From UHGV virus genome UHGV-0105864: a stretch of 17,358 nt of DNA; one strand, given 5' to 3'. Below, piece by piece: positions 1 to 17,358 of this stretch. This DNA is from a virus. The notes under the pieces are model-generated. The model searched no databases. It was not told the DNA's origin and saw nothing but the letters and a program-made list of their open reading frames with translations. The position numbers and the translations under genes were made by a program. Numbering within the stretch: position 1 is the stretch's first letter; each line of letters starts with the position of its first letter.

Positions 1-10
1 TACCAGATGT

Positions 11-41
11 GTACCAAACCATTATTTCTGAGCGTACCAAA
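11..41 (+). repeat. Two direct copies of GTACCAAA (11-18 and 34-41) just upstream of int; possible integrase arm-type site or att-proximal repeat
   Basis: Exact 8-bp direct repeat read in the sequence, 9-39 bp upstream of the int ATG; function is inferred only. Confidence 0.25.
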
Positions 42-49
42 TATTATTT

Positions 50-1228
50 ATGGCTATAAGCGACACAAAACTGCGTAGTATTTATGGTAAACCATATTCG
101 GGCCCACAAGAAGTGGCTGATGCCGATGGCCTCAGCGTACGAATTTCACCGAAGGGGGTCATCCAGTTCCAGTACCGCTATCGCTGGCATGGCAAGCCTA
201 ATCGACTTGGGCTTGGTCGATACCCATCCCTGTCTTTGAAGGATGCCAGACAGATCACTGCTGACTTGCGAAAGCTCTATTTCTCAGGAACGGATCCACG
301 CACTTATTTTGAAGAGAAGGTGGAGAACTCCATGACGGTCGCCCAGTGTCTCGACTACTGGTTCGACAACTACGTCTCTACAACTCTCAGAGAAAAGACC
401 CAGGCACTTTACCGATCAACGGTTATGAAGCGCATGCATGACGCCTTTCCTAATCGTCCGGCATCTTCTATCACGGTTAAGCAATGGGTTGACCTGCTTA
501 CCGAAGAAGAAAGAGATAATCCACGCCGAGCAAGGCAGGTGCTAAGTCAACTAAGATCAGCAATAAGTTGGTGCATGCGGCGTCAGTTGATAGATAGTTG
601 CGCAATTATGAGCATCCAACCAAGGGACTTCGGCTCCCGCGCTGAGGTAGGGGATCGGGTACTGTCGTATCACGAACTGGCTAAGATTTGGCTTGCTATT
701 GAAAGAAGCCGTGCGTCTACGTCAAATAAGCTACTTCATCAGATGCTTATGCTGTGGGGGGCGAGGCTCTCAGAGCTTAGGCTGGCAAAAAAGACAGAAT
801 TTGACCTGCTGGAAAACGTATGGACCGTACCGAAAGAGCATAGCAAGATGGGTAATGTTATCCGCCGTCCAATCTTCGAACAAATTAAGCCTTTCCTCGA
901 AAAGGCCATGACAACGTACAATGATGTTCTTTTCCCTGGAGAAGACATAAACAAACCGATCAGCATCGCTGCAGCCAACCGATTCGTAAATAGAATAAGG
1001 GGAGGGATGGATCTAGGTTACTGGCGAACACACGATTTCAGAAGAACGCTTGTTACACGTCTGTCCGAGATGAATGTCGAGCCTCATGTTACTGAGCGAA
1101 TGCTCGGTCATGAACTTGGCGGGATAATGTCCGTGTACAATAAACACGACTGGATAGAGGCTCAGCGCAAAGCGTATGAGCTTCACGCTGATAAATTGTT
1201 CTGGCACATCAGGAGCATTTCTGATTAA
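50..1228 (+). CDS. int: Phage integrase, tyrosine recombinase (P4-type)
   Basis: 392-aa ORF; N-terminal region and C-terminal catalytic region (HDFRRT, HELGG, final Y) resemble P4-family integrases; sits at the prophage end next to an excisionase. Confidence 0.9.
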   Translation: MAISDTKLRSIYGKPYSGPQEVADADGLSVRISPKGVIQFQYRYRWHGKPNRLGLGRYPSLSLKDARQITADLRKLYFSGTDPRTYFEEKVENSMTVAQCLDYWFDNYVSTTLREKTQALYRSTVMKRMHDAFPNRPASSITVKQWVDLLTEEERDNPRRARQVLSQLRSAISWCMRRQLIDSCAIMSIQPRDFGSRAEVGDRVLSYHELAKIWLAIERSRASTSNKLLHQMLMLWGARLSELRLAKKTEFDLLENVWTVPKEHSKMGNVIRRPIFEQIKPFLEKAMTTYNDVLFPGEDINKPISIAAANRFVNRIRGGMDLGYWRTHDFRRTLVTRLSEMNVEPHVTERMLGHELGGIMSVYNKHDWIEAQRKAYELHADKLFWHIRSISD

Positions 1229-1400
1229 CGCCACCGTTAAGAATCCACCCTTCAACAGCTTCACGAAGGTATGATTTGGGGTGGGTTCTGACTGGCTTCG
1301 GAAATCCGTGCCGTTTGGTATAGTTCCAGATTGTCTGACGTGATGAAACACCGAGCTTGTTCATCACTTCTTTCTCAGGAATCAGGCTGGTATCGGTCAT
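1209..1400 (-). CDS. xis: AlpA-family excisionase / DNA-binding regulator
   Basis: 63-aa ORF with winged-helix-like motif (LGVSSRQTIWNYTKRHGFPKP) typical of AlpA/Xis proteins; GGAG ribosome-binding site 9 nt upstream; 3' end overlaps int 3' end by 20 bp. Confidence 0.7.
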   Translation of the reverse strand: MTDTSLIPEKEVMNKLGVSSRQTIWNYTKRHGFPKPVRTHPKSYLREAVEGWILNGGVNQKCS

Positions 1401-1410
1401 CTTAATTCTC

Positions 1411-1438
1411 CAGGCAAAAAGAAACCGCCATCAGGCGG
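1411..1438 (-). terminator. Intrinsic terminator-like hairpin (CCGCC-ATCA-GGCGG) followed by a U-rich tract on the - strand, directly upstream of xis
   Basis: Stem-loop at 1425-1438 with T-rich run on the - strand (complement of 1411-1424). Confidence 0.45.
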
Positions 1439-1598
1439 CTTGGTGTTCTTTCAGTTCTTCAATTCGAATATTGGTTACGTCTGCATGTGCTATCTGCGCC
1501 CACAGCATCCAGTGGGCATAGCAGTCGTTGATGTCCTCTGCTTCGATAACTCTGTTGAATGGTTCTCCATTCCATTCACCTGTGACTCGGAAGTGCAT
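1431..1598 (-). CDS. Hypothetical small protein (55 aa, MHFRVTGEWNGEPF...)
   Basis: ORF below the supplied track threshold, found by manual translation; GGAG 7 nt upstream of ATG at 1598; stop lies inside the 1425-1438 hairpin. Confidence 0.4.
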   Translation of the reverse strand: MHFRVTGEWNGEPFNRVIEAEDINDCYAHWMLWAQIAHADVTNIRIEELKEHQAA

Positions 1599-1607
1599 TT
1601 ATCATCT

Positions 1608-1634
1608 CCATAAAACAAAACTCGCCGTAGCGAG
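1608..1634 (-). terminator. Intrinsic terminator (CTCGC-CGTA-GCGAG plus U-run) on the - strand
   Basis: Hairpin 1621-1634 followed on the - strand by TTTTGTTTTA (complement of 1611-1620). Confidence 0.5.
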
Positions 1635-1640
1635 TTCAGA

Positions 1641-1665
1641 TAAAAGAAAACCCGCACTCGGCGGG
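1641..1665 (-). terminator. Intrinsic terminator (CCCGC-ACTCG-GCGGG plus U-run) on the - strand
   Basis: Hairpin 1651-1665 followed on the - strand by TTTTCTTTTA (complement of 1641-1650). Confidence 0.5.
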
Positions 1666-1946
1666 TTCGCATTCGTTCAAATTGCGTTTACTTCTTGGCG
1701 TTCTGTTCATCCATATCGATATACCATGGGTTGCTTCCCTTGGGCATGTTTAACGACTGCTCGCGATAGTATCTGATGCGCTCCATGAAATACTCGCGTG
1801 AGTGCTCAGGTTGCTCTCATGATACCTGCTCAGTGATAACAGGTATGTTAAGGCGCTCTCTGTACTCCATGCCTGATGCTGCAAGGTCAACGTTTACCTT
1901 GTTCTGTTTTTCTTTCGATTTCTCGGCGATGTTATGCCTGGCATTG

Positions 1947-2189
1947 TCAACCCGCCTCCTTCTGAACATAACGGTTATAAATCAGTCCCTGAGGGCCACA
2001 AGGAAGCTGGATGTGCAACTCCTCTGGTTCAGAAACTATCCATTCTCCGGCCATCTCCGCTGGAGAGGTAATGATAAGTTGTTTGCTAATAAAAGGACCA
2101 CTCCTCTCAACAACAAGCTTACCATCTTCATTAATAAAAGCTTGGATGTCAGGTGTGCTTCCACACTTGGTGATGCAGCGTTTGAACAT
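1947..2189 (-). CDS. Hypothetical protein (80 aa from ATG 2189; track frame extends to 2231)
   Basis: Open frame 1947-2231; G-rich ribosome-binding site (GGGGGG) 7-9 nt upstream of ATG 2189; start choice is uncertain. Confidence 0.4.
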   Translation of the reverse strand: MFKRCITKCGSTPDIQAFINEDGKLVVERSGPFISKQLIITSPAEMAGEWIVSEPEELHIQLPCGPQGLIYNRYVQKEAG

Positions 2190-2214
2190 TTTGTGTCCCC
2201 CCATTTTATGGACG

Positions 2215-2227
2215 GGGTAATTATAAC
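2215..2227 (-). promoter_or_regulatory. Candidate extended -10 promoter (TGTTATAAT) on the - strand upstream of the 1947-2189 ORF
   Basis: Complement of 2219-2227 reads TGTTATAAT; no strong -35; AT-rich intergenic region 2232-2315. Confidence 0.3.
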
Positions 2228-2315
2228 ACATTGAAATATAGTAATATTTGACGTAGATTTCTTTTGATCTATAAGCGATTTTTTAATGCTTTTAAGTTAT
2301 AAATACTTGTTTTCA

Positions 2316-2732
2316 TCACCCATCTTGCTGCGGTGCTACTATTGAAAAGTGCTCACACCCTTTAGCCCAAATAGTTTTGATAGTTGTCCAACTGACTGGA
2401 ACCTTGATTTCGATTCTCCCGCTACAGTCACAAGTTTCGCAATCATCATCACCAAAGCATTCCGGGCAGCTTATAAACGTAGTTTCTGAAAATTCACCGG
2501 ATAGCACACCCTTAGCGCCGTTCTCAGCGGTTAGTTTCTTCGGCACTATAACCCAACCATCCGGAGTTACCGGAGAGTTGCCCGATGGCTCGTTCAACTT
2601 GCAAGTTTGGCTTACAGGTTCGGCTTCCAGTTCTGCTATGCGCTTTTTTGCTGTTTCCAGCTCGCCCAGCAGCGCCAAGACGGTAGCCGGATTGGCTGCG
2701 GCGATGAATTCAGCATTGGCCTGCTGTTCCAT
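2316..2732 (-). CDS. Ead/Ea22-like family protein, C-terminal part
   Basis: 138-aa ORF with AANPATVLALLGELE and a coiled-coil segment typical of Ea22-like proteins, plus a Cys cluster; no ribosome-binding site before ATG 2732, and the frame continues upstream to an in-frame TAA. Confidence 0.7.
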   Translation of the reverse strand: MEQQANAEFIAAANPATVLALLGELETAKKRIAELEAEPVSQTCKLNEPSGNSPVTPDGWVIVPKKLTAENGAKGVLSGEFSETTFISCPECFGDDDCETCDCSGRIEIKVPVSWTTIKTIWAKGCEHFSIVAPQQDG

Positions 2733-2756
2733 TTGGAAATCTTCATCGAAACCGCT

Positions 2757-2924
2757 TTATGGATGCGCTCCTTCAATTCTGCAAATGGGAATATATCCAG
2801 CAACTTCACGATGAATTAGCGCATCATCACCATCAAATCGGCTCTCTCCATATTCGAGCGACCACTCACCACACGTTGCTTTCTCTGCTTTTTCACGCAG
2901 TACCTGATAGTCAATCTTGTTCAC
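2757..2924 (-). CDS. Probable N-terminal part of the same Ea22-like gene (55 aa), separated by an in-frame TAA
   Basis: GTG start at 2924 with AAGGAGG 6 nt upstream; same reading frame as 2316-2732; TAA at 2757-2759. Confidence 0.45.
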   Translation of the reverse strand: MNKIDYQVLREKAEKATCGEWSLEYGESRFDGDDALIHREVAGYIPICRIEGAHP

Positions 2925-3228
2925 TGGTTGCCTCCTTTGCTGGGCTTTCTAGCTTCTGAGTGGTTGTATCAAACTCAAACAACTTAACCACGTCATCAAA
3001 CAGGACATAATCGCCATCAGAATCTTCAGTCATGTCAGCGCCACAATCCTGACCGCACGAGTCACATCCATCCATATCAAGCTCGTATCGCTTCAGGTTT
3101 GCGATATTTGATAAATTCAGCGCCAGTACAGCCAGGTCATAAACCTCTTCGGCGGTATACCCTGCACCATGCCCATACATTTCAATGCGGGATATGATTT
3201 CTTCTACCCGTTGTTTTGTGATCGTCAT
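2911..3228 (-). CDS. Hypothetical acidic protein (105 aa) with a CxxC-containing, Asp/Glu-rich C-terminus
   Basis: ORF with GGGAGGTG ribosome-binding site; start overlaps upstream stop (ATGA); about 23% acidic residues. Confidence 0.6.
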   Translation of the reverse strand: MTITKQRVEEIISRIEMYGHGAGYTAEEVYDLAVLALNLSNIANLKRYELDMDGCDSCGQDCGADMTEDSDGDYVLFDDVVKLFEFDTTTQKLESPAKEATSEQD

Positions 3229-3686
3229 TTTTGCTCACCTCCCTGTTCTTCCAGAAAAATACGCATAGCCTCAAGCATCTCTTCGGTGTCATACGGAGAC
3301 AGCTTGTCACGCAGGATGTGTTCAATGCTGTTAATGAACTTTCGGATTGCTTTGCGTTCAATTTCAGTCAGGAAAGCATCGGTGGCTGGGGTGTCTGATT
3401 GCAGAGACTTTGCGCGATAGTCATTCCACCCTCTTGCATACATGGGATTAACTTGCACTCCATCTTTTACGCAATATGCCTGCCCTCCACGGTTGATAAC
3501 CTTGATTTCGTCCATAGCGCCAGACTTCAGCCCCGCATTCTCCGCTGCCAGCGCCGCGTACTTGGCCTCCGCTTCAGCAAATTTACGCACCAGATATTCA
3601 GCGTTTGTTTCGTTAACCTTTAAATCTCGTGGGATGCATTTACCTTTCAGAAATCCATCCATCTCAATTAGTGACATTTGTTTCAT
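3225..3686 (-). CDS. Hypothetical phage protein (153 aa)
   Basis: ORF in the translationally coupled early-left operon; start overlaps upstream stop. Confidence 0.6.
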
Positions 3687-3847
3687 TTCTTCCCACTCCG
3701 CAACATCGCATTCAGATATTTGTTTTGATTCACTGATGGAAAAGAATTTCTCTTAAGCAATTCCTCTCTCGATGGCATTGGCTTTACTCGTTGGCGAATA
3801 ATCATTTCTGCCGGAAGAATGCCGGGATTGTATGCAAGTCCTCTCAT
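3683..3847 (-). CDS. Hypothetical small protein (54 aa)
   Basis: Found by manual translation (below track threshold); ATG at 3847; stop overlaps start of the next gene (ATGA). Confidence 0.35.
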
Positions 3848-3863
3848 GGTAAATTCCTCTTTG

Positions 3864-4178
3864 TTAATTTATTCGTATGCCTGCTCTTTCTTCATCGAGT
3901 TTTTTTAGCTTGTATCGCATAGCCCTTACTGAATAAATTGAGCGGCAGGTTGCAATTGCTATTTCTTCTGCGGAGAACTTACCGAAAAGTGATACTTCGG
4001 CTCTTGTCCATCGTCTTCCACGAAGTCGGCTAACAATGTCAGCGCCAATCCTTGTTGCTTTCGCCATTACTGCTTTTTCAGTCCTTTCCAGTTTTTCAGC
4101 GATAACTTCAACTGGCATTGTCGCCGCTACTTCGCGTAAGAAATCGACTTCCCATTTCTCCCATGGAGTCTTTTTCAT
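3864..4178 (-). CDS. Hypothetical protein (104 aa) with two tandem ~40-aa repeats resembling helix-turn-helix units
   Basis: Internal repeat visible by eye: [32 protein letters not shown] and [31 protein letters not shown]. Confidence 0.55.
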
Positions 4179-4189
4179 AGGCGATACCG

Positions 4190-4672
4190 TTATTTGATAA
4201 GAAGTGAAGGTTTCCCAACTTTGAGTTTAGCGCCGGGAATATTTATTCCTGCTTTTAGTTGGTGTTTGATTGCCAGTTTGTCGGCTTTAATTGTCGTTTC
4301 AAACTCAACGTATTCAGGAGGAAGGGCGCTTGAGTCGATTATTTCTACAATTTCTGACGGTTTGCGGATTGTTACCTGGTGAATACCTGCTCGAATATTT
4401 TTCTTGCCAGCCATTTCAAGCGATGACGCTATATATGATTTGATGCTGTCAATCTTATTTTGAATTACTGCAGCTCGCTCATTCAGTGACTTTGCCTCTT
4501 CCTTGAGGCGTTCGGCATAACCAGATTCATTTTTAATGACGGAAAGAAGTTGCTCTATTTTATCGGTAAATTCTCCTTCCATGCCTTCTATTGTGTCAGC
4601 AATCATCTCTGGTTCTAAATCTGAATCCATCAATTTTGCGTATTCATTGGCAATTTCATACAGTTTGCTCAC
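4190..4672 (-). CDS. Gp157-like protein (siphovirus Gp157 family, tentative), RecT-associated
   Basis: About 160 aa, immediately downstream of recT with overlap; likely GTG start at 4672 with GGAGG 6 nt upstream (track TTG at 4678 is too close to the ribosome-binding site); family assignment is from recall. Confidence 0.55.
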   Translation of the reverse strand: MSKLYEIANEYAKLMDSDLEPEMIADTIEGMEGEFTDKIEQLLSVIKNESGYAERLKEEAKSLNERAAVIQNKIDSIKSYIASSLEMAGKKNIRAGIHQVTIRKPSEIVEIIDSSALPPEYVEFETTIKADKLAIKHQLKAGINIPGAKLKVGKPSLLIK

Positions 4673-5567
4673 TGGCAACCTCCAGTTTCGCTTTGCATTC
4701 TGCGTAAATGGCTTGTACGTTCTGCTGCAATTTCATCCCAGATGTCAGGCGATATGCTTCTGCAAAATATCGCTTCAAATCATCCATGTTTTCAGCCTGA
4801 GCCATTTCATCACAAAGAAGTTGTGCTTTATCCGTTATTTCCTGCTGGCGTTTCCGTTCATCTTCGCGGATATCTTCCTCTGATTTGTGCGGCATAACTG
4901 GTTCAGTCCACACACCTTCTTCTTCGTTTAGTACGTGAATAGCACTATCAAGACGTGATGCCTTAGGCCAATACTTGCTTGCACGCTTTACGACCGTCTT
5001 TCGCGCCATCTCATTCCAGTGATTTACCCATGGTCCTTTATCGCTGAATGCTGCCTTGCTTGTTTTCCTTACAGCCTCAATTTCAGCCAGACTCATCTCT
5101 TCCGTTAGATAATCACCTGCTGGCGTCTTAACTGTGCAGTAAACGCCAACAATATCACCACGATCACCGAAGGCGTTGTATTTATGGGTTGGTGCTTTAT
5201 CAAGCCCGTTTGACTCATAGGTATCGTTAGCATGAACAAGTTTTGCCTGACCCCATGAGATAACACCAGACTCCATTGCAATATGGAGCAATCCCATATA
5301 ACTGATATCAAGGCACACCATGCCGTCGCGCGGAACCAGATAAGCCAGTTTGCTAGCCGGGTTTAAGGTGATACCGATCGCCGCAACATTGATGATGGCG
5401 TTCTGTGCGCTGGTTGGATTTGCCAGTGCTGTTTTAGCCAGGTAATCATTTTTCTGGAAATACTGAATTGCAAACTGGCTTTCCTTAGCCCATGTCACCG
5501 TCTGTTCAGTCAATGCTCCGCAGAATAACTGCTCTTGCTGTTTAACGAATTCAACGATATTGCTCAT
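4656..5567 (-). CDS. recT: RecT-family single-strand annealing recombinase
   Basis: 303-aa ORF; GPWVNHWNEMARKTVVKRASKYWP matches the conserved RecT region; GGAG ribosome-binding site; start overlaps upstream stop. Confidence 0.85.
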   Translation of the reverse strand: MSNIVEFVKQQEQLFCGALTEQTVTWAKESQFAIQYFQKNDYLAKTALANPTSAQNAIINVAAIGITLNPASKLAYLVPRDGMVCLDISYMGLLHIAMESGVISWGQAKLVHANDTYESNGLDKAPTHKYNAFGDRGDIVGVYCTVKTPAGDYLTEEMSLAEIEAVRKTSKAAFSDKGPWVNHWNEMARKTVVKRASKYWPKASRLDSAIHVLNEEEGVWTEPVMPHKSEEDIREDERKRQQEITDKAQLLCDEMAQAENMDDLKRYFAEAYRLTSGMKLQQNVQAIYAECKAKLEVASEQTV

Positions 5568-5875
5568 GCTGCTTCTCCATAAACGTGTCTGCGTTTGAAT
5601 ATTGCGAAGGCATATTCAGCCTTAACTCTTTCGGTTATTGCATCCCAGAACCATTCAGCGGCTTTTTCCTGATAGTTACAGTCATAATCTTCCAGCCAGT
5701 CGATAGCGTCCTTAGTGTGTTCATCTGGTTTATATGAGCGAAGCATTTCGCTTATTGGGTCGCAACGTTTGCAGAGGCGATCAACTTCACTGTTGATTCG
5801 TTCGTAATCTTCATCAGTAAAACTTGCGATTATTTGCGATATTTCACGCTCATCTTTCAGAGTCAGAATCATCAT
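5564..5875 (-). CDS. Hypothetical protein (103 aa) at the position occupied by gam/abc in lambda/P22
   Basis: ORF directly upstream of and coupled to recT; no recognised motif. Confidence 0.55.
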   Translation of the reverse strand: MMILTLKDEREISQIIASFTDEDYERINSEVDRLCKRCDPISEMLRSYKPDEHTKDAIDWLEDYDCNYQEKAAEWFWDAITERVKAEYAFAIFKRRHVYGEAA

Positions 5876-5960
5876 CTTTCTCCTGTTCTTTGTGCTGATT
5901 GAGCATTTCTTTCATCTGACGAATGAATTCTTCGTCTGACCAGTTATCTGTAAAACTCAT
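5850..5960 (-). CDS. Hypothetical small acidic protein (36 aa), positional analogue of kil
   Basis: Manual translation; ATG overlaps stop of the cIII-like gene (ATGA coupling); overlaps the next ORF by 26 nt in another frame. Confidence 0.3.
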   Translation of the reverse strand: MSFTDNWSDEEFIRQMKEMLNQHKEQEKDDDSDSER

Positions 5961-6127
5961 GGACGGCCTTGTTGTTTCAAAATATCCCAAAGCTTTTCGA
6001 GCAAACTTTTCATTCTTGGTTGTTTAAAGTCTGCTCCGGTTAAAATATTTTTTCGTGAATGCTGTACCGATAAAATCGGGTTGAAAGGGCGAACCGATGC
6101 CGCCCCTGCAATAGCGAACTGTTGCAT
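5957..6127 (-). CDS. cIII: cIII-like protein (56 aa; putative FtsH inhibitor)
   Basis: MQQFAIAG... N-terminus and ...LWDILKQQGRP C-terminus resemble lambda CIII; AGGAG 7 nt upstream of ATG 6127; the track's longer start at 6178 lacks a ribosome-binding site. Confidence 0.5.
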   Translation of the reverse strand: MQQFAIAGAASVRPFNPILSVQHSRKNILTGADFKQPRMKSLLEKLWDILKQQGRP

Positions 6128-6209
6128 AGGATTCTCCTTCTGTTTGATTGCATAACGAAAATGCCTCTCGTGAAGCATTATTGGTATGCGGTAAAGCCGC
6201 GCTTGGCGG

Positions 6210-6458
6210 CTACTCTATTTCTTCTTCGAATGATTTTATTAGTCGGTCAATAACATCATCCGTTTCAATATCATTTCCGTCTGATTGCTTTAATACATCT
6301 ATTGATTCTGCAGCGGTAAATTCCATCGCTGTGAGAAACTCGACAATTGCACACTCAACGACATATCGTTCTTCATCTGTACGACATGAGATAAAAGAGC
6401 ATTTAATTGCTGTTATTACTTTTTGTTTAAGCTCTGCAGGGTAATCAGTTTTTATCAT
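6210..6458 (-). CDS. Hypothetical acidic protein (82 aa)
   Basis: ORF with GGAG 6 nt upstream of ATG 6458, immediately after a terminator hairpin. Confidence 0.55.
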   Translation of the reverse strand: MIKTDYPAELKQKVITAIKCSFISCRTDEERYVVECAIVEFLTAMEFTAAESIDVLKQSDGNDIETDDVIDRLIKSFEEEIE

Positions 6459-6471
6459 CGTTTACTCCGTC

Positions 6472-6500
6472 AAAAAAACTGCCCTCACATTGGAGGGCAA
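6472..6500 (-). terminator. Intrinsic terminator (7-bp stem TGCCCTC/GAGGGCA, then a run of 7 U) on the - strand
   Basis: Hairpin 6480-6500; complement of the A7 run at 6472-6478 gives the U-tract. Confidence 0.55.
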
Positions 6501-6560
6501 AGAAGATTTCCAATAATCAGAACAAGTCGGCTCCTGTTTAGTTACGAGCGACATTACTCC

Positions 6561-6588
6561 GTGTATTCACTCGTTGGAATGAATACAC
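6561..6588. repeat. Perfect 9-bp inverted repeat GTGTATTCA / TGAATACAC with a 10-bp spacer, in the intergenic region
   Basis: Read directly in the sequence; lies between the two terminators of the 6459-6632 intergenic region. Confidence 0.5.
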
Positions 6589-6615
6589 AGTGCAGTGTTT
6601 ATTCTGTTGTTTATG

Positions 6616-6643
6616 CCAAAAATAAAGGCCGACTATGAGGCCT
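6616..6643 (-). terminator. Intrinsic terminator (AGGCC-loop-GGCCT then UUUAUUUUUGG) on the - strand, at the end of the 6633-7256 gene
   Basis: Hairpin 6626-6643 overlapping the stop codon; T-rich run on the - strand (complement of 6616-6626). Confidence 0.55.
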
Positions 6644-7256
6644 CGGAAGGAAGTCCAATCATCTTATTCAAATCTTCTACCCGTAAAGCAGGAAGTGCTG
6701 TACTTGCTTTATCTGCTTCTTTTGGTAGCAACTCTTTGCTTTCAGGCCAAACCTCAATAAGTCGCTTAACTGTTGTGACTGAGTTTAAAGCAGCCCATAC
6801 ATTTGATTCGATATCCTTTTTCTTTGCTTCAAGTTTTTGTTGTAATGAGCAGATTTCATCAAACCTTTTTGTTATTTCGTGCTCTGCGTCAAACATGCAT
6901 TTATCTTTTATCGGAGTAGGGAGAAATATATCTTCGCCGTTGCCGTCTTTCCCATATGAATGCCATCCAACCCTTCTGCCAGATACAGTCAGATAAATTG
7001 AAGTAGAACGAAAATCGTATGAGTAAAATGAACATCCCATCTTTCCAAGTTCTTCACTTATAGCTACCAACTTGGATGATAACTGATCCACTTCCTCAGT
7101 TTTCTTTTTACCGCCAAACGCAATAACTCTGGCGTCAAGTGCAAGCTGGTTCTTTAACTTTGTTACTTCTTCAAGCTCAGTGAAAACCCCAGACTTAATT
7201 AAAGCGTTACGAGCGATTTCCTCTTTCATTCTCGTAGTTAAGCGGATTGATGACAT
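6633..7256 (-). CDS. Hypothetical protein (207 aa from ATG 7256), terminator-flanked moron-like gene at the lambda sieB/ea10 position
   Basis: Long ORF; GAGAGG ribosome-binding site 8 nt upstream of ATG 7256 (track start at 7271 is a TTG); hydrophilic with coiled-coil-like stretches; no recognised domain. Confidence 0.65.
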   Translation of the reverse strand: MSSIRLTTRMKEEIARNALIKSGVFTELEEVTKLKNQLALDARVIAFGGKKKTEEVDQLSSKLVAISEELGKMGCSFYSYDFRSTSIYLTVSGRRVGWHSYGKDGNGEDIFLPTPIKDKCMFDAEHEITKRFDEICSLQQKLEAKKKDIESNVWAALNSVTTVKRLIEVWPESKELLPKEADKASTALPALRVEDLNKMIGLPSEAS

Positions 7257-7269
7257 ATTAATTCCTCTC

Positions 7270-14714: not shown

Positions 14715-15004
14715 TGGCTAACCTACGCAAAGAAGCACGCGGCAGAGAATGCCAGGTACGTATTTACGGCGTATGCAATGGCAATCCTGAAACTACAGTT
14801 CTGGCACATTACCGGATGGCTGGAATTTGCGGAACGGGAATGAAACCTGACGACCTGATCGGTGCATGGGCTTGTAGCGCGTGTCACGATGAAATCGACC
14901 GACGTACCCATAACCTCGACAACAAAGACGCCAGACTTTACCACCTCGAAGGCGTGATCAGGACGCAGGCGATACTGCTGAGGGAGGGGAAGATTAAGCC
15001 ATGA
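14714..15004 (+). CDS. YbcO-like protein (DUF1364 family, putative nuclease; Cys-rich)
   Basis: 96-aa ORF MANLRKEARGRECQVRIYGVCNGNPETTVLAHYR...CSACHDEIDRR resembling DLP12 YbcO; directly upstream of rusA as in DLP12. Confidence 0.6.
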   Translation: MANLRKEARGRECQVRIYGVCNGNPETTVLAHYRMAGICGTGMKPDDLIGAWACSACHDEIDRRTHNLDNKDARLYHLEGVIRTQAILLREGKIKP

Positions 15005-15363
15005 ACGAATATCAGTTTGTGCTTCCATACCCGCCGTCGGTGAATACCTACTGGCGAAGACGGGGAAGCCAATACTACATCAGCGATAAAGGCCAGAAAT
15101 ACCGAAAAGATGTACAGCAAATAATCCGCCAACTCAAGTTAGACATTTTCACCAAATCACGACTCCGCATCAAAGTCATCGCAGACGTTCCAGACTACCG
15201 CCGCCGCGACCTCGATAACATCCTGAAAGGTTTACTCGATTCCCTTATCCACGCCGGATTTGCGGAAGACGACGAGCAATTCGATGACATTCGCGTAATT
15301 CGTGGTGTGAAAGTACCAGGCGGACGGCTTGGAATAAAAATCACCGAACTGGAGAACGTATGA
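15001..15363 (+). CDS. rusA: Holliday junction resolvase RusA
   Basis: 120-aa ORF with the RusA pattern (...PDYRRRDLDNILKGLLDSL...GGRLGIKITEL). Confidence 0.85.
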   Translation: MNEYQFVLPYPPSVNTYWRRRGSQYYISDKGQKYRKDVQQIIRQLKLDIFTKSRLRIKVIADVPDYRRRDLDNILKGLLDSLIHAGFAEDDEQFDDIRVIRGVKVPGGRLGIKITELENV

Positions 15364-15548
15364 ACGCCACAATTCAAACGATACCAGAGCTTCTTATCCA
15401 GACACGAGGCAATCAGACCGAAGTGGCAAGGATGCTTTCCTGCGCAAGAGGAACAGTGCTCAAGTACAACCGAGACAGCAAAGGCGAGCGTCACGTAATA
15501 GTTAACGGCGTCCTGATGGTCAAACAGGGAAAGAGGGGAAGACGATGA
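15360..15548 (+). CDS. ninH: NinH-like DNA-binding protein
   Basis: 62-aa ORF; TIPELLIQTRGNQTEVARMLSCARGTVLKY resembles lambda NinH (KTIPDMLVEAYGNQTEVARRLKCSRGTVRKY). Confidence 0.7.
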   Translation: MNATIQTIPELLIQTRGNQTEVARMLSCARGTVLKYNRDSKGERHVIVNGVLMVKQGKRGRR

Positions 15549-16063
15549 GCATAAGAGAACTAAACCTCACCAAAGAACAGCATGAGTGGCTGAATGGCTG
15601 GCTTGAACTGTGGGGCGCATGGGTTTATTCAGGTCGTCTGGAAAAGCGCATGAGCAGCGTAATAGCGAAGTTCATGGAGAGCGTAGAGCCGGGAAGAGTT
15701 ATGACAAGGCCAATGTGCAATGATGATGATGGAATGTTGATTTCTCAGGTCGTCGATTCCGTCATGTGCATTGACAAGAAAGCCTTTGGCATCCTCCTCA
15801 GCTACTACGCTCATGGTTCATCTAAGCGAGCAATTGCATCCTACTATCACGCGACTGCAAAGCCACGCAAGATGTGTGGACGTGGTGGCGAGGGATGGAG
15901 AAAACCTTCACTGGCAACCTGTAGAAACGAAATTGACGACATCCTGAAAGCGTCGTTATTTGTTTTGTACCAGCCAATGCAAAATGCTTTTAAAATGCGT
16001 AAACGTGTTGAGAAAGTTAAGCATGTTGCTGTTAAAAGCCTTGACATGCAATTATCCATTTAG
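15545..16063 (+). CDS. Q: Putative late-gene antiterminator Q (not lambda-Q type)
   Basis: 172-aa ORF in the Q position (after ninH, immediately before a pR'-like promoter, terminator, tRNAs and S/R); the sequence itself was not recognised, so the call is positional. Confidence 0.5.
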   Translation: MSIRELNLTKEQHEWLNGWLELWGAWVYSGRLEKRMSSVIAKFMESVEPGRVMTRPMCNDDDGMLISQVVDSVMCIDKKAFGILLSYYAHGSSKRAIASYYHATAKPRKMCGRGGEGWRKPSLATCRNEIDDILKASLFVLYQPMQNAFKMRKRVEKVKHVAVKSLDMQLSI

Positions 16064-16070
16064 CCATAAT
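16041..16070 (+). promoter_or_regulatory. Candidate late promoter pR' (-35 TTGACA 16041-16046, 18-bp spacer, -10 CATAAT 16065-16070)
   Basis: Consensus -35 hexamer inside the 3' end of the Q-position gene; -10 just after its stop codon. Confidence 0.5.
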
Positions 16071-16080
16071 TAGAAGGTAA

Positions 16081-16123
16081 GCTGCCGTTAGTGACTCTTA
16101 AGTTGCAACGGTGGCTTTTTTTA
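16081..16123 (+). terminator. Intrinsic terminator (hairpin 16081-16115 then a run of 7-8 T), candidate tR'
   Basis: Imperfect stem GCTGCCGTT...AACGGTGGC followed by TTTTTTTAT, immediately downstream of the pR' candidate. Confidence 0.55.
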
Positions 16124-16126
16124 TTT

Positions 16127-16201
16127 GGGTCAGTCGTATAAAGGTCATTACGGAAGGCTGTTAACCTTCTTATCGTGGTTCGAGCCCACGCTGTCCCGCC
16201 A
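16127..16201 (+). tRNA. Phage-encoded tRNA, anticodon GUU by manual fold (tRNA-Asn-like), with acceptor and D-stem mismatches
   Basis: Cloverleaf read by hand: acceptor GGGTCAG/CTGTCCC (one U-U mismatch), anticodon stem GAAGG/CCTTC with loop CTGTTAA, T-arm CGTGG-TTCGAGC-CCACG, 3' G-CCA encoded. Confidence 0.55.
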
Positions 16202-16206
16202 AACAT

Positions 16207-16282
16207 GCTGGTTTAGCTCCAATGGTAGAGCAGTCGCCTTGTAAGCGAATGGGTAGCGGTTCAAGTCCGTTAACCAGCACCA
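16207..16282 (+). tRNA. Phage-encoded tRNA, anticodon UGU by manual fold (tRNA-Thr-like)
   Basis: Acceptor GCTGGTT/AACCAGC, D-stem GCTC/GAGC, anticodon loop CTTGTAA, T-arm AGCGG-TTCAAGT-CCGTT (one G-U pair), discriminator A plus CCA encoded. Confidence 0.6.
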
Positions 16283-16371
16283 TAACTGAGCCGTATCCAC
16301 TGGCTATCCTGAATTCATCAGTGATAGTTATGCTGCGGCCTTCTACACATGATCTTCGTGAAAGCGGGTGA

Positions 16372-16405
16372 CAGGAGGTCGCGCTAACAACCTCCTGCCG
16401 TTTTG
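16372..16405 (+). terminator. Stem-loop (CAGGAGGT-N10-ACCTCCTG) with a short T-run, in the lambda-like region upstream of S
   Basis: 8-bp perfect stem followed by CCGTTTTG; terminator-like but with only four T. Confidence 0.35.
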
Positions 16406-16504
16406 CCCGTGCATATCGGTCACGAACAAACCTGATTACTAAACACAGTAGCCTGGATTTGTTCTATCAGTAATCGACCTTATTCCTAATTAAATAGAGC
16501 AAAT

Positions 16505-16518
16505 CCCCTTATTGGGGG
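16505..16518 (+). promoter_or_regulatory. Stem-loop immediately upstream of S (CCCC-TTATT-GGGG), the known translational control structure for the S dual start
   Basis: Inverted repeat overlapping the ribosome-binding site GGGGGTAAGAC before the Met1/Met3 starts of S. Confidence 0.5.
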
Positions 16519-16524
16519 TAAGAC

Positions 16525-16848
16525 ATGAAGATGCCAGAAAAACATGACCTGTTAGCCGCCATTCTCGCGGCAAAGGAACAAGGCATCGGGGCAATCCTTG
16601 CGTTTGCAATGGCGTACCTTCGCGGCAGATATAATGGCGGTGCGTTTACAAAAACAGTAATCGACGCAACGATGTGCGCCATTATCGCCTGGTTCATTCG
16701 TGACCTTCTCGACTTCGCCGGACTAAGTAGCAATCTCGCTTATATAACAAGCGTGTTCATCGGCTACATCGGTACTGACTCGATTGGTTCGCTTATCAAA
16801 CGCTTCGCTGCTAAAAAAGCCGGAGTAGAAGATGGTGGAAATCAATAA
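16525..16848 (+). CDS. S: Holin S (lambda S107/S105 dual-start holin/antiholin)
   Basis: 107-aa [44 protein letters not shown]... essentially identical to lambda S. Confidence 0.95.
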
Positions 16849-17308
16849 TCAACGTAAGGCGTTCCTCGATATGCTGGCGTGGTCGGAGGGAACTGATAAC
16901 GGACGGCAGAAAACCAGAAATCATGGTTATGACGTCATTGTAGGCGGAGAGCTATTCACTGATTACTCCGATCACCCTCGCAAACTTGTCACGCTAAACC
17001 CCAAACTCAAATCAACAGCCGCCGGGCGCTACCAGCTTCTTTCCCGTTGGTGGGATGCCTATCGTAAGCAGCTTGGCCTGAAAGACTTCTCTCCGAAAAG
17101 CCAGGACGCTGTGGCATTGCAACAGATTAAAGAGCGTGGCGCTTTACCGATGATTGACCGCGGTGATATTCGTCAGGCAATCGACCGTTGCAGCAATATC
17201 TGGGCTTCGTTGCCCGGGGCTGGTTATGGTCAGTTCGAGCATAAGGCTGACAGTTTGATTGCAAAATTCAAAGAGGCTGGCGGAACGGTCAGAGAGATTG
17301 AGGTATGA
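16832..17308 (+). CDS. R: Endolysin R (lambda lytic transglycosylase)
   Basis: 158-aa [45 protein letters not shown]... matching lambda R; overlaps the S 3' end. Confidence 0.95.
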
Positions 17309-17358
17309 GCAGAGTCACCGCGATTATCTCCGCTCTGGTTATCTGCATCATCGTCTGC
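17305..17358 (+). CDS. Rz: Rz (i-spanin), 5' fragment truncated by the window end
   Basis: ATG 17305 overlapping the R stop; [18 protein letters not shown] matches the lambda Rz N-terminal transmembrane segment. Confidence 0.8.
   Translation, partial: MSRVTAIISALVICIIVC

What the first reader, a model, noticed from the sequence alone, without database searches (positions are those of the whole stretch)
1411..1665. Three stacked intrinsic terminators and a 55-aa ORF upstream of xis
Three hairpin-plus-U-run structures on the - strand (1641-1665, 1608-1634, 1411-1438) precede xis, with a small ORF (1431-1598) squeezed between the second and third. Leftward transcription would need antitermination to reach xis, which ties excision to N. 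Given the frame-disrupted N, this prophage may be excision-defective.
Basis: partly seen in the sequence, partly recalled or inferred. Interest (0 to 1): 0.4.

Follow-up and report, generated by a model that had tools for sequence, protein, structure and literature searches.

The report
Lambda orf55 cassette with flanking terminators
This is the familiar phage-lambda layout, a tiny gene (orf55) bracketed by transcription stop signals just ahead of the excision gene, sitting in an ordinary E. coli prophage whose antiterminator gene N has lost one base.

Summary
Three hairpin-plus-T-run sites lie on the - strand (stems 1668-1648, 1637-1618, 1441-1422; dG about -12 to -13 kcal/mol). A 55-codon ORF (1431-1598) sits between the second and third. 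Sites this strong are about 17 times commoner in the window than in shuffles.

None of it is new. The ORF is lambda orf55 (lambdap35, phrog_676). Lambda has the same three hairpins at the same places, and they were published as predicted terminators t3-t5 (PMC4195576). HK140's GenBank record already annotates the third one. In 85 related loci the hairpin 2-orf55-hairpin 3 unit is a conserved mosaic module whose homology breaks at the T-runs. It sits upstream of three unrelated excisionase families.

The downstream gene here is 47% identical to the validated phi24B Xis, next to an inverted phi24B-type integrase.

N does carry a private 1-nt deletion, so the "N-dependent xis" reading is the textbook lambda model and is plausible. 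Two caveats apply. Two further strong terminators lie upstream on the same path. An N defect would block the whole delayed-early programme, not only excision.

No termination or excision was measured. Verdict: ordinary, already known.

The parts
1638..1668 (-). Hairpin 1: intrinsic-terminator-like site, 19 nt after the stop of the upstream theta-like pseudogene. Stem 1668-1648, T-tail 1647-1638. It is the positional counterpart of lambda t3.
   Evidence: -12.0 kcal/mol. Related loci carry at least 4 unrelated stems at this position, all followed by the same tail TCTTTTATCTGAAC. Lambda counterpart: and PMC4195576 Table 4.
1608..1637 (-). Hairpin 2: intrinsic-terminator-like site. Stem 1637-1618, T-tail 1617-1608. 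The tail runs into the orf55 Shine-Dalgarno GGAG (1609-1606). Homologue of lambda t4.
   Evidence: -11.9 kcal/mol, z -4.2. Strong in 75 of 85 loci. Stem variation is pair-preserving, U-A versus U.G in 29 and 24 sequences, with one disruptive change in 53.
1431..1598 (-). orf55 homologue (lambda lambdap35, phrog_676), 55 aa, function unknown.
1412..1441 (-). Hairpin 3: intrinsic-terminator-like site. Its 5' arm (1441-1434) is the last orf55 codons, its loop (1433-1430) holds the TGA stop, its 3' arm is 1429-1422 and its T-tail is 1421-1412. Homologue of lambda t5.
   Evidence: -13.0 kcal/mol. Annotated as a rho-independent terminator in HK140. Strong in 84 of 85 loci, including a Klebsiella homologue with a different loop. 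G.U versus A-U variation at one pair.
1209..1400 (-). xis: 63-aa AlpA/phi24B-type excisionase. Its SD GGAG is at 1411-1408. It overlaps the 3' end of int by 20 bp.
   Evidence: 47% identity (E 4e-19) to phi24B Xis. phrog_66 'excisionase and transcriptional regulator' at E 1.9e-8. Weak Pfam AlpA hit, below the cutoff.
50..1228 (+). Integrase of P4/phi24B type, transcribed rightward and convergent with xis, so not part of the leftward operon.
   Evidence: Pfam Arm-DNA-bind_3 and Phage_integrase. 56% identity to phi24B Int. Relatives lie next to sbcB.
7572..7870 (-). N antiterminator gene (CUS-3/phage 21 type) with a 1-nt deletion between 7779 and 7778. The reading frame stops at 7751 after 39 aa.
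   Evidence: Alignments to CUS-3, phage 21 and three E. coli prophages, all with an intact 99-aa N.
8187..8226 (-). nutL-like site: boxA GCTCTTTA (8226-8219) and a boxB-like hairpin CCCGC..GCGGG (8202-8187), downstream of the promoter-like site 8301-8273 (pL).
   Evidence: Sequence read. It matches the annotated boxA-L context of phage 21. pL-like site.
7283..7304 (-). Upstream terminator-like site at the end of ral, with the stop codon in the loop as in hairpin 3. It is one of two earlier strong barriers on the pL path; the other is at 6500-6479.
   Evidence: -13.9 and -12.7 kcal/mol.

Best explanation
The region is the distal end of a lambda-type leftward (pL) early operon. It holds the widespread orf55 cassette (hairpin 2, Shine-Dalgarno, orf55, hairpin 3), preceded by the terminator of the upstream gene (hairpin 1) and followed directly by the excisionase gene. 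The three hairpins are intrinsic terminators for leftward transcription. In a lysogen, or on any unmodified transcript, they keep RNA polymerase from reaching orf55 and xis. After induction, polymerase that N has modified at nutL reads through them, as it reads through the earlier terminators at 7304 and 6500, so orf55 and xis behave as delayed-early, N-dependent genes. int is inverted and has its own promoter, so Xis supply sets the direction of recombination, as proposed for phi24B. Shown here: the structures, their excess over chance, their conservation, their homology to lambda t3-t5, the homology of xis and int, the lack of room for a promoter, and the N frameshift. Inferred: that they terminate efficiently, that N overrides them, and that this prophage therefore excises poorly.
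For: Hairpins and tails. Eight strict sites against 0.47 expected. Lambda has the same three sites flanking orf55, and they are published as predicted terminators t3-t5 (PMC4195576). HK140 annotates hairpin 3 as a rho-independent terminator. Across 85 loci hairpin 3 is strong in 84, hairpin 2 in 75 and hairpin 1 in 66, and hairpin 1 has several unrelated stems before an identical T-tail. The non-coding hairpin 2 region varies less than the third codon positions of orf55 (0.036, 0 and 0.018 for stem, loop and tail, against 0.066), and its stem changes keep pairing. The hairpins lack a usable U-tract on the + strand. No promoter-like site lies on the - strand between 1400 and 4570. All genes from pL (8301-8273) down to xis are on the - strand. 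nutL boxA and boxB are present. xis and int are homologous to the validated phi24B pair and have the same inverted layout (PMC3064807). N frameshift. That N antitermination is needed for pL-driven xis expression in lambda is stated in PMC2951348.
Against: No termination, read-through or excision was measured, here or in the literature found; the lambda counterparts are only ARNold predictions. The z-scores of the single hairpins are modest (-2.5 to -4.2). No pair shows a two-sided compensatory change, because the homologues are more than 95% alike, so covariation proper is absent. Hairpin 3 overlaps the orf55 stop codon, where a trailing ribosome is reported to repress termination almost completely (PMC4824070), so it may be weak on translated transcripts. 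About 10-20% of related loci lack hairpin 1 or hairpin 2, so neither is indispensable.
Confidence: 0.75

Rival explanations
1. The hairpins matter mainly as module boundaries and RNA end-protectors, not as efficient terminators. Short conserved hairpin-plus-T-run sequences would serve as homology patches where lambdoid modules are exchanged, and as 3' structures that stabilise processed mRNA segments. Termination would be minor.
For: Homology between phages breaks exactly at the T-tails of hairpin 1 and hairpin 3. The same upstream module occurs with different downstream modules: the window has the phi24B-type xis, L028 the lambda xis and L041 the TorI-type xis. Five downstream and at least five upstream contexts were seen. 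The CUS-3 record annotates 'boundary sequences' elsewhere in such phages.
Against: A recombination patch does not need a stem. Yet at the hairpin 1 position several unrelated sequences all form a hairpin before the shared tail, and stem polymorphisms keep pairing. The geometry (8-bp GC-rich stem, 4-5 nt loop, 8-10 nt T-rich tail, one strand only) is that of canonical intrinsic terminators. The two roles do not exclude each other.
Confidence: 0.12
2. Hairpin 3 works as a translation-gated attenuator. Because the orf55 stop codon lies in its loop, a ribosome finishing orf55 close behind the polymerase masks the stem. Transcripts that are translated then continue into xis, and only untranslated transcripts, such as spurious starts inside orf55, terminate. 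Hairpin 2, which has no translated ORF directly upstream, is then the real gate.
For: The TGA at 1433-1431 is the first three loop bases. The stop-in-loop geometry is kept in lambda, in all 85 loci, and in Klebsiella homologues with a different loop, CACTGA. Terminator tR2 placed a few bp after a gene is almost completely repressed in vivo (PMC4824070, abstract). The ral terminator at 7304-7283 has the same design.
Against: This is pure inference from geometry. Compact phage genomes often overlap stop codons and terminators with no regulatory meaning. N-modified polymerase would read through in any case.
Confidence: 0.3
3. The N lesion is an assembly or sequencing error. In that case the prophage is fully N-proficient and excises normally, and the terminators are simply overridden as in lambda.
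For: It is a single-base deletion seen only in this window. The window also has one extra A in an A8-9 run nearby, a typical homopolymer error.
Against: The deletion is not in a homopolymer: GAGCAG or GAACAG becomes GACAG. The window also carries a nonsense substitution in the Ea22-like gene, TAA at 2757-2759 where the closest relative has Glu, and a theta pseudogene shared with that relative. This fits real decay. Window 1-3311 shows no net indel against the closest relative, so the assembly is not generally indel-prone.
Confidence: 0.2
4. orf55 is a classical moron, with its own promoter, gene and terminator, expressed from the prophage independently of pL.
For: The cassette is terminator-bracketed and mobile between phages.
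Against: No promoter-like site lies on the - strand near it (none in lambda either). Only 9 nt separate the stem of hairpin 2 from the SD. The sequence upstream of hairpin 2 is the variable hairpin 1, so no conserved -35 or -10 can exist there.
Confidence: 0.05

Closest known systems
Phage lambda ea8.5-orf55-xis interval (NC_001416 29,080-29,370) with predicted terminators t3, t4 and t5 (Bloch et al. 2014, PMC4195576)
   Same: Same gene (orf55, 93-96% aa identity in this group). Hairpins 2 and 3 are nearly base for base the same. A hairpin with a T-run follows the upstream gene at the same position. xis follows directly. All are in the N-dependent pL operon.
   Different: The stem of hairpin 1 is unrelated (GAACCCGCC... 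against AATCCTCGC...) because the upstream gene is a theta-like pseudogene rather than ea8.5. Downstream is a phi24B-type xis rather than lambda xis with its cII-dependent pI. int is inverted.
Enterobacteria phage HK140 (JQ086370) int-xis-orf55 region
   Same: 98.5% identical over window 1200-1653. Same integrase, same 63-aa xis-like ORF and same orf55. Hairpin 3 is annotated 'rho-independent terminator'.
   Different: HK140 has the lambda-type stem of hairpin 1 and a different upstream gene. It is a viable phage with an N gene annotated as intact.
Stx phage phi24B inverted int / xis module (Fogg et al. 2011, PMC3064807)
   Same: Int is 56% identical and Xis 47% identical. int is convergent with xis and their 3' ends overlap (17 bp there, 20 bp here). 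In the proposed model xis stays under CI/pL control while int has its own promoter. A predicted terminator (t3_24B) lies upstream of xis.
   Different: phi24B has no orf55 cassette (PMC8614690). It has a single hairpin, about 45 nt before xis.
Lambda N/nut antitermination through the pL terminators (textbook system)
   Same: A pL-like promoter next to the repressor, nutL boxA and boxB, an N with an arginine-rich motif, and a string of intrinsic terminators before the recombination gene.
   Different: N here is of the CUS-3/phage 21 type and is frameshifted. None of the terminators has been tested.
KplE1/HK620 TorI-IntS module (Panis et al. 2010, PMC2951348)
   Same: An int gene uncoupled from, and oriented against, the RDF gene. 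In 40 of 81 related loci the orf55 cassette sits directly upstream of a TorI-identical gene.
   Different: The RDF and integrase families differ from those in the window. That paper leaves the torI promoter uncharacterised.

Membership tests
Intrinsic (Rho-independent) terminator | G+C-rich stem-loop of about 5-14 bp with a short loop | tested here: met
   8-bp stems with 4-5 G-C pairs and loops of 4-5 nt; -11.9 to -13.0 kcal/mol.
Intrinsic (Rho-independent) terminator | U-rich tract immediately 3' of the stem on the transcribed strand | tested here: met
   The last 3 stem bases are T, followed by TCTTTTATCT, TGTTTTATGG or CTTTTTGCCT. No usable tract on the + strand.
Intrinsic (Rho-independent) terminator | Base pairing maintained in homologues | tested here: inconclusive
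   Only one-sided, pair-preserving changes (U-A/U.G, G.U/A-U/G-C), with one disruptive change in 53 sequences and no two-sided compensatory change. Unrelated stems at the hairpin 1 position all fold, but they arrived by module exchange.
Intrinsic (Rho-independent) terminator | RNA 3' ends or reduced downstream transcription at the site | not testable with these tools
   No expression data. The lambda counterparts are predictions only (PMC4195576).
Lambda orf55 (lambdap35, phrog_676) | Sequence homology over the full length | tested here: met
   phrog_676 at E 1.4e-39 over residues 1-55. HK140 and HK106 annotate their copies as similar to lambdap35. The lambda sequence is directly alignable.
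Lambda orf55 (lambdap35, phrog_676) | Position as last gene of the exo-xis region, just upstream of the recombination module | tested here: met
   An RDF gene starts within about 70 nt in 65 of 81 loci. In 14 loci one ORF (ORF114) intervenes.
N/nut-dependent pL operon | nutL (boxA plus a boxB hairpin) downstream of pL, and an N protein with an arginine-rich motif | tested here: met
   boxA GCTCTTTA at 8226-8219, identical to the annotated phage 21 boxA-L; boxB-like hairpin at 8202-8187. The N N-terminus reads DDNARNRRRARRQAQREQ.
N/nut-dependent pL operon | Intact N able to bind NusA and RNA polymerase | tested here: not met
   The 1-nt deletion truncates N at 39 aa.
phi24B-type Int/Xis recombination module | Homology to the validated Xis and Int, with int inverted and overlapping xis at the 3' ends | tested here: met
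   Xis 47% identity, E 4e-19. Int 56% identity, E 2e-170. Overlap of 20 bp here against 17 bp there.
phi24B-type Int/Xis recombination module | Excisionase activity | not testable with these tools
   Shown experimentally only for phi24B Xis (PMC3064807).
Moron (promoter-gene-terminator unit) | Own promoter upstream of the gene | tested here: not met
   No promoter-like site on the - strand, and no conserved sequence upstream of hairpin 2.
T7 Gp2-like RNA polymerase inhibitor (proposal for Orf55 in PMC8614690) | Specific fold similarity to Gp2 | tested here: inconclusive

The most novel reading that the evidence does not exclude
The orf55 cassette may be a portable gate for excisionase genes. 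It is found directly upstream of three unrelated RDF families (lambda Xis, TorI/HK620 Xis, phi24B-type Xis). It always has a translation-independent terminator (hairpin 2) in front, and a terminator whose loop holds the orf55 stop codon (hairpin 3) behind. On this reading xis transcription would depend both on antitermination and on active translation of orf55, a two-key control of prophage excision that has not been described.
Probability: 0.15. Interest if true: 0.4.

Novelty: already known. Interest (0 to 1): 0.12.

Why it matters
It matters little beyond annotation. The result shows that the "stacked terminators" are the standard lambda orf55 cassette and that the N-dependence of xis is the textbook model. 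The locally useful outcome is that this prophage carries a private frameshift in N plus two other damaged genes. It is therefore probably a decaying prophage that induces and excises poorly. The one point that may deserve a small experiment is whether translation of orf55 controls read-through of hairpin 3 into xis. That would apply to lambda itself.

Tried and rejected
Rfam, at gathering thresholds over the whole window and at E<=1 over 1200-2300, gave only two tRNAs elsewhere and a chance rsmX hit (24 bits against 56) over the hairpins. No known RNA family is involved.

I looked for a promoter for orf55 or xis and found none.

I tried to link the hairpins to the classical lambda terminator tL3. 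The papers that mention tL3 gave no coordinates, and one hit concerned unrelated synthetic 'L3S' terminators. From memory tL3 lies just after exo, not here; I could not verify this.

The Liu et al. ribosome-profiling paper was not held.

Pfam and NCBIfam have no family for Orf55.

The Gp2-like proposal for Orf55 was re-tested by a fold search and found unspecific.

I searched for two-sided compensatory changes in the stems. There are none, because all homologues are too close.

I tested whether hairpin 3 could be a bidirectional terminator for the convergent int gene. The + strand lacks a proper U-tract.

The genome-contig scan mostly returned lambda contamination rather than informative relatives.

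Full report
OBSERVATION

The - strand of 1408-1668 carries three hairpins, each followed by a T-rich run:
- Hairpin 1: stem 1668-1648.
- Hairpin 2: stem 1637-1618.
- Hairpin 3: stem 1441-1422.

Each has an 8-bp stem with 4-5 G-C pairs and a loop of 4-5 nt. Folding energies are -12.0, -11.9 and -13.0 kcal/mol. With strict criteria the 17.4-kb window holds 8 such sites, against 0.47 +/- 0.69 in 300 dinucleotide shuffles, and three of the 8 are these. On the + strand the stems are not followed by a usable U-tract. They are therefore specific to leftward transcription.

The 55-codon ORF 1431-1598 (-) is real. Its Shine-Dalgarno sequence begins inside the tail of hairpin 2. Its last codons and its stop codon form the 5' arm and the loop of hairpin 3. 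The xis Shine-Dalgarno follows the T-run of hairpin 3 directly.

WHAT IT IS

A megablast of 1200-1760 finds 194 phage records. HK140 is 98.5% identical. Its record annotates the ORF as similar to lambda lambdap35 and annotates hairpin 3 as a rho-independent terminator. HK106 has the same ORF next to a lambda-type xis and int.

Lambda itself (NC_001416) shows the same layout. There is a hairpin with a T-run after ea8.5, then GAACTCGCTACGGCGGGTTT + TGTTTTATGG, then orf55, then AAGCCGCCTGATGGCGGTTT + TTTCTTGCGT, then xis. Bloch et al. 2014 listed exactly these three as predicted terminators t3, t4 and t5 of the lambda exo-xis region (PMC4195576).

CONSERVATION AND MOSAICISM

I examined 85 loci that carry the gene: 80 IMG/VR contigs, one Escherichia genome, lambda, HK140, HK106 and two Klebsiella homologues.
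- Hairpin 3 is strong in 84 of them.
- Hairpin 2 is strong in 75.
- A hairpin at the hairpin 1 position is strong in 66.

At the hairpin 1 position there are at least four unrelated stems (AATCCTCGC.., GAACCCGCC.., GCCGCTTAATGCGG, CCTCGCACCGTCGAGG). All are followed by the same tail, T(C/A)TTTTATCTGAAC. Homology between phages breaks at the T-tails of hairpin 1 and hairpin 3.

Downstream of hairpin 3 lie five alternative modules:
- a gene identical to TorI (PDB 1Z4H, E 7e-43), in 40 loci;
- lambda xis with pI, in 16 loci;
- ORF114 followed by an Exc-family xis, in 14 loci;
- the window's xis type, in 9 loci;
- one other, in 1 locus.

Among 53 distinct canonical sequences, per-site diversity is as follows:

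| Region | Diversity |
|---|---|
| Hairpin 2 stem | 0.036 |
| Hairpin 2 loop | 0 |
| Hairpin 2 tail | 0.018 |
| orf55 third codon positions | 0.066 |

The stem polymorphisms keep pairing (U-A/U.G in 29 and 24 sequences; G.U/A-U in 48 and 5). One sequence has a disruptive change. There is no two-sided compensatory change, so strict covariation is not shown. A Klebsiella homologue at 78% amino-acid identity keeps the stem of hairpin 3 with a different loop that again holds the stop codon.

CONTEXT IN THE WINDOW

All genes from the pL-like promoter (8301-8273, next to a P22 C2-like repressor at 8394-9044) down to xis are on the - strand. In order they are N, ral, an Nmad5-domain gene, RecT, a Gp157-like gene, an Ea22-like gene, a theta-like pseudogene, orf55 and xis.

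nutL is present. boxA (GCTCTTTA, 8226-8219) is identical to the annotated boxA-L of phage 21, and a boxB-like hairpin lies at 8202-8187. Two further strong leftward terminators precede the three studied here, at 7304-7283 after ral and at 6500-6479. No promoter-like site occurs on the - strand between 4570 and 1400.

The 63-aa gene at 1209-1400 is 47% identical (E 4e-19) to the phi24B excisionase. The integrase at 50-1228 (+) is 56% identical to phi24B Int. The convergent, 3'-overlapping layout is the same. Fogg et al. validated that Xis experimentally. They proposed that the inverted int escapes CI control while xis stays under pL (PMC3064807). Relatives of this prophage sit next to sbcB.

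THE N LESION

Relative to CUS-3, phage 21 and three E. coli prophages, all with an intact 99-aa N, the window lacks one base between 7779 and 7778. CAAGA(G/A)CAGCG has become CAAGACAGCG, and the site is not a homopolymer. The result is a 39-aa product that retains only the arginine-rich motif.

The window also has a nonsense codon in the Ea22-like gene (TAA at 2757-2759, where the nearest relative has Glu) and a theta pseudogene shared with that relative. Window 1-3311 shows no net indel against that relative. This pattern fits real decay better than assembly error, but read-level confirmation is not available.

MECHANISM

The best-supported reading is the lambda model. The hairpins are intrinsic terminators that stop unmodified leftward transcription before orf55 and xis. 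N-modified polymerase from pL reads through them. [quoted passage not shown]

Here only xis depends on this path, because int is inverted. With N truncated, delayed-early expression as a whole should fail, excision included.

The steps from "looks like a terminator" to "terminates", and from "N frameshift" to "no excision", are inferences.

One refinement is worth noting. A terminator placed within a few bp of a translated gene's stop codon is almost fully repressed in vivo (PMC4824070). The loop of hairpin 3 contains the orf55 stop codon, whereas hairpin 2 has no translated ORF just upstream. Hairpin 2 may therefore be the effective gate, and hairpin 3 may act mainly on untranslated transcripts.

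COMPARISON AND VERDICT

Every element has a direct, published or annotated counterpart:
- the lambda orf55 cassette with t3-t5;
- the terminator annotated in HK140;
- the phi24B inverted int/xis module;
- N/nut antitermination.

The cassette fails the moron definition because it has no promoter. Nothing here is a new kind of system. The only strain-specific feature is the damaged N. Interest is low.

Noticed in passing
window 7751-7870 (-), deletion between 7779 and 7778: N antiterminator of the CUS-3/phage 21 type is truncated to 39 aa by a private 1-nt deletion. Four close relatives have an intact 99-aa N.
   Followed up: yes
window 2316-2924 (-) and 1688-1969 (-): The Ea22-like gene has an in-frame TAA (2757-2759) where E. 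coli JKHS016 has Glu. The theta-like (DNA pol III theta/Hot) gene has an internal stop that JKHS016 shares. Together with N, that makes three damaged genes in the leftward operon.
   Followed up: partly
window 1209-1228: int (+) and xis (-) converge and overlap by 20 bp, as in phi24B (17 bp). Antiterminated pL transcription would run antisense into int. The + strand just after the int stop (1225-1300) folds unusually well (-28.5 kcal/mol, z -3.7) but has no U-tract.
   Followed up: partly
window 7283-7304 (-): The terminator after ral (AAGGCTGCCTGATGGTGGCCTT) mirrors hairpin 3. It has the same CTGATGG centre, its stop codon TGA lies in the loop, and the protein ends in Ala-Ala, as Orf55 does.
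   Followed up: no
window 7915-7965 (-): A very stable hairpin (-22.2 kcal/mol, z -5.7, none of 200 shuffles as good) lies in the N leader just upstream of the N ribosome-binding site. It recalls the RNase III-sensitive structure of the lambda N leader (from memory, not tested).
   Followed up: no
window 9661-9688 (-): A strong 12-bp terminator lies antisense to the end of the cII-like gene, at the position of lambda's OOP RNA terminator.
   Followed up: no
window 6633-7271 (-): A 212-aa Nmad5 (nucleotide modification associated domain 5, E 7e-71) gene lies in the early leftward operon between ral and the recombination genes.
   Followed up: no
window 16127-16201 and 16207-16282 (+): tRNA-Asn(GTT) and tRNA-Thr(TGT) lie between the Q-like gene with its strong promoter-like site (16041-16070, 11 of 12 matches) and the holin gene.
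   Followed up: no
L087-L102 (genome-contig hits): orf55 with exact lambda flanks turns up on low-coverage contigs, several about 48.4-48.5 kb long, in assemblies labelled Shewanella, Pseudomonas, Chromatium, Oceanobacillus, Kitasatospora, Paenibacillus and others. This is almost certainly lambda control-DNA contamination of those assemblies.
   Followed up: partly
L011, L016, L024, L045, L054, L082 (upstream of orf55): A minority of loci lack hairpins 1 and 2. There orf55 follows another gene whose stop codon lies in the loop of a different hairpin (GTGCGAATCGAATAAGAAGCGCAC), so the upstream double terminator is common but not obligatory.
   Followed up: partly

Follow-up and report, generated by a model that had tools for sequence, protein, structure and literature searches.

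The stretch of DNA analyzed here (the window; 17,358 nt of UHGV virus genome UHGV-0105864) covers, judged by its gene content and order, the left and central portions of a lambdoid prophage (Table 1). The prophage adjoins sbcB in a matching contig (L004) and in Escherichia coli JKHS016. When the whole window was compared with complete E. coli genomes, the best place covered 71% of it, as expected because the prophage is mosaic. RecT, Gp157, the Ea22-like gene, and the xis-like ORF follow one another in this order on the minus strand, with int on the plus strand. Since the Ea22-like gene is located between the recombination genes and xis, it lies in the counterpart of the lambda exo−xis region. 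The Nmad5 gene is also found within the early-left region, upstream of the recombination genes.

Table 1. Features of the window, in window coordinates, beginning with the interrupted Ead/Ea22-like gene and its parts
Feature	Position	Strand	Basis or remark
Whole Ead/Ea22-like gene, interrupted	2316..2924	-	Translation; 203 codon positions, both stops (internal TAA, terminal TGA) counted
Ribosome-binding site AAGGAGG	2937-2931	-	Within the 3' end of the upstream ORF; 6-nt spacer to GTG
Start codon GTG	2924-2922	-	Direct reading
N-terminal fragment, 55 codons	2760..2924	-	ORF list; Pfam Ead_Ea22 positions 2-29; phrog_60 positions 1-49
Premature TAA at codon 56	2759-2757	-	Alignments with intact alleles
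Eight sense codons SGFDEDFQ, from the stop to ATG 2732	2756-2733	-	Internal codons 57-64 of intact alleles
Downstream fragment, 138 codons plus TGA	2316..2732	-	ORF list; Pfam Ead_Ea22 positions 54-89
Upstream 105-codon gene	2911-3228	-	phrog_3126
Integrase	50-1228	+	
AlpA/Xis-like ORF	1209-1400	-	
Theta-like gene	1688-1969	-	In-frame TGA at 1817-1819
153-aa ORF	3225-3686	-	
Gp157-like	4190-4678	-	
RecT	4656-5567	-	
Nmad5 protein	6633-7271	-	Full Pfam profile (nucleotide modification associated domain 5), 238.9 bits
CI-like repressor	8394-9044	-	
CII	9332-9712		
O-like	10010-10957		
DnaB-like helicase	10954-12330		
NinB	13335-13745		
Q antiterminator	15545-16063		
tRNA-Asn (GTT) and tRNA-Thr (TGT)	16127-16282	+	Between Q and holin
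Holin	16525-16848		

A first-pass annotation of the window had described a 55-residue ORF that starts at GTG 2924 behind a strong AAGGAGG site, and reading of the minus strand confirmed every element of it. The 55 sense codons from this GTG encode MNKIDYQVLREKAEKATCGEWSLEYGESRFDGDDALIHREVAGYIPICRIEGAHP, and the AAGGAGG is identical in the intact alleles with which it was aligned. The GTG overlaps the 3' end of the upstream 105-codon ORF by 14 nt, and the same overlap is annotated in two related loci (L001 and L003), which suggests translational coupling between the two genes. The 138-residue ORF begins with an ATG at 2732-2730 and ends with a TGA at 2318-2316. GTG, TAA, ATG, and TGA all lie in one frame, so that the two ORFs are indeed separated only by the TAA and eight sense codons, as had been claimed. 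These codons (S57 to Q64) are invariant or nearly so across homologues, and the ATG corresponds to the internal Met65 of the intact protein. Direct reading likewise agreed with the earlier remark that ATG 2732 has no ribosome-binding site, as no 4-mer of the Shine-Dalgarno core is present in the 20 nt before it. A consensus scan of the minus strand from 2100 to 3300 found no promoter-like sites. Efficient translation is expected only of the N-terminal 55-codon fragment; the 138-codon fragment holds the predicted coiled-coil segment and a variable, Cys-rich C-terminal module.

Both ORFs belong to a single Pfam domain, Ead_Ea22 (PF13935), of which they match successive parts, and their juxtaposition is not due to chance. 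The 55-residue ORF scores 31.2 bits and the 138-residue ORF 41.2 bits over their respective parts of the profile, while the joined protein, with X at the stop, matches positions 2 to 89 in a single stretch with 74.4 bits (E = 1.7e-20). All three are above the curated gathering score of 27 bits. The name Ea22-like, originally given to the 138-residue ORF, is therefore correct but not exclusive to it, since by the Pfam match the 55-residue half is Ea22-like as well. Among the PHROGs, phrog_60 spans residues 1 to 201 of the intact protein and each fragment matches its own part of it; some other families match only the 66 to 103 segment, at various profile positions.

Full-length homologues align contiguously across the junction. 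A search of a collection of 5.8 billion proteins with the intact protein returned 7,676 homologues, the best 120 of which cover 98 to 100% of the query and span the junction, each in one protein of 201 to 330 aa. The N-terminal segment was neither absent from the relatives nor always a separate ORF: of the 106 listed IMG/VR copies that lie wholly inside their locus, 104 have at least 55 open codons in frame before codon 56. Together with the joined Pfam match, these alignments support the initial proposal of one gene of about 202 residues. On this comparative evidence, 2316-2924 is one 202-codon accessory gene with a rare broken allele, not two genes.

Intact alleles of the gene were readily found. 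When the 645-nt region was searched by megablast in 5,426 complete E. coli genomes, 19 near-full-length matches were obtained, of which the best is E. coli cM2a (99.2%) and the third is JKHS016 (97.1%). Both strains contain a single 609-nt CDS of 202 aa with the same GTG start, annotated as ead/Ea22-like family protein, and in the alignment GAA is opposite the window's TAA. Intact 609-nt alleles occupy the same position in loci L001, L003, and L010 to L014, and codon 56 is GAA in all of them. On the coding strand of the window, base 2759 is T (A on the plus strand) instead of the G of the intact alleles, a change that turns GAA (Glu) into TAA. One intact protein (P0021) differs from the joined window protein only by E56 (201/202 residues identical). 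Its gene, on Logan contig SRR20950908_7834 (L010), is identical to that of the window at 608 of 609 nt, the sole difference being G versus T at position 166, and no other mismatch is present from ~1.5 kb upstream of the GTG to ~100 nt past the stop. P0021, WP_223666337.1 of cM2a, and WP_341858352.1 of JKHS016 are encoded at the same locus as the window gene, between the 105-aa and 80-aa genes of a lambdoid prophage, with the same GTG and ribosome-binding site; they differ from it by having GAA (Glu) and one 202-aa product.

The residue at codon 56 is Glu in all 128 fetched proteins with the flanking motif, and an IMG/VR pattern scan in which this codon was left free found GAA at 121 of 121 sites among the matches listed. 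As judged from these alignments, the lesion is a single recent G-to-T transversion at 2759 that hit the conserved Glu56 codon. The intact allele is already represented in public databases, with RefSeq protein accessions, and it belongs to a known family. The other differences of the window gene from cM2a are G167C, T178S, and Y192H, and P0021 carries all three of the window's residues. We considered G167C and Y192H as possible decay after inactivation and rejected this idea because both are polymorphic in the database set (of ~112 homologous proteins, 26 have C167 and 35 have H192) and are carried by the intact P0021; they are standing polymorphisms.

The TAA allele is rare. The window's exact 61-mer with TAA is missing from all 801 complete E. 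coli genomes in which the site is present (best match 98.4%, one mismatch), and an exact scan of the JGI metagenomes gave no match to the TAA 34-mer. The allele is present in ~12 public human-gut and other contigs (ENA/Logan) from several run accessions and different assemblers (ERR1190903, ERR1190904, ERZ27235275, ERZ1303713, ERZ28535911, ERZ27255846, and SRR14610697), one of which, ERZ28535911, has ~60x coverage according to the contig name. The exact 55-aa product occurs on 10 to 12 contigs and the exact 138-aa product on 7 to 8, with TAA in all fetched loci, and gene callers annotated the two ORFs as two genes in public contigs. ERR1190903 and ERR1190904 belong to PRJEB12124 (samples SAMEA3708829 and SAMEA3708830), a study of drug treatment in patients with type 2 diabetes (PMC5702614); a donor is possibly shared by some samples. 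The backgrounds of the allele are similar, though not all identical. L005 and L019 are identical to the window, and L004, L007, and L008 have one SNP at ~2210. Besides a further change within the gene (nt 587, V196A), L017 shows seven more mismatches over the 2,449 nt that it shares with the window. L018 has 10 mismatches in a 643-nt stretch that takes in the upstream gene, and it carries a different gene farther upstream. L006 was considered as a second genomic context of the allele and rejected, as BLAST revealed the same sequence with a small indel-shifted segment.

The first-pass annotation had allowed for either a nonsense codon or an error. An error, with GAA as the true sequence and the gene intact, would fit the single-base difference from an intact allele, and G-to-T substitution is a known kind of library artefact; the window also seems to derive from a metagenome assembly. 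However, the identical TAA appears in separately assembled contigs from seven accessions, produced by different assemblers and with slightly different flanks. This recurrence of TAA across runs, with backgrounds that differ slightly, makes an isolated sequencing error unlikely, and we regard an intact gene behind the TAA as very improbable. A real mutation is much better supported, the base call resting on agreement between assemblies, some of which may stem from one patient or cohort (PRJEB12124). As the TAA allele occurs on slightly different haplotypes (L017 and L018), it has persisted and recombined, which is also compatible with a split form that is tolerated or even functional.

Breaks of the same gene at other sites were found in relatives. 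E. coli Z1323HEC0423, the second-best megablast match (L002, 3037-3644), has GAA at codon 56 and a 1-nt deletion 27 nt upstream of this codon, and its gene is annotated as two ead/Ea22-like family protein CDSs. Two of the 106 complete IMG/VR copies among the matches listed (L121 and L136) carry 1-nt frameshifts in the N-terminal part. Like the window gene, these three copies are split by a single lesion in the N-terminal third, but their lesions are 1-nt frameshifts at other positions, whereas that of the window is a TAA substitution. The independent frameshifts in relatives fit sporadic decay of a dispensable gene, which is typical here, and the window gene shows no departure from ordinary prophage gene decay.

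In the alignment of homologues, residues 1 to 102 are conserved and the C termini then diverge. Because the DNA similarity of most relatives to the gene stops at ~nt 300 to 408 of the query, the conserved N-terminal/helical part appears to mark a mosaic recombination boundary, beyond which C-terminal modules (DUF550, DUF551, and others) are exchangeable. The homologous stretch of phage Sf6 (19334-19874; H47/H48) is annotated as bsq3, a boundary sequence. The low-confidence AlphaFold2 model of the intact protein contains helices at residues 61 to 76 and 79 to 101, although this model, made with a 26-sequence alignment (mean pLDDT 38.5, pTM 0.20), is too poor to place domain boundaries. A sequence search of solved structures gave only a chance-level match to a DNA ligase (E = 0.81). 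The C-terminal module has a Cys-rich CPEC-x7-CETCD(G/C)SG sequence that resembles the CxxCxGxG zinc-binding motif, and it has no Pfam match. The first Gly of the Cys-rich motif is polymorphic (G in 86 homologues, C in 26); at codon 167 of the window gene (2424-2426, minus strand), Cys is reached via two base changes, from GGC to TGT.

Close known counterparts are P22 Ead, HK620 HkaG, Sf6 gp21, and ST104 ORF8, which share the family (PF13935) and the early-left accessory location with the window gene. The P22, HK620, Sf6, and ST104 genes have 90 to 96% DNA identity over the first ~300 to 400 nt, with ~100 conserved N-terminal residues followed by variable, mosaic C-terminal modules. The window gene differs from them in its C-terminal module, which is Cys-rich, and in being interrupted. 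Lambda Ea22 (NP_040612.1) belongs to the same Pfam family and is likewise encoded between the recombination genes and xis. Its pairwise alignment with the joined protein (28% identity over 147 residues, with 35% gaps; E = 1e-5) is confined to the N-terminal/helical part. Lambda Ea22 is described as having a coiled coil between a short N-terminal domain and a C-terminal domain (PMC10834534); the C-terminal domain has no match in the joined protein and is unrelated to its C terminus. Deletion of ea22, an early gene of lambda and phi24B, moves development away from lysogeny (PMC7093339), and a pro-lysogenic effect and tetramerization are known for lambda and phi24B only (PMC7093339, PMC10834534). 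As the joined protein is only distantly related to lambda Ea22, its function can be guessed by analogy only, and that of lambda Ea22 would not be transferable with confidence to the window gene.

The locus very probably contains one Ead/Ea22-like gene in the early-left operon of a lambdoid prophage by sbcB, broken by a recent G-to-T change of GAA to TAA. Ribosomes that start at GTG 2924 behind the AAGGAGG would terminate after 55 residues and release an N-terminal stub. Since this stub would lack both the predicted coiled-coil/helical segment (residues ~61 to 101) and the Cys-rich C-terminal module, we infer that the TAA allele is null or strongly hypomorphic. Reinitiation after nonsense codons occurs in E. 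coli, and weak reinitiation at ATG 2732, which lies 24 nt beyond the stop, is possible; a little of the 138-residue C-terminal part could be made in this way. The operon genes are repressed in a lysogen, and genes of the ea22 type modulate the lysis−lysogeny decision of lambda and Stx phages but are dispensable (PMC7093339). Because the operon is silent in a lysogen and genes of this type are dispensable, the mutation is probably neutral for the host and persists by hitch-hiking with the prophage.

Several features could also be reconciled with a tolerated gene fission, in which the 55-aa stub and a 138-aa protein reinitiated at Met65, together or separately, keep the function of the gene. The stop separates the short N-terminal segment from the predicted coiled-coil segment, the ATG follows it closely, and 121 of 130 homologues have Met65. 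Some PHROG families match, as described above, only the segment downstream of the break, and the C-terminal domain of lambda Ea22 is described as folding on its own (PMC10834534). In addition, several slightly different backgrounds carry the TAA allele, so that it is not being quickly purged; yet a neutral mutation in a prophage gene under repression would be equally expected to persist. The other nine homologues have I, T, or R at position 65, which is therefore not conserved as a start, and ATG 2732 is without a ribosome-binding site. The split form is absent from the 801 E. coli genomes, the 121 listed IMG/VR sites, and the JGI metagenomes, and the structure model, with its low mean pLDDT, is uninformative on this point. 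We therefore consider fission with retained function unlikely, although it is the one rival reading that keeps some weight. That the TAA allele is not dead, with reinitiation yielding a free N-terminal peptide and a coiled-coil/C-terminal protein of retained or altered activity, is in our judgment quite unlikely; if true, such activity would explain the presence of the allele on several prophage backgrounds.

Programmed readthrough or suppression of the stop, which would give the full-length protein, has nothing specific in its favor other than a stop in frame and an open frame downstream. A programmed signal would have to be conserved, but the stop is shared by no relative (801 genomes, 128 proteins, and 121 listed IMG/VR sites), and the window encodes no suppressor tRNA, its only tRNAs being Asn-GTT and Thr-TGT. 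TAA is moreover a tight stop, the least leaky in E. coli. As the stop is not conserved and is tight, readthrough is excluded in practice, and we give it almost no chance.

With a single gene broken by a nonsense mutation as the preferred reading, the 55-aa and 138-aa ORFs should be merged in the annotation into one Ead/Ea22-like pseudogene (internal stop) or nonsense allele. The finding is an ordinary one, mainly an annotation correction, and raises no new biological question. It adds a data point to the observation that the accessory genes between recombination genes and xis in lambdoid prophages are repeatedly broken by single lesions, the neighboring theta-like gene included. The rare T at 2759 could mark this prophage lineage.

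The 153-aa ORF is named hNH endonuclease in RefSeq relatives (WP_115417259.1), and it has no Pfam match at E ≤ 1. It matches phrog_614 and positions 111 to 202 of phrog_368, and positions 1 to 90 of phrog_368 match the Ea22-like N terminus. This shared phrog_368 match suggests module shuffling in this region and makes the product name doubtful.

The theta-like gene (HolE/P1 Hot-like DNA polymerase III theta) belongs to the same operon as the Ea22-like gene and has an in-frame TGA. When joined across it, the protein matches positions 2 to 67 of 70 of Pfam DNA_pol3_theta with 98.9 bits, and the TGA aligns with an Arg in P1 Hot and in the theta of Klebsiella phage KO-TP1. Unlike the TAA of the Ea22-like gene, this TGA is the common allele: of the 90 complete E. 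coli genomes that contain the site, 72 have the exact 61-mer, and TGA is found in 24 of 24 sites in IMG/VR. No close copies of the gene were found in cultured phage records. RefSeq flags the gene as a pseudogene, with an internal stop in four of five records checked and a frameshift in cM2a. The theta-like gene may be an old, fixed pseudogene or, instead, a leaky-TGA or two-part gene.

Follow-up and report, generated by a model that had tools for sequence, protein, structure and literature searches.

The locus examined here raises the question of how a RecT-family annealing protein would act on phage DNA when no exonuclease is encoded next to it. The genes concerned make up the recombination (Rec) module carried by the early-left (PL) operon in a lambdoid prophage of E. 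coli, and they were analyzed within the whole 17,358-nt stretch of the virus genome UHGV-0105864 (hereafter the window). Our answer is that the module probably represents a nuclease-less type which combines an annealing protein with an anti-RecBCD protein, being of the P22 class in function and of the HK140 type in sequence.

Layout, flanks and distribution of the module

The initial annotation had described four ORFs at this locus, including recT and a Gp157-like gene; all four are real and lie on the minus strand at the coordinates it gave. These ORFs, their flanking genes and three genes of the rightward operon are as follows:

3683..3847, minus strand: DUF2737 protein, 54 aa, 77% identical to P22 orf56
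3864..4178, minus strand: 104-aa HTH-type protein (phrog_11492, phrog_323)
4190..4672, minus strand: Sipho_Gp157 family protein, 160 aa, GTG start (PF05565, phrog_253)
4656..5567, minus strand: RecT-family single-strand annealing protein, 303 aa, core at roughly residues 1-217 (PF03837, TIGR00616, phrog_148)
4659..4880, minus strand: C-terminal ~74 residues of RecT, termed CTD_G, a portable tail according to the comparison of modules
5564..5875, minus strand: 103-aa acidic protein of the phrog_3486 family, first gene of Rec modules
5850..5960, minus strand: 36-aa ORF, residues 1-21 86% identical to HK75 Gp33
5957..6178, minus strand: cIII gene (phrog_550)
13335..13745, plus strand: NinB/Orf recombination mediator, rightward operon, an accessory recombination function
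14714..15004, rightward operon, ahead of RusA: YbcO, 96-aa putative nuclease
15001..15363, plus strand: RusA Holliday-junction resolvase, rightward operon

The genes are closely packed: the stop codon of the 103-aa gene falls on the start of recT within the sequence ATGA, recT in turn runs 17 nt into gp157, and a gap of 11 nt separates gp157 from the 104-aa gene. The GTG start assigned to gp157 yields the 160 aa found in all homologues, with a TTG at position 4678 also possible. The module is bordered upstream by cIII, as among other lambdoid phages, and its distal edge is the DUF2737 gene, likewise in P22, HK75 and SEN22. At the proximal edge, the 36-aa ORF has an SDEEFI motif in common with P22 Arf and, judging from its similarity to genes of the Gp33/Arf type (bioRxiv 10.64898/2026.07.10.737580), is probably a mosaic remnant or variant. 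None of the module proteins matched a defense system in PADLOC. Chi sites are absent from the whole window, which is uninformative because only about 0.5 would be expected by chance in 17 kb.

The same module was found at ~97% identity in phages HK140, mEpX1, Gally, Kapi1 and 611R6, and it is present in 265 of 5,426 complete E. coli genomes. Among viral contigs with a RecT at least 97% identical, the 103-aa gene, Gp157 and the 104-aa gene were all carried by 79 of 80, a figure which gauges conservation and not diversity, as the scan by RecT alignment covers near-identical copies only. The architecture also occurs in Pantoea, Klebsiella and Aeromonas, with intact overlapping reading frames. The arrangement without an exonuclease is not unusual and is already known: according to the main text of Zheng et al. 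2025 (PMC12315714), HK140 has an annealing protein of SAP type 4 and MuGam with no nuclease and no SSB, and 84 of 246 lambdoid Rec modules, i.e., about one third, are without a nuclease. The lack of an exonuclease in a RecT module is therefore no news as a headline, the type being both catalogued and common. The published members of the HK140 module are RecT and MuGam only, and the 103-aa and 104-aa genes are not discussed in the main text of that source (PMC12315714).

RecT and Gp157 as a pair without a phage exonuclease

The absence of a λ Exo- or RecE-type nuclease beside recT, as initially annotated, was confirmed for both the module and the window. Profile searches of the minus-strand ORFs from 1200 to 7960 revealed no nuclease family, with YqaJ, Exo, RecE, DUF3799 and DnaQ all absent from the leftward operon, and those of 5564-5875, 4190-4672 and 3864-4178, which had been proposed as a check, matched no nuclease family. 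Similarly, tblastn of the whole window with λ Exo, a YqaJ protein and a RecE-type ExoVIII as queries gave no match. The sole nuclease-type genes in the window are those of YbcO and RusA in the rightward operon, such that no exonuclease gene adjoins the annealing-protein gene as it does in a two-component SynExo. A close ancestor in which an exonuclease gene separates recT from gp157, accompanied by deletion scars, was not seen. As the module encodes no exonuclease, RecT would therefore depend on host functions or on a partner that is not a nuclease.

RecT itself was matched by PF03837 (2.7e-32, 112.4 bits, cutoff 24), TIGR00616 (82.4 bits, cutoff 52.65) and phrog_148 (1.8e-92). Against the Rac RecT equivalog NF007351, it scored 101.9 bits versus a cutoff of 296. 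By these profile scores, the protein is a member of the RecT family but not the orthologue of Rac RecT.

The gene that follows had been treated as a partner of unclear role; its product is, however, already the recognized anti-RecBCD candidate of the module, labeled as Mu-Gam-like end protection. Gp157 matched PF05565 at 2e-37 (129.1 bits, cutoff 28.6), with residues 5-162 aligned to positions 1-162 of the 162-position profile, and phrog_253 at 6e-54. The relationship to Mu Gam is more distant: the Mu Gam profile PF07352 gave 15.3 bits versus a cutoff of 28.3 (E 0.019) in an alignment which was weak yet colinear over ~120 residues (40-161), and hhalign placed residues 96-155 on Mu Gam 98-161 with an E-value of 0.046 and a probability of 1%. 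Mu Gam falls into phrog_491 and Gp157 into phrog_253, though the curated label of both is 'Mu Gam-like end protection'. MuGam binds DNA ends and blocks all RecBCD activities, and the assignment of a MuGam role to the HK140 homologue was by sequence or structure prediction and not by experiment, according to the main text of the same source (PMC12315714). In many phages, homologues of Gp157 are neighbors of an annealing protein of the RecT, Erf or Sak4 type (PMC8093625). From these family relationships, Gp157 is presumed to be a binder of double-stranded DNA ends that blocks RecBCD. An AlphaFold2 (AF2) model of Gp157 (pLDDT 81) consists of a long helix (residues 21-87) and a small beta domain. 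A nuclease hidden within the protein was considered and judged improbable, the beta domain being of ~70 residues and without a PD-(D/E)XK motif. Weak BFVD matches of this model to nuclease-containing proteins were also observed.

The comparison of modules revealed that the C-terminal tail of the annealing protein varies together with the neighboring gene. Where the annealing protein ends in CTD_G, the gene next to it encodes Gp157 in all 10 distinct modules, including one in which the tail is grafted onto an Erf core (Pantoea phage PdC23); where a λ Exo homologue is next to the same RecT core, the tail is of the λ Beta type (3/3). The tail of λ Beta binds Exo and SSB (PMC6393309). This co-variation, counted over about 14 modules that are phylogenetically non-independent, suggests that Gp157 is the docking partner of RecT, with CTD_G as the predicted contact. 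The earlier proposal that RecT works with a host nuclease or a non-canonical partner thus gained support as regards the partner. The part of recT that encodes the tail adjoins and overlaps gp157, so that the pattern could alternatively reflect plain linkage of neighboring DNA during mosaic exchange.

These results are consistent with a mechanism that we regard as probable. Gp157 would act on the double-stranded ends of the phage DNA in the manner of Mu Gam and keep RecBCD off, while RecT would be brought to these ends by its CTD_G tail bound to Gp157, as the λ Beta tail is to λ Exo. With no phage exonuclease, the single strands would be host-derived, produced either by resection of the RecJ/RecQ type or in gaps at replication forks, and RecT would anneal complementary strands. 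Two products of the rightward operon, NinB and RusA, may help in loading onto SSB-coated DNA and in resolving junctions; the 103-aa leader and the 104-aa protein, which resembles Abc1 and Mu gp9, would be accessory in whatever activity they may have. A point against this mechanism is that a DNA end under a Ku-like protein cap offers no obvious substrate for resection.

The 103-aa and 104-aa proteins and the rival explanations

The 103-aa protein had been placed at the gam/abc position, and its placement in the slot of gam was upheld, the slot being conserved and shared in alternation with GamL. Its family (~100 aa) provides the first gene of the module in 16 of 16 contexts, connected to the next gene by a 1- or 4-nt overlap or by direct abutment, and is directly upstream of an annealing-protein or nuclease gene of the PL operon in 15 of 16 informative contexts. 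The following gene encodes RecT in 10 cases and a RecE-type nuclease in 4, with Beta-type and Erf cores also represented. In modules with a λ Exo homologue (80-87% identity), the family stands in place of gam; in HK639 and KO-TP1, GamL occupies this slot ahead of a homologous RecT-Gp157 pair. Gam, GamL and Abc2 were found at none of the loci that carry the family, which ranges over Escherichia, Salmonella, Cronobacter, Erwinia, Pantoea and relatives. The family is acidic throughout (net charge -4 to -14, median pI 4.64; -9 and 4.7 for the present protein).

In sequence searches, the only PHROG match of the 103-aa protein was to phrog_3486 (1.1e-57), a family of unknown function, and no match was obtained in Pfam, NCBIfam or PADLOC. 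The family profile retrieved noise only from the PDB sequences (best E 0.016, a designed repeat protein). The alignment of the family lacked any conserved stretch, and a scan of genome contigs with the single protein found nothing. The family HMM did give a colinear local match of 33 residues to λ GamS (10.4 bits), a score reached by 2 of 2,000 shuffles. With hhalign, the probability reached 3.8% for λ Gam and 0.2% for GamL, with nothing for Abc2, and the N-terminal MNAY motif common to Gam and GamL is absent, such that sequence similarity to either protein fell short of an assignment. λ Gam, HK639 GamL, P22 Abc2, P22 Arf and HK75 Gp33 were each rejected as homologues by BLASTP and hhalign. 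AF2 modeling (5 sequences) yielded an all-helical but unreliable structure (pLDDT 51), for which a BFVD search returned zero matches.

The 104-aa protein matched phrog_11492 (4.6e-23) and phrog_323 (2.8e-20), the latter including P22 Abc1 (1.3e-23) and Mu gp9 (5.2e-29) as named members. It aligned with Mu gp9, whose gene is directly upstream of Mu gam, by BLASTP (E 5e-5) and hhalign (72%); compared directly with P22 Abc1, it gave no BLASTP alignment and an hhalign probability of 24%. In the Gally genome annotation, the homologue is named Abc1-like. Matches to HTH profiles were weak, with HTH_12 at 20.7 bits (cutoff 21.4) and the NarL HTH in the PDB at E 0.005. Two tandem HTH repeats had been reported for this protein; self-alignment of its halves did not reveal them (nothing by BLASTP, and a Smith-Waterman score of 21 that equals the shuffle mean), and their support is confined to the profile level and to relatives with three repeats.

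These data were weighed against three other explanations of the module. One of these, which we consider possible if doubtful, takes the 103-aa protein to be the true RecBCD inhibitor, a diverged Gam analogue, in a Gam-RecT system in which Gp157 loads RecT, mediates its action or the like. The location of the family in the exact place of λ gam, its replacement of gam in λ Exo-type modules and its alternation with GamL would all be expected from this explanation, as would the loci that lack Gam, GamL and Abc2, the uniform acidity and the colinear match to GamS. The explanation is weakened by the low hhalign probability to λ Gam, the lack of a PHROG, Pfam or PDB link and of the MNAY motif, and an AF2 model that is unusable and found no BFVD match; moreover, the protein shares its module with another anti-RecBCD candidate, and its position would also fit an Arf-like recombination cofactor or an anti-defense gene. 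We refer to the 103-aa protein as a candidate Gam analogue; it is the best candidate in the module for a second Gam-like modulator of host nucleases.

A P22-like scheme, in which one of the small proteins (104-aa Abc1-like or 103-aa) turns RecBCD of the host into the exonuclease of RecT, appears improbable. P22 Erf does act with Abc1 and Abc2 without a phage nuclease, the 104-aa protein and Abc1 match the same PHROG, the name given in Gally is Abc1-like, and flanks are held in common with P22 (the DUF2737 gene, then an EaE-like gene, and the Arf-like N-terminal motif). Yet the RecC-binding component of P22 is Abc2 and not Abc1, according to the main text of PMC12315714, and no ORF anywhere in the window matches Abc2 (PF11043 / phrog_656); the direct comparison of the 104-aa protein with Abc1 gave little, and a Mu-Gam-like end cap would block RecBCD, not recruit it. 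Least probable, to a degree that leaves it scarcely credible, is that the module is a decayed remnant of a defective prophage which lost its exonuclease and left RecT non-functional or orphaned. The window is a prophage fragment, and the 36-aa ORF at 5850-5960 resembles a Gp33/Arf-type gene that was cut short at a mosaic joint; however, all ORFs of the module are full length compared with their homologues, the architecture is identical in HK140, mEpX1, Kapi1 and Gally, which form plaques, and the overlapping frames are intact in genera as distant as Pantoea, Klebsiella and Aeromonas.

Two aspects of the module go beyond what the surveyed parts of the literature describe, namely (i) a family that leads RecT, Beta, Erf and RecE modules in alternation with GamL; and (ii) a RecT tail that travels with Gp157. 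Together they lead us to suggest, tentatively, that the 103-aa family may be a fifth, unrecognized class of lambdoid RecBCD modulator and, linked to this, that Gp157 docks the annealing protein through a portable tail. A conserved and translationally coupled leader that holds the gam slot in four or more kinds of Rec module makes a concrete candidate as a new modulator of RecBCD or another host nuclease, and if the class were real, modules scored as having no anti-RecBCD gene (e.g., SEN22) would gain one. Such modulators matter for recombineering tools and for defenses that sense RecBCD inhibition (retron Ec48, OLD and Gabija). By the simple rule that the tail swap offers, the type of tail tells the partner of an annealing protein. 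The pattern also predicts that RecT and Gp157 form a complex, by which modules without a nuclease would be targeted to DNA ends, and docking on Gp157, if true, would mean that an end-binding protein replaces the exonuclease in a two-component recombinase.

Comparison with known recombination systems

The closest relatives are the modules of HK140 and mEpX1, with ~97% DNA identity over 3600-6200, an identical order of the 103-aa ORF, RecT, the Gp157/MuGam-like gene and the 104-aa ORF, and essentially no difference within 3864-5875. The RecT-Gp157 modules of HK639 and Klebsiella phage KO-TP1 have the same gene order at greater distance (74% for the RecT core, about 51% for the tail and 62-63% for Gp157) and differ in their leader, which is GamL (phrog_1050) and not a member of the 103-aa family. 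The erf-abc1-abc2 module of P22 is similar in combining an annealing protein with an anti-RecBCD function without a phage nuclease, in its operon position (cIII, the module, then DUF2737/orf56 and EaE) and in an Abc1-type HTH protein of the same PHROG. In P22, however, the annealing protein is Erf and not RecT, the leader gene is Arf and not the 103-aa family, and Abc2 binds RecC; Abc2 is absent here, where the candidate is the putative end binder Gp157. With λ Red (gam-bet-exo), the module has in common the PL slot and a small acidic leader ahead of an annealing protein whose separable C-terminal tail binds the partner or, in the present RecT, would do so, and relatives of the present RecT core carry the Beta tail together with λ Exo; unlike λ Red, it has no Exo, a different type of tail and a leader without reliable similarity to Gam. 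In Mu, a phrog_323 HTH protein (gp9) likewise adjoins a Gam-type end-protection gene, but the two genes stand in the opposite order, Mu Gam and Gp157 differ in PHROG and in Pfam family, and the annealing protein present here has no counterpart in Mu.

Layout of the early region and its recombination module

The 17.4-kb window covers the early part of an E. coli prophage of the lambdoid type, and its features were assigned as follows.

Features of the window, with genes of the leftward operon given from N onward
50-1228 (+), integrase
1209-1400 (-), AlpA/Xis-type gene
~7957 down to ~1431 (-), long leftward (PL) operon
7751-7957 (-), N-like protein
7293-7493 (-), ral
6633-7271 (-), Nmad5-domain protein, 212 aa ('nucleotide modification associated domain 5', PF18757 at 7e-71)
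6210-6458 (-), anti-restriction family protein, 82 aa (phrog_14587)
5957-6178 (-), cIII
5850-5960 (-), 36-aa ORF
5564-5875 (-), 103-aa ORF
4656-5567 (-), recT
4190-4672 (-), gp157
3864-4178 (-), 104-aa ORF
3683-3847 (-), DUF2737
3225-3686 onward (-), EaE/Ead-type genes
8394-9044 (-), cI-type repressor
9125-9310 (+), cro
9332-9712 (+), cII
10010-12330, O- and DnaB-type replication genes
nin region with NinB, NinE, NinX, YbcO, RusA, and NinH, then Q and holin

The initial annotation had described a recombination module at 3864-5875 with RecT, a Gp157-like partner, and no exonuclease. All of its listed elements were found at those coordinates, and the claim of no exonuclease proved correct, as (i) no leftward-operon product matched a nuclease family; and (ii) tblastn of λ Exo, a YqaJ protein, and a RecE-type ExoVIII against the whole window returned nothing. 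RecT was found to be a clear family member (PF03837, 112 bits; TIGR00616, above cutoff; phrog_148, 1.8e-92), and the gp157 product was full-length Sipho_Gp157 (PF05565, 129 bits; phrog_253, 6e-54), with its start fixed at the GTG at 4672 since the homologues are all 160 aa. The genes are joined as in a translationally coupled cluster: the 103-aa gene stop and the recT start share an ATGA with GGAG ahead of it, the overlap between recT and gp157 is 17 nt, and gp157 and the 104-aa gene are 11 nt apart.

Beyond the module, the Nmad5 protein lies between ral and the phrog_14587 protein, and the section of the leftward operon nearest N thus resembles an island of anti-restriction/anti-defence genes. 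The 153-aa EaE-like protein (3225-3686, -) is a member of phrog_614; a July 2026 preprint (bioRxiv 10.64898/2026.07.10.737580) states that P22 EaE has a relative in the OLD inhibitor Oad2. Between the N-like gene and cI, but on the other strand, is a 138-aa ORF with no family match (7857-8273, +); other lambdoid phages carry exclusion genes of the sieB/rex type at this place. The rightward operon carries YbcO, a 96-aa putative nuclease, together with the RusA resolvase (14714-15363, +) and the NinB/Orf mediator (13335-13745, +), which are accessory recombination functions outside the Rec module.

Gp157 and the C-terminal tail of RecT

Gp157 was compared with Mu Gam, which is described in a survey of lambdoid Rec modules as blocking all RecBCD activities by binding DNA ends (PMC12315714). 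The Gp157 score against the Pfam Mu Gam family was 15.3 bits, below the cutoff of 28.3, yet the match was colinear over 120 residues, and by hhalign the beta domains of the two proteins aligned colinearly (E 0.046). The two fall in separate PHROGs that carry an identical curated label. The link is a remote one, and Gp157 is not classed in the Mu Gam Pfam family; that Gp157 works like Mu Gam is the best-supported reading, largely by published assignment. An AF2 model of Gp157 (23 sequences, pLDDT 81) consisted of a short helix, a very long one spanning residues 21-87, and a small beta domain, by which a λ Exo or RecE fold was ruled out. Weak BFVD matches to this model were actinophage proteins annotated as PD-(D/E)XK or RecB-like exonucleases (e.g., a 398-aa Tsukamurella phage TIN4 protein, E 3e-3, TMq 0.45); these may represent a Gp157-like domain fused to nucleases or simply the long helix.

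Alignment of RecT proteins across the collected loci showed that the core (window residues ~1-217) is conserved, and that the ~75-residue tail after it is of either of two types unrelated to each other. The tail of the window type, termed CTD_G, was found in 24 phage records, and gp157 was the next gene in every distinct CTD_G module inspected (the window type, HK639, three metagenomic/genomic loci, Pantoea PA-1, Klebsiella KO-TP1, Aeromonas phiA005, and phage 15b). In Pantoea phage PdC23 (L103 2015-3590), a CTD_G tail (59% identity) is joined to an Erf core that shares 78% identity with P22 Erf, with an HNH endonuclease gene inserted between the chimera and gp157. The alternative tail, 51-75% identical to that of λ Beta, was found on RecT cores 49-50% identical to the window's, with a λ Exo homologue (79-87% identical to λ Exo) encoded next, in Cronobacter ENT47670, Erwinia Midgardsormr38, and one metagenomic contig. 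A fourth Beta-tailed RecT (core 70%, tail 47% identical) is on a contig that stops before the partner gene.

Chimeric annealing proteins with a RecT-type core and a λ-Beta-type tail in the comparison loci
L007, 3809-4738
L008, 3803-4735
L020, 339-1271

In λ Beta, binding to λ Exo, and to SSB as well, is through the tail domain (Caldwell et al. 2019, PMC6393309). The simplest reading of the tail-partner pattern is that CTD_G is a Gp157-binding tail, in which case an end binder would replace the exonuclease as partner and would deliver the annealing protein to DNA ends. Alternatively, the association of tail and gp157 may reflect linkage in mosaic exchange, as the two are physically adjacent and the modules compared are non-independent samples. 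At a further locus (L021 3501-5138), a gene of the 103-aa family precedes genes for a RecE-like exonuclease (phrog_2489) and Gp157, in that order; an annealing protein was not detected at this locus, which would be an exonuclease plus end-binder module.

The 103-aa leader and other small proteins of the module

The 103-aa protein belongs to phrog_3486, a PHROG of unknown function, and had no relative in Pfam, NCBIfam, PADLOC, or PDB. A word-indexed search returned close enterobacterial relatives only, and an exhaustive profile search of 1.84 billion representatives returned 53 proteins, of which nearly all are 97-110 aa long. Members are acidic throughout (net charge -4 to -14, median pI 4.64), and the E-A/V-A conserved at their C terminus results from the coding sequence also containing the GAGG ribosome-binding site of the next gene and the ATGA overlap. 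Sixteen contexts were read from annotated phages and encoding contigs (one ending at the contig edge), and the downstream gene was found to start 1-4 nt from the stop of the family member. This next gene encoded a RecT or Beta-type annealing protein in 10 of the 16, a RecE-type exonuclease in four (SEN22, phiEt88, a DUF3799 protein, and the phrog_2489 exonuclease followed by Gp157), and an EaE-like protein in one, with a Sak4/YfdP/DUF2303 cluster immediately upstream. By family HMM, members were also detected before the PdC23 Erf chimera and in PA-1. The single exception to the leader position was at L012 (1150-3806), where the member is at the distal end of a Sak4 (AAA_24)-YfdP-DUF2303 cluster. 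Since cIII is usually upstream, with or without kil, the family occupies the position of λ gam, including in modules with an Exo 80-87% identical to that of λ. Neither Gam, GamL, nor Abc2 was found at loci carrying the family; in HK639 and KO-TP1, by contrast, the homologous RecT-Gp157 pair is led by GamL.

That the 103-aa protein is a Gam analogue or host-nuclease modulator is a tentative proposal, which we consider less likely than not; an Arf-like recombinase cofactor or an anti-defence function is also possible. Profile comparison of the family with Gam, GamL, Abc2, Arf, and HK75 Gp33 was negative. The sole signal was that the family HMM matched λ GamS colinearly over 33 residues (10.4 bits, reached by 2 of 2000 composition-matched shuffles), around DDDVEFQE in Gam and D-x-D-Y-Q-E in the family. 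An AF2 model from five close sequences was all helical and unreliable (pLDDT 51), and had no match in BFVD.

The 36-aa ORF upstream (5850-5960, -) is identical to HK75 Gp33, a 56-aa protein, at 18 of its first 21 residues (86%), and has an SDEEFI motif in common with P22 Arf. By itself HK75 Gp33 is reported to trigger the (P2) OLD defence, and it was proposed to be a new RecBCD inhibitor/manipulator (July 2026 preprint, bioRxiv 10.64898/2026.07.10.737580). The ORF departs from Gp33 beyond residue 21 and shares 26 nt with the 103-aa gene, and may therefore be a mosaic scar or joint.

The 104-aa protein had been described as having two tandem helix-turn-helix (HTH)-like repeats, a description that was not supported in that its halves are not significantly similar to each other. 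An HTH assignment was indicated at the profile level by phrog_323, a near-threshold HTH_12 match, and a NarL HTH in PDB (E 0.005), and also by relatives with a third copy of the unit. P22 Abc1 and Mu gp9 are likewise in phrog_323; similarity to gp9 was detected (BLASTP E 5e-5, hhalign 72%), and that to Abc1 is weak, though the Gally copy is nonetheless labelled Abc1-like by its annotators. In Mu, gp9 is directly upstream of gam (L022 5482-5781 and 5801-6325), and phrog_323 HTH proteins were seen to adjoin three kinds of anti-RecBCD gene: Abc2, Mu Gam, and Gp157. SEN22, in which ExoVIII and a 189-aa protein take the place of RecT-Gp157, retains the 104-aa protein and DUF2737. Several other modules with RecT-Gp157 lack the 104-aa protein, which is therefore no obligatory partner.

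Proposed mechanism and comparison with known modules

The best-supported interpretation of the module is a nuclease-less two-component system, in which (i) a Mu-Gam-like end binder would protect DNA ends from RecBCD; (ii) the same protein would probably recruit RecT via the dedicated tail; and (iii) single strands would be supplied by the host. A decayed remnant was excluded, as the module is conserved in phages that form plaques and, with frames intact and overlapping, in those of Pantoea, Klebsiella, and Aeromonas. What novelty is left concerns the family of the 103-aa leader, as yet uncharacterised, and the contact predicted between RecT and Gp157; each is directly testable.

The sequence features are real and the module is of a known, common type, nearly identical to that of published phages: the 2.6-kb region 3600-6200 is 97-98% identical to vB_EcoP-611R6, Gally, mEpX1, HK140, and Kapi1, and, of 5426 complete E. 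coli genomes, 265 contain at least 80% of it. Gp157 homologues were found by tblastn in 602 phage records, often adjoining RecT, Erf, or Sak4 genes, and a review of Firmicutes annealing proteins notes that erf/sak4 are usually neighboured by Mu gam-like and Sfi21 orf157-like genes (PMC8093625). In the panel of Zheng et al. 2025 (PMC12315714), HK140 is listed as annealing-protein type 4 with a MuGam-type anti-RecBCD protein and with neither a phage SSB nor a phage nuclease; 84 of its 246 modules are given as nuclease-less, and 46 phages are assigned to the P22 class, with an anti-RecBCD and an annealing protein only. RecT without an exonuclease is as such not new; given the published HK140 class and the common neighbours of Gp157, a module of this kind is ordinary.

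Follow-up and report, generated by a model that had tools for sequence, protein, structure and literature searches.

A tRNA-Asn/tRNA-Thr cassette of the phage 21/Sf6 type in the late-operon leader of a P22-like E. coli prophage

The viral DNA analysed in this paper (UHGV-0105864), hereafter the window, is a stretch of 17,358 bp in which ARAGORN finds exactly two tRNA genes, both on the plus strand. Both are real and intact genes of the phage, one for tRNA-Asn(GUU) and the other for tRNA-Thr(UGU), and the cassette they form is already known, being a one-base variant of the tRNA-Asn/tRNA-Thr pair of phages 21 and Sf6. The pair probably acts as two functional elongator tRNAs in the leader of a lambdoid late operon, with tRNA-Thr serving chiefly as a nuclease-resistant replacement for tRNA-ThrU and tRNA-Asn in a parallel role. 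The coordinates of the cassette and its neighbours are given in Table 1.

Table 1. Features in and around the late-operon leader (positions in the window)
Feature	Position	Strand	Description and support
Late antiterminator Q (phage 21 / Sf6 gp59 family)	15545..16063	+	PHROG 943 'anti-termination protein Q-like', E = 3.6e-93
Late promoter pR'	16041..16070	+	TTGACA, 18-nt spacer, CATAAT; sigma-70, 11/12 matches (promoter scan)
tR' leader terminator	16079..16126	+	hairpin 16079-16117, U-tract 16116-16126, directly before tRNA-Asn
tRNA-Asn(GUU)	16127-16201	+	75 nt, CCA encoded; ARAGORN, Rfam RF00005
tRNA-Thr(UGU)	16207-16282	+	76 nt, CCA encoded; ARAGORN, Rfam RF00005
Untranslated lambda-homologous leader upstream of S	16283..16524	+	~240 nt
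Lysis gene S, lambda-type	16525-16848	+	PHROG 126 holin/anti-holin, E = 1e-40
Lysis gene R	16832-17308	+	

Both genes match Rfam family RF00005 over their full length, tRNA-Asn with 53.0 bits (E = 4e-9) and tRNA-Thr with 61.5 bits (E = 1.9e-11) against a gathering score of 29, and a permissive Rfam scan of positions 15900-16600 returned no family besides the two tRNAs. ARAGORN supports both cloverleaves and, in agreement with Rfam, assigns the anticodons GUU and UGU that the original prediction had called. Stems of 7, 4, 5 and 5 bp, an anticodon loop of 7 nt, U33, a purine at position 37 and the T-loop sequence GTTCRA are found in both, as expected of elongator tRNAs. In tRNA-Asn, the anticodon G34-U35-U36, discriminator G73, GTTCGA T-loop, G18G19 and CCA end are intact, U8 and A14 are also present, and the anticodon stem forms the full 5 bp (G27-C43, A28-U42, A29-U41, G30-C40, G31-C39). 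The tRNA-Thr retains G1-C72, C2-G71, G35, U36 and A73; its anticodon stem reads G27-U-C-G-C31 / G39-C-G-A-A43, in which U28-A42 and C31-G39 are paired. The AsnRS identity set of E. coli consists of G34-U35-U36 with discriminator G73, and the ThrRS set consists of G1-C72, C2-G71, G35 and U36. Judged by sequence, each window tRNA carries the complete set for its own synthetase.

Departures from canonical pairing occur in both genes. In tRNA-Asn the NC line of cmscan marks one acceptor-stem pair, U4·U69, and one D-stem pair, U13·U22, so the U-U mismatches reported earlier in these two stems are real; in tRNA-Thr it marks G27·A43, the topmost pair of the anticodon stem. Of the conserved positions U8, A14, G18 and G19, tRNA-Thr departs at position 14, where it has C instead of the near-universal A14; C14 is present in the phage-21-type Thr alleles, with U14 in a few. 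Both G27·A43 and C14 had been overlooked in the earlier reading. The C14-bearing tRNA-Thr21 of phage 21, which has the same sequence as the window tRNA-Thr, is functional in vivo (PMC12445682).

The surroundings of the cassette are those of a lambdoid late operon, and its placement between a pR'-like promoter/terminator and a lambda-type S gene, as claimed at the outset, was borne out by promoter scanning, folding and PHROG assignment. The window Q shares ~88% nucleotide identity with phage 21 Q, and the Sf6 record lists its homologue as antiterminator of the late operon. The promoter overlaps the 3' end of Q at the position of the Sf6-annotated P_R'; its spacer, which holds the Q-binding element, differs from that of phage 21, and identity to phage 21 starts only at the terminator. 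The tR' hairpin has a dG of approximately -20 to -21.5 kcal/mol (z = -4.72), a stability that none of 200 shuffled sequences reached, and its sequence is identical both to the phage 21 terminator annotated in OL657228 and to Sf6 t_R'. It was found by folding; an internal mismatch, and a stem-loop that does not fit the scanner's pattern, kept it from being picked up by a consensus terminator scanner. Downstream, homology to lambda (97.6%) begins at window position 16280, equivalent to lambda 44942 and lying inside the CCA of tRNA-Thr, and the leader contains a second terminator-like hairpin at ~16371-16396 (-19.7 kcal/mol) followed by CCGUUUUG. Between the tR' terminator and S there is no ORF of more than 50 aa, so no toxin gene follows the tRNAs, which agrees with the original prediction. 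After the tRNAs, the late operon continues with S and R (16525..17308) as its first protein-coding genes; their Sf6 homologues are annotated S107/S105 and R. The rest of the window comprises the integrase, early-left, immunity, replication and nin regions of a P22-like E. coli prophage, whose closest relatives are Kapi1, Gally and CUS-3. A search for repeats around the cassette yielded only short repeats at chance level.

In Stx-phage 933W, a tRNA cluster lies in the late leader, 3' of the Q-controlled terminator and before stx, and its tRNAs are ileZ, argN and argO, reading the rare AUA and AGA/AGG codons. The window shares this tRNA position in the late leader with 933W, so that the analogy drawn in the original prediction is fair as regards position, but differs in the tRNA species and in having no toxin gene after them, and it is thus not a Stx-phage tRNA-toxin leader, in which tRNAs are followed by stxAB.

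The cassette belongs to the phage 21/Sf6 late-leader type by its position, gene order, 5-nt spacer and near-identity in sequence, a long-annotated unit that the earlier reading did not recognise. Two phage 21 references were used, the old fragment AJ237660 and the corrected complete genome OL657228. The latter has the same arrangement at 39591-39746, with pR', tR', tRNA-Asn, the 5-nt spacer and tRNA-Thr followed by lysis genes, and the Asn and Thr genes with their spacer are identical to it at 155 of 156 nt. The tRNA-Thr is 100% identical to phage 21 (OL657228 39671-39746), as is the terminator, and the tRNA-Asn differs from those of phage 21 and Sf6 by one base, C for T at 16185, T-loop position 60; this C variant also occurs in 9 viral contigs. 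The two phages differ in other respects. The promoter spacer and the C-terminus of Q are of the Sf6 type in the window, not of the 21 type; lambda-type S/R follow the tRNAs in place of the S21 pinholin and SAR endolysin of phage 21; and the window phage is P22-like (Kapi1/CUS-3-like), whereas phage 21 is a lambda-like siphovirus. In Sf6 (tRNAs at AF547987 36065-36220), P_R', qut, t_R', tRNA-Asn, tRNA-Thr and then S107/S105 occur in the same order, and the single T-loop substitution is the only difference in tRNA-Asn. The Sf6 record annotates P_R', qut, t_R' and both tRNAs, with the remark 'similar to phage 21'. The phage L genome paper likewise notes that some P22-like phages have tRNAs at this spot, for example Asn/Thr in Sf6, and calls their mode of expression unknown.

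This type of cassette is widespread. Window positions 16000-16520 are 97.5-98.5% identical to Sf6 (97.5% over 521 nt), BTP1, SPN9CC, CurroJimenez_Bas106 and others, 178 phage records being matched. Of 5,426 complete E. coli genomes, at least 294 contain 80% or more of the module; among the E. coli matches listed, PGAP annotates tRNA-Asn/tRNA-Thr in 15 of 15. The frequency of the cassette among complete E. coli genomes is thus ~5%, and many phages of Salmonella, Shigella and Klebsiella also have it. Scanning IMG/VR for a 31-nt pattern of the Asn gene gave 120 viral loci, from which the Asn alleles were taken. The layout is Asn-Thr in 96 of them, with a spacer of 5 nt in 95 of these 96, and the remaining layouts are Asn-Phe-Thr with or without Arg and Gly, Asn-Gly, and Asn alone. 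The combination of Asn(GUU) and Thr(UGU) is kept in 107 of the 120 loci, and three viral loci have a Thr(UGU) gene of another lineage in the same slot. As a discovery the pair carries little weight, given that the genes are annotated in Sf6, phage 21 and the listed E. coli matches and that the anti-OLD function of the Thr gene was published in 2025.

That function concerns P2-OLD, the effector of classic P2-lambda interference, whose lethal effect is due to cleavage of host tRNA-ThrU(UGU) (Govande et al. 2025, PMC12445682). The cut sites are paired CNG motifs at 28-30 and 40-42 in the anticodon stem, and phage tRNA-Thr(UGU) genes, tRNA-Thr21 of phage 21 among them, rescue cells from the nuclease (PMC12445682). 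Resistance consists of altered CNG motifs together with a shortened anticodon stem; in tRNA-Thr21 these are C28U/G42A and the shorter stem, and a change of motif alone is insufficient in the tRNA-ThrU background (PMC12445682). The same tRNA, whose rescue was shown from a plasmid, resists cleavage by P2-OLD and restores ACA decoding in vivo (PMC12445682). Identity of the window tRNA-Thr to the tested tRNA-Thr21 was established through the GenBank sequence of phage 21 and the features given in that paper; the Thr mechanism has therefore already been published for an identical sequence. The stem of host thrU reads A27-C-U-G-A31 / U39-C-A-G-U43. Where thrU has the CNG motif CUG/CAG, the window has UCG/CGA, and the top pair A27-U43 is replaced by G27·A43. 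In total, 8 of the 10 anticodon-stem positions depart from thrU, and all 7 positions of the anticodon loop agree with it. With its UGU anticodon, altered paired CNG motif and stem shortened at 27-43, the window gene has all the features of a P2-OLD-resistant tRNA. The mismatch that corresponds to the published function is G27·A43 of tRNA-Thr, which was absent from the earlier reading.

For tRNA-Asn, the comparison is less complete. The CNG motif is lost on both strands (AAG/CUU in the window versus CGG/CCG in host asnT), and the stem remains a full 5 bp with G27-C43, so that one of the two OLD-resistance features is present and the other is not. Also, 7 of 16 Asn alleles, mostly of the Klebsiella type, keep C28-G42 and hence an intact CNG motif. 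A second nuclease, AriB of the PARIS system, is relevant to both tRNAs. Changes at 39, 41 and 16 block AriB cleavage of tRNA-Lys, and T5 versions of three tRNAs jointly neutralise PARIS (Belukhina et al. 2025). At these positions the window has G39, G41 and A16 in tRNA-Thr and C39, U41 and A16 in tRNA-Asn, where the host counterparts have U39, A41 or C41, and U16. With the anticodon of the target and substitutions at the U36-A-A-U39-C40|N41 cleavage site and at U16, both window tRNAs would be predicted to evade AriB. Of the three main tRNAs that PARIS AriB targets, two have a counterpart in the cassette. It is therefore plausible, as far as the sequence can indicate, that tRNA-Asn acts against nucleases. 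HepS is only loosely relevant, as it targets mainly tRNA-Thr(GGU), in the anticodon loop (PMC13043305).

Comparable tRNA pairs are seen in other phages. [quoted passage not shown] The Thr genes are ~80% alike, and the Asn genes show no recognisable relationship. Unlike the window Thr, those of P1 and Cyrano retain the CNG motifs, the full 5-bp anticodon stem and A14, and their pairs sit outside a late leader. The P1 tRNA-Asn keeps U39, which counts against the anti-nuclease reading. The recurrence of the Asn-Thr pair in P1 and Cyrano, together with the replacement of the Thr lineage in the three viral loci, points to selection for the anticodon pair itself. T5 has the same Thr and Asn anticodons, and at the AriB cut site it departs from the host, as the window does, at positions 39 and 41: for Thr and Asn, respectively, the site is UAAGCG and UAACCU in the window, UAAGCA and UAAGUU in T5, and UAAUCA and UAAUCC in the host. 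The T5 tRNA sequences themselves are unrelated to those of the window, which lacks tRNA-Lys(UUU), the prime AriB target, and the window phage is temperate with 2 tRNAs, whereas T5 is lytic with ~24.

The original prediction had added that the first tRNA might be degenerate. A decaying pseudo-tRNA-Asn, kept only through linkage to tRNA-Thr and the terminator, would account for the two U·U mismatches in its stems, for an identity of just 55% to host asnT and for extra lesions in a few of the viral-contig Asn alleles. Alignments of 16 distinct Asn alleles from the 120 viral contigs and of 22 Thr alleles, those of P1 and Cyrano among the latter, argue otherwise. Positions 13·22 are unpaired in 16/16 Asn alleles and 4·69 in 14/16, while six other pairs, including 5-68, 6-67, 7-66, 28-42 and 29-41 and thus pairs flanking the mismatches, have changed on both sides and still pair; all anticodon-stem cells (100%) are paired, and 0 of 500 shuffles match the observed covariation score. 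The Thr alleles also contain six covarying pairs, with a covariation score reached in 0 of 500 shuffles; pairs 1-72 and 2-71 are invariant across the 22, and G27·A43 is unpaired in all 20 alleles of the phage-21 type. Because U4·U69, U13·U22 and G27·A43 are kept across alleles, they are conserved features and not decay. Moreover, a single Asn allele prevails at 85 of the 120 viral loci, the Rfam score is far over the gathering score, and the anticodon, G73, T-loop, G18G19 and CCA end are all intact. On conservation and covariation a degenerate tRNA-Asn was rejected, and decay is hardly credible as an explanation. It is also very improbable that the tRNA-shaped elements act mainly as RNA-processing modules, with RNase P sites that detach the leader, or as recombination modules at a mosaic junction, and not as decoders. 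This would suit the start of lambda homology in the tRNA-Thr CCA end, the variety of neighbours of the cassette, which follows at least three different terminators and precedes several different regions, and the Thr gene of one viral contig, the 3' two-thirds of which are identical to host thrU. It would not explain the strict conservation of anticodons and synthetase identity elements, the persistence of Thr(UGU) specificity even where the gene lineage has been replaced, or the ACA decoding restored in vivo by tRNA-Thr21.

A purely translational role, in which the tRNAs solely raise the supply of decoders and have no part in evading defence, was weighed through codon usage, with a 50-kb sample of E. 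coli K-12 as the baseline. ACA occurs at 16.6 per 1000 codons in the Sf6 late genes and 13.3 in the window ORFs, compared to 5.4 in the E. coli sample, which corresponds to an odds ratio of 2.5-3.1 (p < 1e-6) in phage genes. As ACA is 2.5-3 fold commoner in phage than in host genes, tRNA-Thr would also relieve a bottleneck in supply, and for Thr, codon supply plausibly matters; the host has a single thrU gene. Supplementation is also proposed in the phage L paper, where AAC is said to account for 24 of the 25 Asn codons of the capsid gene. The Asn codons, however, are barely enriched in the phage genes (odds ratio 1.07-1.28), so that of the codon bias looked for in the original prediction the ACA part held and the Asn part largely did not. 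Enrichment is much stronger for AGA, AGG, AUA and CGA (3.4- to 11-fold), none of which has a tRNA in the cassette. With Asn barely enriched and these four codons unserved, supplementation alone does not explain the pair, and codon supply as the only function was rejected as insufficient for Asn. Host tRNA-Asn is moreover multi-copy in E. coli, which adds to the case against it. Supplementation alone would also leave unexplained why the divergence of tRNA-Thr from the host is focused on the stem, at 8/10 positions versus 0/7 in the loop, and why OLD resistance has been shown for the identical tRNA. Overall, this reading is unlikely. The heavy use of ACA also leaves the phage vulnerable to the loss of thrU.

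The reading preferred here, with tRNA-Thr chiefly as a resistant replacement for tRNA-ThrU, implies the following course of expression, in which transcription, processing and charging are deduced by analogy with phage 21, for which a transcription start, a pause element and a terminator are annotated. Transcription from pR' would be constitutive and would stop at tR' unless Q modifies RNA polymerase. The read-through RNA would contain tRNA-Asn, the 5-nt spacer, tRNA-Thr, the lambda-type leader, S/R/Rz and the rest of the late operon, and RNase P with 3' trimming would release mature tRNAs ending in the encoded CCA. Host AsnRS and ThrRS would be expected to charge them because the identity elements are retained, and the charged tRNAs would decode AAY and ACA when the late proteins are made. 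Selection would favour tRNA-Thr(UGU) mainly as a nuclease-resistant stand-in for the single-copy host tRNA-ThrU, which is cut in the anticodon stem by P2-OLD and also by PARIS AriB; the phage tRNA would be protected by the loss of the paired CNG motif (C28U/G42A) and by the shortening of the stem through G27·A43. The tRNA-Asn(GUU) most likely has a parallel role against anticodon-stem nucleases of the Toprim type, with host tRNA-Asn as a secondary target. Regarding expression, a paper on the transcriptome of a BTP1 lysogen treats 'two tRNA genes' separately in its list of highly expressed prophage genes and has the lytic operon begin immediately behind them, which hints at some tRNA expression in lysogenic cultures.

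A more specific proposal is that the Asn-Thr cassette is devoted to counteracting, with its two tRNAs, the Toprim anticodon-stem nucleases (P2-OLD and PARIS AriB types) of competing P2/P4-like elements. Here tRNA-Asn would be resistant to cleavage like tRNA-Thr21, the conserved oddities would be determinants of evasion and not defects that are tolerated, and the recurrence in P1 and Cyrano would reflect convergent selection. This is offered tentatively, as a possibility that is rather doubtful in its full form. The oddities meant are U4·U69, U13·U22, A16 and the A28-U42/G31-C39 stem of tRNA-Asn, and C14, A16 and G27·A43 of tRNA-Thr. The cassette is in any case a worked example of non-canonical pairs that can be mistaken for decay and are conserved, at least one of which, G27·A43 of tRNA-Thr, is a published determinant of resistance. 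Should tRNA-Asn prove nuclease-resistant as well, a very common prophage cassette would constitute a broad module against Toprim nucleases, which would bear on the competition of lambdoid phages with P2/P4 elements.

Several observations relate to the trigger of OLD. Neither a lambda Gam nor a P22 Abc2 homologue is encoded in the window. The protein at 4190-4678, to which PHROG gives the label 'Mu Gam-like', was considered and set aside, as it corresponds to Pfam Sipho_Gp157 and not to lambda Gam or P22 Abc2; a link of the window phage to RecBCD inhibition and the triggering of OLD is therefore not claimed. Phage 21 encodes Gam, the OLD trigger, and ral, which speaks for the preferred reading. 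Timing is a caveat to a defence against OLD: OLD is triggered early, whereas the tRNAs are products of the late operon, and Q itself has one ACA codon.

The cassette, which in the window consists of tRNA-Asn(GUU) followed by tRNA-Thr(UGU), was found to be modular when other loci were considered, including the comparison loci L006 (601-920) and L007 (601-838) and further viral loci from IMG/VR. In some of these loci, tRNA-Phe(GAA) is inserted between the Asn and Thr genes, and tRNA-Arg(UCU) and/or tRNA-Gly(UCC) can be found 3' of Thr. Additionally, 7 IMG/VR loci carry Asn-Gly without Thr. In the phage L / ST64T / PS3 group, represented by L005, the second slot is filled by a tRNA-like gene of 72 nt (688-759), which has its acceptor and D arms in common with Thr and a rewritten anticodon arm. 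This gene is labelled tRNA-Leu(UAA) in GenBank and was not called by ARAGORN on L005; possibly, the tRNA is degenerate or of an unusual type.

The ends of the cassette fall at mosaic junctions, as seen in the window and in the upstream flanks of the IMG/VR loci. Homology to lambda starts at window position 16280, within the CCA of tRNA-Thr. Upstream of the cassette, at least 3 different terminators are present among the IMG/VR loci, all of them ending ...TTTTTTATTT immediately 5' of tRNA-Asn. Compared to phage 21 (L134), identity in the promoter region of the window begins only at the terminator. The promoter spacer (window 16047-16064) is wholly different from that of phage 21 (L134 39512-39528), where the Q-binding element (QBE) of phage 21 is located, even though Q of the window belongs to the 21 family. 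The unlike spacer implies that the Q/QBE specificity of the window would differ from that of phage 21. A different Q/QBE specificity was also proposed for phage L in its genome paper.

Adjacent tRNA-Asn(GUU)-tRNA-Thr(UGU) genes, separated by 2 nt, also exist in P1 (L009 1425-1578) and in the 108-kb phage Cyrano (L008 2473-2625). The Asn gene of these 2 phages is unrelated to the lambdoid Asn gene, and in their Thr genes both the full anticodon stem and the CNG motifs are retained. A chimeric tRNA-Thr(UGU) was observed in the IMG/VR contig L118 (approximately 1359-1434), within an Asn-Thr-Gly(UCC) module. Sequence comparison indicates that this gene is of the phage 21 type at positions 1-25 and identical to E. 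coli thrU from position 26 to its end. The chimera looks like the product of gene conversion by the host thrU, and the part derived from thrU would bring back a nuclease-sensitive anticodon arm.

Other genes of the window are listed in the table below. PARIS senses triggers of the anti-restriction protein class. Sites beside int and between N and cI are typical positions for morons, and each holds an ORF oriented against the early-left operon. No match to Pfam or PADLOC was found for either ORF. The ORF beside int also had no PHROGs match, and the sole PHROGs match of the other covers 20 residues, in a family of unknown function. In the recombination module, the protein with the PHROGs label 'Mu Gam-like end protection' is Sipho_Gp157 according to Pfam. 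No homologue of lambda Gam or P22 Abc2 was found within the window, whereas gam is present in phage 21 and abc2 in Sf6. Moreover, int of both Sf6 and phage 21 is co-oriented with the early-left genes, while the window int is opposite to them.

Early-left, recombination and integrase genes and possible morons of the window
Feature	Position	Strand	Location
Integrase gene	50-1228	+	opposite to early-left operon
152-aa ORF	1776-2234	+	adjoins int
RecT and PHROGs 'Mu Gam-like end protection' protein (recombination module)	4190-5567	-	
PHROG 14587 'anti-restriction protein' (restriction evasion)	6210-6458	-	early-left operon
Nmad5 (nucleotide-modification-associated) protein	6633-7271	-	early-left operon
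ral (restriction evasion)	7293-7493	-	early-left operon
138-aa ORF	7857-8273	+	between N and cI
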